Assembly (NCBI GenBank): GCA_965248755.1
Contig: OZ252149.1
Span: forward strand, 3,712,001 to 3,776,000
Direction: 5' to 3'
Source: Candidatus Latescibacterota bacterium
GTDB lineage: Bacteria > Latescibacterota > CBDEFO01
Length of the DNA stretch: 64,000 bases
How positions within the stretch are numbered: the first letter of the stretch is position 1; each line of letters begins with the position of its first letter. A program made the translations under genes and the position numbers. Of the stretch, positions 1-64,000 are shown one piece after another. Under the pieces are notes generated by a model that had not been told where the DNA came from, did not search any database, and worked only from the letters and a program-made list of their open reading frames with translations.

Positions 1-1
1 T

Positions 2-2719
2 TCTGGCTCGGGAAAATCTTCGCTGGCCTTCGACACCATCTACGCAGAGGGTCAGAGGCGATATGTGGAATCTCTGTCTGCTTATGCCAGACAATTCCTG
101 GGGCTTATGGAAAAGCCCGACGTGGACTATATAGAGGGACTATCCCCAGCGATATCGATAGAACAGCGCACGGCGGCTCGGAATCCACGATCTACGGTGG
201 GAACCGTAACAGAGATATACGATTACCTGCGCCTTCTCTTTGCAAGGATCGGTGTCCCGCACTGCTACAACTGCAAAAAGCCCATCGCACAGCAGACAGT
301 CCAGCAGATGGCCGATACAATCAAAAGCCTGCCCCAGGAGGCGAAGATACAGATACTTGCTCCGCTGGTTCGAGGGAGGAAGGGAGAATACAAAGAGGTC
401 TTCCAAAAGGCCCGAAAAGAGGGCTACGTGAGGGTCAGGGTGAACGGTGAAGTTATGACATTGGATAAGGACATAAAACTGGACAGGTACAAAAACCACA
501 ATATAGAAGTCGTGGTGGATAGACTCATAGTGAGCGAAAGGATCGCTTCCCGGCTTGCGGACTCACTCGAAACTGCCTTAAAGCTGGGAGAGGGCATTGT
601 GATGGTGGACGTGATTGACAAAGAGGAACTCCTCTTCTCCGAGCACTTTGCCTGCATCGACTGCAGAATCAGCTACGAAGAGATAGAACCCAGAGCCTTC
701 TCCTTCAACAGCCCTTATGGGGCGTGTACCGAGTGCGACGGCATCGGGACACAGATGAAAATTGACCCGGATCTTATTATACCTAACCCCAACCTTTCGA
801 TAGCAGAAGGGGCGATCGCCTGCTGGGGGGTTCCCAACATGCAGTGGTTCCACGGCGTCCTCTTATCCCTCTCCCGACACTACAAATTCACCTTAAGGAC
901 GCCCTTCTACAAGCTTCCAGAGCCGGCACAAAACGTCGTACTGTGGGGCACAGACGAAAGAATAGGGATGGCATACACCGACGATGAAGGAGTAGAGAGA
1001 AAGTACGAATCTAAATTTGAAGGCGTCATCCCGCGTCTTGAAAGGAGATACAAGCAGACCGAATCGCAGGAGGTCCGGGGATGGATAGAGAACTTTATGG
1101 GCACAAAGCCCTGCCCTGCCTGCAAAGGCGCAAGGCTCAAAAAGGAGAGCCTTGCTGTGGAGCTCAGAGACCTTAATATCACAGAACTTACCTCGATGTC
1201 GGTCAACGATACAGCCAGATTCTTTGACAAGTTGAATCCCACGAAAAGAGAAGAGGCCATCGCCCACCAGATCATCAAAGAGATAAAAGAAAGGCTCAGC
1301 TTCCTTGTGAACGTTGGCGTGGACTATCTAACGCTTGGCAGAAGGGCCTACACGCTTTCAGGCGGAGAGGCTCAGAGAATTCGCCTTGCCACGCAGATAG
1401 GCTCACAGTTAGTCGGCGTGCTCTACATCCTGGATGAACCCAGCATAGGATTGCATCAAAGGGACAACAGACGGCTTCTGGACATGCTCCTTGCCCTCCG
1501 AGACCTCGGAAACACAGTCCTGGTCGTCGAGCATGACAAGGAGACCATACTGACGGCGGATCACGTGATCGACATGGGGCCCAGAGCAGGGGCCGACGGC
1601 GGGAGGGTCGTCACCTTCGGCAGCCCTTCGGAGGTCGCAAAGAACGGATCGCTAACGGGGCAATATCTCTCAGGGGCAAAGAAGATCCCGGTTCCTTCAG
1701 ACAGGCGCCCCGGAAACGGAAGATATATAGAGATCGTCAAAGCCCAGGGTAATAATCTCAAATCGATCGATGTCAAGATCCCATTGGGGACGTTCACCTG
1801 CGTCACAGGAGTCTCTGGCTCAGGAAAATCCACGCTTATCAACGAGACGCTCTACAGATCTCTGGCTCAGAAGATATACAGATCCAGGGATGCTGCGTTG
1901 AGCCATGAAAAGATCGTAAACTGGGGAGAGATAGACAAGGTCATAAACATAGATCAATCGCCAATAGGTAAGACCCCGCGCTCGAATCCAGCCACATACA
2001 CGGGACTCTTCACGTACATAAGAGAACTCTTTGTACAGATACCCGAGTCGAAGATGAGGGGCTACAAGCCAGGCAGGTTCAGCTTCAACGTAAAGGGCGG
2101 GCGATGCGAGGCTTGTAGAGGCGATGGGATCGTGAAGATAGAGATGCACTTTCTTCCGGATGTATATATCCCCTGTGAGGTCTGCAAGGGCAATCGGTAC
2201 AACAGAGAGACATTGGAGGTAAGATATAAGGGCAAGTCGGTAGCCGATGTTCTGGATATGACGGTTGAGGAGGCGCTTGGGTTCTTCCAGAATATTCCCA
2301 AGACAAAGCGCAAGCTCCAGACCCTGTACGAAGTGGGCCTGGGCTATATACATTTAGGTCAACAGGCGACTACTCTCTCGGGAGGAGAGGCCCAAAGGGT
2401 CAAGCTTTCGACCGAGCTTTCAAAGTTGAGCACCGGCAGGACGCTCTACATATTAGACGAGCCTACGACGGGGCTCCACTTTGAGGACATCAAGATGCTC
2501 TTAAACATGCTCTATAAGCTAGTGGGCAAGGGGAATACGGTCGTTGTGATCGAACATAATTTAGATGTGATAAAGACTGCCGATTACATAATAGACCTTG
2601 GACCTGAGGGCGGAGACGAAGGAGGATGGATTGTCGCAGAGGGGACGCCTGAGGAGATAGCGCAGATAGAAAAATCGTATACGGGGAGGTTCTTGAAGAA
2701 GGAACTGGGGATACTATAG
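2..2719 (+). CDS. uvrA: Excinuclease ABC subunit A (5' end outside window)
   Basis: Frame open from base 2 ([26 protein letters not shown]); two ABC modules ([16 protein letters not shown]) and Cys zinc fingers typical of UvrA. Confidence 0.98.
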
Positions 2720-2893
2720 ATAAGCAGACAGAGGTACCGTCTCTATCGCAAGAACGAGATTGCTTTCCCCCGATCCCCGATTCACTCTTTCGGGTGTTCA
2801 ATCGGGTGCACTCGCAATGACAGTTCATCTGTTGCCGAGCTTTCAGTCATTGAGACGTGCTAAACGCTGAAGCAAGCTCAACGGATAGATAAC

Positions 2894-3520
2894 ATGCCCA
2901 CCAGGATATACCTCATAAGACACGGACAGACTGGCTTCAATGCTGAGGGTAGGATACAGGGACAGATGCACAATCCCTTGAGCCAGAAAGGACATAGACA
3001 GGCAAAAGCCTTAGCCCGACGCATCCAGAGCGAAGGGATAGAGTCGCTCCATGCGAGCGACCTGCTGAGAACCAGACAGACGGCAGAGCCTATATCTGAA
3101 GCCACAGGACTTCCAATAACGTTCCACACTGAATTCAGAGAGATATGCCTCGGAGACTTCCAGGGACTAACGTGGCCGGAAGCCGAATCAAAGTTTCCAA
3201 AGGAATGTGAACAGTATGTACAGGATTCCTTTGATTTTGTCTTTCCCAACGGGGAGAACTTCCTCCAGGTAAGAGATAGATCGTTCCGAAGGGTCTTGCA
3301 GATAGCCCATGAATATGAAGGTCAAAGGATAGCCGTGGTCACACACGGAGGTCCGATAGGACTTATGTTAGTTGAGTTCCTCATGGCGGACATAACTTTG
3401 TACAACCGCATCCTGACATACAATACATCCGTTAACATAGTGGAAAGGGGAGCGAACGGTTGGGAAATCGTCGCCTTAAACGATACCTGTCATCTGACGC
3501 CCGATTTGAAAGATGAATAG
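2894..3520 (+). CDS. Histidine phosphatase (phosphoglycerate mutase/CobC-like) family protein
   Basis: RHGQT motif near N-terminus, REICLG, VTHGG motif. Confidence 0.9.
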   Translation: MPTRIYLIRHGQTGFNAEGRIQGQMHNPLSQKGHRQAKALARRIQSEGIESLHASDLLRTRQTAEPISEATGLPITFHTEFREICLGDFQGLTWPEAESKFPKECEQYVQDSFDFVFPNGENFLQVRDRSFRRVLQIAHEYEGQRIAVVTHGGPIGLMLVEFLMADITLYNRILTYNTSVNIVERGANGWEIVALNDTCHLTPDLKDE

Positions 3521-3607
3521 GAGGCACAGAGGCTATTTAGCTGAGTCGAAAGGATTTTCACACTGAGACTTAAAATCCGCAACATCTCTACAGACAGAGG
3601 GAAGGCG

Positions 3608-4894
3608 GTGTCCCTGTCTACTGAACAGACAAGAATGTCTGTTCTACTGTCTACTTGTTTACTCCTAATAGTTGTTTTTCTCATTCCCCTCGACTCTCAG
3701 GCCGCTTTCGATCCCCAAATTCAAAGCCTTTTAGATCAGGTCTCAGTTGATAACCTGAGAAGGGATGTCCAGAGGCTGGAGGACTTTGGGACAAGATATG
3801 CCTTCTCAGACTCCATAGATGCAGTAAGCGATTGGCTGTTCAACCGATTTGTGGAACTGGGGTATGAGGAAGTCATTTTCGACCAGTTCAGCGCTTTTGG
3901 TAGGACGCACAGAAACGTCGTGGCGATCAAAAGGGGAACGAAAGACCCCGATAAGATAGTTGTCATAGGGGGACACTACGATTCTATAGTCACAGTGTCG
4001 GGAGGGAATCCGCTCCTATCTGCCCCTGGAGCTGACGACAACGCCACAGGGACATCGGCCACGCTTGAGATAGCCAGAATAGTTGGGGCTGTAGAGCTTC
4101 AATCCACCGTCTATTTCGTCCTCTTTGCAGTCGAAGAACTCGGCCTACTCGGAAGCAGACACTTTGCCGCAAGGGGCAAGGAGCAGGGTCTGGATATACA
4201 ACTGATGATCAACCTGGACGCGCTCGGCCACAACCCCGATTCTACAAAGGAGATACTCATAGTTTCAGACGAGATGTCCCTTCCATTTGCAGAGATCGCT
4301 GTCCAGATAGCCAAGGACTATACTGACCTTGTGCCGATAAGTCTGGACAGCAAAAAGGAAATAGAGCTCGTAAGGTGCGACTGCTCGGATCATCAGCCCT
4401 TCATAGATGCCGGCTACAGAGCCATTGCTCTTTCTGAGGCCAATCCCCTACGAAATCCCAATATTCATTTAAACACCGATCTGATAGGGACTCTACAGTT
4501 TCCCCTTTTTTTTGAGCTTACCCAGGTGGCGCTCGGGGTCCTAACCTCCACAGCCGGGATAGAGGTGATTACTGTCGTGCTTCAAGATCAGGATGAAGAG
4601 AACTTTCCTGAAGCTTTTGCCCTCCATCAAAATTATCCCAACCCTTTCAATGAAAAGACTCTGATAGCCTACACTCTTGCTCAGACCGCAGACGTAACTA
4701 TGACTATTTACAATCAGGTGGGACAGACCGTAGCCGTACTTGTTAAAGAGGTACAAGCCCCCGGCTATCACACCATAGCCTGGGATGCAAGAGACCAGAG
4801 CGGTTTTCCTCTATCCAGCGGGATATACTTCTACCACCTTGCGATAGGAGACTTCCAGCATACAGATGCAAAGAGGATGCTCCTCCTCAAGTGA
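3608..4894 (+). CDS. Secreted M28-family peptidase with C-terminal FlgD-like/secretion-sorting domain
   Basis: Signal peptide; HYDS, GADDNATG, EELGLLGS, SDH motifs; QNYPNPFN C-terminal domain. Start codon uncertain (3608 GTG or 3635 ATG). Confidence 0.88.
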   Translation: MSLSTEQTRMSVLLSTCLLLIVVFLIPLDSQAAFDPQIQSLLDQVSVDNLRRDVQRLEDFGTRYAFSDSIDAVSDWLFNRFVELGYEEVIFDQFSAFGRTHRNVVAIKRGTKDPDKIVVIGGHYDSIVTVSGGNPLLSAPGADDNATGTSATLEIARIVGAVELQSTVYFVLFAVEELGLLGSRHFAARGKEQGLDIQLMINLDALGHNPDSTKEILIVSDEMSLPFAEIAVQIAKDYTDLVPISLDSKKEIELVRCDCSDHQPFIDAGYRAIALSEANPLRNPNIHLNTDLIGTLQFPLFFELTQVALGVLTSTAGIEVITVVLQDQDEENFPEAFALHQNYPNPFNEKTLIAYTLAQTADVTMTIYNQVGQTVAVLVKEVQAPGYHTIAWDARDQSGFPLSSGIYFYHLAIGDFQHTDAKRMLLLK

Positions 4895-4919
4895 ACAGAT
4901 CCGTTTTGCCGAAAAACGA

Positions 4920-4977
4920 AAGGGGAAGCGCAAAGCTATGTCTTTGGATAGAACACAATCTTTGGCGCCTCCCCTCG
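4920..4977. terminator. Imperfect hairpin between convergent genes, possible terminator
   Basis: AGGGGAAGCGCAAAG...CTTTGGCGCCTCCCCT inverted repeat between stops at 4894 (+) and 5010 (-). Confidence 0.4.
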
Positions 4978-5009
4978 CTACGACCGAAATTTTGTAGATC
5001 CAGACGATA

Positions 5010-5765
5010 CTACACCTTCAGAAAAGCCCCCGGCTTATCCCACTGTCCCTTCTCGTAGAGGAACTTCACGCTCCTGTCCACCAATAGCTGACCGTCCTGT
5101 GCAAGCGTTATCTTAACCCTTTCCAGAGGTCTTGGAGCAGGACCTTCGTAGTTTACGCCGCTCATTTTAAATCCGCTGCCGTGACAGGGGCACTTGAATT
5201 TATCCTCAATGGCGAACCACCTGGGCGTGCATCCTAAATGCGTGCAGATCGCTGAAAGAGCATAGAATCCTTCCTCTTTTCTCACGATCCAGACCCTGTA
5301 TTCCCCGACCCATCTTTCGCTTACGGTTCCGACCTGGTACTCCTCAGGATAGCCCGACTTAAACGAAGGCGATGGTTCAAAGAGCACCCTCGGAAACATA
5401 GCCCTGACTAAACTACCGGTAGCAGCCAGTATTGCAGCCACAAAGCCGCCCCAGCCCAATCTTGTGATAAACTTTCTCCGCGAGCTTTCAGGGCTTTCCT
5501 TACCTAACTTCCCAGCCCCCTTTGTCTTCCTGGGATCTCTACCGACAGGTTCAGCTTTTGCTCCCGCATCAGCGGCCCGTTTCGATACAGCCTTTTGCGG
5601 AACTGCCTTGGCCGTTTGCCCTTCTTCTGTGACTTTCCTTTTGCTTACAGCCTTCTGCCTGACCGGTTTGGGCCCTTCCTGAGACGCATCGGCCTCTTTA
5701 ATGTTTTCTGGGTTTTCTGGCGTTTCTGTCTGTTCCTCTGCAGGATCCTTTGCCTCTTGGCCCAT
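5010..5765 (-). CDS. Rieske [2Fe-2S] protein (QcrA/PetC-like) with charged N-terminal extension
   Basis: CTHLGC and CPCHGS motifs; SRRKF Tat-like motif followed by hydrophobic helix. Confidence 0.92.
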   Translation of the reverse strand: MGQEAKDPAEEQTETPENPENIKEADASQEGPKPVRQKAVSKRKVTEEGQTAKAVPQKAVSKRAADAGAKAEPVGRDPRKTKGAGKLGKESPESSRRKFITRLGWGGFVAAILAATGSLVRAMFPRVLFEPSPSFKSGYPEEYQVGTVSERWVGEYRVWIVRKEEGFYALSAICTHLGCTPRWFAIEDKFKCPCHGSGFKMSGVNYEGPAPRPLERVKITLAQDGQLLVDRSVKFLYEKGQWDKPGAFLKV

Positions 5766-5992
5766 GTAACTTCACTCCTTAGATTTTATTGGATGCTCTT
5801 GCTCAACTAACGTTATTGACACAATCTAAACAATAACATTTACCGCACGCCCTGTCAAGTCCTTTGCACGTGTTACGAAGAGATTTTTAATTTGGTTTCG
5901 GGTCAAAATAATAAACAGCATACCAGGGTTGCCCTGCCGCCTTGAATGTAGGGGCTGGGTTACCAAACCCTTGGGGCGAGGGAACCTCGCCC

Positions 5993-6874
5993 CTACATCT
6001 GTCTACTTAATTTTGGGTCAAGGGCGTCTCTCAATCCGTCCCCGAACAGATTGAATCCCAATACGACCGTAAATATCGCAAGCCCCGGAAAGACGCACAC
6101 CCAGGGCTGCGTGGTAAGATACCTCTGCCCCTCGGTTACCATGGTCCCCCAACTGGGGATAGGCGGCTGAGCCCCTAATCCTAAAAAGCTCAACCAGGCC
6201 TCCGTAAGTATGTTGCCCGCCACCCTTATGGTCGCCGCTACGATAAGAGGGGCCATAGCGTTCGGTAAGACGTGCCTTAATATGATCCTCCACGTCCTGG
6301 CACCCAGCGCCCTTGCGGCCTGAGTGTACTCCTCCTGTCTGACGGACAGTATCTTGGCTCTTACCAGCCGCGCTATCCCGGTCCAACCTATGAACCCCAA
6401 CACGAAGAAAATTTTGTCTACAGACGGATTTTCGAAGATCGCCATCACCGCGATCACAAGAAGCGGAGCCGGCATCGCAAAAAATATGTCAGTGATCCTC
6501 ATGATAAGATTATCTATCCATCCGCCGTAGTATCCCGCTGCAGTTCCAAGGACTACGCCTATCCACACGGAGATCAGCATGGCTATAAATCCGACCTGAA
6601 GCGAAATTCTTGAGCCGTATATGATCCTGCTGAATATGTCTCTTCCCAGGTCGTCTGTCCCGAACGGATGCTGAAGGCTTGGAGGAGCCACGATGTTGGA
6701 TATATCTGTCTCCCATATATCAGAGTCCGGATAAGGATCGTAAGGGGCAAGGATTGGAGCCGATGCGCCCATCAAGATCAACCCAATTACAATTGCTAGC
6801 CCCACCAGCGCCATTCTGCTTTTTTTGAACTGTCTCCACGTTAAAGATATGAAAGAGTCAGTCTTTTTGATCAT
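5993..6874 (-). CDS. Peptide/nickel ABC transporter permease (DppC/OppC-like)
   Basis: HPFGTDDLGRDIFSR, EAA-type loop AARALGA, GDGLRDALDP terminus. Confidence 0.93.
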   Translation of the reverse strand: MIKKTDSFISLTWRQFKKSRMALVGLAIVIGLILMGASAPILAPYDPYPDSDIWETDISNIVAPPSLQHPFGTDDLGRDIFSRIIYGSRISLQVGFIAMLISVWIGVVLGTAAGYYGGWIDNLIMRITDIFFAMPAPLLVIAVMAIFENPSVDKIFFVLGFIGWTGIARLVRAKILSVRQEEYTQAARALGARTWRIILRHVLPNAMAPLIVAATIRVAGNILTEAWLSFLGLGAQPPIPSWGTMVTEGQRYLTTQPWVCVFPGLAIFTVVLGFNLFGDGLRDALDPKLSRQM

Positions 6875-7793
6875 ACGAGATCCTCGGATCTAAATAAGCA
6901 TAAGAAAGATCCACAATCAGATTCACAATTACAAATACAAAAGCCAGAAATATGACCACGCCTTCGACTACAGGCAGGTCCCTCATCCTGATGGCATCCA
7001 CAGCCGCCCTCCCAAGCCCGGGCCATGCAAAGACGGTCTCAGTGGCGACAGCCCCTCCCAAGAGACTTGCAAGGTCCACCCCGATAACTGTCACCACAGG
7101 GATAAGGGCGTTCTTCAAGGCGTGCTTTAAGATCACTTGCGCTTTTGAGAGCCCTTTAGCTCGGGCGGTCCTGACATAGTCCTGACCTATCACCTCCAGC
7201 ATGCTGGCTCTGGTCATCCTCGCAATATAGCCCACAGATACTGCCGAAAGAGACAGTGCCGGCAGGACAAGATAGGCCAGGCCACCATCTCCGTATCCTG
7301 CGACAGGGAACCACTCGAGATAAGATGCAAAGAGAACAATAAGCATCATCCCGAGCCAGAACACAGGCGTCGAGACGCCAATCATCGAGCCAGCCATGAC
7401 AATATCGTCCACTATAGAGCCTCTGTACATAGCCGCAAGGATGCCCGCGCTCATGCCCAGTATTACAGCTATAAAGAGAGATGCTAAAGTCAGCCTCAAT
7501 GTGGCGGGGAATCGCTCTCGTATTATCTTGGTCACCGCTCGCCTCTGCCTGTAGGACGTCCCCAGATCGCCCCTTGCGAGTTTCCCCAGGAACCTTGCGT
7601 ATTGCACGTAGACTGACCTGTCCAGACCCAATTCCGCCCGTATCCTCTTTACCACCGCAGGATCGCCGTGCTGTCCCAGGAGCAATCTTGCGGGATCGCC
7701 GGGCACTATAAACATAAGGACAAACACAATCGTGGCTATCCCCCACAGCACAGGGATAGTCATAAGCAGTCTCCTTATGGTATAGGCTATCAT
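6858..7793 (-). CDS. Peptide/nickel ABC transporter permease (DppB/OppB-like)
   Basis: MIAYTIRRLL start, PGDPA, DYVRTARAKGL, YAYLDPRI; overlaps the dppC-like gene. Confidence 0.93.
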   Translation of the reverse strand: MIAYTIRRLLMTIPVLWGIATIVFVLMFIVPGDPARLLLGQHGDPAVVKRIRAELGLDRSVYVQYARFLGKLARGDLGTSYRQRRAVTKIIRERFPATLRLTLASLFIAVILGMSAGILAAMYRGSIVDDIVMAGSMIGVSTPVFWLGMMLIVLFASYLEWFPVAGYGDGGLAYLVLPALSLSAVSVGYIARMTRASMLEVIGQDYVRTARAKGLSKAQVILKHALKNALIPVVTVIGVDLASLLGGAVATETVFAWPGLGRAAVDAIRMRDLPVVEGVVIFLAFVFVIVNLIVDLSYAYLDPRISYDQKD

Positions 7794-8168
7794 AGCCCCA
7801 GAAAGATAAAATGCCATAGCTTAAATGTCAACAACCAATTTCCGCTTGACTTACTGTATTTGACAGTTTATTATTCTCCAAGGAAGCCAGGACTATGAGG
7901 CTCGTCAAGTTATCGCTTTAGTGGCTGGTAAACCCATCCCTTCTGGCGACCACTGCGTGGCTTGTTGCCTCCACTCCCCAACAATGAACGCAGCGCCACG
8001 CCCCACTACTCTCGATAAGGTCAAGCACGGTAACGTTAGCCCCCATAATACCCACGGCAACTGAACACCTTGCTGACTTTCACATCAACTACCTCCATGG
8101 AAGTGAACCCGGCTTTGGAGCTGTGGGTTTTAAGCCGATCCCTGGGCGATAGCAAAAAAGAGGTTAGA

Positions 8169-8345
8169 CCCCCATTCCCATATTAGACCCAAAAAATGGT
8201 TGTCAAAGTGACCAGAACATGTTAGATTACAATAAATAAGACTCACAAATGGCGGATATATATTGATCATCCAGAGGGTGAAAGCATAAATATGGGATTT
8301 GATGGAAGTATTAAGCTTGAATTTCATGGTGCGAAGGTGACATCT
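8169..8345 (+). mobile_element. Degenerate left-end relic of the IS1380-family element
   Basis: CCCCCATTCCCATATTAGACCC... follows the first ~175 bp of the four full copies with several substitutions, then stops abruptly. Confidence 0.85.
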
Positions 8346-8415
8346 GGCGGGATCTGCAGCAGCTCATACACTTTCGTTCTTTTCTTCCAAAGACTTCAAT
8401 TGGGGGTGAGGGTTT

Positions 8416-10074
8416 ATGAAGAAGCGATTTGTATATTTACTGGCTTTATCTGCTGTAACAGCACATTTGCTATGCCTGTCCGCAAGCGAACCAGAAGAGG
8501 GAAAGGTCAGTCTCGTCGTCCAGATAACAGTTGACCAGTTCCGGGGCGATATTCCCCTGCGCTTCAAGAACCACTTCGGTCCTAACGGGTTCAGGTATTT
8601 GATGGAACAAGGGGTGTACTACACCAACGTCCACTACCAGCATTCAACCACTGTTACAGCAGTCGGGCATGCGACCCTGTTCACCGGAGGTCACACGGCA
8701 CAACATGGTATAGTCGGAAATGACTGGATCGATCTTGAGACCGGGAGACGCGTCGCCTGTGTGGAAGATGACAGGCACACGGTCATCGGTGAGAAGGCCA
8801 AAGCCCATAAAGGAACTTCGCCACGTAACCTGACGTCCAGCACGATCGGGGATGAGTTGGTGTTGGCATCGGGGGGTAAGTCGAGGGTATTCAATGTCTC
8901 ATTCAAAGACAGGGCAGCTATCATTCAGGGCGGACACCTGGGCAAGGCATTTTGGTTCTCGAAGAGTTCGGGTGAATTCGTCAGCAGCACCTACTATTAT
9001 GATGACTATCCAGAGTGGGTGGTGGTTTGGAACAAGGCCAAGCGTGTGGATAAATTCAGAGATCAGCCATGGGTACTCATGGATGATAAGGAATCCTACT
9101 TCTACAGTAATGCAGACGACAGGCCTTTTGAAAAATCCTACAAGAAGTTAGGACGGACGTTTCCCCACGCTCTCAACAATGTGAAGGACGAGGTCTACTA
9201 TGGAACCTTGACGTTCACCCCATTCGGCGACGAATTGACGCAGGCTTTTGCCAAAGGGTTAATAAGGTGGGAAAGACTGGGGCAAGGCGATGCCATCGAT
9301 ATGTTGTCCATCAGCTTTTCCTCGACCGACCGTATCGGCCACGCTTTTGGACCGCAGAGCCTTGAATATGAAGACAATGTGTTGCGACTCGATGCCTTAC
9401 TAGCGGATCTATTCGCCTATATTGACGAGACCGTGGGGCTGGATCGGACTGTTATCGTGCTTTCCTCCGACCATGGCACCGACGAGATCCCGGAATTCAA
9501 GCAAAGTTTGGGGTTTGAGGCAGGACGTCACTATCCGAAGCAGTTTATCGAGTCAGCCAATGCTGCTTTGCAGAGACGTTTTAATAGTATTGAGGATTTT
9601 ATCCTGGCTTTTTGGAATCCCGGCCTCTACCTCAATCTCGAAACCGTCCAGAAGCTCGGCCTTGACCCGGTAACGATAGAAAAAGCCCTAGCTGAAGAAA
9701 TGCTCAAGGTTCCCGGGATCGCGTATGCCGTGACCCGGTCTGACCTGTTGACCGGGAACGTGGCAAATATCCCCATCATGCACAGGGTACAGCGGGCGTT
9801 TCATCCGAAGCGGTCCGGCAACGTGATCATCATCCAGGATCAGTTCTGGTATCTCCACCCAAAGGCAGAAACATACTCGGCGATGCACGGTTCGCCGTAT
9901 AGTTATGATACCTATGTCCCGATTATGTTGACCGGTCCGAGTATCAAACCGAAGATGGTCCATCGCCAGGTGGCGCCGTCGGATATCGCCCCGTCACTGG
10001 CCTCCTATCTGGGCATCAAACCACCATCCGGATCTGCCGGTACGCCCCTTGTTGAGATGCTCGATGACCGATAG
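8416..10074 (+). CDS. Alkaline phosphatase family protein (PafA / nucleotide pyrophosphatase type)
   Basis: Signal peptide; ITVDQFRGD, TVTAVGHATL Thr nucleophile, SSDHG, MHGSPYSYD. Confidence 0.9.
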   Translation: MKKRFVYLLALSAVTAHLLCLSASEPEEGKVSLVVQITVDQFRGDIPLRFKNHFGPNGFRYLMEQGVYYTNVHYQHSTTVTAVGHATLFTGGHTAQHGIVGNDWIDLETGRRVACVEDDRHTVIGEKAKAHKGTSPRNLTSSTIGDELVLASGGKSRVFNVSFKDRAAIIQGGHLGKAFWFSKSSGEFVSSTYYYDDYPEWVVVWNKAKRVDKFRDQPWVLMDDKESYFYSNADDRPFEKSYKKLGRTFPHALNNVKDEVYYGTLTFTPFGDELTQAFAKGLIRWERLGQGDAIDMLSISFSSTDRIGHAFGPQSLEYEDNVLRLDALLADLFAYIDETVGLDRTVIVLSSDHGTDEIPEFKQSLGFEAGRHYPKQFIESANAALQRRFNSIEDFILAFWNPGLYLNLETVQKLGLDPVTIEKALAEEMLKVPGIAYAVTRSDLLTGNVANIPIMHRVQRAFHPKRSGNVIIIQDQFWYLHPKAETYSAMHGSPYSYDTYVPIMLTGPSIKPKMVHRQVAPSDIAPSLASYLGIKPPSGSAGTPLVEMLDDR

Positions 10075-10189
10075 ATGCTTGAAACAAGTACGTTGTGCTG
10101 ACAATCTCATTCGTTGAGTAGGTTCTGGGCAAGAGCAGCGCATTAGCCGTCGCCGCCAATGGTGACGCCTTCTGAAAGGAGAATGCAAC

Positions 10190-11317
10190 ATGGCCAGTGA
10201 ACACACGAATGAAAGTTCGTTTTTTGGCAATAAGCTCGGAGATAACCTGAAGAAGCTCTTCAGGTCTTGGCTCATTTACGGGCGGGAAGACGGGGCCAAA
10301 ATTCCGACAGCCGGGATCGTGCTGGTAGCTGGGATCGTACTGGTCACGATTTTCTATAACCTATTCTTGGTTTACGTGCAGCCCAATGAGTACGGGATCA
10401 AGGTGAACCGAGTTGGCCTGACCCGTGGCGTTCAAAAAGAGGTTTATCATGCGGGCCTGACTTTTGTTCTGCCTTTCGGATTGCAGCAAATGTACCGGCT
10501 ACCCAAAGTTATCCAGGTGCTGGAGTTGACCGACTCTCCCCGGACCGCCGCAAAGGGGGCGAGGCAAGAGCGGGCGGCCCATATTCAGACCTCTGACGGC
10601 TTTTTCGTGGACGTGGATGTCTCCATACTCTACCACATCACGGATCCCTACCTGGTTTTTACGACCATCGGCCCCGGAACCCTCTATGAGGACAATGGCA
10701 TCATTCCCAAGGCCGAAGCGGCCTTGAAAGAGACCCTGGGAAAGTTGACCACCGAAGAATTTTACAACAGCCCGATGCGGGTTCAAAAAACGGAAGAGGC
10801 CAAGGAGAGACTCAACAGAGAATTGAATTTAAAAGGCCTCGAAGTTGACCAGATGCTGGTGCGCTATTTTAAATACAGTCAGGAAATCCAGAAAAACATA
10901 GAGGAGAAGAAGCTTCAGGACCAGATGGTTTTCACGAACCAGGCGGCCGCCCGGGCGGCCAAGGAAGAGGCCGAGTTAAAGAAAATCATTCAGGAGGGGG
11001 TGGTCACTGTCGCCGTTGAGCTTGAAAAGGGCAAAGCCTATGTGACCCGGAAGACCGCCGAGAAGGATTTTTATGTTCGCAAGAAGAAAGCGGAGGCCGA
11101 CCTGCTGGTGAAGCTGGCGGAAGCAGAACGAGTGCGCCTGAAAAACAATGCGCTGAAAGGGATCGGCTCCGAGCGCATGGTGGCGCTGAAGATGGCCGAT
11201 GCTTACAAAGGTCTGGAGGTTATCATCCTGCCCAGCGATGGCCCGAACGGGGTCAACCCATTGGACTTGAACAAAACCTTGCGATTGTTCGACGTTCGCA
11301 AAGGAGGTGGCAAATGA
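10190..11317 (+). CDS. SPFH/Band-7 domain protein
   Basis: TM helix, YVQPNEYGI...IQTSDG.VDVDV SPFH pattern, Ala/Glu/Lys-rich coiled tail. Confidence 0.82.
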   Translation: MASEHTNESSFFGNKLGDNLKKLFRSWLIYGREDGAKIPTAGIVLVAGIVLVTIFYNLFLVYVQPNEYGIKVNRVGLTRGVQKEVYHAGLTFVLPFGLQQMYRLPKVIQVLELTDSPRTAAKGARQERAAHIQTSDGFFVDVDVSILYHITDPYLVFTTIGPGTLYEDNGIIPKAEAALKETLGKLTTEEFYNSPMRVQKTEEAKERLNRELNLKGLEVDQMLVRYFKYSQEIQKNIEEKKLQDQMVFTNQAAARAAKEEAELKKIIQEGVVTVAVELEKGKAYVTRKTAEKDFYVRKKKAEADLLVKLAEAERVRLKNNALKGIGSERMVALKMADAYKGLEVIILPSDGPNGVNPLDLNKTLRLFDVRKGGGK

Positions 11318-12345
11318 AGCTCTTTTCTGTCTCGTCATTTGCAATGGTGGCCCTGCTCGCCTTGACCGGTTTTGTTATCACCCATACGACGGGAGAGACA
11401 GAGGTGGGTGTTCGAACCCACAAAGTCTCTTTTTTCGGCCAGAAGGGCGTTGAAGACCGGGTCTACGCTCCGGGCTCCACCTACTTTTTCCTTCCGTTTA
11501 TCAATGACTGGCATGTGTTTGACACCAAACTGCAGAACCTGGAGATGACGTATTTACCAATGAGAGGCGACCGCAGAACCAGAGACGACCTGCTGTTAAA
11601 AACAATTGACGGTAACGACATCCATCTCGACGTTATCATTGCCTATCGCATTGATGCGAACAAGGCCCACCATATTCTCCAGTACGTAGCTGATGACGAC
11701 CTCACCTTACGGGAGAAAATTGTTCGAACCGTTGCCCGAAGCAAACCACGAGACATCTTCGGTGAACTCAAAACGGAAGCGTTCTATGTGGCCGATGCTC
11801 GCGAGAGGCAAGCCAATAAAGCCAAAAAGGCGCTTCAGAACATCCTGGGCCCCATGGGCATTATAGTGGAAAAAGTGCTGACCAAGGACTATCGTTTCAA
11901 TCCTGCGTATCAGAAGGCCATCGAGGACAAGAAGGTGGCCGATCAGCAGGTGGAGAAGAACAGGTCTGCCCAGCACGCAGCCCTGGAAGAATACAAACGC
12001 AAACTGGAAGAGGCCCGGGGTAAGGTCAATCAGATGGTGGCCAACGCCGATGGTGACTACCTTAAGGCTAAGATTAAGGCCGATGTGTACGAAGAGCAGC
12101 AACAGCTCCTTGCCAAGGCCATTAAGGTCGAAGGGATTGCGGAAGCGAACGGTATACAGGAAATGAACAAGGCCCTTGCCGGATCGGGTGGCGAAGCGAT
12201 TGTGAAACTAAGAATCGCTGAAGCGATTCAAGGAAAGCGTATCGTGCTGCTGCCTGTGTCAGAGGGTGGGATGAATCTCAAGACCACAGATATCAACGGG
12301 CTAATCCAAATGTTAGGCATCAAAGCGCTCTCCAAAGCGCGATGA
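11314..12345 (+). CDS. SPFH/Band-7 domain protein (second of a coupled pair)
   Basis: 4-bp overlap with previous gene; EVGVRT, KTIDGN.I.LDV, coiled-coil tail. Confidence 0.82.
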   Translation: MKLFSVSSFAMVALLALTGFVITHTTGETEVGVRTHKVSFFGQKGVEDRVYAPGSTYFFLPFINDWHVFDTKLQNLEMTYLPMRGDRRTRDDLLLKTIDGNDIHLDVIIAYRIDANKAHHILQYVADDDLTLREKIVRTVARSKPRDIFGELKTEAFYVADARERQANKAKKALQNILGPMGIIVEKVLTKDYRFNPAYQKAIEDKKVADQQVEKNRSAQHAALEEYKRKLEEARGKVNQMVANADGDYLKAKIKADVYEEQQQLLAKAIKVEGIAEANGIQEMNKALAGSGGEAIVKLRIAEAIQGKRIVLLPVSEGGMNLKTTDINGLIQMLGIKALSKAR

Positions 12346-12572
12346 CGGTGGTGATTGTAGATTTAGCTCCAAACTTTACCAGCATATCCTTGAGCAGGTA
12401 GCGATGGCAGAACAAATCTGCCCGGCAATAGCAGGCAAGGATCATGTTGAGGACCTCATCCCACGTTTGCCTGTTATCATGATAGCTCTCCCGCATCATC
12501 TTATAATATTCATGTTAGAATATCTCGAGAGTGCTTTAGCCGTTTGTAGTCTCAATCCGAGGAGAATCACGA

Positions 12573-13724
12573 GTGCCAGATGTTCAAGTCATAGTCGAAG
12601 CTGGAGATCAAGATAGGGAATTCTGCCCAGTTATGGCGGAATTAGATAGCAAGCCAAACTTTGTTCAGCTTCAGTCGCTGGAGACCGGAGGCGTTATCCC
12701 CGCTCAGGTTCAAAGATCTAGCGACGGGGCGGCGACGGTTATCCGCTGGATAGTCGAAGACCTCAAAGCTGGAGAACGGGAAAACTATATCCTCCTAATG
12801 GATGTGCCCCCCGGAGGGAAAGAGGGCGTAAGTGTAAATTATATCCCCGACCAAAAGATCGAATTCCACATAGATGGAGAACTCTTTACGTCCTACTGCT
12901 TTGCAGAAGAGCTTTCAAGGCCCTATCTTTATCCTTTAATAGGGCCCTGTGGTGATCCTGTAACCAGGAGACTTGCCACGCCAGAGGACACAGACGACGA
13001 GGAGATGGACCATCATCACCATCGGGGCATCTGGGTGGCCTACGGCGATGCCGACGGCACGGACAACTGGGGAGAGGGGGAAGGATACGGTAAGACAGTA
13101 CACACGGAATTTGAATCCGTAGAAGAAGGGCCTGTCTTTTCTCGAATTTCCGCCAAGAGCGACTGGGTGTCAAAGGACGAAACTAAGATAATGGAGGAGA
13201 GAAGGGTTCATACAATCTACAGGCTCCCACAGGGCTTCAGAGCCATAGATATGGAGATCAGGTTCACAGCCACGGGGAAAGACATCCGCTTCGGAGATAC
13301 CGAAGAGGGAGGAATAGCCTCGATAAGGGTCGTGCCCAGCTTGGAAGTCAGACGCGGGGGAAAGATGCAAAACTCTCGTGGGGAGATAAACGAAAAAGAG
13401 ATGTGGGGAAAGGAGGCTGAATGGTGCGACTACTCCGGCCCTGTGGAAGGCAAAACAGTGGGAATTGCCATATTTGAATCACCCCAAAGTTTTCGGCATC
13501 CGACCCGCTGGCACGCAAGAGACTACGGCCTTTTGACGACAAATCCCTTTGCAGTTGGAACGTTTACGGGCGATCTCAATAAAAGAGGCGACTACATATT
13601 GAAGCAAGGGGAGTCTATAGATTTCTACTACCGCTTCTACATACACAAAGGGGATGCAACCGAAGGGAAGGTAGCGGAGAAATACAGAGACTTCGTCAAT
13701 CCACCCGAGGTATATGTGGGGTAA
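12573..13724 (+). CDS. DUF6807 ('PmoA-family' label) protein
   Basis: RPYLYPL, DHHHHRGIW, WCDYSG, HPTRWHARDYGL motifs; GGAG RBS before GTG. Confidence 0.7.
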   Translation: MPDVQVIVEAGDQDREFCPVMAELDSKPNFVQLQSLETGGVIPAQVQRSSDGAATVIRWIVEDLKAGERENYILLMDVPPGGKEGVSVNYIPDQKIEFHIDGELFTSYCFAEELSRPYLYPLIGPCGDPVTRRLATPEDTDDEEMDHHHHRGIWVAYGDADGTDNWGEGEGYGKTVHTEFESVEEGPVFSRISAKSDWVSKDETKIMEERRVHTIYRLPQGFRAIDMEIRFTATGKDIRFGDTEEGGIASIRVVPSLEVRRGGKMQNSRGEINEKEMWGKEAEWCDYSGPVEGKTVGIAIFESPQSFRHPTRWHARDYGLLTTNPFAVGTFTGDLNKRGDYILKQGESIDFYYRFYIHKGDATEGKVAEKYRDFVNPPEVYVG

Positions 13725-13863
13725 GGAAAATATGCTTACCGATTCACAGGGTCGGAAACTATATGATCACACCAACGTCTAAGTAGAATAGATTGGAACG
13801 TCAGTCCAAAGAGCGTCCTTTGCCGGGAGGGACGATTAAGTTTCAAAGTTAAGGAGAAATAAT

Positions 13864-14892
13864 ATGCTTCAAGTTCTACTATCCCTCCGAGTAAAGTTCC
13901 TGTTGGCCCTTCTTCTGCTGATCTCAGGCGCTGCGAGCATATTGTTCGTCTCTCTATCTGAGGGCAGGAACAGAGATATAGTATATGTCCTCCCCAAGGA
14001 CGCAATCCCGGCTATCACAGATCCCGGATTTATCTCTGCCAAGGAGGCTGAGGTCGAAGGCGACTCACCCTTTATAGGAGTCACTTTCAACGACGAAAGC
14101 CACGCCTATTCTATGAACATCCTCAACCGCCACGAAATTGTAAATGACGTTGTAGGTGGAGAGGAAATAGCCACAACGTGGTGACCGCTCTGCGGCACGG
14201 CTATAGTCTATAGCCGAAGACTTGAGGGAGGTACATATACGTTTGGAGTCTCCGGAAAGCTCTACAAGAATGGTCTTGTTATGTACGATCATCAGACCGA
14301 AACTCTATGGTCCCAGCTCACAGGCCAAGCCATAGAGGGGCCTCTGGTGGGCAGACAGCTCAAGATGCTGGCCGCTATGCCCAAGATGAGATGGCAAGAC
14401 TGGATAAATGCGTACCCGGAAACGCAGGTGCTGGTCGTAAATGGGAGGTCAGATTCAAGGTACGATTCTTACGAGGACTACCATCGCTCCGGAAGGACAG
14501 GGCTTGGGTCGCCTCAAAATACAGATCGCCGCGTCGGATCCAAGGATATGGTGATAGGCGTCGTGGTTGACGGTCACTACAAGGCATATCCCTTTAAGGC
14601 CTTCAGAAAGACCACGACTATACGGGACGAGTTTGCCGGAAGGAGGCTCATCGTCTTTTACGACGAAGATTCAAACGCGACAGCGGTATATGACGGGGCG
14701 TTTGACGGGCAACTGTTGGCATTTGACGAAATCACAGAGGGTTCAACAGCCAGCGATAGTAACACCGGGAACCTCTGGAACCTCGTAACCGGCAGGAACA
14801 CAGCAGGCGAAAGCCTCGAACGGATTCCCCATATGAACGTCTATTGGTTCGCCTGGTACGACTTTCATCCAGAGACGCAGTTGTATAAATAG
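13864..14892 (+). CDS. DUF3179-family probable selenoprotein (342 aa if UGA 14182-14184 is Sec)
   Basis: ORFs 13864-14184 and 14281-14892 share a frame separated by one TGA; read-through gives HEIVND...TTW-U-PLCGTAIVY...FGVSGKLY..MYD.QTETLWSQ. Confidence 0.85.
14198..14216 (+). promoter_or_regulatory. Putative bacterial SECIS hairpin
   Basis: CGGCTATA-GTC-TATAGCCG perfect 8-bp stem; loop G is 22 nt after the UGA. Confidence 0.7.
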
Positions 14893-15121
14893 TAGAACAG
14901 TAGTCCCCGATAGATTCAATTGGGGGTGGACAGTAGACAGGGGCACTGCTTCCCCTCCCACCAGATTGCTTCGGGGTGCAGCTCCTCGCAATGACTAGGG
15001 GTCTGGACAAGTACTGTCATTGCAAGCGACAGCGAAGCGATCTCGTAGACAGTAGTTGTGGGTTGCGCACGGGGAGTCCCTGTCTACTGTTTGCTGATTA
15101 CTTACACAGGGAGATAAGGAA

Positions 15122-16276
15122 TTGAGAAGGGTCTATTTAGATCACAACGCTACAACACCTGTGCATCCGGAAGCTCTGGAGGCTATGCTCTTATACTACA
15201 GGGAGCACTACGGCAACGCCTCCAGCATACACGCCTTCGGGAGAGATGCCAGAGCCGCAGTAGATGAGTCTCGCGAGACCATAGCCAGTGCCATAAACGC
15301 TAACTTTGGGGAGATATACTTCACAAGCGGAGGTACCGAGTCCGACAACCTGGCCATAAAGGGCACAGCGTTATATAACAGAGATAGGGGAAAGCACATA
15401 ATCACAAGCTCAGTAGAACACCACGCCGTCCTTCACTCGTGCGAGTACCTCGAAAAGGAGGGCTTTGAGGTTACGTATCTCCCTGTGGACAGAGACGCTG
15501 TTGTGGACCCGGACGACTTCAAAAAAGCCATAAGAGTCGATACCGTCCTGATCACCTTAATGCACGCCAACAACGAAGTCGGGGCCATTCAGCCCGTAAG
15601 CCAGATAGGCCGGATAGCAAGAGAAAGGGGCATCCCGTTTCACACAGATGCTGTGCAGTCCTTTGCCAAACTCCCGATAGATGTGGAGCAAATGAACATA
15701 GACCTCCTCTCTCTTTCAGGGCACAAGATCTATGGCCCGAAGGGGATCGGTGTTCTCTATATCCGGGAGGGAATAAAGCTAACGCCCCTTTCGCACGGCG
15801 GAGAACATGAAGGTAACAAAAGGGCAGGCACGGAAAACGTGCCCGCTATAGCAGGACTCGGCAGGGCCGCCGAGCTATGTCTTAAAGGTATGGATGCGGA
15901 ATATAAGCGGCTGAAAGCTCTAAAAGAGAGGCTCTATAGACTAATAACCGATGAGATAGGAGATGTGATACTCAACGGGTCCCTTGAAAATTCTCTGCCT
16001 AATACGCTGAATCTCTCATTTACCGCCGCAGAGGGCGAATCTCTCATAATAAGCCTCGATCTGGAAGGCGTTGCTCTTTCCAGCGGATCGGCCTGCAGCG
16101 CGGGAGTCGAGCAACCCTCGCACGTCCTTTTAGCTATGGGCCTCGAACCTCGCCTTGCCGAGTGCTCCGTTCGTTTCAGCCTCGGAAGGGACAACACTCT
16201 TGAGGACATAGAATACACAGCAAGCGTGCTTTCTCCCATAGTCAAAAGACTCAGGGAGATCTCAGTGTTCGCCTGA
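15122..16276 (+). CDS. iscS: Cysteine desulfurase, IscS/NifS type
   Basis: YLDHNATTP, SGHKIYGPKG (PLP lysine), SSGSACS group-I motif. Confidence 0.9.
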   Translation: MRRVYLDHNATTPVHPEALEAMLLYYREHYGNASSIHAFGRDARAAVDESRETIASAINANFGEIYFTSGGTESDNLAIKGTALYNRDRGKHIITSSVEHHAVLHSCEYLEKEGFEVTYLPVDRDAVVDPDDFKKAIRVDTVLITLMHANNEVGAIQPVSQIGRIARERGIPFHTDAVQSFAKLPIDVEQMNIDLLSLSGHKIYGPKGIGVLYIREGIKLTPLSHGGEHEGNKRAGTENVPAIAGLGRAAELCLKGMDAEYKRLKALKERLYRLITDEIGDVILNGSLENSLPNTLNLSFTAAEGESLIISLDLEGVALSSGSACSAGVEQPSHVLLAMGLEPRLAECSVRFSLGRDNTLEDIEYTASVLSPIVKRLREISVFA

Positions 16277-16374
16277 GACTTGATCTTGCAGGAGTCGCCG
16301 CTTTCGTCATCTTATGACTATGTGTCAGTTGAGAAGGCGCTCTACATTTCATTTGAGAAGATGCTCTACAATGG

Positions 16375-16842
16375 CTATTTCAGACTCATAAGATAATCCA
16401 CTGTAGAATTCAGACGCTCCTGGGGAACAGTAAGGTAGCTCGGCATCTTTGCTTCGGGATTATCGAACTTGGGATCCTTCAGATACGTCAAGAACCATAG
16501 CCTTACCTTCTCCTTTCCCTGCTCTTGTCCAAGTCGAGCATAGGTGTCTTTATGCCTTTGATATATCCTGCTGTTACTCTCCTTTATCTTTTCTAGCCTG
16601 TCCCAGTATTCCTTCGAATTCAGGCGATTCTGTATCTTGGTGGCCACGTGCGTCAGAGCGGGAGCTCTTTTTCCGCCTCTTCCATTTACGCTGTGGCACG
16701 ACGTGCATCCCAGAGCCTTGAAGTTCCATGCTCCCTTCTCAAGTGGGGTTGTGTGCTCCGGCTCTCCTGATAGCTTTGCTAATACGAGGACAATAACCAC
16801 CAAGCCTGCGGATATCCCAGCAAATAACCATACTTTTTTCAT
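16375..16842 (-). CDS. Membrane-anchored c-type cytochrome
   Basis: N-terminal TM helix, CTSCH heme motif, distal KMP. Confidence 0.8.
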   Translation of the reverse strand: MKKVWLFAGISAGLVVIVLVLAKLSGEPEHTTPLEKGAWNFKALGCTSCHSVNGRGGKRAPALTHVATKIQNRLNSKEYWDRLEKIKESNSRIYQRHKDTYARLGQEQGKEKVRLWFLTYLKDPKFDNPEAKMPSYLTVPQERLNSTVDYLMSLK

Positions 16843-16982
16843 AGAGATTTCACTTTCGAGAAGCTACTGTCAGGTCAAAATAGTACGTACAAACTATAGA
16901 AATGCACAATAGTAGGCACGTTCCCGATTGAGTCTATCGGGGATCGCCCCTACATTGGATCCCAACTTGAGGCGACCTATGA

Positions 16983-17882
16983 TCACAGTTGTCTAACAGG
17001 ATTGGAAAGGACGCCTATATTCTCTATCTCTATCTCCACACGGTCGCCCTCCTTGAGGGCAAGGTCGTTGGGAACCATTATCCCTGTGCCGGTCGATACG
17101 GCAGTCCCCACCGGTATATAGTTATCCCTTAGAAGATATTCGGTCAGCTCCTCCAATTTCCTGTCTAAGAGAGAGGAACTGACGGATTCCTCAAACGCCA
17201 TCTTCCCGCCTTTGAATATGCGGCATGAGATATTCAGATCGTAGGGATCTTCTATCTCAGACGAAGTTACAAGTACAGGCCCCAGGGCACAGCAGCCGAG
17301 ATATATCTTGGACTGAGGGAGATAGAGGGGATTGTCTCTTTCTATATCCCACGCGGAAACGTCGTTGCAGACGGTGTATCCGACAATTTGACCATCTTTT
17401 CCAAGGACGTATGCTAATTCAGCTTCTACGGCTGTGATACTGGAGTCGCTGCGTATGCAGATGCAGCCGTTGGGACCGACGCACCTTTCGGGGGTGGCTT
17501 TGAAGAAGAGTTCCGGCCTTTGGCTGTTATAGACCCTGGCGTATATGTCCTCTTGAGCATCTCTATCCCTTTCGTCGGCGCTCCTCTTGTACGTCACTCC
17601 AAAGGCCCAGACCTCAGGCGGATATAGCGGAATCTCAAGATAGGCTTTGGAACTATCGGGGGCGACGTTTAGTTCGGCGTAGGAGAATTCATCAGCGTCT
17701 TTTCCGTTCAGAGCACCCTCTACAATCTCCTCAATGGCCAGATCATCGTCACAGCTCTTTATCAATATATCGTTGACTGTGCTAAGCCCAGAATCAGCCG
17801 AGGTTATATCCTTTATAGTATCGCCTTCTAAGATGCCTGCTCTGACCCCGGAATCGGGCAGATGAAATTGAACTAGTTTCAT
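16983..17882 (-). CDS. Fumarylacetoacetate hydrolase family protein
   Basis: RPELFFKA, EAELA, NDVSAWDIE..NPLYLPQSK, STGTG; AGGAG RBS before ATG at 17882. Confidence 0.88.
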   Translation of the reverse strand: MKLVQFHLPDSGVRAGILEGDTIKDITSADSGLSTVNDILIKSCDDDLAIEEIVEGALNGKDADEFSYAELNVAPDSSKAYLEIPLYPPEVWAFGVTYKRSADERDRDAQEDIYARVYNSQRPELFFKATPERCVGPNGCICIRSDSSITAVEAELAYVLGKDGQIVGYTVCNDVSAWDIERDNPLYLPQSKIYLGCCALGPVLVTSSEIEDPYDLNISCRIFKGGKMAFEESVSSSLLDRKLEELTEYLLRDNYIPVGTAVSTGTGIMVPNDLALKEGDRVEIEIENIGVLSNPVRQL

Positions 17883-18047
17883 TGTGTTTGCTCCTATGCT
17901 CAAGCCGCATTTTCAAAAGCTCTGTGAATCCCTACCAAACGTGGAAGGATCTTAACAATTACACACTTACATGCATGACTAGCGAAAGTGAACAGAGGCA
18001 TGAAACACTTGGTGAGGAGTTCCTTGATGTTTCTGACAGTGCGTGAG

Positions 18048-18289
18048 TTAGGCAGAATGTGACTTGATCTTCAATCGCTCCCAGTAATTGCTCATGCTTA
18101 CATACGATTCCTTATCAACACTCTTCAAATACTTCAACCAACCACCTACAGAGTTTTCGCTTGTATACTTGCTGTCCTTGCTCAAGTCGAATAGGAGATG
18201 ATGCATAACAGCTCTCATTTGTCTTTTCTTCTTTCGCCCAATACCGATTTTGGGTTCAGAGCTATTCTTAACCAGCCCGGTGATCGAAC
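18048..18289 (-). pseudogene. C-terminal part of the retron reverse transcriptase, separated by IS3
   Basis: Open frame SITGLVKNSSEPKIGIGRKKKRQMRA...GWLKYLKSVDKESY...KSHSA*; ITG is the retron region-Y (VTG) motif; not in the ORF track. Confidence 0.88.
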
Positions 18290-18318
18290 TGTACTGCCCC
18301 CCAGAAAAGCGACATCAA

Positions 18319-19204
18319 TTAAGCAACTTGGGGTAGCAGATAAAATTGTTTTCTCCACTCTTCCGGGGTCTTGTATCCCAGAGATGAATGAAGCCAGTTC
18401 TTGTTGTAATTATCGATCCACTGAGATATGATCTTCTCAGCTTGTTCAAAGGACTTGAAATTGTGAAGCCACACACACTCCTGCTTGAGGGTCCTGAAAA
18501 AACGTTCTATGACCCCGTTCCAATCGGCCTTTCCGCTCGGAATATATTCTTGACGAATGTCCCAATATTCGGTACTTGCCAAATAGGTCCGAGACAAAAA
18601 GATGGAGCCGTTGTCAGAGCGCAAAGTGAGACCCTGGGGGACAGCCTCCTTAGGAAGTGTATCGAGAGATCACGGCCCGATCCAGGGCATCTGTGGCCTC
18701 CAGTGCCCTCCCTTTTCGACTAAAACGATACCCGGGGAACCTCCCGACTCCCGTTGTCCACCACCGCAATAAGAGGACACCAACCATCTTCCCCACAATA
18801 GATCTTGGTCAAGTCAGCCGACCAGAGACTGTCAGGACGATCCATCACAGAACGCTTCTGGGCAACCTGTGGCCCCTTTCTCCCGGGGTCCCCGATTGAT
18901 TCTATCGGGGATTCCACAGCTTACACTGCCACCCCTTAAGCTTCATTATCCTATGAACCTTCTTGATGTTGACATATGCCCCTTCCTTGAAACGAAGATG
19001 CGCCCAAACCCGCCTGTGACCAAATGCCTCTTCTTGGTCGAGTATCCCTCGAATACGAAAAGCAAGCTGTTCATCTATCACAGACTCTTCGACAGAAGAA
19101 CTGACACCTCTATACCTAAGCCTACACAGAGTCGAACGATGCAAACCCAAAGCCAAAGCTACCACCTTCCGGGAATAGCCTCGACCCAAAAACCGCTCAC
19201 TCAA
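18319..19204 (-). pseudogene. IS3-family OrfB (DDE integrase), disrupted
   Basis: Broken by the 21-bp palindrome at 18890-18910 and by frameshifts near 18735 and 18650. Confidence 0.82.
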
Positions 19205-19530
19205 GGCAACCGCTTCGTTTTTTTTAGACGGGCTACCTCCTCGAGTATCTCCAACTGGAGGGTTAAGTGCCCTACCTTACGCTCCAACCGGCTGACCTCC
19301 CGCTCCTTCGCATCCTTGCGACCACGCCGAGACTTCAGACTCTCCTGGCCTCCTTCCAAGAAACTATCACGCCAAGCATACGCCTGTGACTGGCTAATTC
19401 CATTCTTCCAACACACCTCTGATACATTCGCTCCTTTCAAAACAGCCAACACCACCTCTACCTTACGGGTCGCCGTCCAGCGCTTACCATCTTTCACTTC
19501 GGGGCTTGACACCTTGACCTCCTTTCTCAA
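19201..19530 (-). CDS. IS3-family transposase OrfA (HTH)
   Basis: KRWTATRKVEVVL...VSEVCWKNGIS...AW, leucine-zipper-like tail. Confidence 0.85.
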   Translation of the reverse strand: MRKEVKVSSPEVKDGKRWTATRKVEVVLAVLKGANVSEVCWKNGISQSQAYAWRDSFLEGGQESLKSRRGRKDAKEREVSRLERKVGHLTLQLEILEEVARLKKTKRLP

Positions 19531-19577
19531 ACCCCAATTTGCAAAATATTTGTCGCCCTGTCAAGGGGAGCGGTATG

Positions 19578-20284
19578 GAACATCTCTTTCTTGGGCCTAG
19601 GACCCTTAATTTATCAAGATTGAGTTTAAAGTGTTCCGACTTAATAATCTTCAAAACTATGGACAACGATTGGCAAAGCACTTTTGGATTATTTGAAGAG
19701 AAGGTTAAGTCATCTGCGTACCTAGTATATATAATATTTCTTCTCGATGTATAACCTGCAATTCTTCTATCAAGTTTCGCTGCAATTAGATTTGATAATG
19801 AGGGGGAAGTAACAGCACCCTGGGGTAAGTTGCCATCGCAAGTACAAAGATTGGCAAGAGTAGGGGCAGCCTTATTGGAATATCCAATGAGTGAGAACAC
19901 TTTTGCCACACGTCTTATCGAAATGGAAGGAAAAAAATCTTCTAGATCCAAACATATGAAGTATCTGTTGTTACTATGAGGAGATACATTCCCCAAAATG
20001 CCCCTTTGTAGAATGTAAGCCGTAGCATATGGGGAAGGACTTAGCTTATCTAGAATATTTCTGAGTATCCAAGCCTGTATTCCCTTCAAATCTTTTCTGG
20101 GTTGTCTGATTTCGCGCAAAGTACCATTCGATTTCGGTATCGAATACCTTTTGTAGTATCTGCGTGAAAACTCACTAAGCATTACAACCAGCCCTCTGTC
20201 AACGTGCATCAACTCTGCCAGTTCCTTTTGATCAGAGAACACAGGTAGATCCATTAGTCTCAACAGTGCGAAATTACTATTCAT
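19578..20284 (-). pseudogene. Retron reverse transcriptase (Ec86/St85-like), N-terminal part; 314 aa when the IS is removed
   Basis: IPKSNG..REI..P, region-X-like NVSPH, DLEDFFPSI, LPQGAVTSP.LSN, YTRYADDLTFS; rejoins in frame with 18285-18048. Confidence 0.92.
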
Positions 20285-20285
20285 T

Positions 20286-20488
20286 AGAATTTATGGGGCG
20301 AAACAAAAGTCACTTACTCAAAGCATCGCGCAGCGACATGAAATCACGACCTGATGTCGCCTTGAACGGTTTTCTTCAGAAAACCGTTCGAACAGTAATG
20401 GGTCAGTTTACATCCGGAGTGGCGAAACACCACTCAGCTCGTCAGATGACAAGCCTGACTAAGATCATTTTGTTTCACCCCATATTCT
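20286..20488 (-). ncRNA. Retron msr-msd non-coding RNA
   Basis: 17-bp terminal inverted repeat (20468-20484 with 20292-20308, one G-U); CUUAG branch-site context (G at 20459); two msr hairpins (about 20437-20454 and 20417-20435); two msd hairpins (20364-20389, 20333-20360). Confidence 0.88.
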
Positions 20489-21370
20489 CCTATAATTCTT
20501 TCTGAGCGTTAAATTTAGAGCACCTAATCTGAGTTCGGTTAAGAATGACGAAAGTATTCGTGCGCTCTTCTGTGTCTTATTTGCGTACATCAGATTCTCT
20601 ATCCCTGCAAGGGTTGTGGACAGAACTCCTGAATTAAGCGATACTTTTCTTTCTCCGACTAAGCTGTTTATCGCCGTTTCTGCGGCAGTCGCTACAGTCT
20701 TTTCTTCAGTGTTCGCCAGTTTACTTGAGATCTCAATGATTGCAGCTCTTGGTATCGGCTCAAATACATAGATTAATGCCAAGTAGAATCTGTACGCAGA
20801 AATAGGATTCGATAAATCTCTTATTGGTGTAGCATGTTGCGCCACAGCACGTGAGGCATCCGCTATTTGCTTGACGACAGCCTCTAAATTGCTACTTTCC
20901 ATCGACAGATCAAGAACTCTGCTTTTGGTCTTCGTTCTCAGGTATCGAATTGGTCCAAGATTAATAAAGCTTTTCGCTCGAGCAAACTTTGGATTAATCA
21001 CAACAATCAGCTTGTCCCTTAACTTCTCGTGATTTGTAAACGCACCTAGTTCAGTGAAAGTTCCTGGACTTTGGAGTAGAATGACGACAGCATCTACACC
21101 ATTAGCTAGAAGATTTTCTAAAGTTAGCAAGTCGTGTTTTTGATGTCCAAGGATCAGCTCGATAAACATATCTTCCGGATAGTATATAGAATATCTGTAT
21201 TTAGAGACTATCCCGGATATTCCGTCACCAACATCTCTTCTAAATCTCGTTTCTTCTGAAGAACTGCCACCACAAAGAAAGATTGATACTTCCTTTCTGT
21301 CTTGGACTTCATCTAAGAAGAAGTTCCTTAACTGTTCTGCTACTTCCATAACCTTGGAATTCAAAATCAA
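20465..21370 (-). CDS. Retron effector (St85/Ec86-type NDT-like / N-glycosidase fold with C-terminal wHTH-like region)
   Basis: IFLCGG, YPEDMF, DLLTLENLLA, SPGTFTELGAF, SFINLGPIRYL; GGAG RBS before TTG; adjacent to msr-msd and RT. Confidence 0.88.
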   Translation of the reverse strand: MILNSKVMEVAEQLRNFFLDEVQDRKEVSIFLCGGSSSEETRFRRDVGDGISGIVSKYRYSIYYPEDMFIELILGHQKHDLLTLENLLANGVDAVVILLQSPGTFTELGAFTNHEKLRDKLIVVINPKFARAKSFINLGPIRYLRTKTKSRVLDLSMESSNLEAVVKQIADASRAVAQHATPIRDLSNPISAYRFYLALIYVFEPIPRAAIIEISSKLANTEEKTVATAAETAINSLVGERKVSLNSGVLSTTLAGIENLMYANKTQKSARILSSFLTELRLGALNLTLRKNYRRIWGETK

Positions 21371-21442
21371 AAATTCTCCGCTCTAATTGCAAAATGCCAG
21401 AGCACCGATAAGAATTGGTCTCTACTGAGCATACCCTGCATC

Positions 21443-21471
21443 AATATACGCGCTAACTTGCTTATTGTCAA
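21443..21471 (-). promoter_or_regulatory. Sigma70-type promoter of the retron operon
   Basis: TTGACA-17 bp-TATATT on minus strand, about 70 bp upstream of the effector start. Confidence 0.75.
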
Positions 21472-21474
21472 TCC

Positions 21475-21553
21475 AAAATACACCCTTAATCCCCCAAGGA
21501 TAAGCCACGTAACCATCAGGATGTTTTTCAACGATAATCTTGAATTGTCTCAT
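21475..21553 (-). pseudogene. Truncated HicB-like antitoxin N-terminus
   Basis: GGAGG RBS then MRQFKIIVEKHPDGYVAYPWGIKGV; resemblance is lost at the retron island edge. Confidence 0.55.
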
Positions 21554-21608
21554 AAGAATTCCCTCCTAACCTGTGATGACGTACTTGGCTTTGATCTTTA
21601 TCATTAGT

Positions 21609-22685
21609 TTAGATAGGTAAATGCACTAATCTCCCTTTTTCGCTCGACTCGTATGCGGCCTCCACAATCTCCATGACTCTTAGTGCGTCCTCTCCGCTGG
21701 AGGGAGATTCGACATCTCCCCTCATGGCAGCCCTTACAAACTGCCTCATAAACTCCAGTCCGTGCATGCTCCCATAAGCTTCACTATGGGCCATAGTATA
21801 GCTAAATTTCCGCACCGGAGCCGCTTTCCACTCATCTTTTGCGCTTTCTACTTTCAAGGACACCTCTGGGTTCTGGGGATCCCAGGATATGTTTCCCAAG
21901 TCTCCCTTGATAGTTATATATGTATCGTATGAGGCTCCGTAGTAGCCTGCTGCGCTGCTTGGGAGCATATATCCCGCCTGCATTGTCCCAAGTGCTCCAC
22001 TTCTGAACCTCATGGACACAGATGCCGTGTCCTCAACGTCTATATCTTGGCCGCCCAGGGTCGCCACGATGGCCGAGACGGCTTCAACTTCGTCCTGGAG
22101 CATAAACCTCATCTGATCGAACCAGTGGCAGCCAAGCCACGATAGTATCCCTCCTCCTGAGATGCTCTTTTTGAAGAGCCAGTGCGTGGGATCTCGAAAC
22201 TTGACCTGAGATGTGACCATTCTGGCCTCCATGGCCATAATCCTACCTAAATAGCCCTCCTCTACCAATCTCCTTATCTCTTTGCACAACGGATGAGATC
22301 GCCACGGATAGCACACGCCCATGCAGACTCCTGATTTATTGACCTCTTCAATATTTCGCCTTATGGTCCGGGAGTTATTAGCGGTTGGCTTTTCCGCCAT
22401 GATGTGCTTTTTTGCCTCTGCCGCTTTAAAGATAGCATCTCCGGCCACCTCATTCCTGAGGGCGACAAAGATCATATCAACGTCGTCTCTTTCCAGAAGG
22501 GAATCCAGATCGGTGTAGACATCCTCCACCTTTAATCCGAATTCATCTCGGAACTTAACCAAGTCCTTCTCGTTCTCATCGTAGAGGATGATGGACTCCA
22601 CCTCGTCCATAAGGTCGAGCGTCGTTTTGTGCCCGTGCGAATGCGGATGTGTAACGCCTAAGAGTCCGACCTTTATTCTGGACAA
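21609..22685 (-). CDS. Gfo/Idh/MocA-family oxidoreductase
   Basis: KHIMAEKP, GGGILSWLGCHWFD, VEDTA, AAYESSEKG. Confidence 0.92.
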   Translation of the reverse strand: MSRIKVGLLGVTHPHSHGHKTTLDLMDEVESIILYDENEKDLVKFRDEFGLKVEDVYTDLDSLLERDDVDMIFVALRNEVAGDAIFKAAEAKKHIMAEKPTANNSRTIRRNIEEVNKSGVCMGVCYPWRSHPLCKEIRRLVEEGYLGRIMAMEARMVTSQVKFRDPTHWLFKKSISGGGILSWLGCHWFDQMRFMLQDEVEAVSAIVATLGGQDIDVEDTASVSMRFRSGALGTMQAGYMLPSSAAGYYGASYDTYITIKGDLGNISWDPQNPEVSLKVESAKDEWKAAPVRKFSYTMAHSEAYGSMHGLEFMRQFVRAAMRGDVESPSSGEDALRVMEIVEAAYESSEKGRLVHLPI

Positions 22686-22796
22686 TTCTCCTTCCTTTCA
22701 GACAATTGTCAGATAGGAATGTCTGACCAACCAAGTGGTAGGGTAGGACAGACATTTTGTCTGTCCTTGTACTGACTCGGCACATGGGGTTCGCCC

Positions 22797-24038
22797 CTAG
22801 TTTAGCCTCTCTACCAAAATATCCTTTATCGTCTCATACTCGGCTTCCACCGGTTCTGTCTCTATATTTACAGGTTCGCTTTTGAGCCCTGTCTCGCTGA
22901 CTATGCATGCGACTGTGGAATCTTTGGGGATCGTGCCTTCGTCCAAGAGATTCTTCAGCACGGCTAAAGATACACAACCTGTGGGTCCCGCCCAGATGCC
23001 CTCGCTTTGGGCTAATGTCCTCTGCATCTTCAGTATCTCCTCATCTGAGGCATCCGCTGCAACGCCGCTTTCTGAGCGCAGTATTTCCAGCACGCGATCT
23101 CCCTTTCGCTCAGGGTCGCCCACAGCCATGCCCTCTGCGACTGTGTAGCCTATATCCTGCTTTATTATCTTCCCGCCCTCTGCAAACGCCCTCACGATGG
23201 GATTAGCCCTTTTTGCCTGAGCGCAGACCATCCTGGGCATCTTGTCTATCCAGCCTATGTCCAGCCACTCTTTGAGTCCTCTCCAGCTTGCGATGAAGGT
23301 CTCTCCGACTGCCACAGGGCACACTAAATAGTCGGGCATAGAGCCTTCCACCTGCTCGGCTATTTCGTATGCTATGGTCTTTTTACCCTCCTGCTTGTAA
23401 GGGTTTCGAGTGGCAGAACAGTCAAATATCGGGAGCTCCTCGACAATTCTGTCGTAAATCCTTATCATATTGTCGTAGCCTCCCCTGTAGATTATCATAT
23501 CTGTGGCGCAGGCGTCCATATGATTCATCTTGGGCATCGCGCTCTTCTCGTAGCAGAAGATAAAGGAGCTTATGCCTGCTCTGGATGAGTAGGAAGCGAC
23601 AGACGACCCGGCGTTGCCTGTGCTCACCACAGCCGCCGCTCCAAAGCCGAACTGGAGGGCGGCGGCTACTGCGGTTGCGGAGGATCTGTCTTTGACTGTT
23701 CCCGTGGGATTCGTGCCATCGAATTTTATTAAAAGTCTCTCAACTTCAAATGTCCTGGCCAGATGGGAACACTCCAGGAGGGGAGTTCTTCCCTCCCCTA
23801 AACTCACGAAGTTGGCAGGATCGTCTATCGGCAAGAATGCCGCATATCTCCAGATGCCTTCGCCGGAAAGTTGGAACTTAGATAGTCCGCTCAAGCCCTT
23901 AATATCGTAGGCTATCTCCAAAAGCCCGCCGCATCTCCCACACTCCAATATGTATTCCTTGGGGTAGGCCTTTCCACACTTGCTGCACTTCAGCTCCACT
24001 GCGTAAGAGACGCTGGAGCCTCCTTTGAACTCTGACAT
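22797..24038 (-). CDS. Threonine synthase-like PLP enzyme
   Basis: N-terminal CxxC..CxxC, SLGEGRTPL, NPTGTVKDR, STGNAG, EGKKTIAYE. Confidence 0.85.
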   Translation of the reverse strand: MSEFKGGSSVSYAVELKCSKCGKAYPKEYILECGRCGGLLEIAYDIKGLSGLSKFQLSGEGIWRYAAFLPIDDPANFVSLGEGRTPLLECSHLARTFEVERLLIKFDGTNPTGTVKDRSSATAVAAALQFGFGAAAVVSTGNAGSSVASYSSRAGISSFIFCYEKSAMPKMNHMDACATDMIIYRGGYDNMIRIYDRIVEELPIFDCSATRNPYKQEGKKTIAYEIAEQVEGSMPDYLVCPVAVGETFIASWRGLKEWLDIGWIDKMPRMVCAQAKRANPIVRAFAEGGKIIKQDIGYTVAEGMAVGDPERKGDRVLEILRSESGVAADASDEEILKMQRTLAQSEGIWAGPTGCVSLAVLKNLLDEGTIPKDSTVACIVSETGLKSEPVNIETEPVEAEYETIKDILVERLN

Positions 24039-24387
24039 AGCCTCTTCCGGATATTAAATCAGTAGACGGTAGCCCCCGAATGATTCTATCGGGGATCGGG
24101 GGTAGGGAGGGACTCCTCCGTCCTCCATCTATGCTACCCACTTTTTTTCACAGTGTCAAGACTTTTTTCACAGTTGGGCTTGGAAAGTGTAAATCTCACT
24201 GAAAAAATGACCTGAAGAGACAGCAACTCGGCTCTTTCGCGAACCGACAGTCACTCGCTTACACTTTTAGAACTTGACAGAAGGAAGGAAATTCATTGCA
24301 TTGTAAGGCAGTTATCTATACAGAGGAGCACTATCTTGCTTAGTGCAGACGCTCTGGTCTGCCCCCATACAAAAAAGGAGTGCAAAA

Positions 24388-25654
24388 ATGGCTGTCGAGT
24401 CCGCAGGGTCCAGTGCAGCAGGTGACCCCCATAATGGACGCAGCAAGAATGGTAAAGGTGAACAGTTCTCCAAGATGCCCATAGACTCAGTCTTGTCGCT
24501 GGATGGTCTGTCCGACAGGGCAAAGCTTGTGTATGCTGCTATCCAAAAGTGGGACTGGGGGCAAGGATGTTTTGCAGGGCACAAGAATATAGCCGAAGTC
24601 CTCAGAAGGTCTGAAAGCACTGTAAAAAGGGGAGTCAAGGAACTCAAAGACTCAGGACTTGTAACTATAAAATATGAAGGTCGCGGTCTCAATGCAGCGA
24701 TTTATGTCCTGCAAGATCAAGACAGGTCAGATGTGACCTCTCAAGATCAAGACAGGTCAGATGTGACCTCTCAAGATCAAGACAGGTCAGATGTGACCGC
24801 TCAAGATCAAGACAGGTCAGATGTGACCTCTCAAGATCAAGACAGATCAGATGTGACCCATCTAGACAGCTCAGATGTGACCTCTCTAAACAGGTTAGAT
24901 CTGACCTATCCTTACAATATAACAGACGACTTGGAAATAGACGACTTAGAAACAGACGACACACCTCATGCATGCGGTGATGCTGGCGGTGATAATGACT
25001 TCTCAAAAAGCAAAAGGGAAATAGTCATCCAGTTCTACAGAAAACTTGATCTGCCAGAGGTGTCCAAGAGCTATATAAAGCTTGGCATAAGGCTCATAAC
25101 TAGGCTTGAGAGGCAGGGATACAGTCTTGAGCAAATAGATCTATGCCGCAAGCTGGACACTGGATAATTGCCTTCCAAAGCACTTCGGGCTAGTTGCGCA
25201 TACGATCGGTGAGGCATTGGCGGAAAGGCACAGAAATATCGAACAGGAGCGCATAAGACAGGAACAAATAGTGCGAGAGGAGGAACGTAAGATAGCTCAA
25301 GACGCCAAGCTGCAGGAAGAAGCACAAGAAAGGAATAGAATAATTGACCGATCTCCATACAAAAAGGAGTGGGATCGCTACAGGGAGCTGATTAGAGCGG
25401 AGATTAAGCATCAGTCATACATGACGTGGTTTACTGGGCTTTACATAGATGAGTTATCCGACGGACAGGTAACTTTGAATGTCCCTCACAGGTTCATGGC
25501 TGACTTCATAGGAGAAAATTACGACAAATTGCTAAGGGATATATTCCAGAGAGACGTGAAGCTTCAATTAGAGAGTAGCCCCCGCTCCCCCCCGATAGAA
25601 TCATTCGGGGGCAGCGAAGCCTCTGAGATTGCTTCGTCAGACAGGAATGTCTGA
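24388..25654 (+). pseudogene. Replication-initiator-like protein (N-terminal HTH, internal repeats, C-terminal DnaA-N-like domain) with a +1 frameshift near 25141
   Basis: LSDRAKLVY...IAEVLRRSESTVKRGVKELKDSGLV HTH; removing one base gives ...EQIDYAASWTLDN... running into WDRYRELIR.EI...SYMTWF......VTLNVPHRFMADFI. Confidence 0.68.
24712..24907 (+). repeat. Intragenic 30-bp tandem repeat (iteron-like)
   Basis: CAAGATCAAGACAGGTCAGATGTGACCTCT about x5, then two shorter degenerate units; core palindrome AGGTCA-GATG-TGACCT. Confidence 0.95.
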
Positions 25655-25850
25655 CCCACCACAAGAGTGTGTTGATAATGTGGTTGGTAGGACAGACATT
25701 TTTGTCTGTCCATTTGCGGAATGTCTGAAGGCCCAAGCCAAGCAACGTCATTGCAAACCCCTCTGTGTCATTGCGAGCTAAGCGAAGCAATCCCCGATTG
25801 AATCTATCGGGGACAAGGGATGGGAGGCGGTGCCCCTGTCTACTTGTCTA

Positions 25851-28028
25851 TCAGACCAACCCCTTTCTCCTCCTTATGCTCCACTCGACTGTCAAAAGCG
25901 CAATGAGGAGGATCAAAAGGTACGGTCTTCTGTAGAGTCTGCTTTCTTCCTTGCGCTCCTTATGGCGTTCTTTGAGTTGCAGATCGGTCTTTATCTCGTG
26001 GAAAGTTTCTCTTGTGTAGAACTTACCGCCGCTGGCATAGGCCACTCCTTCGAGGAGTTCTTTATTCATCCTTGTGCTCTGGAATTCGAGGCTGTACCTG
26101 TCCACTGTGAACTCTCCGGAATCTTCTCCTATCGTTCCAGTAGGTGTGGAGGCGGTTGCTTTGAATTCGTAGTTTCCTGGCCCAAGTCCGCTTATGACTC
26201 TGCGATATACGCCATCTTCGTCTTCATTGAAGGTACCTGGGAAGGTACCTGGCAGATCTATCAGCTGAGATTTCGGGCCTTCTATTTTGACCTGAACTTC
26301 TACCCCGACCTGGGGCTGTAAAGCCTCGTCGTAGACGTGGGCAGAGAAGGTCACCTCCTCTCCTCCTGTGTAGATTAAGCGGTCGGTCTCCACGCGCACG
26401 CGGCGGGATGAATTCTTCGCCATAAGCCATCTTACGGCGTTTCCATAGAGTCTTTGGAGGGGGGCGTTGGTGGCGCCGATCCCCCACATCATAAAGTCGA
26501 ATCGCCACAAGGAGGAGGCCGATATAAGACAGGTCTTCCCGAGGCCGTACTCTCCGACAGCAATAATGGGTATTTTTAGAGAGGGATGTACAGCAAGGGC
26601 TGTAGCCTTGGGCCTTAAGCCTGAATTGTTGTTCCACCCCAAAAGGGGAGGGAGGTCTCTCCATATCTCGTTGTTCTCCTCGGGATCGTCGGAGAACCTT
26701 GTAACTGCGTGGTTACTCCCGGCCGGTGTGATTTCAAGATGGAATTTGCCCTCCTGAAAGGACGGTGAAGCTGTGTACGTCACAACGGGCAGGAGAGCGT
26801 TCAGGGGAGATTGGAGAAAGTCCCTGTCCAGTGTCCTGTGCCCTCCGACAAAAAGGATACCTTTGCCCGATCTTACAAAGTCCTTAAGGAGCGTCTCTCT
26901 TTCTCCTTTTAGGGCCTCCCTCGGGACGTCCATAAGGATGGCAAGATCGAAGGCCGCCATCTCTCCTGTTGATTTTGGGAAGCCTCCCCGGTAGAAGGCT
27001 CTCTGATTCTTCAGGATCAGGACATAAAGGTCGAGGCTCTCGTCATTCTGGAGGAATCGCTTCAAAAAGGCGAGGTCAAAACTGGGTTCCCCGGCTATCA
27101 AGAGTATCTTTATTTTGCTTTTGAGGACTTCGACAGCTATCTCTAATGCGTTGTTTTCAAATGATATTTCACTATCCAGGAGTGGGAGTCCGACCGTGTA
27201 TCTGTGGAGGCCGGGCTTTTTAGGTTTGATCTTAAGCTCAACGGTCTGTTCCATCCCGCCTCCGGTAAGTTTGATGCTTTTTTCCCGAACGAGCACCCCG
27301 TCCTCCGATACGGTGACCGGGACTTCGAGGTCCTTGTAGCCTGATCCGCCCACAGTCACCACTATAGGCAGTTCTTTGCCTGTGTAGCTGAAGTCTCTGT
27401 AGGAGATTTTCTCTATCTTGATATCCTTTTGTTCTTCGGGGCTGCCTATCCCGAGGGTATACACGGGGACTTGGATCTTGTCGGCTGTTTTGACGGGATC
27501 CTCTCCGAGGTTGTGTCCTCCGTCTGAAAGGAGTATAATTGCCCTTGTGGGTTCTTCCATCTGCTGGAGATTCAGGGCCTTCGCGATGTCTGTGCCCCTC
27601 CCATCTGTCCTGATGGAGTCAAAGGGAGTTGTGGCCAGGGCATCCAGCCTGTTGGCAAAGGTAAAAAGTTTCATATCGGATCTGCTGCGCAGTTCTTCCA
27701 CAACCGGTCCTTTCAAGATTGAAAGGAGGGTCTCCAGGCGGTCGCCTGAGGCATCTTTGAGGCCCATGCTTTCGCTTGTGTCTATTAAGAGTACTGTCTC
27801 AGGCAGTTTCGTCTCCCTGAAGGTGAGGGATAGTATGGGCTCTGTAAGGAGGACAATGAGGATACAGAGCGTCGATGTCCTTATGATTCCTAAAGTCTTC
27901 CTCAAGCGTGAAGAAGTGGGGGGATTTGTCCTCTTGTAGAGCACATAGCCTCCCAAAGCGGCGATAGGCAGCAGGAGCAGGAACAGGTGATCGCCTAAGA
28001 GCTGGATGTCAAAAGATGAAATATCCAT
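25851..28028 (-). CDS. Membrane protein with vWA domain and glutamine-amidotransferase-like domain
   Basis: Two N-terminal TMs, LLIDTSESM (MIDAS), LLSDGGHN, C-terminal EWSIRRRKGL. Confidence 0.8.
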   Translation of the reverse strand: MDISSFDIQLLGDHLFLLLLPIAALGGYVLYKRTNPPTSSRLRKTLGIIRTSTLCILIVLLTEPILSLTFRETKLPETVLLIDTSESMGLKDASGDRLETLLSILKGPVVEELRSRSDMKLFTFANRLDALATTPFDSIRTDGRGTDIAKALNLQQMEEPTRAIILLSDGGHNLGEDPVKTADKIQVPVYTLGIGSPEEQKDIKIEKISYRDFSYTGKELPIVVTVGGSGYKDLEVPVTVSEDGVLVREKSIKLTGGGMEQTVELKIKPKKPGLHRYTVGLPLLDSEISFENNALEIAVEVLKSKIKILLIAGEPSFDLAFLKRFLQNDESLDLYVLILKNQRAFYRGGFPKSTGEMAAFDLAILMDVPREALKGERETLLKDFVRSGKGILFVGGHRTLDRDFLQSPLNALLPVVTYTASPSFQEGKFHLEITPAGSNHAVTRFSDDPEENNEIWRDLPPLLGWNNNSGLRPKATALAVHPSLKIPIIAVGEYGLGKTCLISASSLWRFDFMMWGIGATNAPLQRLYGNAVRWLMAKNSSRRVRVETDRLIYTGGEEVTFSAHVYDEALQPQVGVEVQVKIEGPKSQLIDLPGTFPGTFNEDEDGVYRRVISGLGPGNYEFKATASTPTGTIGEDSGEFTVDRYSLEFQSTRMNKELLEGVAYASGGKFYTRETFHEIKTDLQLKERHKERKEESRLYRRPYLLILLIALLTVEWSIRRRKGLV

Positions 28029-28348
28029 AAGTATCGTAGACAGCAAACAGTAGACAGGGGGCACCGCCTCCCTTCCCTTGTCCCAGATAGAATCAATCGG
28101 GGGTAGCGAAGCAGTCTGGCCTGATACCACCTGGTGGGTCAGACATTCTTGTCTGACACTTACAAGATAAGATAAAATAGAGGTTCGGTCAAATAAAAGA
28201 GCCGAAACTCCTGATCCGCGATAGAATCAATCGGGGAGAAGCTTCGGCTCTCTTGTAACCGTTATTGAATGTAGGGACGAGCCTACGTGTTCGTCCAAAT
28301 GTTAAAGGGGCAGACCCATGTGTCTGCCCCTACGGATTGTGGTGAGGT

Positions 28349-29474
28349 CTACCGCATCAATATCAGCTTTCTCGTCTGCACGAATCCATCGGTCTCCATC
28401 CGATAGAGATAGACTCCGCTGGCGAGGCTCTCTCCGTTGCTATCTTTAGCGTTCCACACTACTGAGTGACTTCCCGCATCCATCTCTCCATCCACCAACG
28501 TCGCAACCTTCTGCCCCATCATATTAAAGACAGAGACATGAACTCGGCCTCGGACGGGGAGATCGTAGTGGATTACGGTCTCAGGGTTGAACGGATTGGG
28601 ATAGTTCTGAGAGAGGGAATGAGTCTCGGGCATGGCGTATTGATCCAGCGACAGCTCTGTCCGTTCTGTTACAGCAGGGATCAACCCCTCGTTGAGCTGG
28701 ACATCTGCAATCTTTATCAGGTCATCGCCCAGATTGTCACCCACACCAGGTAAGATCTCGAATTCGATGTAGACTATGTCTCCGCTGCCTTCTATTCCAT
28801 CTGCAGAGGCAAAGGCTATCCTAACCTCGTCCCCCTCAATGTTGCTCTGGAACATGAACGGGGACATCATCTCTGAAGGAGATACGCCTGTCACCTTCAG
28901 CTTCGATACGTCGTAGCTGATAGACATATACGCTCCGAGCACACCTGACATATCGTCAATGGAGACAGGGACCTTTATGCCCTTTTCCGATACTTCAGAG
29001 GCGTCTGAGATTGTGACCATGCGAGCTAAGACAGGTGCGGCCTTGGGAGCGCGAGGTTCTCCGAGGAACGGAAGTCCGGGGATTCTCCCGACCACTTTTT
29101 GGAGTATCCGAACGGCGTCAAAAGGTGACACTGTCCCATCGCGAGTCGCGTCGGCGATCGCCAAGAATAGGTCTACGTCTCCGCCGAAGAAGTCGCCTAT
29201 TATGTTCCTGTTCTGAACTGAATGCATCAGCGCTAAAGCGGCGTCAAAGGCCGCGATCCTGCCATTCTGGCTGATGTCACCTACAAGCGCTGTTGTGATA
29301 CCGCCGTCGAAGGTGACCACAGGGGGAAAGCCCTCGTTCAAGAATGTTCCACGTTGTGCCAGGATATCTATCCTTGTTCCCAGCTGTGCGTCGGGACTAA
29401 CCCCGAACAGTGCAAATGCCAGGATACCGTCCTCAGTATCAAAGATCGGAGTTGCCGAGGCAAAGAGCTATTAC
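28349..29474 (-). pseudogene. C-terminal part (cohesin end, dockerin, cohesin, FlgD-like) of the CHRD surface protein
   Basis: Resumes ...VIA(fs)FASATP after the ATTAC duplication; GDISQNG..AAFDA / DATRDGTVSPFDA; YPNPFN tail. Confidence 0.8.
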
Positions 29475-29748
29475 GTCAGATATTTCATAAAGACGAGTAT
29501 AGTCTTTCTCTTTATAGGCCTGGTGTCGGGCGGCTATATGATTGTGGCTCGAGAGATATTAGCCCGGATTTACCCGGCCAGGAGTAGGACAAAAATGCCT
29601 GCATCACCTCTGACGATACCCCCTTAACCCTTCCACCTAACTCCTGATTGTATTTCTCAATAAAGTAATCGACAAGGAAAAAGGGAAGGTCCTCGATATG
29701 CTCGCGTAGCGGCGGCAGGACGATAGGAACGACGTTAAGGCATAAGAA

Positions 29749-31374
29749 CCGACATTCCCCATATCACATTCATGAGGGATTATATTTCGATACATTCTTG
29801 TTTCTGAATTAATATTACCACTTTTACATTTTTCAACAAGTACTTTTTTCAATTAAAATAGTATTTTCCTCTGAATTATCACTTTCTTTGTGTTTAAATC
29901 CTCCAATTAGAGACACCTCTCCATCGACTCACAAAAAAATGTGGCAGTTTAAACAGAATAACATCGCAATCGTTCAATCCGGGATAATATTTCGGCAAAT
30001 AACCTCTTGTCTATCCCAACCTCAGCCATTTGAAACGTAATATATCCGCTGTGTCTGACAATCTTCGCTCCGATTTTGATAAATTTCACGAGGAGGCTGC
30101 GTAGTGACCAGTGTTTGATTTTCTTCGGAAGAACAAAACGTCGCAGGAAGTTGCCCAAGTTGTAAGCCAGAACAAACAGCCAGAGCCTCACCTGATTGGA
30201 GACGAAACGCTTGCATGAGAGTCGGGTCCAGTTCAGAGCATACTTGCCCTCCTTAATCCACTGCTCAGCTCTGCCACGGCCATTGTAGAAGTGTACCACG
30301 CCTTCTGGCTTGGCGCTCATGTTGGTCACGATAAATCCCACTCTTGGGAATAACTCCCCTTGGTGCCATTCAACCTTGGCGACCACTCGCCTCGATTGAT
30401 CCCAACTGGCCGCTTTATATTGAAATTCATATAACGATACAATCGGTTTCCTCGGCGGTCGTCCAACTGGCCGAGTCAGCAGGTATCGTATCTTTTCATA
30501 GAGTATCTCATTTGCGGGAAGCCGAATGGCATACAAATAGCCGTTTCCCTCCAGATAATCATAAATCTCAGGCTTTGCGAATGCAGCATCGCCTCGAAAG
30601 TATTTCCTATTCTTCTTGCTCTCGTATCTCTTGACGATCGGTTCCAGAACTTCCTTCCAACGATCAGCACTGTGAACATTACCAGAGCGAAGTAGGACTC
30701 CTTCACAATCCCCGAACTGATTGAAGCAGAACACTGGATGAAAACAGGTACATCCGAAATGACCGTTGTAAGCTGATCCTTCCTGCTGGCCATGTACCGG
30801 ACTCTCCGAACTGTCCATGTCCAGAATGATTCGTTGATGCTGTGTTTTACTCATCGCTTTTTGAACCCACTTGCCATTGATATCTGACAAGTTTCTGAGA
30901 TTGTCATGCTGAGTCAGTATATCAGTTTCAAAACGTCCTATCGTGTTGGAGCTGGCAGCTTGCCTGCCTTTGTCCTTCTTTCCGGTAATCGCTCGCATGA
31001 CGGGATCAACGGATAATCGCTCGGCGTCATTTACATCTTCATATCCTGCAAGACGGCTGTATATCGATTGACGCAGGAGAGTAGATATATCATGTTGGAT
31101 ATTACGGCCTGTGCGTTTATCGGTAAAAACCGCTGATACCGAATCAAATAATCCCAGTGCGTAATCAAGGTCACGATACGCAAGAAGTCCACCGTTTGAT
31201 GTCACCTTTGCACCATGAAATTCAAGCTTTATTCCTCCATCAAAACCTACTTTCATTCTTTCACCCTCTGGATGATCAATATTTATCCGCCATTTATGAG
31301 TCTTATTTATTGTAATATAACATGTTCTGGCGACTTTGACAACCATTTTTCGGGTCTAATATGGCGAATGGGGG
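29749..31374 (-). mobile_element. IS1380-family element, copy A (1626 bp)
   Basis: IRL CCCCCATTCGCCATAT and IRR CCGACATTCCCCATAT; same sequence as copies B-D. Confidence 0.95.
29949..31346 (-). CDS. IS1380-family transposase
   Basis: TSNGGLL, LAGYEDVND, ILDMDS, RGDAAF, YNGRGRAEQWIKEGK. Confidence 0.93.
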   Translation of the reverse strand: MVVKVARTCYITINKTHKWRINIDHPEGERMKVGFDGGIKLEFHGAKVTSNGGLLAYRDLDYALGLFDSVSAVFTDKRTGRNIQHDISTLLRQSIYSRLAGYEDVNDAERLSVDPVMRAITGKKDKGRQAASSNTIGRFETDILTQHDNLRNLSDINGKWVQKAMSKTQHQRIILDMDSSESPVHGQQEGSAYNGHFGCTCFHPVFCFNQFGDCEGVLLRSGNVHSADRWKEVLEPIVKRYESKKNRKYFRGDAAFAKPEIYDYLEGNGYLYAIRLPANEILYEKIRYLLTRPVGRPPRKPIVSLYEFQYKAASWDQSRRVVAKVEWHQGELFPRVGFIVTNMSAKPEGVVHFYNGRGRAEQWIKEGKYALNWTRLSCKRFVSNQVRLWLFVLAYNLGNFLRRFVLPKKIKHWSLRSLLVKFIKIGAKIVRHSGYITFQMAEVGIDKRLFAEILSRIERLRCYSV

Positions 31375-33608
31375 ATTACGGCTTTTCCGGGTTCAGGGGA
31401 GAAAAAGTCGAAACCAGCGGGGAATTCCCGGCCCGGAGCTGGAAATGCCCGCAGGAATGTCACAGGGCCCGCGAAACGAAGGCGTATCTCGCCTGCTACC
31501 ACACCTTTGTCACCCTCAGTAGGGTTACCCAGATCACGAGCAAAGATAGGGACTACAGCCTGTCCTCCGGGACCTGCGATCTCCTCACCTGCTCCCACTT
31601 CGACAGGAAATGCTGTCTCGAACGAGACGATGAGCTCTTCATGAGTCTGCTGCCCCAGTTCGTCCCTTGCCGAGATGCTTACGTCGAAAAACCGTGGAAC
31701 ATCAGGGGGAGTAAAGAACAAGTCGCTGCCCCACAACCCGTCTCCGGGGAGCCCATCTTCGTGTGCCCCGTCGTCGAAGAGGGGGAACATCTCAGGGACA
31801 AAGAGCGAATCGTTCGGGTCCATCAGCATGGCATCCACGGAAATGACGCCGTCTGGATCGGTCACCTCAGCGAAGATCCGCACAGGTGCGCCTACAGGAA
31901 CGATGCGTCGGGATACGTTTACGTTGGCTATAGCAGGTCCCGGATTAAAGGGAGTGGTAAACTGGACCTGTCCTCTGATTTCTCCAGGCCCGTTCAAAGT
32001 TGTATGGATGTTGACGTAGATACTATCGGAAAAGAGTTGCCTTCTCCGCTCACGTGTAAGAGGCGCAGGGTCTGTGTCTTTCCAACGTCCCTTTATGGTG
32101 TTGCCATTGATCTCTTCGGGTGTAAAGCCGCGAATGACGCCGCCTGGTTCACCTGGTGCACCTAGATGAAAATGGGCGCCAGTTATTGGACCGCTCAAAG
32201 CGTCAACGGTGATGCGGAACCCCAAGTCTACTGTCCCTGCAGGGTTCAGTACATATCCAAAATTACCTGTTCCGGACGGATTTAGCCCCGCAGGAATTGT
32301 AGGACGAGGAATCTCCTGCGTTGTGTTCAACACAGCTGTGAAACCGACGTGCCTTTTCACACGGACCTGTCCTCTGATTTCGCCGGGCGGGTTTAAGTCT
32401 GTATGGATGTTGACGTAGATATCACCGTTCACCAGTTGACTCACCCGTTCAGGTGTAAGAGGCGCTGCGTCTGCTCCCGTCCAGACCCCGGATATGGTGT
32501 TGCCAGCGATCTCCGCGGCGGTAAAGCCGCGAATGGGAGGACCGGCTACACCGAATAGACCCTCGTGAAAATGGGCGGCTGATATTGGGCCGCTCAGACC
32601 GGTGACTGTGATGTGGAAGCTTAACTCTGTCCGTGCAATGTTGAGCGCGAACCAACCTGTTCCGGTCGGATTTAGCCCCGCAGGAATTATAGGAGCAGGG
32701 ATCTCCTGCAATGTGTTCAACGCGGTTCCAAAGCCGGTTTGTGCATTGGCGGGCGTGGCAGGCGGAGGCGCAGCAGGCGCAACACCCTCGCCGGCCAGCG
32801 GGACTCCTAAGACCTGGGTATACGGATCGTTGCTGTTGATCCACAACGTATCGTTTAATACAAGCGCAGAACCAGGTTCAAACCTAACGTGAATCTTGGT
32901 CATTCCACCCGGAGGGATCCTGTCCGGACCAAACAAGGTTGCACCGAACGGCAGCGCAGCCGGCGTTAGAGAAAGGCCAGTTATATCCAGCGTATCCCCA
33001 CCTGTATTGTTCACCATCAAGGAGTCAACCTTGAAAGCGCCCACTTCCACAGTGCCGAAGTCAAGAGCAGGCGGAGTTACAGCTATATTGGGCGCAGGTG
33101 GTGGTCCTGCTGCTTCAAAAGTTATTGTGGTGGTCATTGGGACTGTTATCTTGGATTGAATCCCTGAGATTCTTATAGAATAAGTTATTCCTGCAGTTAA
33201 ATTTATAGTTGCAGTTTCACCTTGTCGTCCAATATTATCAATGTCCTGACAATGTACTTCTGTAAGTGGGTGAGAAATTTCTGTATATACTCCTAATGAG
33301 ATATCATCATATAACGAGATTCCGTTCGCAGTACCATCACCGCTTGTAGTAATAGTGATATTACCACTAGAAGCAGGTGTAATTTTATACCACCAACTTT
33401 GAGCAAAGATTCCGAAAGGACTACACGTAACTTCATCGGCCTCCAAAGTTGCCGCGTCAGGAGTAGCAACTGTATCACTAAATGGGAAAACCAATACGTT
33501 GATAGCATTCGACAGATCATCGTTAGGCGGTACTTGAGCCTGTACATAGGTAGGCGCAGTCAAAGCGATTAACAGTACCACGGAATCAAAAACGGTTATG
33601 CGTTGCAT
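31375..33608 (-). pseudogene. N-terminal part of a secreted protein with Ig-like, two CHRD and cohesin domains (about 1117 aa reconstituted)
   Basis: Signal peptide; two CHRD repeats (AHFH.G..G..G, YVNIHT..N..GEIRGQV); LFDDGAH motif; cut at ...SPEPGKAVI by IS. Confidence 0.82.
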
Positions 33609-33868
33609 TTTAAGTCCCCCCTGCTTTTTAGGGTTGATGAAACTTGTAGGGTTGATTTTACACTAAAGCCAGGCTAATTTGTGTCACCTCCATATCTATG
33701 TGAGTAAAAATATGTCAAAAAGCAATCCTGTAGGGGCGGGCTAACCCCGCCCCTACATTATAATTACGGGAAAGATAACAAAATCTTTGCGTCTATACCG
33801 TGACACAGGTCACAAGATAAGAGAAAATGAAACAGATGTCAATAAAACTTTTCCGACTGATGGACAGT

Positions 33869-34990
33869 CTACCGCATCAGTATCAGCTTCCTGGTCTGCA
33901 CGAATCCATCTGTTTCCATGCGATAGAGATAGACACCGCTGGCGAGGTTTTCGCCGTTGCTATCTTTAGCGTTCCACACTAAAGAGTGGCTCCCTGCATC
34001 CATCTCTCCGTCCACCAACCTCGCTACCTTCTGCCCCATCATATTGAAGACAGATATGGCAACGTGGCTTCTAACAGGCAGATCGTAGTGGATAACCGTC
34101 TCAGGGTTGAACGGATTGGGATAGTTCTGTGAGAGGGCATAAGTTTCGGGTATGACATCCAGCGACAGCTCAGTCTGCTCGGTTGCCGCAGGGATTAAGC
34201 CCTCGTTGAGCTGGATGTCCTTAATCCTTAACAGAGTAGTCTCCAATCCATCACTCACACCGGGTATAGTCTCAAACTTGATGTAGGCTATGTCTCCGCT
34301 GCCTTCTACTCCGTCTGCGGAGGCAAATGCTATCTTGACCTCGTCCCCCTCAATATTGCTCTGGAACATAAACTGGGACATCATATCTGAAGGAGATACG
34401 CTCACTGCCTTCAGCCTTGATGCGTCGTAGCTTATAGACATATATGCTCCGAGCACACCTGACATATCGTCTATGGAAACAGGGACCTTTATGCCCTTTT
34501 CAGATGCTTGTACAGCATCAGATATCGCCACCGTGCGAGGTGAGACGGGCGCGGCCTTCGCAACACCAGGTTCTCCGAAGAACGGAAGTCCGGGTATCTT
34601 CCTGACCACCTTCTGGAGGATGCGGGATGCGTCAAATGGTGACACTGTCCCATCGCGAGTCACGTCTACGATGGCAAGGAACAGGTCTGTGTCTCCACCG
34701 AAGAAGTCGCGCAATATGTTCCTGGTCTGGACCACCCACTGTAGAACTAATGCGGCGTCGAAAGCCCTGACCGCACCGTTAAGGCTGCCATCGCCTACCT
34801 GCGCTACTGTGATGCCGCCGTCGAACTTGACCACAGGTGGGTCACCCTCGTTCAGGATCGTTTGACGCCCTAGCACAAATATTTCGATACTTGAGCCCAA
34901 CAATACGCCGGGATCTACTTCGAATACCGCAAATGCCAGGATGCCCTTTGGAGTATCAACGAGCGGAGTAGGCGAGGCAAAGGCTATTAA
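33869..34990 (-). pseudogene. C-terminal part (cohesin end, dockerin, cohesin, FlgD-like) of the giant NHL-repeat protein
   Basis: Open from LIAFASPTP at the ATTAA duplication; paralogous to 28349-29474. Confidence 0.85.
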
Positions 34991-36616
34991 CCCCCATTCG
35001 CCATATTAGACCCGAAAAATGGTTGTCAAAGTCGCCAGAACATGTTATATTACAATAAATAAGACTCATAAATGGCGGATAAATATTGATCATCCAGAGG
35101 GTGAAAGAATGAAAGTAGGTTTTGATGGAGGAATAAAGCTTGAATTTCATGGTGCAAAGGTGACATCAAACGGTGGACTTCTTGCGTATCGTGACCTTGA
35201 TTACGCACTGGGATTATTTGATTCGGTATCAGCGGTTTTTACCGATAAACGCACAGGCCGTAATATCCAACATGATATATCTACTCTCCTGCGTCAATCG
35301 ATATACAGCCGTCTTGCAGGATATGAAGATGTAAATGACGCCGAGCGATTATCCGTTGATCCCGTCATGCGAGCGATTACCGGAAAGAAGGACAAAGGCA
35401 GGCAAGCTGCCAGCTCCAACACGATAGGACGTTTTGAAACTGATATACTGACTCAGCATGACAATCTCAGAAACTTGTCAGATATCAATGGCAAGTGGGT
35501 TCAAAAAGCGATGAGTAAAACACAGCATCAACGAATCATTCTGGACATGGACAGTTCGGAGAGTCCGGTACATGGCCAGCAGGAAGGATCAGCTTACAAC
35601 GGTCATTTCGGATGTACCTGTTTTCATCCAGTGTTCTGCTTCAATCAGTTCGGGGATTGTGAAGGAGTCCTACTTCGCTCTGGTAATGTTCACAGTGCTG
35701 ATCGTTGGAAGGAAGTTCTGGAACCGATCGTCAAGAGATACGAGAGCAAGAAGAATAGGAAATACTTTCGAGGCGATGCTGCATTCGCAAAGCCTGAGAT
35801 TTATGATTATCTGGAGGGAAACGGCTATTTGTATGCCATTCGGCTTCCCGCAAATGAGATACTCTATGAAAAGATACGATACCTGCTGACTCGGCCAGTT
35901 GGACGACCGCCGAGGAAACCGATTGTATCGTTATATGAATTTCAATATAAAGCGGCCAGTTGGGATCAATCGAGGCGAGTGGTCGCCAAGGTTGAATGGC
36001 ACCAAGGGGAGTTATTCCCAAGAGTGGGATTTATCGTGACCAACATGAGCGCCAAGCCAGAAGGCGTGGTACACTTCTACAATGGCCGTGGCAGAGCTGA
36101 GCAGTGGATTAAGGAGGGCAAGTATGCTCTGAACTGGACCCGACTCTCATGCAAGCGTTTCGTCTCCAATCAGGTGAGGCTCTGGCTGTTTGTTCTGGCT
36201 TACAACTTGGGCAACTTCCTGCGACGTTTTGTTCTTCCGAAGAAAATCAAACACTGGTCACTACGCAGCCTCCTCGTGAAATTTATCAAAATCGGAGCGA
36301 AGATTGTCAGACACAGCGGATATATTACGTTTCAAATGGCTGAGGTTGGGATAGACAAGAGGTTATTTGCCGAAATATTATCCCGGATTGAACGATTGCG
36401 ATGTTATTCTGTTTAAACTGCCACATTTTTTTGTGAGTCGATGGAGAGGTGTCTCTAATTGGAGGATTTAAACACAAAGAAAGTGATAATTCAGAGGAAA
36501 ATACTATTTTAATTGAAAAAAGTACTTGTTGAAAAATGTAAAAGTGGTAATATTAATTCAGAAACAAGAATGTATCGAAATATAATCCCTCATGAATGTG
36601 ATATGGGGAATGTCGG
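34991..36616 (+). mobile_element. IS1380-family element, copy B (1626 bp)
   Basis: Same ends and same 465-aa transposase (35019-36416). Confidence 0.95.
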
Positions 36617-36779
36617 TCAACATCTCACTGCTGCCTCCCCCGTACTTGAATATCACCTCATTGGGCTGATACTCCTTCTGCTGGCATACGCTCAGCACCA
36701 GCTTTGCCTCATCCACTGAGAGTTCCCCGAACATGGGGATCCTTCTTATCATGTTCAGCACTTTGAAGTCGGTTGCCAT
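36617..36779 (-). pseudogene. Cyclic-nucleotide-binding protein, N-terminal fragment cut by the IS right end
   Basis: GGAGG RBS; IPMFGELS.DE...Y.PNEVIF..G..SSEM pattern. Confidence 0.75.
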
Positions 36780-37169
36780 GTCTTATCCTCCTTCACGTAA
36801 CGGAAGGCTCTTCTCCCAAAACAGTAACGTGAACCCCAAAACATCAAAACTGGACAGATGGCTTAGCAAGTTTTTAGAATCATGCAAGAGCTCAAAATGA
36901 GTCTCCACGGGGGCTGTTATGTCAAATAAACCTTCTATCTTTACAGATGTACATTAGAAATAAGTTGTCTTGCACCACTCGATTTGGTAGAATAGGTATG
37001 CCCACCAACAGAAAGGTAAGACTGTCAAGTCGGGTAGTCTGTGCAACCAACGCGAAAAACTTGCTTTACTTGTCCAATTACGTGCTCAGAAAAACGGGTT
37101 CAGTTCATTCCCGCTCTTCCATTCCTATCGCCAAACTTTTTGTCTAAAATGTCCTGCACGATCATAAGT

Positions 37170-37775
37170 TTAATTTCTATCCTGTCTCACTAAAAAAAAG
37201 TAACTTATGTGGACTTTTAAGGCGGAGGCGATCTTACGTAAAGTAGAAATTGAAGCTGAACTGTCTCCCAATTCGATCTTGGATATTAGGCTTAGCGATA
37301 GCCCTGTCCTGTTTGCCAACTGCTTGATCGTTAACCCTTTTTCCTGCCTTAAAGCTCGAATCCTTTGTCCTATCTCTGATGCTAACTTTTCGTCAGGATC
37401 AATTTCCAGGCCCCTCTCAGCCAGAGCCTTTTGAATAACATCTAAAAGTTCTGGCATCCTGAATGGTTTCGTAATGTAATCAGTAACGCCCAGCTTCATC
37501 GTGGTGACAGCCGATTCCGTACTCGGGTAACCCGTCACTACGATTACAGACACATCCGAGTCGAACTTCCTTATGTCTACAAGGAGATCATCACCTGTTA
37601 TTGCGGGCATTTTTAGATCCAGAAGTACCACGTGATGCATCCCACTTTTAAGTTTGTCCATCGCCCTTTTGGGATCAGTGACACTTTCAACATCAAAACC
37701 CTCTTGAGTAAGGTAATGACTAAGCGAATCGCTAAATTCTTTGTCGTCGTCAATTATCAGTGTTTTAATCTTCAT
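37170..37775 (-). CDS. Response regulator with C-terminal XRE-type HTH
   Basis: IIDDD, LLDLKMP, DYITKPF; IGQRIRALRQEKGLTIKQLA...ISKIELG. Confidence 0.9.
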   Translation of the reverse strand: MKIKTLIIDDDKEFSDSLSHYLTQEGFDVESVTDPKRAMDKLKSGMHHVVLLDLKMPAITGDDLLVDIRKFDSDVSVIVVTGYPSTESAVTTMKLGVTDYITKPFRMPELLDVIQKALAERGLEIDPDEKLASEIGQRIRALRQEKGLTIKQLANRTGLSLSLISKIELGDSSASISTLRKIASALKVHISYFFLVRQDRN

Positions 37776-38167
37776 CTTAGCTTTAGTTCAATTCATGCTG
37801 AAGTTTTTGTCAGCACATCTTCAAGTTCTGACAGTTTAAAGGTTTTGTACAGTATCGCGTAAAAGCCTATTCCCCTTGCCGCTGTCCTCTTAGTAAAAAG
37901 CAATTAGGATCAAGCACTTGTCGATAAAAAGTTTCAACTATTGTTTTATGATATGACGTGAACCCCAAACTGGACAGGGTCTTAATATACGACGATGCCG
38001 ACTCTTTGTCAACCTTTTTCAAATCATAACATATATATTCTACAATTATTTAGTATGAATAAACTATTCTATAAATACTATATAAAAAGAAAGCCCGCCA
38101 TTTCTGACGGACTGTGTGTTTGAGTATCGCCGACTCTTTTACATTTAGAGACTCTTTACCTACAGGA

Positions 38168-41026
38168 TCATTCACTCGTTCCCATTATCACCTCGCGTAA
38201 TGTCTTGCTCAGTTCTTCGACCTTATATGGTTTGGCAACAAAACTGCTGAAACCATATTGCCTGAAATTGGCTAATACCGGATCGTTAGAATAACCGCTC
38301 GATACAACCCCCATTCGCCATATTAGACCCGAAAAATGGTTGTCAAAGTCGCCAGAACATGTTATATTACAATAAATAAGACTCATAAATGGCGGATAAA
38401 TATTGATCATCCAGAGGGTGAAAGAATGAAAGTAGGTTTTGATGGAGGAATAAAGCTTGAATTTCATGGTGCAAAGGTGACATCAAACGGTGGACTTCTT
38501 GCGTATCGTGACCTTGATTACGCACTGGGATTATTTGATTCGGTATCAGCGGTTTTTACCGATAAACGCACAGGCCGTAATATCCAACATGATATATCTA
38601 CTCTCCTGCGTCAATCGATATACAGCCGTCTTGCAGGATATGAAGATGTAAATGACGCCGAGCGATTATCCGTTGATCCCGTCATGCGAGCGATTACCGG
38701 AAAGAAGGACAAAGGCAGGCAAGCTGCCAGCTCCAACACGATAGGACGTTTTGAAACTGATATACTGACTCAGCATGACAATCTCAGAAACTTGTCAGAT
38801 ATCAATGGCAAGTGGGTTCAAAAAGCGATGAGTAAAACACAGCATCAACGAATCATTCTGGACATGGACAGTTCGGAGAGTCCGGTACATGGCCAGCAGG
38901 AAGGATCAGCTTACAACGGTCATTTCGGATGTACCTGTTTTCATCCAGTGTTCTGCTTCAATCAGTTCGGGGATTGTGAAGGAGTCCTACTTCGCTCTGG
39001 TAATGTTCACAGTGCTGATCGTTGGAAGGAAGTTCTGGAACCGATCGTCAAGAGATACGAGAGCAAGAAGAATAGGAAATACTTTCGAGGCGATGCTGCA
39101 TTCGCAAAGCCTGAGATTTATGATTATCTGGAGGGAAACGGCTATTTGTATGCCATTCGGCTTCCCGCAAATGAGATACTCTATGAAAAGATACGATACC
39201 TGCTGACTCGGCCAGTTGGACGACCGCCGAGGAAACCGATTGTATCGTTATATGAATTTCAATATAAAGCGGCCAGTTGGGATCAATCGAGGCGAGTGGT
39301 CGCCAAGGTTGAATGGCACCAAGGGGAGTTATTCCCAAGAGTGGGATTTATCGTGACCAACATGAGCGCCAAGCCAGAAGGCGTGGTACACTTCTACAAT
39401 GGCCGTGGCAGAGCTGAGCAGTGGATTAAGGAGGGCAAGTATGCTCTGAACTGGACCCGACTCTCATGCAAGCGTTTCGTCTCCAATCAGGTGAGGCTCT
39501 GGCTGTTTGTTCTGGCTTACAACTTGGGCAACTTCCTGCGACGTTTTGTTCTTCCGAAGAAAATCAAACACTGGTCACTACGCAGCCTCCTCGTGAAATT
39601 TATCAAAATCGGAGCGAAGATTGTCAGACACAGCGGATATATTACGTTTCAAATGGCTGAGGTTGGGATAGACAAGAGGTTATTTGCCGAAATATTATCC
39701 CGGATTGAACGATTGCGATGTTATTCTGTTTAAACTGCCACATTTTTTTGTGAGTCGATGGAGAGGTGTCTCTAATTGGAGGATTTAAACACAAAGAAAG
39801 TGATAATTCAGAGGAAAATACTATTTTAATTGAAAAAAGTACTTGTTGAAAAATGTAAAAGTGGTAATATTAATTCAGAAACAAGAATGTATCGAAATAT
39901 AATCCCTCATGAATGTGATATGGGGAATGTCGGACAATGGCCTTAACCTCAGGGTCTATTTCAAGCAGCTTCCTGATGGCTTCTTTTCCCCCGATACCGC
40001 CAGGCACAGTTAAATCCATAATAACTGCATCAAAGGGCTGTCCTGATTTCTGGGCCTGCTTGTAAAGCTTGATAGCTGCGGCGCCATCTTCGGCAAACTG
40101 TGCCTCATATCCAAAATGAGTCAGTATCTGGCTGAGGGACTCTCTGATGTCTTCCTCATCGTCCATGATCAAAATCTTGCCCTTGCCGGCAAGGGGTTTT
40201 TCCTCTACATCTTCCTTTATCTGGATTTCTTTTGAGGTAGCGGGGAGATAGATATGGAAGGTGGTTCTAACTCCCAACTCGGATTCTACACTTATGTACC
40301 CATCGTGGTTCGTAACTATGGAATAGGAAGTCGTAAGACCAAGGCCGCTGCCCTCCTGTTTAGTCGTGAAAAAGGGATCGAATATCTTATCAAGATGCTC
40401 CTGGGCTATACCGATCCCCTGATCTGCAACGCATGTTTTTATGTATTTTCCCTCCTGCAAAGGGAGAGCGCCTTTTGCTCCTACGGTAACATTTTCAGCA
40501 CGCATCTTAATTGTCCCGCCGTGGGGCATTGCCTGGTCAGCGTTGATAATCAAATTGTTGATGACCTGACTTATCTGTCCTTCATCAACTTCAACCGCCA
40601 AAAGACCGTCAGGGAAGGAGAATTCGCACTTAACATTGGAGCCTCTCAAGGCAAAGCCGACTGAATCTTTTATTAATTCTGAGATAGAGATCGTCTCCTT
40701 AATCGGCGCTCCGCCGCTGGAAAAGGTGAGCAATTGCTGGGTCAAGTCCTTTGCCTTTATGGACACTTTCTCTATCGTAGTCAATACCTCAGAGATTTCA
40801 TCTTCCGATTTTGCATACTTTGCAAGGGAGACATTGACCAAAATCGTAGCTAGAACATTATTAAAGTCGTGTGCAATTCCCGCTGCTACGTGTCCTAAAA
40901 CATTGAGCCTTTCCATCCGGACTATCTGCTCTTGCGCCTCCTGCAATTTTCGATAGGAGTGATCTAAATCCAGGCTCATCCGGCTCAGTTCCTGATTGGC
41001 TCTCTGCACAAGAGTAAAAATGTCCT
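38168..41026 (-). pseudogene. Hybrid sensor histidine kinase/receiver, 5'-truncated and split by IS copy C
   Basis: GIAHDFNN H-box, N-box, FDPFFTTK..GSGLGL, receiver MDDE/MDLT; ...KAIV|SSGYSND rejoins across the IS. Confidence 0.87.
38308..39933 (+). mobile_element. IS1380-family element, copy C (1626 bp), simple insertion
   Basis: ACAA duplication at 38304-38307 and 39934-39937; transposase 38336-39733. Confidence 0.95.
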
Positions 41027-44000
41027 ATTAAGGCTGTTCCAGGTTCAGGAGAGTTAAAATCGAAGCTACCGGGGAAGTCTCGTCCCGGACCCGGAGATGC
41101 CTTCAAAAATTTCACACTGGCTTGATCGAAACGGAGCGTTATCTCGCCTGCTATCACGCCTTTGTCGTCCAGACCAACAGCAAAGATAGGGATTATGGCC
41201 TGTCCTCCGGGACCTGCGATCTCCTCGCCTGCTCCCAAGGTCACAAAGTTAGACGGGTCGGCTGTCGCAAACGAGGCGGCGCTGTCTGCAAGGCTCTTCG
41301 CGCCGAGGTTGTCCTCCGCTTCGATGTTCACAAGGAACTGTCGGGGACGATCGGCGGGAGTAGGCCATGGAGCGCTGCCCCAGAGTATATCACCCGGATC
41401 TCCGTCGAAATGCGCCCCATCGTTGAAGAGGGGGACAAGCGCAGGAACAAAGGTCGCATCGGTCGGATCCCACACCATCGCCTCGACCGCGGCCACTCCG
41501 TCTGGATCGGTTACCTCAGCGAATATCCGCACAGGTTCGCCGACTGGAACGACACTTCGGGAGACTGCTACGTTGGCTATTTCAGGCCCAGCAGGAGCCA
41601 GAGCCGGAACGCCCCTGCCCATCAGAGGAACTCGCAAGGAGGGAGTATCCGGGTCGTTGCTGTTGATTATCAGTGTGTCGTAGGATACCGCCACAGACCC
41701 AGGCTCAAACCTGACCTCTATCTTGGTCATCCCAGCAGGACCAATCCTAGCCGGTCCTATCAAGGACGCACCAAACGGCAGAGCAGTCGGAGCCAGAGAA
41801 ATACCACTTATTTCCAGCGTATCGTTACCTGTATTGTTCACCATCAGGGAGTCAATCTTGAAAGCGCCCGCTTCGACAGTACCGAAGTCATGAGAAGGCG
41901 GAGTCACAACTATATTGGGCCCGGCAGGAGGAGTCACCTGAGGCCCCACCTTACGTATCCGGTCATTGGCAAAATCCGCAATATAGATAATCCCCGATCC
42001 ATCCACAAATACGCCACTAGGTAATTTCAAAGTCGCATCGGTAGCTAGACCGTCATCACCGGAAAATCCTCCGCCGCTGAAACCAGTAGCCCCACTTCCT
42101 GCCACGGTGGAGATGATGCCAGACGTATTATCCACCTTACGTATCCGATGATTGACCTGATCCGCAATATAGATATTGCCCAATCCATCCACGGATACGT
42201 CCTGAGGAGAATCCAAACTCGCAAGGGTAGCTAAACCATCATCACCGGAAAATGCTTGGGTGCCATTTCCTGCCACGGTGGAGATGATGCCCGATGTATC
42301 AACCTTACGTATCCGCTGGTTGAAAGAATCCGCAATATAGATAACCCCCGATGTATCCACGAATACGCCCATAGGCTGATTCAAACTCGCATCGGTAGCT
42401 TGACCACCATCGCCTATACCACTGGCAGGGAATCCACCTCCTGCCACTGTGGTGATGATGCCAGACGTATCCACCTTACGTATCCGATTATTGTTCATAT
42501 CCGCAATATAGATAATCCCTGATCCATCCACGAATACGCCCCAAGGGTGATTCAAACTCGCAACGGTAGCTTGACCGTCATCACCGGAAAATCCCCCGCC
42601 GCTGAAACCAATAGCCCCACTTCCCGCCACGGTGGTGAGGATGCCCGATTGATCAACCTTACGTATCCGGTGATTGATACGATCCGCAATATAGATAACC
42701 CCCAATCCATCCACGAATACGTCATGGGGCTGATTCAAACTCGCATCGGTAGCTTGACCACCATCACCGGAAAACCTTCCGAGCCCAGTAAGTGGATCCG
42801 TGAACCCATCTCCTGCCACGGTGGTGATGACGCCCGATTGATTCACCTTACGTATCCGCTGATTGTTCCTATCCGCGATATAGATATTACCTGATACATC
42901 CGTGAATACACCAACAGGCAAACCCAATCTCGCCTCGGTAGCTGGACCACCGTCACCTATATCAGGGAAAGTGAATCCACCTCCTGCCACGGTGGTAATG
43001 ATGCCCGGTGTGGGTGGAGGCGCAACATTAACGCCTTCTCCGGTCAGAGGGACTTCAAACACTGGGGTGTCAGGGTCGTTGCTGCTGATCCTCACAGTAT
43101 CGCTGACAGCTCCCACAGAAGCGGGTTGAAACTGAACAATAATTTTGGATAATCCGCCCGGAGGGATACTGTCAGGGTATGTGCCAAGCAAAGACACATT
43201 GAACGGCGGCCCTCCGTAGGTCGCCTGGGAGATAACAAGCGTATCCGTCCCGGTATTGCTCACCATCAAAGTATCTGATTTGGAAGCGCCCACGTCCACA
43301 GTACCGAAGTTCACAGAATCCGGATTCACAGCTATATTGGGCGTATCCTGTTGTGCAGCAATACCAACACCTGCTAAATTTACAAACAGAGTGTCGTCAG
43401 CGGCGTCTGGATCGTTGCTGGGTATGAGCAAAGTGGCATTCTTGGGCCCCGGAGCGCCAGGACTGAAAATCGCAACCACACTGATGTTACCACCTGGGAC
43501 AATAGCCGTACCGGAAAGATTGCCAAGAATAGGGTTAAAGCTGAAAGCAAGCGGATTGGGGCCGGTCTTGGAGACAGTTCCCAAGCGCAAAGTGTCATTG
43601 CCGGTATTTGTGATCGTCAGTGAATCTTGTCTCAATCCCCCGACTACGACAGTATCAAAACCGATAGAAACGGGATCAACAACTATATTGGCCGCAGGAG
43701 GAGGTGCAGCAGGCCCCACCTTACGTATCCGGTTATTGCCCCGATCCGCAATATAGATACTCCCCGATCCATCCACGAATACGCCAGAAGGAGTTCTCAT
43801 AGTCGCCTCGGTAGCTGGACCATCATCACCGGAAAAACTTCCGTTGTTAAGACCAGGAGTCCCACTTCCTGCCACGGTGAAGATGATGCCCGACGTATCC
43901 ACCATACGTATCCGATTACTGTACTGTTCCGCAATATAGATATTGCCCAATCCATCCCCAGATACGCCAATAGGATGATCCAATCTCGCCTCTGTAGCTA

Positions 44001-46569
44001 GACCTCCATCACCGGAAAATCCTCCGTTGGCATTACCAGTACCCCCACTTCCCGCCACGGTGGTGATGACGCCCAACGTATCCACCTTACGTATCCGGTG
44101 ATTGAAATAATCCGCAATATAGATTGACCCTGGTCCATCCACGAATACGCCAGAAGGGTAGAACAAACTCGCACTGGTAGCTTGACCATCATCACCGGAA
44201 AAAGCAGTTTGCCCATTTCCTGCCACGGTGGTGATGACGCCCAACGTATCCACCTTACGTATCCGACCACCGAGCTGTTCCGCAATATAGATATTTCCCG
44301 ATCCATGCACGAATACGTCAAAAGGACGAAACAAACCCGCACTGGTAGCTGGACCGTTATCACCGGAAGATGTCTGGGTGCCATTTCCTGCCACGGTGGT
44401 GATGACGCCCAGCGTATCAATCTTACGTACCCGTTCATTTAGCCTATCCGCGATATAGATAACCCCTGATCCATCCACGAATACGCCTTCAGGCTGAAAC
44501 AAACTCGCACTGGTAGCTTGACCATCATCACCGGAATATGCACCAGTGCCATTTCCCGCCACTGTGGAGATGTTGCCCGATGTATCCACTTTACGTATCC
44601 GATTATTGTTCCTATCCGAGATATAGATATTACCCGCTCCATCCGCGAATACTCCTCCAGGAGCACCCAAACTCGCGTCGGTAGCTTGACCTCCATCACC
44701 TAAGCCATCGGGTGGAGTTCCACCTCCTGCCACGGTATTGATGGGGCCAGGTGCGGGTGGAGGCGCAACGCCCTCTCCGGCCAGAGGAACTTCAAAGACT
44801 GGAGTGTCGGGGTCGTTGCTGTTGATCCTCACAGTATCGCTAACTGCTCCTGCAGAACTGGGTTGAAACTGAACAATAATTTTGGATAATCCGCCCGGGG
44901 GGATGCTGTGAGGGTATGTGCCCAGCAAAGATACATTAAACGGCGGCCCTCCGTAGGTCGCCTGGGAGAGAACAAGCGTATCTGTCCCGACATTGCTCAC
45001 CATCAGAGTATCCGACTTAGAACCGTCCACTTGCACAGTACCGAAGTCCACAGAATCCGGATTTACAGCTATGTTGGGCACAGGTGGCGCAACTGCAACA
45101 CCTGTGAGAGCCACAGACACGGTATCCTGAGCGGCGTCTGGATCGTTGCTCGGAATGACTAAAGTGGCGCTCTTAGACCCAACAGCGCCAGGACTGAAAT
45201 TCGCAATAACCTTGATATTACCACCTGGGACAATAGCCGTACCGGAAAGATTGGCAAGAATAGGATTAAAGCTGAAAGCAGCTATATTAGGACCGGTCTT
45301 GGATACAGTTCCCAAACGCAACGTGTCATTGCCGGTATTTGAGATAGTCAGTGAATCTTGTCTCAGCCCTCCTACCAGCAGGGTATCAAAATCGATAGAA
45401 ACAGGATCCAGAGCTATATTGGGTGCAGGAGGAGGCGCAGCAGGCCCCTCCACCTTACGTATCCGGTTATTGCTATTATCCGCAATATAGATATTGCCCG
45501 ATACATCCACGAATACGTCACGAGGGCCATTCAAGCTCGCACTGGTAGCTGCACTACCATCACCGGAAAATCCAGCAATACCATCTCCTGCCACGGTATT
45601 GATGTTGCCCGATGTATCCACCTTACGTATCACGTGATTGGAAAGATCCGCAATATAGATATTGCCCGATCCGTCCACGGATACGCCAAAAGGATTATTC
45701 AAGCTCGCACTGGTAGCTGGACCACCATCACCGGAAAATCCAGCAGTGTCATTCCCTGCCACGGTGGAGATGATGCCCGACGTATCCACCTTACGTATCC
45801 GGTGATTCCCTTGATCCCCAATATAGATATTGCCAGATCCATCCACGAATACGCTAAAAGGATTATTCAAGCTCGCACTGGTAGCTGGGCCATCATCACC
45901 GGAAAATCCAGGAGTGCCATTCCCTGCCACGGTGGTGATAGTGTCTGCTGACGTATCCACCTTACGTATCCGCTGATTGCTCGTATCCGCAATATAGATA
46001 TTGCCAGATCCATCCACGAATACGCCCCTAGGAAAATTCAAACTCGCACTGGTAGCTGGACCACCATCACCGGAAAATGTCTTGGTGCCATTTCCCACCA
46101 CCGTGGAGATGTTGCCCGACGTATCCACCTTACGTATCCGTGCATTGTCCCTGTCCGCAATATAGATATTGCCCTCAGCATCCACGAATACGCCCTCAGG
46201 AAGTTTCAATCTCGCACTGGTAGCTGCAAGACCATCACCGGAAAATCCACCGTTGGCAGCACCAGTAGGTCCACTACCTGCCACGGTGGTGATAGTGTCT
46301 GTTGACGTATCCACCTTACGTATCCGGTGATTGACATGATCCACAATATAGATATTGCCCGATCCATCCACGAATACGCCACGAGGCTGATTGAAACTCG
46401 CATTGGTAGCTGGACCACCATCACCAGTAGATCCAGCAGTTCCATTTCCCGCCACGGTGGAGATGTCGCCTGGTGCAGCAACAACTGAAGAGACAAATCC
46501 AAACATCCAAAAGCCCAATACCAACATACCAGTCAGAATCTGTTTGACGTGATCTCTTTTCACGTTCAT
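41027..46569 (-). pseudogene. N-terminal part of a giant secreted NHL-repeat / Ig-like / cohesin protein (2219 aa reconstituted)
   Basis: Signal peptide; three blocks of NHL repeats (P.GVFVD.SGNIYIAD..N.RIRKVD); SNDPD Ig-like repeats; cut at ...SPEPGTALI. Confidence 0.88.
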
Positions 46570-46786
46570 TTATACTATCCCCCTGCGTTGAAATGTGTTG
46601 TGATGAGTTTTGAGAACTCGAACAATATCTCGTGTTTCGATAGGGGCGAGGTAAGCTTGCCCCTAAATTTATTAGTGTTGAATGAAGATAACTAAATCTT
46701 AGTGTCTTTACTGTGACACAAGTTACAAGTATAAGGAAAAATAAGAGGATTGTCAATAAAAAGATGCAGTGTCAACAAGAACCTTC

Positions 46787-47845
46787 TCACATCTCCTCCA
46801 ACTTCAGCCGTGGGTCTGCGCTGAGGTCGAGGCCGGATGTCTGTCCTTCTTGGAATCTGAATGCCCCTGCTGCTGCTATCATTGCGGCGTTGTCCGTGCA
46901 GAGGGACGGGGGAGGATACAAAACGCGGATGTTGTGTTCTGCGGCTCTTTGGCTCATCAGTTCTCTGAGGCGATAGTTGGCGGCGACTCCACCTACGACA
47001 GCTACTCTGTCTATGTTCAGAGCGCAGGCGGCGGAGATGGTCTTAGCGACTAAGACGTCCGCTACGGCCTCCTGGAAGCTTGCGGTGATGTCGGAGAGTT
47101 GTTCCTGTATCTGGAATGCGGACAGTTTACGGAGGTATCTCAAAACAGCAGTTTTAAGCCCGCTGAAGCTGAACTCGTAGCCATCTTCGTGGATCATCCC
47201 TCTGGGGAAGTGGATGGCTTCTGGATCGCCAGTCTTCGACAGGTCGGAGATGATGGGTCCTCCCATTACGGGACCTTCAGGTGGGATGAGGTCGAGGATC
47301 TTTGCGACTTTATCGAAGGCCTCTCCTGCGGCGTCGTCTCTGGTGGAGCCTATGACATGATATGTTCCAAGTTCGGGCACGGATACTATCTGTGTGTGTC
47401 CGCCTGAGACGATGAGGCACAGAAGTGGTGAGACCAACCCGTGTGAAGACCCAAGGTGGTGCGACCACACCGTGTCATCGTCACTCATCAGGACTGAGAA
47501 GATGTGCCCTTCCAGGTGATGTATGCCTATGAAGGGAACGCCGAGGGCAAGGGATATGCCCTTTGCCGCGGATACTCCGATGTGGAGACAGCCTGCAAGG
47601 CCAGGTCCCCGGGTTACAGCGATGAGGTCTATGTCTTCGAGCTTTAGTTCGGCTTCTGTAAGGGCTGCGTCTATGGCGGGAAGGAGCTTTCTTATGTGCG
47701 CTCTGGATGCAAGTTCGGGAACGACGCCTCCGTACTTTGCGTGCTCGTACTGAGACATGACGATGTTGGAGAGGATTTGTCTATCTTCGCTGAGAACCGC
47801 CGCTGACGTCTCATCGCACGATGTCTCTATGCCCAGTGTAAGCAC
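46787..47845 (-). CDS. tsaD: tRNA N6-adenosine threonylcarbamoyltransferase
   Basis: LGIETSCDET, GGVVPELASRAH, HHLEGH, DDAAGEAFDK, CTDNAAMIA. Confidence 0.97.
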   Translation of the reverse strand: MLTLGIETSCDETSAAVLSEDRQILSNIVMSQYEHAKYGGVVPELASRAHIRKLLPAIDAALTEAELKLEDIDLIAVTRGPGLAGCLHIGVSAAKGISLALGVPFIGIHHLEGHIFSVLMSDDDTVWSHHLGSSHGLVSPLLCLIVSGGHTQIVSVPELGTYHVIGSTRDDAAGEAFDKVAKILDLIPPEGPVMGGPIISDLSKTGDPEAIHFPRGMIHEDGYEFSFSGLKTAVLRYLRKLSAFQIQEQLSDITASFQEAVADVLVAKTISAACALNIDRVAVVGGVAANYRLRELMSQRAAEHNIRVLYPPPSLCTDNAAMIAAAGAFRFQEGQTSGLDLSADPRLKLEEM

Positions 47846-47849
47846 TTTT

Positions 47850-48860
47850 CTATTTCTGATCGCTGATCTCTGTGATATTAAAAGTCTTGGGGCTGATATC
47901 TATCGCTTCTACGTCGCGGGGCAGTGAAATCTCGGCTGTGAGTTCTGCTCCTTCCGTCTCCTTCCATTTTCTGTAGTCCACGGAGGCCTTGAAGTCCTTT
48001 GGGCGCAAAAGCTCGATGTAATCCGCGCCGCCTCTGATTCTCATGTTGAGCATTGAGGGATCTGCTATGGCTCCTATAACCTTCCTTCGGCGGGGGATAT
48101 TTACAACATCGACCGCGATACCTGGTATCTCCCTTTCTCCTATAATCTGTATATCCGCTAAGAAGTTCACCTGGGAGGGAGATAAAACGATGTTTACTCC
48201 CTCAGGGGCATCAACGGGCAACTGGATGTCTATATCGTCCTGGACGTCCTTAAATTCTCTGGGAGTCAGTGTCACAGAGTTGAGGGGTAAGATGTATCTT
48301 TCGGGACCTGAGACCTTGATCTTTAGCGGATCTATGATTATGTCCCCGACCTGTAAATAGCCGTCGGCTGTCTCTATGCGTGTCTGATGTTTAAGGGGAA
48401 GTTCTACGGTCATTAACCTATCGAGTTCTATTTCGACTATCCTTGGGTCTATGATCTGTTGGACATCTATGGGGAATTTCGATTCGGTGGGCGTAAGTAT
48501 CTTTACATCTGATTTGGAGAGACTATACGTTTTTGTCTTTTCTTTGGCGGTGGGTGCCTGAAGTATGACTCTTATATCGCGTGAGCCCATGCCGAAGAGG
48601 AATAACTTACCCGGTCCTTTGACAGTGATGTCTATCTCGGAAGGGAGTCGGTTGGCTACGAGCCAGTCTTCGGGGATCTCCTCAACGTGGAGGGGAACCC
48701 CGATGGTGTAGTCGTATTCGTTCTCGGTGACCACGTGGAGCCAGATCAGAACTGCAATAAGCAGAGCGCCGATTCCGGCACTTGGATTGCCGAGTATAGA
48801 GCCTTCAGCCATCTTTTGATTTGGAGGACAAGATTCAAAATGGCGGAGGAGAACCGCCAC
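47850..48860 (-). CDS. CdaR/YbbR-like protein
   Basis: ALLIAVLIWLHV TM segment then repeated P..I.V.GP modules; start uncertain. Confidence 0.7.
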   Translation of the reverse strand: MAVLLRHFESCPPNQKMAEGSILGNPSAGIGALLIAVLIWLHVVTENEYDYTIGVPLHVEEIPEDWLVANRLPSEIDITVKGPGKLFLFGMGSRDIRVILQAPTAKEKTKTYSLSKSDVKILTPTESKFPIDVQQIIDPRIVEIELDRLMTVELPLKHQTRIETADGYLQVGDIIIDPLKIKVSGPERYILPLNSVTLTPREFKDVQDDIDIQLPVDAPEGVNIVLSPSQVNFLADIQIIGEREIPGIAVDVVNIPRRRKVIGAIADPSMLNMRIRGGADYIELLRPKDFKASVDYRKWKETEGAELTAEISLPRDVEAIDISPKTFNITEISDQK

Positions 48861-48943
48861 AGTCTATTTCTGCTACCTTCCCGGATTAAACTTGATGATT
48901 TTGCAAGCTACTTTGCATATCTAAAACGGCATCCGGTATCGCA

Positions 48944-49135
48944 CTATTTGTACGATTCAGTTATCACTCTTCCTATGCTAATTTCACCGTTATCGATTCT
49001 CAGGTTGAATCCGCACTTAGGATTGCTGCAGACCCAAGCCTTGTACATAATGGATGAACCCTCTCTACCGTAGTCCGACAGGGGTAGCAATACACCGTCT
49101 GAGCATTTATGACACACAGGGAAAGCTTCTTCCAT
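48944..49135 (-). CDS. Small zinc-ribbon-like protein
   Basis: GGAGG RBS; CHKC...LLPLSDYG...YKAWVCSNPKCGF. Confidence 0.7.
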   Translation of the reverse strand: MEEAFPVCHKCSDGVLLPLSDYGREGSSIMYKAWVCSNPKCGFNLRIDNGEISIGRVITESYK

Positions 49136-49479
49136 AACCTTTCCTCCCCTCCCTTCTATAATGTATTTTCAGTCGATTTTTGACGGGGCTTCAGGCCGTC
49201 GATTTTTGACGGGGCTTCTGCCCGTTAGAAGCATCTTTAACGATTACTCCTCCTCCACCCTCCTTGCAAGTAGACAGTAGTAAGTAGACTGGGGGTAGCC
49301 TCTCAGCCCTTGAGATTGCTTCCCCCGACCTCCAATAGAGTCAAACGGGGGAGCTCGTAATGACGCAGAGGAGTCTCGTAATGACGTTGTGCAGCTCGGG
49401 CATTGCGAGTGGGTGAAATCCCCTGAAGTAATCTCCCTGTATGCTGTCCACTTGTTTATGCTGTCTATCTCAAACAGAT

Positions 49480-50190
49480 TTATAGTTTCTGTGCTAACTG
49501 TTCCCCCTCTGTTTCCTCCTTTCCCTTTAGCGATCTGTCTTTGAATTTGGCTACTTCGATGTCCGCTAACCTGGTGGGTTCAGGTAGTCGGTAGCGGCTA
49601 CAGCACTCTAAGACGATCTTTACTGCCGATTCAATGTCTATAAGGTGTCCGGGCGATACAAAGACCGGATTTACCGCATCTTTGGTTCTGAGGACGGCCC
49701 CGATCCTCTCTTCTCCGCTGAGCAGATAGGAATGGGATCCTCTTTGGACGCCCGGTTCTTCATAATCTCCTACAAGTTTGGATTTGGCGCATCCTATAGA
49801 GGGCCTGTTCAATAGGAGTCCCATGTGGGATGCCAGTCCACATCCTCTGGGATGGGCGATGCCCTGTCCATCAAATATTATGACGTCCGGTTCGCACCCT
49901 AAATTGTCGAAGGCCTTCAAAAGAGCCGGTCCTTCTCTAAAGGAGAGCAGCCCTGGGACGTACGGAAACGAAAGTGGCGCCGAGGCCGATTGAATCTCTA
50001 TTACTTCTGAAGAATCAAAATCCAAAACGACGACTGTGGCGAAGACTTTGCCGTCATCTTGGCAAAAGGCCACATCCGCTCCGGCCACTGCCTCTATGTT
50101 ATCTCGAAGATCGAATCGGAGCGTCAACTGCTCTTTGAGCCTCTTCTGAATCTGGAAGGCTTCCCCTGGCTCAACGTCCCACGAGTGCAT
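49480..50190 (-). CDS. nfi: Endonuclease V
   Basis: VAGADV, FPYVPGLLSFRE, DGQGIAHPR..GLASH, IGCAKS, SPGH, PEPTRLAD. Confidence 0.96.
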   Translation of the reverse strand: MHSWDVEPGEAFQIQKRLKEQLTLRFDLRDNIEAVAGADVAFCQDDGKVFATVVVLDFDSSEVIEIQSASAPLSFPYVPGLLSFREGPALLKAFDNLGCEPDVIIFDGQGIAHPRGCGLASHMGLLLNRPSIGCAKSKLVGDYEEPGVQRGSHSYLLSGEERIGAVLRTKDAVNPVFVSPGHLIDIESAVKIVLECCSRYRLPEPTRLADIEVAKFKDRSLKGKEETEGEQLAQKL

Positions 50191-50640
50191 AACGCGGGCT
50201 TTCAGATCACCGTCTCCTTAAGCGAAAGTGGCGCGATCACTCCGTGTCAAAACTGCTGGATCTGCTCCGCTTCTAAGGGATACTTTAGCTGCTTTGTAGA
50301 ACATTAGGAAATATTAATGGAAAAGTCAAGGAAAATCTACGGGATAAGCAAGTAGAAACTGGTCGGCAGACAGGGCACCGCCTCCCATCCCAGGAGATTG
50401 CTTCCCCCCGACCCCCGATTGACTCTATCGGGGGTTCAATCGCTGGCGCTGGGAATGACGTTGTCCATCTTGGTCATTGCGAGGGAGGCCTGCCCCCGAA
50501 TGATTCTATCGGGGGTCATCCCGAAACAATCTCCCTGTATGCTGTCCAGTATTTTTCTTGACAAGCCTCACTGTCGGTAGTATCTTTTTGTGGATTAGGG
50601 TTTTAGGTCAATCAGGAATTCCTTAAGCTTGGAAGAAAAG

Positions 50641-51427
50641 ATGCATATGATGCATATACTGAGGACATTGACATTTGTCGCTTTGATGTGCGGGATTGCA
50701 TCTCTATCCTGGGGCCAATCCGTGACGCTCAGGGTCGAAGACGCAGTCATAGACGAAGGAACTGCATCTGTCTCTGTGCCGATCTTCTTCGACACTAGCG
50801 ACCTGAGACCTATACGGAGCATGCAGATACAGCTTCTGTTCGATACGGATGATCTTCTGTTTAAGAGGGCAAATAAGGTGTCGAGCCGTCTGAACAGATT
50901 CGTGGTGAGGGCGGACGCGGAGATCCTGAAAGCCCAGACGGGAACCTTTGGATTGGATATAGATATTTTTGCCATCGGGGGACGTACGATCCCTGCCGGG
51001 GCGGATATTATCCTTACTCTGGACTTTGATATAATTGAAGGGGCTACATTACCCTCACAACTAACCTTTCTACCGTTCGATGGTGTGTGTAGCACTAGGC
51101 ACAAAAGGGGTTATCGATGCCGACAGCGGATTTCCAGATGACCAGCATCCGCTGATTCTTGAGAATGGCAACATCGTAATAGTAGTAAAAAAGCTTATAG
51201 GTGACATCAGCAGAAACGTCAAGGTTAGTTCTTTCGACGCTTCTTTAGCACTAATGTATTCGGTCGGAATCAGGAACATAATACGCGAGTTCTTTGACGG
51301 GAATATAGGACTATTCCTTGATATCTCCGATGTGACTCGCAATGGGGAAGTGACATCTATGGATGCCGTTCGAATTTTGCAATTTGTAGTTGGGAATATC
51401 CCAGGACTCCCGTTCCAAGAAAACTGA
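50641..51427 (+). pseudogene. Secreted cohesin + dockerin protein, frameshifted in a GT repeat near 51085
   Basis: Signal peptide and cohesin-like domain nearly identical to next gene; extra GTGT; GDISRN..SSFDA / DVTRNGEVTSMDA dockerin pair. Confidence 0.72.
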
Positions 51428-51443
51428 TCAAGGGAAAATACTT

Positions 51444-54400
51444 ATGACATCGCATACACCGGATCATAGGTTCAAAAGTTTGATAACGGTGGTTTTGGTT
51501 CTCGCAAGTGCCGTCTTGGGGATTGCATCTCTATCCTGGGGCCAGGCTGTGACGCTCAGGGTCGAAGACGTGGTCATAGATGAAGGAGCTACGTCTGTCT
51601 CTGTGCCGATCTTTTTCGATAATAGCGACCTGGGACCTATACGAAGTATGCAGATACAGCTTCTGTTCGATACGGATGATCTTCTGTTTAAGAGGGCAAA
51701 TAAGGTGTCGAGCCGTCTGAACAGATTCGTGGTGAGGGCGGACGCGGAGATCCTGAAAGCCCAGACGGGAACCTTTGGATTGGATATAGATATTTTTGCC
51801 ATCGGGGGACGTACGATCCCTGCCGGGGCGGATATTATCATTTCTCTGGACTTCGATATAATTGAAGGGGCGACATTACCTTCCCAGCTATCCTTTCTGC
51901 CGTTCGATGGTGTGGCTTCAGGCACAAAAGGGGTTATCGATGCCGACAGTGGATTCCCGAACGACCAGCACCCGATGATTCTTGAGGATGGGGCGATAAA
52001 GTTGAACGCTCCGGCTATCGGTGTAAGCGCTGATTTTCTGGATTTCGGTGACGTTGTTGTGGGAAGTAAAAAGAGTAAGACTCTGAGGATATACAGCATC
52101 GGTGCGTTGGACCTATCCCTGGGGGAGATTTCTGTTTCAGGGGACGCTTTTTTGGCTTCTGGAGGGAATGTCCTGGTGGCTGTGGGCGACAGTTCGGATG
52201 TGATCGTTGAGTTTGAACCGCCCAGCGTGGGCGCCTCTTCGGGAAGTCTGACTATTGTGAGCGACGCCGTTAACGATCCCAATCTGGTTGTCGCTTTAAG
52301 GGGCGAGGGCGTCGGTGCGGATATTGACGCTGCCCCCGATTCCCTGGATTTTGGCAGTGTCCCAGTCTTGGATAGCCTGCATATGGTTTTAGCGGTCAGG
52401 AATACAGGCATCGGTATGGATCTCGTCTTGAATAGTGTTAGTGTGTCGGGTCCCGGGTTTGAGCTGACCTCTGTTTCGAGTAGTGTTGTAGCTGCGGGGG
52501 ACAGCAGCCAGATTGTGGTCAGGTTTAGGCCCGATTCTTTAGGGACTGCGTCAGGTGTCCTGAGTATTGAGAGTAATGACCAGGATGAGCCGAGCCTGAT
52601 TATCTCTCTGAAAGGTAGGGGGACCGGCGAACCGGATGTGTCTCTCTTCCCGGATTCTCTGAATTTCGAGGGTATAAGTGTGAAGGATTCTACGTTGGAT
52701 ACGTTGTTTATAAGGAATAAGGGAAACGTGGAGTTGAAGGTGGATACGGTGGGAATGTCGAGCGGAGATAGTTCCTTCAGCGTATCTGAACTTGTGTTTC
52801 CTGTGATTGTGGACACCGCGGATAGCCTTTCGGTTATTGTGTATTTTTCGCCGCAGGCCGCAGGCAGCTTTTTAGATAGTCTCTTTGTCATAAGTGGCGA
52901 TCCTGACAGCGACACTCTATGGGTTATGGTTTCCGGCGTGGGATTGATTATCTCAAGCATTTCTCTGTCACAGGAGACGATAGATTTTGGTAATGTGCCT
53001 TTCGGCAGAGCTGAGGAGAGGTCGCTGGGCATAAGGAATGTGGGATCCAACGTGCTGAGCCTGGATATTTCCCATATGACGGGTCCATTTGAGGTGGTCT
53101 CTCCCGTATTTCCGCAGACTCTGAACGCGGATGTAAGGATTTTAGCGACGATAAGGTTCGAGCCTTCAAATTTGGGGATTGTCACAGGAAGCTTGGGCCT
53201 GGAGACCGATGATCCTGATCAGAGTCCTGTAGAGATAAGATTGAGGGGGAGAGGAATCGAGTCTGCTCCTACGGTCATATCCTCTTTTGGGGACTTCGAT
53301 TATGACTGCGACATAGACCTTGAGGATTTTGTCTTCTTCTTAGCCCCCATTCGCCATATTAGACCCGAAAAATGGTTGTCAAAGTCGCCAGAACATGTTA
53401 TATTACAATAAATAAGACTCATAAATGGCGGATAAATATTGATCATCCAGAGGGTGAAAGAATGAAAGTAGGTTTTGATGGAGGAATAAAGCTTGAATTT
53501 CATGGTGCAAAGGTGACATCAAACGGTGGACTTCTTGCGTATCGTGACCTTGATTACGCACTGGGATTATTTGATTCGGTATCAGCGGTTTTTACCGATA
53601 AACGCACAGGCCGTAATATCCAACATGATATATCTACTCTCCTGCGTCAATCGATATACAGCCGTCTTGCAGGATATGAAGATGTAAATGACGCCGAGCG
53701 ATTATCCGTTGATCCCGTCATGCGAGCGATTACCGGAAAGAAGGACAAAGGCAGGCAAGCTGCCAGCTCCAACACGATAGGACGTTTTGAAACTGATATA
53801 CTGACTCAGCATGACAATCTCAGAAACTTGTCAGATATCAATGGCAAGTGGGTTCAAAAAGCGATGAGTAAAACACAGCATCAACGAATCATTCTGGACA
53901 TGGACAGTTCGGAGAGTCCGGTACATGGCCAGCAGGAAGGATCAGCTTACAACGGTCATTTCGGATGTACCTGTTTTCATCCAGTGTTCTGCTTCAATCA
54001 GTTCGGGGATTGTGAAGGAGTCCTACTTCGCTCTGGTAATGTTCACAGTGCTGATCGTTGGAAGGAAGTTCTGGAACCGATCGTCAAGAGATACGAGAGC
54101 AAGAAGAATAGGAAATACTTTCGAGGCGATGCTGCATTCGCAAAGCCTGAGATTTATGATTATCTGGAGGGAAACGGCTATTTGTATGCCATTCGGCTTC
54201 CCGCAAATGAGATACTCTATGAAAAGATACGATACCTGCTGACTCGGCCAGTTGGACGACCGCCGAGGAAACCGATTGTATCGTTATATGAATTTCAATA
54301 TAAAGCGGCCAGTTGGGATCAATCGAGGCGAGTGGTCGCCAAGGTTGAATGGCACCAAGGGGAGTTATTCCCAAGAGTGGGATTTATCGTGACCAACATG

Positions 54401-55215
54401 AGCGCCAAGCCAGAAGGCGTGGTACACTTCTACAATGGCCGTGGCAGAGCTGAGCAGTGGATTAAGGAGGGCAAGTATGCTCTGAACTGGACCCGACTCT
54501 CATGCAAGCGTTTCGTCTCCAATCAGGTGAGGCTCTGGCTGTTTGTTCTGGCTTACAACTTGGGCAACTTCCTGCGACGTTTTGTTCTTCCGAAGAAAAT
54601 CAAACACTGGTCACTACGCAGCCTCCTCGTGAAATTTATCAAAATCGGAGCGAAGATTGTCAGACACAGCGGATATATTACGTTTCAAATGGCTGAGGTT
54701 GGGATAGACAAGAGGTTATTTGCCGAAATATTATCCCGGATTGAACGATTGCGATGTTATTCTGTTTAAACTGCCACATTTTTTTGTGAGTCGATGGAGA
54801 GGTGTCTCTAATTGGAGGATTTAAACACAAAGAAAGTGATAATTCAGAGGAAAATACTATTTTAATTGAAAAAAGTACTTGTTGAAAAATGTAAAAGTGG
54901 TAATATTAATTCAGAAACAAGAATGTATCGAAATATAATCCCTCATGAATGTGATATGGGGAATGTCGGTCGAATCTATTATAGGTCTTCCAGGCGTTGC
55001 TCCACATGTCCATACACTCCACTTTGTGCTTGGCGTACTGAACGCGCTGGAACTGGTATTTTCCGCGCTTAGATGTCTTCGGAAGTTCATCTCCGATAGA
55101 TTCAATCGGGGAGAAGTCTGCCAATTGGGATCCTAAATTCGACTTGAATAACGATGGGAACGTTGGGCTTTCGGATTTTGTGGTTTTCCTGGATAACTTC
55201 GACAGAGAATGCTAA
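51444..55215 (+). pseudogene. Secreted cohesin + Ig-like repeats + EF-hand/dockerin-like protein split by IS copy D (680 aa reconstituted)
   Basis: ...DFDYDCDIDLEDFVFFL|DVFG...WDPKFDLNNDGNVGLSDF rejoins in frame at the CTTAG duplication. Confidence 0.83.
53344..54969 (+). mobile_element. IS1380-family element, copy D (1626 bp)
   Basis: Same ends; transposase 53372-54769. Confidence 0.95.
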
Positions 55216-55381
55216 GAAAAGTAGACAGTAGACAGTAGACAGGGAAAAGCAAAGGCAAAGACAGATACACGTGTTTGCCCCTACAGCTCCGCCGTTCTAT
55301 GTGGGGGCGAATGCATGGGGTTCGCCCGGCAGACTATGAATAGGTCCATCTCAGGGAGTCAGAAGATAAGGAGTTGCAGCT

Positions 55382-55915
55382 ATGGTTAAAGTAGGACAGA
55401 CGAGCCTGGAAGTGGTCATGGGAGATATTGCGGACAGCGATACAGAGGCGGTCGTAAACGCTGCGAATGATCGCCTGTGGATGGGGAGCGTAGTCGCCGG
55501 AGCGATCAAAAGGAATGGCGGAAAGATAATTGAGGATGAAGCGGTAGCTTTGGGGCCTATTCCTATTGGCGAAGCTGTGGTCACATCCGGGGGCAATCTG
55601 AAGGACAAGTACGTGATTCACGCCGCCGGGATGGGTCAGGAGTTGAAGACGGATGAGGAGACGGTAAAACTGGCGACGAAGAACAGTCTTCATAAGGGCC
55701 GAGGAAAAGGGGATAGAGTCTCTGGCACTCCCCGCCATAGGGACAGGAGTGGGTGGACTTTCTATAGATAGATGTGCGAAGGTTATGGTGGATGCGGCCG
55801 GGGATCATCTGATGGAGACAAAGTGCTTAAAGAGAGTTGCTTCGCGCTCTTCGACCAACCGGCGTATAGTGCGTTTCACAATTATCTAGTGGCAAAGTTC
55901 AGCTCTGGGGAGTAA
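55382..55915 (+). pseudogene. Macro domain protein (O-acetyl-ADP-ribose deacetylase-like) with two apparent frameshifts
   Basis: GDIAD....AVVNAAN, VIHAA; LALPAIGTGVGG appears in a shifted frame after about 55691; second shift near 55839. Confidence 0.75.
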
Positions 55916-58381
55916 TTGAGTCTTAGCGATATGAGTGGGGCAAGGTCTGTTGAGAATGCGATAAAGTCGGGGATTCTGGCTTTGGCGGTGCTGGTTCCGT
56001 TAGCGGTTGTGCCGAACGCGGACGATGCGACGTTAGCTAAGGAGATTGTAGTCGACGCAGTTGTGTTCGGCTGTGCCCTGCTGTGGGCGATGGGCTCAGG
56101 CAAAGTGGCGATGACCTTCAAGAGGACGCCGGTGGATCTGATGATAGGGGTGTATTTTGTCCTCGGGGCCAGCTCGGTATTGACCTCGGATTATGCCTAT
56201 GCGGGGATAGACAGGTTGTTGAGGTTGGGGGCTTATTTTACGCTCTTTTTCCTGTGTGTAAACTTTCTAAGGGACCGGAAAGATGTCGAGAGGATAATGT
56301 GGGGAGTTGTAGTCTCGGGGGCGATTGTATCAGTTTACGGCATAGTTCAATATTCGGGGCACGGATTTTTGTTCCCCATGGAAGGAGAGAGTTTTAGACT
56401 TAATTATGAGCCGAGGAGCTTTTCAACCTTGGGTCATCCGAATCTTTTCGGCGGGTTCACAGTCATAGCTATTTTTATGTGTTTGGGGCTCTTTTTAGGG
56501 TGCGAAAGGGGCCAAAACGTATGGAGAAGATTATTCTTAGGTGGGGCTATGGGCATTATGGTTATAGCTCTGCTTATGAGCAAAAGCAGGGGGGCGTGGA
56601 TAGGATTTGCATGTGGTCTGGGTTCGGTTATGTTGATGAATGTAGGCTGGATCATAAGGAGAATATGGGCACTTGCCGCCGGAGGTGTGGTTCTGGCGGC
56701 TCTCCTCTATTTTGCCCTGCCGGATTGGGTGGGGGAGAGGTTGATATCGGGAGCAGCCGTGCGTTCCAGGCTGGTTATGTGGGATGGGGCACTGGAAATG
56801 GTTGGGGATAGTCCTCTATTTGGGAAGGGGATAGGCCTCTTCAGGGTCTATTTCCCCGAGTACAGGGGTAACGACTACTGGCTGAAGGGCGTGGATCAGA
56901 ATGTAGGACACGCCCATAACGAATTCCTGGAGGTTATGTCAGAGATGGGGATATTGGGGTTAGGGGCTTTTCTGGGGATTCTGGCTCTATTTTTTGTGCA
57001 GGTAAAAAGGTTTATGGAGACAAGCCAGGACAGGAAAGCGACGCTGCTTGTGGTGAGTCTCTCGGCGGGGATGATCGGGACGCTGACTCACAGCTTGGTG
57101 AGTGTGGGGATGCGTTTTACCTCTACGGGGACGTTCTTCTACCTTTCGATGGGTCTGGCTATGGCCCTGATGGCGGTTAAATTTGACTGGAATTCGATCA
57201 AGCTCCCCCAAGTCGGGAGATTAGCCGTAGGTTTATGTGCAGCAGCGGTTCTTTCCGTATCCATGTATAAGGACGTGAGGGCCTCCCTCTCGGAGATATT
57301 TCTTCTGAACGGTAAGTTCGAAATGGCAGATGGCCGTCTCCTGGAGTCACAGAAGGAGTTGAAAAGGGCCGCAGAGTTAAACGAGCACAATCTGAAGGCT
57401 CTGTATAAGCTTGGAGCTGTCCACATAGGACTGAGGGATTTCGATTCCGCTTTGGATGTGTACGAGCGTCTTGGGAAACTGGCACCAAACTATGCGGAGA
57501 TTCATAATAACTTAGGTCTGTCTCATAAGGAGTTGGGGGAAATAGACAGGGCGATTGAGGAGTACAAAAAGGCTGTGGATTTGAGAGACGACGCAGAGAA
57601 CAGATTCGCTCTGGCGCTGCTTTTTGAGATGAAGGGAGACAGAGATGGGATGATCCGGGAATATGAGAGGTTTCTGCCAGTTGCAAGGGCTTCTCTGGAT
57701 CTACATAGAGGATACAGGGATGAGTTTATGGCTTATGAGCGGAGTGAAGATGTGACGGGAGAAGTGGTATTTATAGGCAGGTTGAGCAGCACAATCTCAA
57801 CGACTTACAAGAATTTGATGGGATATTATCAGGAGAATGGACTGTGGGAAAGGGCCGAGTGGGTTCTGAGAGGTTCGATGCCAAAGGCCGATGACGATGG
57901 CAGGGTGCACTATTATTTAGGATGGGTACTGAGCAATCTGGGAAGGCAGGAGGAGGCTAAAGAAGAGTACAGGAGGGCTATTCAGATAGATCCCCGGGAT
58001 GCAAGGAGTATGAATAACCTGGGGTTTTTGTACGCTGATGCCGGAGAAAATCTGGATGAGGCACTATGGCTGATTGGGGAGGCCATAAGGCTGGACAGTT
58101 CCAACAGACTCTATTATTTGGATACGTTGGGATGGGCTTATTGTCAGAAAGGAGATTACGACAAAGCTGTGGAGATCCTCTCGGAGGAGATAGGGGAGGC
58201 ATCTAGAGATGGGAGATATGGATCTCTAACAGGTGAGATGGCGTATCATCTGGGCGTGGCTTATCAAAAGTCAGGAAAGCTCCAGGAGGCCAAGAAGGAG
58301 TTTGAGAGGGCTTTAGAGTATGGAGGGACTGCGGCAGCGAAAGCAAAGGGGTTATTGGAAGAGGTAAAGGAAAACAAGTAG
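55916..58381 (+). CDS. O-antigen ligase-like membrane protein with C-terminal TPR repeats
   Basis: STLGHPN, SRGAW, GKGIG.F, HAHNEFLE; TPR motifs (LDTLGWAY, YHLG.AY). Confidence 0.88.
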   Translation: MSLSDMSGARSVENAIKSGILALAVLVPLAVVPNADDATLAKEIVVDAVVFGCALLWAMGSGKVAMTFKRTPVDLMIGVYFVLGASSVLTSDYAYAGIDRLLRLGAYFTLFFLCVNFLRDRKDVERIMWGVVVSGAIVSVYGIVQYSGHGFLFPMEGESFRLNYEPRSFSTLGHPNLFGGFTVIAIFMCLGLFLGCERGQNVWRRLFLGGAMGIMVIALLMSKSRGAWIGFACGLGSVMLMNVGWIIRRIWALAAGGVVLAALLYFALPDWVGERLISGAAVRSRLVMWDGALEMVGDSPLFGKGIGLFRVYFPEYRGNDYWLKGVDQNVGHAHNEFLEVMSEMGILGLGAFLGILALFFVQVKRFMETSQDRKATLLVVSLSAGMIGTLTHSLVSVGMRFTSTGTFFYLSMGLAMALMAVKFDWNSIKLPQVGRLAVGLCAAAVLSVSMYKDVRASLSEIFLLNGKFEMADGRLLESQKELKRAAELNEHNLKALYKLGAVHIGLRDFDSALDVYERLGKLAPNYAEIHNNLGLSHKELGEIDRAIEEYKKAVDLRDDAENRFALALLFEMKGDRDGMIREYERFLPVARASLDLHRGYRDEFMAYERSEDVTGEVVFIGRLSSTISTTYKNLMGYYQENGLWERAEWVLRGSMPKADDDGRVHYYLGWVLSNLGRQEEAKEEYRRAIQIDPRDARSMNNLGFLYADAGENLDEALWLIGEAIRLDSSNRLYYLDTLGWAYCQKGDYDKAVEILSEEIGEASRDGRYGSLTGEMAYHLGVAYQKSGKLQEAKKEFERALEYGGTAAAKAKGLLEEVKENK

Positions 58382-58699
58382 ACAGGGCACATCCTCTCTT
58401 CCTTAAATGTAGGGGCTGGGTAACCCAGCGCATGGGCGAGCGACCCCCCGATAGAATCATTCGGGGGCAGGCCTCGTCCTTATATAGACCGGATGAATCG
58501 GGCGTGTCAGACAGGGATATCTGACCCAACAAGTTTGGTACAGTACAAAGAGTGTGTTGATAAGGTGGCTGGTAAGACAGACACTTTTGTCTGTCTTACT
58601 GAAGGCAAGCGCAAGCAATAATTACCGTAATTGCGATCCCCGATTGAGTCTATTGGGGATTCAGTTAGGGGTCGGGGATAGCGAAGCAATCTCTACTAT

Positions 58700-59869
58700 T
58701 TGTTGGCTAATTTGTCTGGGAGTTGGCAACTGGATATTGTATTCTTTTCCCCTGTGGATTGGGACGCCCTGAGGCAGAGGCATCAGCAGTTGGCAGAGAG
58801 GCTGGCGTCCCTCGACAGGGTCTTATTCGTGGAGCCTGCGAAGAACCTGTTTTCTCTTTTGCGGAGTCAGCGCGTCCGCTCCCTGTCCTTCGGATGGATG
58901 AGCGGAGCAAGGCGCATAGGGCAGAATCTCTTTGTATACGCTCCACCGCCGTCGCTTCCTCTGCGAAGTGTCTTTCGGCCCATAAACAGGCTGGCATATG
59001 GGGCACTCGGCTGTTCTGTCGGGAGGATAGCTCGAAGATTAGGGTTTCAGGACATCGTTTTATGGGCGGGCTATCCGAACGTGGTGGATGCAATCGGTGG
59101 AGTCAGTCCGGCGACGGTGTGCTACGACTGTGCGGACAGGCATTCGGAGAGCCATAAGGCAGTGGGCAGGAAGAACCTGGAGGCGATGGAGGAGGAGTTG
59201 TGCAGGAGGGCAGATGTGGTCTTTGCCGCCAGTGAGGGTCTTTGTAGGTTGATGAAAAGTTACAGCAAGAACGTGCTTTTGTTGCCGAACGGGTCCGATC
59301 CCAACGTATGTGAAAGCGCACAAGAGCTGCCCCGTGATATGGAGGGGGTAAAGGGACCTATCTTAGGATTTGTGGGGGCGCTAAATCACAGAGTTGACGC
59401 GGATTTGATCGAGTACGTAGCTTCGGTCCGGAGGCAATGGTCTCTGGTGCTGGTCGGACCTTGTGATAAGGATATTGGCAGGAAGTTAGAGGGGATAGAC
59501 AATGTGCATCTATTTGGGAGGAGAGATTACGAGGAGATTCACAGTTACATCGCGTCTTTTGATGCGTGTCTCCTGCCCTTCAAGGTGAATGAATATGTGG
59601 TCTGTTCGGACCCTGTAAAGACCTACGATTATCTATCTTTGGGGAAACCGATCGTCTCTGTGGATTTTCCCCATGCCAGGAGATTTGAGGGGCTGATCAG
59701 GATAGGGGAGGACTACGAGGGATTTGTGCGATGTATTGAGGATGTTTTATGCCATAGAGATGAGGGGCTGAAAGTTGAAAGGAGAAAGGTCGCTGAGGAA
59801 AATTCGTGGGATAATAGGGTAGAGATAATAAGGGACATCCTGGCTACCTATCATGTGAATCTATGTTAA
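58700..59869 (+). CDS. Glycosyltransferase (GT-B, TuaH-like)
   Basis: RQRHQQLA, YDCAD, PVKTYDYLSLGKPIVS; start uncertain. Confidence 0.85.
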   Translation: MLANLSGSWQLDIVFFSPVDWDALRQRHQQLAERLASLDRVLFVEPAKNLFSLLRSQRVRSLSFGWMSGARRIGQNLFVYAPPPSLPLRSVFRPINRLAYGALGCSVGRIARRLGFQDIVLWAGYPNVVDAIGGVSPATVCYDCADRHSESHKAVGRKNLEAMEEELCRRADVVFAASEGLCRLMKSYSKNVLLLPNGSDPNVCESAQELPRDMEGVKGPILGFVGALNHRVDADLIEYVASVRRQWSLVLVGPCDKDIGRKLEGIDNVHLFGRRDYEEIHSYIASFDACLLPFKVNEYVVCSDPVKTYDYLSLGKPIVSVDFPHARRFEGLIRIGEDYEGFVRCIEDVLCHRDEGLKVERRKVAEENSWDNRVEIIRDILATYHVNLC

Positions 59870-61651
59870 ATGAATACTTCCAAAACCGTTTTAGACTAAC
59901 GGCCGCCCGCGTATATACTACTCTGGCACTATTGGTCGCTTTTAATGCGTCTGCCTATGCGCAGGATCTTTTCGGACCCAAGACTGATTATGCCGCTGGG
60001 AAAACTCCTCGATCAGTCTTCAGTATAGATTTAGATGGGGATAGGGATAATGACCTGGCTGTGGCTAATCTATTCAGCAATAATGTATCACTATTGATGA
60101 ATAATGGAGATGGGACATTTGCACCTAAGGTGGACTATGATGTTGGAGATTTTCCACGTTCAGTATTCAGTGCAGATTTAGATGGGGATGGAGATAATGA
60201 CTTGGTTACGGCCAATAAGGTCGGCAATAATGTATCAGTGTTGTTGAATAATGGAGATGGCACCCTTGCACCTAAGGTGGACTATACCACTGGGAATAAC
60301 CCCATATCAGTATTCAGTGCAGATTTAGATGGGGATGGAGATAATGACTTGGTTACGGCCAATGAGGTCGGCAATAATGTGTCAGTGTTGTTGAATAATG
60401 GGGATGGTACATTTGCACCTAAAGTGGACTTTGCCGCAGCGGATGGTCCTAGATCAGTTTTCATTGCAGATTTGGATGGAGATGGAGATAGTGACTTGGC
60501 TGTGGCTAACACATTCAGCGATAATCTATCAGTGTTGTTGAACAATGGAGATGGACAATTTGCAATCAAGGTGGACTATGAAGCTGCGGGTAGTTCAGTA
60601 TTCATTGCAGATTTAGATGGGGACGGAGATAATGACTTGGCTGTGGCTAGTGGAGACATCTTCGGTCGCGGCAATACTGTATCAGTGTTGTTGAATAATG
60701 GGGATGGTACATTTGCACCTAAGGTGGACTTTGCCGCTGGGGATGGTCCCTTATCAGTATTCAGTACAGATTTAGACGGGGATGGAGATAATGACTTAAT
60801 CACAGCTAATTGGTGGAGCAATAATGTATCAGTGTTGTTGAACAATGGTGATGGTACATTTGCACATAAGGTGGACTATACCACTGGGAATAACCCCATA
60901 TCAGTATTCAGTGCAGATTTAGACGGGGATGGAGATAATGACCTGGCTGTGGCTAATGGGAGAAGCGGTAATGTATCAGTGTGTGTTGAATAATGGTGAT
61001 GGTACATTTGCACCTAAGGTGGACTATCCCGCTGGGGATGAACCCCAATCAGTATTCAGTGCGGATTTAGATGGGGATGGAGATAATGACCTGGCTGTGG
61101 CTAATGGGAGAAGCGGTAATGTATCAGTGTTGTCCAATAATGGAGATGGAACATTTGCACCTAAGATGGACTATCCCGCTGGGAGTGGTCCCAATTCAGT
61201 TTTTAGTGCGGATTTAGATGGGGATGGAGATAATGACTTGGCTGTAGCTAATGGGGGTCGCAGGTTCAGGACTAGTACTGTATCAGTGTTGTTGAATAAT
61301 GCAGACGGAACATTTGCATCCAAGGTGGACTATGCTGCTGGGGAGTTTCCCGAGTCAGTTTTCAGTGCGGATTTAGATGGAGATAATGACTTGGTTGTGG
61401 CTAATTTTGATAGCGATGATGTATCAGTCTTGATGAATCGCTCTGATATCCCTGTTGTCGTCCCCAGTCTTGTAGGAGATTTTGATGGGGATAATGAAGT
61501 AGGGCTTTCCGATTTTGTCCTTTTTCTGGATGCGTTCGGGACAACGACCAGTTCAGCCGATTGGGATCCCACATTTGATTTGGATAATGATGGAGCGATC
61601 GGCCTGTCCGACTTTGTGATTTTTCTGGATAACTTCGGCAGGACAGGATAG
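59863..61651 (+). pseudogene. Secreted FG-GAP/VCBS repeat protein with EF-hand/dockerin-like tail; +1 frameshift near 60983
   Basis: About ten ADLDGDGDNDL.VAN....VSVLLNNGDGTF repeats; one has GTGTGTGTTG for GTGTTGTTG; GDFDGDNEVGLSDF tail. Confidence 0.82.
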
Positions 61652-61757
61652 TTTTACAGTTAGGCGGATGGATTTGTTAAAACAAGCAAGTTAATATTGA
61701 TGAAATAGGATTATTTTGCAAAGTAGCACTAAATGGATATGGAGATAGGGGATCTGA

Positions 61758-62759
61758 ATGAAAGAGATGAGATATTACGCGGCTGCCTGTCAGACAGATA
61801 TGCCGAACCCCCGAACGAGGGATGAGATTGGAAAACAGACAGATCGGATGATAGAGATGGTAGATCAGGCTGTGGTGGGTTATTCTCCCTTTTTGCCCGT
61901 AAGGTTGTTGGCGTTTCCTGAGTTCGGGCACGCCGCTCCGGTCTATCTTACGGCAAAGGAGCTAAAAGAAAAGCTGGCGGTCCCGATCCCGAACGAGCAT
62001 ACGGACAGGTATATCAGTAAGGCAGAGGAGTATGATGTATATATACAGACGGGAAGTTTTCTGGAGGTCGATCCGAAATGGGCGGATGCGCTCTTTAATA
62101 CTACCTGCCTTATCGGGCCCGAAGGAATTTTGTACAAGTATCGCAAGGTGAATACGTGGATACCCTGGGAGGTTCATACAAGCCCTCACGACGTCGAGGG
62201 TTACGATGAGGAGATCTTCCCGGTCGCCCGGACTCCGATCGGACAGATCGGCGCAGCGATATGTTACGACTGGCTATTTCCTGAGCCCTTGAGGCAGTTG
62301 ACGGCTAACGGAGCGGAGATCTTGGTGAGGGTCTCAGCCTATATGGACCCCTGGGGGGCGTCACAGCCTATGGATTGGTGGACAGTCGTAAACAGATGTC
62401 GGGCGCTCGAGAATATCGCCTACGTCCTGGCGTCGAATCAAGGTGCGTCGCTCTCGAACTATCCTCCCTTTTCCTGGCCCGGAGGCAGTATGGTCGTGGA
62501 TTACGACGGCAGGATCCTGGCGCAGGCTGACCCCGGTCCGGGGGAGAAGATCGTAGTTGCCCCGATAGATGTTGACGCCCTTAGGCACGAGCGAAGGACA
62601 AGACAGGGGCATCAGATGTTAGCTCACCTCAGAACTGAGGCCTATCCGATGTATCGAAAGGGCTTCTACCCGCCGGGGATGTGGACAGATGAGGACAATC
62701 TGACCGTTGAGAAGAATCAGAAAGCTATTGAGGAATCCAAGAGGAGAGTTGGATTTTAA
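61758..62759 (+). CDS. Carbon-nitrogen hydrolase (nitrilase family)
   Basis: FPEF, YRKV, ICYDW catalytic E-K-C. Confidence 0.9.
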   Translation: MKEMRYYAAACQTDMPNPRTRDEIGKQTDRMIEMVDQAVVGYSPFLPVRLLAFPEFGHAAPVYLTAKELKEKLAVPIPNEHTDRYISKAEEYDVYIQTGSFLEVDPKWADALFNTTCLIGPEGILYKYRKVNTWIPWEVHTSPHDVEGYDEEIFPVARTPIGQIGAAICYDWLFPEPLRQLTANGAEILVRVSAYMDPWGASQPMDWWTVVNRCRALENIAYVLASNQGASLSNYPPFSWPGGSMVVDYDGRILAQADPGPGEKIVVAPIDVDALRHERRTRQGHQMLAHLRTEAYPMYRKGFYPPGMWTDEDNLTVEKNQKAIEESKRRVGF

Positions 62760-63864
62760 AGGCACAGCCTGCGGCAGAAAGATAAGGGTGGCTTACGTGA
62801 TAGCGGCGTATGCTATAGGGGGGGCAGAGAGGCACGTGATGAATTTAGCCTCAGGATTGAACACGGATCTATTTGAGATCCTGGTTTTAGCCCCTGAGGG
62901 GAGGTTTGCGGATTGTCTGAGGAAGATGGGAATCCAGGTGCGCCCCGTGCAGATGCGGAGCAAGTGGGATCTGTGGGCTGTTGTAGAATTGTTCAGAAAG
63001 TTGAGGCAGTTTAGTTCGGACGTGGTTCACACACACGACAGCAGGGGAAATCTGTTCGGAAGGATCGCCGGGACTTGTTCGAGGGCGAAGGTCGTAGTAT
63101 CCACGGTGCACGCAAGTCCGACGGCGAGGAGAGGAGTCTTCGGTAGTCTCTATCTTCTTGCCGATAGGATTACGGCGAAATTGAGCGATGTGGTGGTGGC
63201 TGTGTCGGACCATATTAAAGATGAGATTACAGCCGCTCCCAGAGTTGTGACGATTCCTCCGGGTGTGGATTTGAAGAGCTTTGACAATACAGAGAGGAGG
63301 CCCGACAATCAGGGCATAAGATTGGGAATGGTGGGCAGATTGGAGCGGATAAAAGGGCCCGACATCGTATTCCGGGCTATGCCGAAGGTTGTAAAGCGCC
63401 TGCCCGACGTGAAACTGTACGTGATAGGGGAGGGTTCTATGCTCGACGAACTGAACGAGATGGCAAGGATGGGGAATTTCTCAGATAGCGTGAATTTTAT
63501 AGGGTACAGTGATAATGTGGCAAAGTGTCTGAAGGCAGTGGATATTCTGGTGTGTGGGTCAAGGTCTGAGGGATTTGGACTGGCGGCAGCTGAGGCGATG
63601 GCTATGGGGATACCGGTTGTGGGTTCGGATGTCGGAGGTATGAGGGAGGTGGTAGAAAACGGCGTCACGGGGTATCTCGTGCCAGTTGAAGATACAGAAG
63701 CCCTGGCCGAAGCCATTGTAGAGATCGCTCAGGATGTAGAGAAAGCCCGAAGGATGGGAGAAGCAGGGGGGCATAGGATGCGGAAGCATTTTGGAATGGA
63801 CGGTGTGGTCAACACGATAGAGGATCTCTATCTGGACTGTCTAAAGAGGAGGGCGTTATCTTGA
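62707..63864 (+). CDS. Glycosyltransferase family 4
   Basis: GGAERH, VHTH, GRL..IKG, EGFGLAAAEAMAMG.PVV; true start probably downstream of 62707. Confidence 0.9.
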   Translation: MRRIRKLLRNPRGELDFKGTACGRKIRVAYVIAAYAIGGAERHVMNLASGLNTDLFEILVLAPEGRFADCLRKMGIQVRPVQMRSKWDLWAVVELFRKLRQFSSDVVHTHDSRGNLFGRIAGTCSRAKVVVSTVHASPTARRGVFGSLYLLADRITAKLSDVVVAVSDHIKDEITAAPRVVTIPPGVDLKSFDNTERRPDNQGIRLGMVGRLERIKGPDIVFRAMPKVVKRLPDVKLYVIGEGSMLDELNEMARMGNFSDSVNFIGYSDNVAKCLKAVDILVCGSRSEGFGLAAAEAMAMGIPVVGSDVGGMREVVENGVTGYLVPVEDTEALAEAIVEIAQDVEKARRMGEAGGHRMRKHFGMDGVVNTIEDLYLDCLKRRALS

Positions 63865-64000
63865 GAACGGGTTTAGGTTTAGAGCCTGTATTCTGTGCTC
63901 TACTCAGGGAGTCAGGAAGGGGAGGCAGGAATGTCGGTGTCTACCCCCGATTCAATCTATCGGGGGCTGCTGTCTATATCTTTTTGCTTGTGTGCACAGT

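Follow-up and report, generated by a model that had tools for sequence, protein, structure and literature searches.

A probable type II-A3 retron with its reverse transcriptase gene split by an IS3-family copy in a Latescibacterota genome

General background on retrons in defence is given by Millman et al. (10.1101/2020.06.21.156273) and by PMC12548924. Within type II-A, Ec86 (Retron-Eco1) and Vc137 have been assigned to type II-A3, with a reverse transcriptase (RT) of clade 9 (Mestre et al. 2020, PMC7736814), and a 2019 review mentions Eco1 'and an upstream ORF' (PMC6868368). According to the same review, the ORFs of Sen2, Eco3 and Vch2 sit between msr-msd and the RT gene, a position that PMC11701397 likewise reports for the Sen2 ORF. 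The original prediction for the locus described here had taken ncRNA-RT-effector as the established order of both Ec86 and St85 (Sen2); for St85 this is wrong, as the order reported in the two sources is ncRNA-ORF-RT, and for Ec86 it is contradicted by the sequences considered below.

In Ec86, the msDNA stem is the part bound by the effector and also the location of the Dcm site through which the effector is triggered (10.1101/2023.08.16.553469), an 8-bp stem with a UUU loop is the RT-binding element, and deletion of region Y of the RT abolishes msr binding (PMC6868368). The effectors of Eco1, Eco3, Vch3, Cle1 and Bth2 are reported to be dimeric and non-toxic, the defence exerted by Eco1 being linked to NAD+ hydrolysis, whereas the Sen2 effector is described as toxic and tetrameric (10.64898/2026.10.13.758329). 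The earlier picture of Ec86 and St85 alike as tripartite anti-phage toxin-antitoxin systems is doubtful for the Eco1 branch, whose effectors are reported as non-toxic alone.

The locus lies on the minus strand of a 64,000-nucleotide stretch (the window) of contig OZ252149.1, from a Candidatus Latescibacterota bacterium (assembly GCA_965248755.1). It is, very probably, a type II-A3 (Ec86/Eco1-like) retron, ordered effector-ncRNA-RT as is normal for this type; an IS3-family copy has split its RT gene, and the retron is likely inactive now. As such, it is a new, broken member of II-A3, its only possibly new trait being a predicted multi-hairpin msDNA.

Components and class of the retron

The retron island, insertion sequence (IS) included, spans positions 17896 to 21479 (minus strand). 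Once the IS is removed, 2296 nt remain with a GC content of 40.9%, the genome median being 48.6%; a value as low is found in 1.3% of same-sized genome windows, and the AT-richer minus-strand island originally described is thereby borne out. The kin of the source genome comprise one same-genus genome, G001 (96% complete), the next relatives being at phylum level, which would agree with the probably uncultured lineage originally suggested. G001 holds both flanking genes and lacks the island, and a search of this 96% complete genome with the effector model gave no match. At the retron site it carries instead a 74-aa ORF and a 79-aa ORF, the latter being HicA (Pfam 2.5e-8, above cut-off). A profile search with the 74-aa ORF returned nothing above cut-off, and from its position we presume it to be hicB-like; intact in G001, it survives in the window as a remnant of about 24 codons at 21480 to 21553 (minus strand). 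Because the window keeps these first codons, the retron likely replaced a G001-type hicB-like and hicA pair. An effector match occurs in three of the 151 phylum genomes searched, source genome included, no second RT or effector copy was found elsewhere in this genome, and the window's ORF list contains no integrase beside the retron.

A candidate sigma-70-like promoter, TTGACA-17-TATATT, lies barely within the island edge at 21443 to 21471 (minus strand). It agrees with the consensus at 11 of 12 positions; when the 200 nt upstream were shuffled 1000 times, as many matches or more arose twice. Among relatives the excess is mild only, with a best score of 10/12 in 9 of 35 loci versus at least 10 in 23 of 350 shuffles.

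The first gene (20465 to 21370, minus strand) encodes 301 aa from a TTG codon, or 294 aa from the ATG at 21349, and combines an NDT-like with a winged-helix part (RcaT family); the motifs IFLCGG and SPGTFTELG are located as originally stated. The protein matches the PADLOC model NDT_II-A PDLC02930 (5e-67) and NCBIfam NF038232, the St85-family effector (150 bits, cut-off 100), so that the profile match proposed as a check was obtained; a Pfam search gave no family, though the homologue table gives PF28093. The same NCBI 'St85 family' name is borne by the effector of Ec86 itself. In the PDB, the Ec86 effector is the sole match (2e-35, residues 27-255 covered), with identity at 94 of 273 aligned residues (34%). 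The catalytic glutamate is conserved (E107, corresponding to Ec86 E106), and of the listed ligand-site residues of Ec86 six out of eight are kept (E65, S100, E106, F128, S133, N136), D69 and K131 being changed; at the listed Ec86 positions contacting msDNA, the residue is the same in one of six by pairwise alignment. Given these changes at D69 and K131 and at the msDNA contacts, the assembly of effector, RT and msDNA may, to judge from the sequence, differ from that of Ec86.

The RT gene is present in two pieces on the minus strand. The 5' piece (19578 to 20284) covers fingers and palm, with region X as NVSPH at residue 99 (not NAxxH) and YADD at 189, while the 3' piece (18048 to 18285), severed by the IS, holds the thumb and region Y, which begins with ITG at 237. 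The motif set originally listed for the RT (YADD with region-X/Y-like motifs) is thus there, and the combination that marks a retron-type RT is found only over both pieces together. NVSPH aligns with Ec86 NATPH, and ITG with Ec86 VTG; a V-to-I change at the start of region Y also occurs in RT-Vch2 (PMC6868368). The pieces sum to 314 aa, the length of seven of nine close relatives' RTs (the other two have 313 and 315), and all nine align gap-free over the break, their identity to the window RT being 75-83% up to that point and 56-69% beyond it. As present, the RT ORF has 266 aa and ends in an IS-derived tail. Against NF038233 the 5' piece scores 226, below the cut-off of 235, and an intact relative scores 265. 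The original prediction spoke of a 'reconstituted' RT, and so implied the IS, yet left it unstated in its reasoning.

Both pieces have RT_II-A PDLC02941 as their best PADLOC model (4.2e-90 for the 5' piece; 3.2e-15, over profile positions 233-300, for the 3' piece), and the best models of the Ec86 proteins are the same PDLC02930 and PDLC02941. A PDB search with the RT places Ec86 first (5e-49; 118/307 identical, 38%), far above the clade-1 RTs of Ec78 and Ec83 (2e-21 and 5e-18). In a tree of 131 RTs, built by a quick method with no bootstrap after exclusion of duplicates and of matches below 240 aa, and containing no II-A1 RT (Sen2, Eco3), the window RT shares a clade of 71 rows (SH-aLRT 99) with Ec86, and the 60 RTs that lack such an effector fall outside it. 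The other 70 rows of this clade, Ec86 included, all have the effector-ncRNA-RT order, and the window RT belongs to a 38-row environmental sub-branch inside it (support 100). Taken together, the locus has the NDT-like effector with a C-terminal DNA-binding part of the Ec86 cluster and an RT of the Ec86 clade, as in type II-A3; the ncRNA-effector-RT order and the clade-1 RT of II-A1 are not seen, the ncRNA lying between the genes and Ec78 and Ec83 scoring far below Ec86. The type II-A-like assignment originally made can therefore be narrowed to II-A3, the distinction from II-A1 resting on profiles, PDB ranks and gene order.

Between the two genes, the spacer at 20292 to 20484 folds at -87.7 kcal/mol (z -8.5), with none of 200 shuffles equally stable; the structured spacer of about 200 nt that had been noticed is a folded RNA of about 190 nt with covariation. 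The a1 (20460 to 20484) and a2 (20292 to 20316) arms, on the minus strand like all parts of this RNA, form the region's longest inverted repeat (29 nt). They are joined by a predicted branching (priming) G at 20459 in TTAG, to which this role is given by analogy with Ec86, by msr hairpins at 20398 to 20458 that include an 8-bp stem with a UUU loop, and by an msd template at 20318 to 20407, whose ends are likewise placed as in Ec86 and which would yield a two-hairpin msDNA (stems of 7 and 12 bp) about 90 nt long. The elements of a retron RNA, from its arms and branch G to the hairpins of msr and msd, are hence all found, and a motif-level likeness to Ec86 is seen. Applied to Ec86, the rule for the msDNA ends gives 85 nt versus 86, the missing base being due to the way in which the fetched loci were trimmed, with an offset of one. 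Neither CCWGG nor GATC occurs in the window's predicted msDNA, and an Rfam search returned no retron match and one chance match below threshold.

In an alignment of 26 ncRNAs (the window and 25 near relatives, which are kin and not independent, with L095 badly trimmed), 27 of the 37 consensus pairs vary on both sides, 92.5% of pairing cells are paired, a share that falls to 80.5% on shuffling and to 42-54% in slid controls, and the TTA/TAA pairs at the branch site are invariant in 26/26. More broadly, 68 distinct loci have an a1/a2 stem whose closing motifs are TTAG-like and GTAAG-like, 10 loci having been missed or set aside. The branch G is the final base of the effector stop codon in 30 of the 68, Ec86 included; in the window it lies 6 nt past the stop, a spacing shared by 11 of the 68. 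The overlap of a1 with the effector's final codons is, at the level of sequence, an Ec86-like trait.

The insertion sequence and the present state of the system

The IS occupies 18290 to 19577 (minus strand, 1288 bp, OrfB broken), is flanked by the 4-bp target duplication GTTC, and entered one codon ahead of the ITG that opens region Y. Members of the IS3 family as a rule end in TG...CA. In this genome the left end is CA in 68 of 69 copies, against the rule, and the right end is canonical; NF033516 matches on three pieces, in line with the family's OrfA (helix-turn-helix) and OrfB (integrase core), together with a 26-nt inverted repeat and the 4-bp duplication, and the family label follows the transposase profile. 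An exact 4-bp duplication is found at 48 of the 69 full-length copies in the genome. The 1288-bp form has 15 copies at 99.8% identity or more, six of them identical, the retron copy among these. Its OrfB is broken by a short palindromic insert and single-base indels whereas a 1266-bp form retains the long frame, so that the 1288-bp form likely moved in trans. An alternative cut of the IS, giving an RT of 325 aa, disagrees with the ends of the other copies. Among the entries listed by a literature search on IS-disrupted retrons, there was nothing specific.

In the intact retron, the promoter at 21471 would drive a single transcript containing the effector, msr-msd and the RT. The a1 and a2 arms would pair and expose G20459, and the RT, binding the UUU-loop hairpin via region Y, would produce the msDNA of about 90 nt, linked 2'-5'. 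The effector would then form a complex with RT and msDNA like that of Ec86, and the action of a phage DNA-modifying protein on the msDNA would lead to NAD+/nucleoside hydrolysis by the effector and to abortive infection, if Ec86 is a guide. CCWGG, the trigger site of Ec86, is absent from the window's predicted msDNA. With the IS one codon before ITG, the 266-aa product would be devoid of region Y, its msr-binding end, and no msDNA would be made, which leaves the system likely dead.

An effector left without its partners is, by analogy with the Eco1 clade, likely tolerated, as it would be non-toxic alone. The non-toxicity reported for Eco1-clade effectors would account for an effector that has stayed intact while the RT is dead, and an RT knockout of this kind fits the report that these effectors are not free toxins. 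The opposite view is that, like the Sen2 effector, this one is toxic when RT-msDNA is missing, the cell surviving only because the effector is silent or the insertion too recent for purging. Such a view would agree with the NCBIfam St85 family name and with the intact catalytic glutamate. We consider it unlikely, as Ec86's effector shares that name, the window's effector is nearest Eco1, whose clade is reported as dimeric and non-toxic, and the strong promoter-like site is intact.

Could the retron still work in its host, with the IS in part of the population only, as an assembly artefact, or with the split RT complemented by its 3' piece? The effector, the ncRNA and both RT pieces are without decay, five further copies match the IS exactly and mark it as recent, and Retron-Bth1 yields RT-DNA despite a group II intron in its RT (PMC12548924). 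Even so, this reading has a very small probability: the 4-bp duplication marks a genuine insertion and rules out an artefact, an IS cannot splice, and there is no second RT or effector copy in the genome. In addition, contigs from four runs of one sample (depth 2-8) contain no junction bypassing the IS, a weak check; in the three runs covering the site the flanking contigs stop 22-26 nt into the IS, under the 31-nt bridging bar. In the history of the locus, a toxin-antitoxin pair was thus likely exchanged for a retron, which an IS burst then disabled.

Gene order and msDNA hairpins among relatives

Relatives were collected with queries that included an RT alignment, a single effector sequence used against genome contigs having given no match. 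Out of 179 loci fetched, 98 contain both genes, 61 the RT only and 20 the effector only (19 of these with at most 371 nt downstream). The tabulation of gene order originally proposed gives effector-gap-RT on the same strand in 98/98 loci, with a gap of 121-278 nt in 96; the loci come from Serratia, Bowmanella, Terribacillus and Lachnospiraceae and also from P2-like prophages, and, since they include near-duplicates and the queries come from this branch, they speak for the II-A3 order and not for all type II retrons. One of them (L163) is Ec86 itself, with RT (320/320) and effector (306/307) identical to the PDB chains and the order effector-gap-RT; the BL21(DE3) annotation also lists effector then RT on one strand, and the Ec86 stretch is present at 99% or more in 48 of 5426 E. 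coli genomes. At a distant locus (L197) effector and RT abut, as expected for II-A1. The available parts of PMC13712802 and PMC10849725 hold nothing on II-A3 order or hairpin number. The idea that type II-A retrons have here been rearranged into an order, effector-ncRNA-RT, that is new or has escaped description is almost certainly wrong: II-A1 retrons are ordered otherwise (ncRNA-ORF-RT), but Ec86 and all 98 loci share the order and the upstream ORF of Eco1 stands in PMC6868368. Effector-ncRNA-RT is the normal II-A3 order, already in print, and a headline on gene order is unimportant, the order being that of the best-studied retron.

The msDNA is where the locus may depart from what is described. 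Folded as DNA, the predicted msDNA has 2-3 hairpins (at least 6 bp) in 27/27 scored members of the near sub-branch, and a single one in 19/19 other II-A3 loci and in 11/11 Ec86-branch loci; 12 of 69 loci, 7 of them from the near group, were dropped from this count for a missing anchor hairpin, and the effector score, rather than the tree, placed three of the loci (L082, L101, L130) in the near group. A rougher first count (25/28, 5/29, 0/11) was superseded by the anchored one. The second hairpin of the window is weak, with 7 bp as DNA. The multi-hairpin trait, in its predicted form, is one evolutionary event. Double hairpins are not new to retrons, since a 'single/double long hairpin' is described in PMC7736814 and Retron-Eco8 also has two; among the entries listed by a literature search there was no account of multi-hairpin msDNA for II-A3, and the supplement of PMC7736814 may hold one. 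We suggest as a possibility, somewhat short of an even chance, that an undescribed environmental II-A3 sub-branch makes msDNA with two to three separate predicted hairpins, some visibly duplicated, rather than the one long stem of Ec86. If true, since the Ec86 stem serves both as the scaffold for effector binding and as the sensor of methylation, complexes of this branch would differ in their assembly, or else would monitor several DNA-modifying activities of phages simultaneously. The spare hairpins would, in that case, provide natural places for cargo in retron editing. Members of the sub-branch would also offer natural variants for testing how the msDNA stem holds or triggers an Ec86-type effector.

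Comparison with described retrons

The closest counterpart is Retron-Eco1 (Ec86), which shares with the window the effector-ncRNA-RT order, an a1 arm overlapping the 3' end of the effector gene, the branch G in TTAG, GTAAG on a2, the 8-bp stem with a UUU loop, the best PADLOC models and the catalytic glutamate; its msDNA has 86 nt, against the predicted 90 or so. Unlike Ec86, from which it differs at 34% (effector) and 38% (RT) identity, the window has NVSPH in region X and ITG in region Y, an msDNA predicted to form two hairpins instead of one and lacking a CCWGG site, no prophage or integrase alongside, and an RT split by an IS.

Retron-Eco8 is of type I-B2 and has an OLD-nuclease effector. 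It resembles the window in an msDNA with two DNA stem-loops (10.64898/2025.12.04.692459), whereas its effector is unrelated and its RT match is weak (4.6e-9). The II-A1 retrons Sen2 (St85), Eco3 (Ec73) and Vch2 share the NDT-like and DNA-binding effector, together with the NCBIfam 'St85 family' names, but are reported to have the ncRNA-ORF-RT order and an RT of clade 1. Finally, Retron-Bth1 is likewise a retron whose RT gene is split by a mobile element (PMC12548924); in that case a group II intron interrupts the gene and RT-DNA is reported to be made all the same, whereas the element in the window is a DNA insertion sequence.

The retron site in a same-genus genome

At the position occupied by the retron in the window (17896-21553), the same-genus genome G001 carries a gene labelled hicB-like from its position, paired with hicA (G001:C6:25030-25562, equal to 2531-3063 of the matching locus L193), and in the window the hicB-like gene is reduced to its first ~24 codons. 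No integrase was found near the window retron. The retron seems to have taken the place of this toxin-antitoxin pair.

IS3-family copies and an associated palindrome

The IS3-family element in the retron RT has expanded in a burst, with 69 full copies genome-wide, 68 of which start with CA instead of TG. The 1288-bp form that splits the retron RT (18290-19577) has a broken OrfB and occurs as 15 near-identical copies in the genome; it was likely mobilised in trans. Within its OrfB lies an inserted palindrome of ~23 nt (18887-18911), whose pattern has 206 matches in the genome and a second site near 16920-16943 of the window. The same palindrome is included in a ~275-bp non-coding repeat at the corresponding site of G001 (L193:2258-2535), which is absent from the matching site in the window, and at least 30 copies resembling this repeat are found in genome G000.

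Other reading frames in the window

On the plus strand, a 274-aa ORF (24343-25167), in which a 10-aa unit is repeated in tandem roughly five times, is followed by a 145-aa ORF; this arrangement may be a replication-initiator-type remnant. The 465-aa ORF on the minus strand (29949-31346) is, by its appearance, a putative transposase.

Decay and hairpin duplication among related retrons

Five other II-A3 loci, L196 (in genome G029), L001, L116, L126 and L141, are apparently broken, with split RT or effector frames, and thus retrons of this kind may often decay, although some of the breaks may be assembly errors. Among the relatives, an entire hairpin unit is tandemly duplicated in the msd region, the template part of the ncRNA, of L084 (3386-3605), L081, L082, L087 and L088, but not of the close relative L090, thus illustrating a route by which additional hairpins may arise.

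Follow-up and report, generated by a model that had tools for sequence, protein, structure and literature searches.

A disrupted type II-A3 retron in Candidatus Latescibacterota whose priming stem shares bases with the end of its effector gene

Introduction

Why should one arm of a retron's priming stem lie inside the coding sequence of the retron's own effector, with the other arm close to the start codon of its reverse transcriptase (RT)? The question is raised by a locus in the genome of Candidatus Latescibacterota bacterium (assembly GCA_965248755.1, contig OZ252149.1, positions 3,712,001–3,776,000 of the forward strand). We refer to this 64,000-nt stretch as the window and give coordinates as positions within it; the retron and the element inserted into it lie on the minus strand. 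An initial annotation suggested that the arrangement could couple toxin translation to antitoxin synthesis.

A type II-A3 retron related to Ec86

By its sequence, the window locus is a retron of type II-A3, the type of Ec86 (Eco1), that has been disrupted. Its parts stand in the order effector, non-coding RNA (ncRNA), RT. The same order is given for Ec86 in the source text available to us, and the available part of PMC7736814 files Ec86 under type II-A3. The effector gene (20465–21370) is intact and encodes 301 aa from a TTG start, comprising an NDT-like domain together with a DNA-binding domain at the C terminus. It matches PADLOC NDT_II-A (5e-67), NF038232 (150 bits against a cut-off of 100) and the Ec86 effector in the PDB (2e-35), and its residue E107 aligns with E106 of the Ec86 effector, which the accessible literature text names as catalytic. 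The gene is single-copy in this genome, and when 40 other genomes from the phylum were compared, 2 contained a match, weak in both.

The RT is likewise of the Ec86 kind, with YADD in its N-terminal part (19578–20284) and an ITG triplet further on. The N-terminal part matches PADLOC RT_II-A at 4.8e-90 and the Ec86 RT in the PDB at 1.9e-49, with the next retron at 1.7e-27; its 226 bits lie under the NF038233 cut-off of 235. We place the RT in clade 9 on its search scores to solved RTs. The ATG at 20284 is likely the RT start, judging by aligned loci: an ATG lies 7–14 codons upstream of the 20254 position in 85 of the 92 homologous loci described below. A start at 20254 was rejected, as just 17 of the 92 have an ATG there. 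Between effector and RT, the predicted msr-msd carries terminal inverted repeats, an unpaired priming G and the P3 hairpin.

A consensus scan predicts a sigma-70-like promoter at 21443–21471 (minus strand; 11 of 12 consensus positions match), and the same scan found no minus-strand promoter between this site and the ncRNA. Because the one candidate promoter lies upstream of the effector and no further site precedes the ncRNA, we infer that effector, ncRNA and RT form a single transcript in the window.

An IS3-family insertion splits the RT

The initial annotation did not record that the RT is interrupted just ahead of region Y. An IS3-family element of 1,288 bp (18290–19577), flanked by a 4-bp target duplication and with a broken OrfB of its own, separates the N-terminal part, whose reading frame runs on for 29 codons into the element, from a C-terminal part (18048–18289) comprising region Y, or the thumb. 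The latter begins at ITG, the equivalent of the VTG motif, and is 36% identical to residues 243–307 of the Ec86 RT (E 4e-12); in homologous loci the two parts are contiguous.

The IS3 family has undergone a large expansion here: the genome holds 15 near-identical copies of the element and 69 full-length related copies, and the target duplication is 4 bp in 13 of the 15 copies with exact ends, the window copy included. Short-read contigs, drawn from four runs of one sample, bridge the two junctions and contain no joint that skips the element; contig depth at the locus is 2.6–8 and contigs drop rare variants, so that a rare allele free of the element could be missed. Given the exact duplication, the spanned junctions and the lack of a skipping joint in these contigs, we judge an assembly artefact unlikely. 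The 1,288-bp subfamily has the same broken OrfB in each of its 15 copies, whereas OrfB is open in most 1,266-bp copies; the 1,288-bp group thus looks non-autonomous yet recently mobile. The left end of the 1,288-bp element begins CA, unlike the right end, which begins TG. Contigs of two runs contain a form of the element short of 383 bases (window 18911–19295), probably a shorter derivative located elsewhere in the genome or sample.

According to the consulted section of PMC6868368, region Y starts at VTG, and its deletion abolishes msr binding. The insertion has removed region Y from the window RT, so neither msDNA nor defence would be expected from this copy. It lacks the intact, region Y-containing RT of a functional retron and is probably dead; its family origin is unchanged by the disruption. 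The initial annotation had suggested mutating the stem arms and the branching G; on the window copy such mutagenesis would be uninformative, because its RT is split.

The effector beside the broken RT has stayed intact. By analogy, this is probably tolerated because Eco1-type effectors are non-toxic alone: PMC8989520, in the portion consulted, describes the Eco1 effector as non-toxic on its own, and the available text of bioRxiv 10.64898/2026.10.13.758329 describes the Eco1, Eco3 and Vch3 effectors as non-toxic dimers. The kinship of the window effector to Eco1 would point to this group, as against the toxic RcaT retrons (Sen2, Eco9), whose effectors form tetramers and are toxic when RT-msDNA is missing.

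Genomic setting

A genome of the same genus carries at this site a pair of genes encoding 74 and 79 aa (L162:1028–1491), the second of which is a HicA toxin. In the window the retron cassette (approximately 17896–21479) sits at the site of this pair, and only the first ∼24 codons of the 74-aa gene remain (21480–21553, minus strand). The cassette appears to have replaced the HicA pair, one defence-type module for another. The 74-aa gene, whose sole Pfam match is a weak one to DUF5678, may be HicB-like. Elsewhere in the window, the ORF at 24343–25167 contains several tandem copies of an 11-residue unit (24689–24860) and is followed by a short ORF; the two look like a replication-initiator pair of a mobile element.

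The priming stem and the ncRNA fold

The geometry that first drew attention to the locus holds on re-examination of its coordinates. The outer 5′ arm of the priming stem (20484–20468) lies inside the final effector codons and is dual-coding: it encodes W-G-E-T-K and takes in the last two bases of the preceding Ile codon. It is followed directly by the UGA stop (20467–20465), which sits in a 4 × 4 internal loop (UGAU/UGAC), then by the 5′ side of an inner helix, CUUA (20463–20460), and by the predicted branching G (20459). The 3′ arm (20292–20316) mirrors this with the inner UAAG (20316–20313), the UGAC side of the loop and the outer arm (20308–20292). The two outer arms pair along 17 nt, with G-U at one position, and a spacer of 7 nt separates the outer 3′ arm from the RT ATG at 20284.

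Folding and arm covariation, both named in the initial annotation as ways of checking the stem, bear it out. The predicted fold of the window ncRNA has a free energy of −86.1 kcal/mol (z = −7.48), and 0 of 200 shuffles were as stable. Across 16 homologous ncRNAs the 16 pairs of the priming stem are 90.6% paired, with two-sided changes at 12 of them, a level of covariation that 0 of 500 shuffles reached and that compares with 42–56% pairing in slid controls; the stem tested was derived by RNAalifold from the same 16-ncRNA alignment, a circularity that favours the result.

Within the msr, folding and alignment define a stem-loop P2 (20437–20454), and a second stem-loop, P3 (20417–20435), carries a UUU loop and is the putative RT-recognition hairpin by homology to Eco1. 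For Eco1, the consulted text of PMC11754653 places the priming G right past the arm in a UAGC context and gives the UUU loop as the motif that the RT recognises. In a plain alignment, on which the ncRNA homology to Ec86 rests, G20459 aligns with the priming G of the Ec86 CUUA-G and the window's UUU-loop hairpin with Ec86 P3, in keeping with the msr likeness originally proposed. A UUACUGU segment, cited as a further resemblance, does have its match in Ec86, but it varies among close homologues. The msd region (20333–20389), the predicted msDNA template, forms two hairpins (20389–20364 and 20360–20333), of which the first covaries and the second is variable among homologues. An Rfam scan of the 64-kb window returned no match at the gathering score.

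Two other features of this region were set aside. A branching G at 20455, the pick on energy alone, would have lower duplex stability and lacks homology to Ec86. An 8-codon ORF opens at an AUG that overlaps the UGA stop, with a Shine-Dalgarno (SD)-like run ahead of it in the arm; the AUG is absent in several relatives, and we treat it as a likely by-product of the loop sequence.

A UAG that ends on G20459 lies in frame two codons past the UGA of the window effector, and close relatives have a sense codon at the position of that UGA. On the RT side, the 3′ arm is pyrimidine-rich and has no SD. The initial annotation had the arm covering the RT ribosome site: the position of such a site is indeed covered, but the SD is absent (anti-SD duplex +1.5 kcal/mol).

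The overlap across homologous loci

The window effector was aligned with 73 of the 120 homologues listed, and 153 loci were fetched. Among viral contigs a single-protein scan gave no match and an alignment scan gave 19 loci. An RT lies downstream of the effector in 128 of the 153, no RT match was found in the retrieved DNA of 24, and one is broken. Requiring closed ORFs and a gap of 100–330 nt, and removing identical regions, left 99 loci including the window; a stem could be assigned in 96, and four doubtful ones (L003, L081, L108, L112) were dropped by hand, giving 92 scored loci in which the positions of the branching G are predictions. One of the loci (L137) is Ec86 itself: 306 of 307 residues match PDB 7v9x_C, and it is 99.9% identical to E. 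coli BLR(DE3).

The 5′ arm overlaps sense codons in 83 of the 92 scored loci, so the arm is kept inside the coding sequence in homologues, as the initial annotation would have it. How the stop stands to the branching G is less constant. The stop, a UAG, ends exactly on the G in 35 loci, Ec86 included; it lies upstream of the G, with the arm in sense codons, in 38; in 10 the effector ORF continues past the G; and 9 have no sense overlap. The extremes of the stop-to-G register are 55 nt past the G and 44 nt ahead of it. In one clade (L020, L024, L125, L134) the effector ORF extends 43–55 nt past the predicted branching G into the msr, and the read-through adds an extra tail that looks conserved.

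Coincidence of stop and G exceeds the expectation of a random-frame model (14.6 observed against 6.8 expected over 35 clusters at 60% identity, clusters that are still kin; median p 4e-4), and it is seen at ten different tail lengths. Strict conservation of the coincidence was rejected: the register drifts, with 13 changes of the stop-on-G state on a midpoint-rooted FastTree phylogeny under parsimony. Of the 40 spacing changes inferred on that tree, only 18 are in frame, compared with an expectation of one in three (p = 0.08), which makes the excess less telling.

Two side observations came from the same loci. In L001, L055, L056 and L058 a different long hairpin takes the place of the 3′ part of the msd, and a segment that most of the clade has just ahead of the 3′ arm is missing, a pattern that suggests exchange of an msd module. 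In L016 and L123 a II-A3-like retron shows the same overlap, and the L016 record is labelled as an ANME-1 archaeon.

Explanations for the overlap

We think it likely that the window holds an ordinary II-A3 retron, broken by an insertion sequence, in which the C-terminal peptide of the effector and the priming stem share the same bases. The overlap would persist because these bases have two duties, encoding a peptide that the effector–RT–msDNA complex needs and pairing with the 3′ arm. The ORF would end at the first stop available, be it the UAG conserved in the priming motif or a UGA that has arisen in the internal loop. A given transcript would then be either translated, or folded and primed, with no special regulatory switch required.

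Two lines of evidence make such dual coding the best-supported reason for the overlap. In 34 of 40 hand-picked loci of the local clade, an in-frame Trp codon lies 21–23 nt before the G, at the outer end of the arm; among these 34, the frame relative to the G is shifted in 10 and the first base of the Trp codon is unpaired in 13. For Ec86, the consulted part of PMC12746101, citing another paper, states that defence requires the peptide Y299–P307, which touches both msr and msdDNA. Against dual coding, the tail of the window effector has low pLDDT in a model of the free protein, the close relatives L096 and L107, whose RT matches are unbroken, have lost the tail altogether, and L107 keeps the TGG even though it is not coding there. 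Moreover, stops fall on the G more often than in the random-frame model, an excess that compaction by itself leaves partly unexplained.

A different explanation, which we regard as improbable, makes the overlap a regulatory switch. Ribosomes terminating on the effector would melt the stem and expose an SD-less RT start, and priming at the G would remove stop and start from the message, closing a feedback loop on both proteins. The replicase of the RNA phage MS2 provides an analogy, without homology to the window retron: there, translation of the upstream coat gene opens a long-range pairing that hides the downstream start. In folding predictions for the window the stem does hide the RT start, and once the 5′ arm is removed positions −12 to −1 become open; in the same test on Ec86, removal of the 5′ arm did not open the RT start. 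Most RT starts do lack an SD: their median duplex energy is +0.4 kcal/mol (89 loci), while the best effector start has a median of −4.65 (86 loci), although picking the best among several starts biases this comparison. Duplexes of −4.5 kcal/mol or better occur at 18 loci. Eight of these belong to the Ec86 clade, where a weak motif lies inside the arm; at the other ten, nine SDs are wholly beyond the stem and one partly so, which counts against the switch and led us to reject sequestration of the SD by the 3′ arm as a rule of the family.

Other observations on the switch divide in the same way. The excess of stops ending on the G, spread over so many tail lengths, speaks for it, yet the register is labile and few spacing changes beyond chance are in frame; nor do the nine loci without sense overlap fit it. 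The strong promoter-like site upstream of the window effector would suit a switch on one transcript, but of 87 loci only 3 have a promoter with 11 or more of the 12 matches ahead of the effector, so that a single transcript may not be general in the family. Parts of Lopez et al. (bioRxiv 10.1101/2021.03.26.437017) place the Eco1 RT ribosome-binding site (RBS) in or near the 3′ arm; the same parts report that Eco1 ncRNA and RT yield abundant RT-DNA without the effector, under overexpression. Regulation of translation by retron RNA does have a precedent in type VI, in the text consulted of bioRxiv 10.1101/2025.10.22.683967. The reported harmlessness of Eco1-type effectors tells against coupling of a toxin to its antitoxin, a framing that fits poorly. 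Translational coupling of that kind, as first proposed, is thus weakly supported. Given that most RT starts have no SD, the RT could be coupled to effector translation, but such coupling need not be invoked.

Slightly more doubtful still is the narrower idea that selection has made stop and priming site one in II-A3 retrons, termination and 2′-5′ priming being mutually exclusive and together setting the ratio of effector, RT and msDNA. Were it true, translation of the effector would make the SD-less RT start accessible, priming or trimming would leave an effector message without a stop, and the ratio of the three components would be set without a protein regulator; any such coupling would give the best-studied retron one more level of self-regulation.

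The least probable account is neutral crowding, in which a dispensable effector tail runs into the purine-rich arm until the first stop and its conservation is a by-product of constraint on the RNA: the tail past a conserved Arg can be anywhere between 10 and 37 residues long, its pLDDT is low, stops in Bacteroidota-labelled loci fall 9–19 nt before the G and L096 and L107 do without a tail, but the Trp stays in frame across frameshifts downstream of it, the first base of its codon is often unpaired, and the terminal peptide of Ec86 and tail tyrosines of Eco11 are needed for defence according to the source text consulted.

Significance for work on native operons

As a disrupted member of a well-studied family, the locus itself carries little weight. 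Of the coincidence of the effector stop with the predicted priming G, seen in 35 of 92 II-A3 loci, we found no printed mention; the kind of overlap is known. The running text covered by our literature search contained no statement that the stop of II-A3 or Ec86 ends on the priming G, and none on translational coupling. Word searches of the accessible text of PMC12548924, PMC8989520 and bioRxiv 10.1101/2023.08.16.553469, 10.1101/2020.06.21.156273 and 10.64898/2026.10.13.758329 found no passage on either point. The coincidence may be in print in the main Ec86 structure papers, or in supplements or figures.

The overlap has practical consequences. In native II-A3 operons the effector stop frequently ends in the priming G, so that mutants of the branching G, extensions of the arms and C-terminal tags on the effector each alter two components together; such experiments need a control for this. 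In addition, ncRNA callers restricted to intergenic sequence clip the 5′ arm.

Comparison with known retrons

The overlap is not special to the window locus; across the sequences compared here, it is the normal layout of the Ec86 family. Retron-Eco1 (Ec86) and the window share gene order, an NDT-like effector with a matching catalytic Glu, the priming stem, P2, the UUU loop of P3 and a 5′ arm in the last codons of the effector, and the closest solved RT to that of the window is the Ec86 RT. In Ec86 the 5′ arm encodes Y-A-H-P, the priming G is the last base of the effector UAG stop and the 3′ arm ends 6 nt ahead of the RT ATG, compared with 7 nt in the window. The two differ in several respects. 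Their effectors are about one third identical, and the window stem is longer and in two parts with an internal loop. The window stop, a UGA, precedes the G by six bases, whereas the Ec86 UAG ends on it; the Ec86 3′ arm has a weak SD-like motif and that of the window has none. Unlike Ec86, the window retron has two short msd hairpins and an RT split by an insertion sequence.

Overlap of a retron ncRNA with the end of its effector gene is already in print for Retron-Eco11 (type III-A3). In the section consulted of PMC12746101, the Eco11 ncRNA extends into both neighbouring genes, the effector at its 3′ end and the RT at its 5′ end, and the stop codon is bulged within a two-part inverted repeat. 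Eco11 thus resembles the window in its ncRNA overlap, bulged stop and clade 9 RT, and its effector tail is described there as functional. It differs in having a PRTase-like effector and another msr and msd structure.

A more extensive overlap is described for the type VI retron Vpa2, in which, according to the available text of bioRxiv 10.1101/2025.10.22.683967, the entire toxin ORF and its RBS lie within the RNA and msDNA relieves the repression. Neither a toxin ORF with its RBS in the RNA nor an HTH partner is found at the window locus, where the effector starts ∼900 nt upstream of the ncRNA and no extra gene stands between effector and RT. Vpa2 and the window are alike in that retron RNA overlaps effector coding sequence, and in Vpa2, by the same text, translational control is demonstrated; they differ in extent, from a whole toxin ORF with its RBS in Vpa2 to the last effector codons alone in the window.
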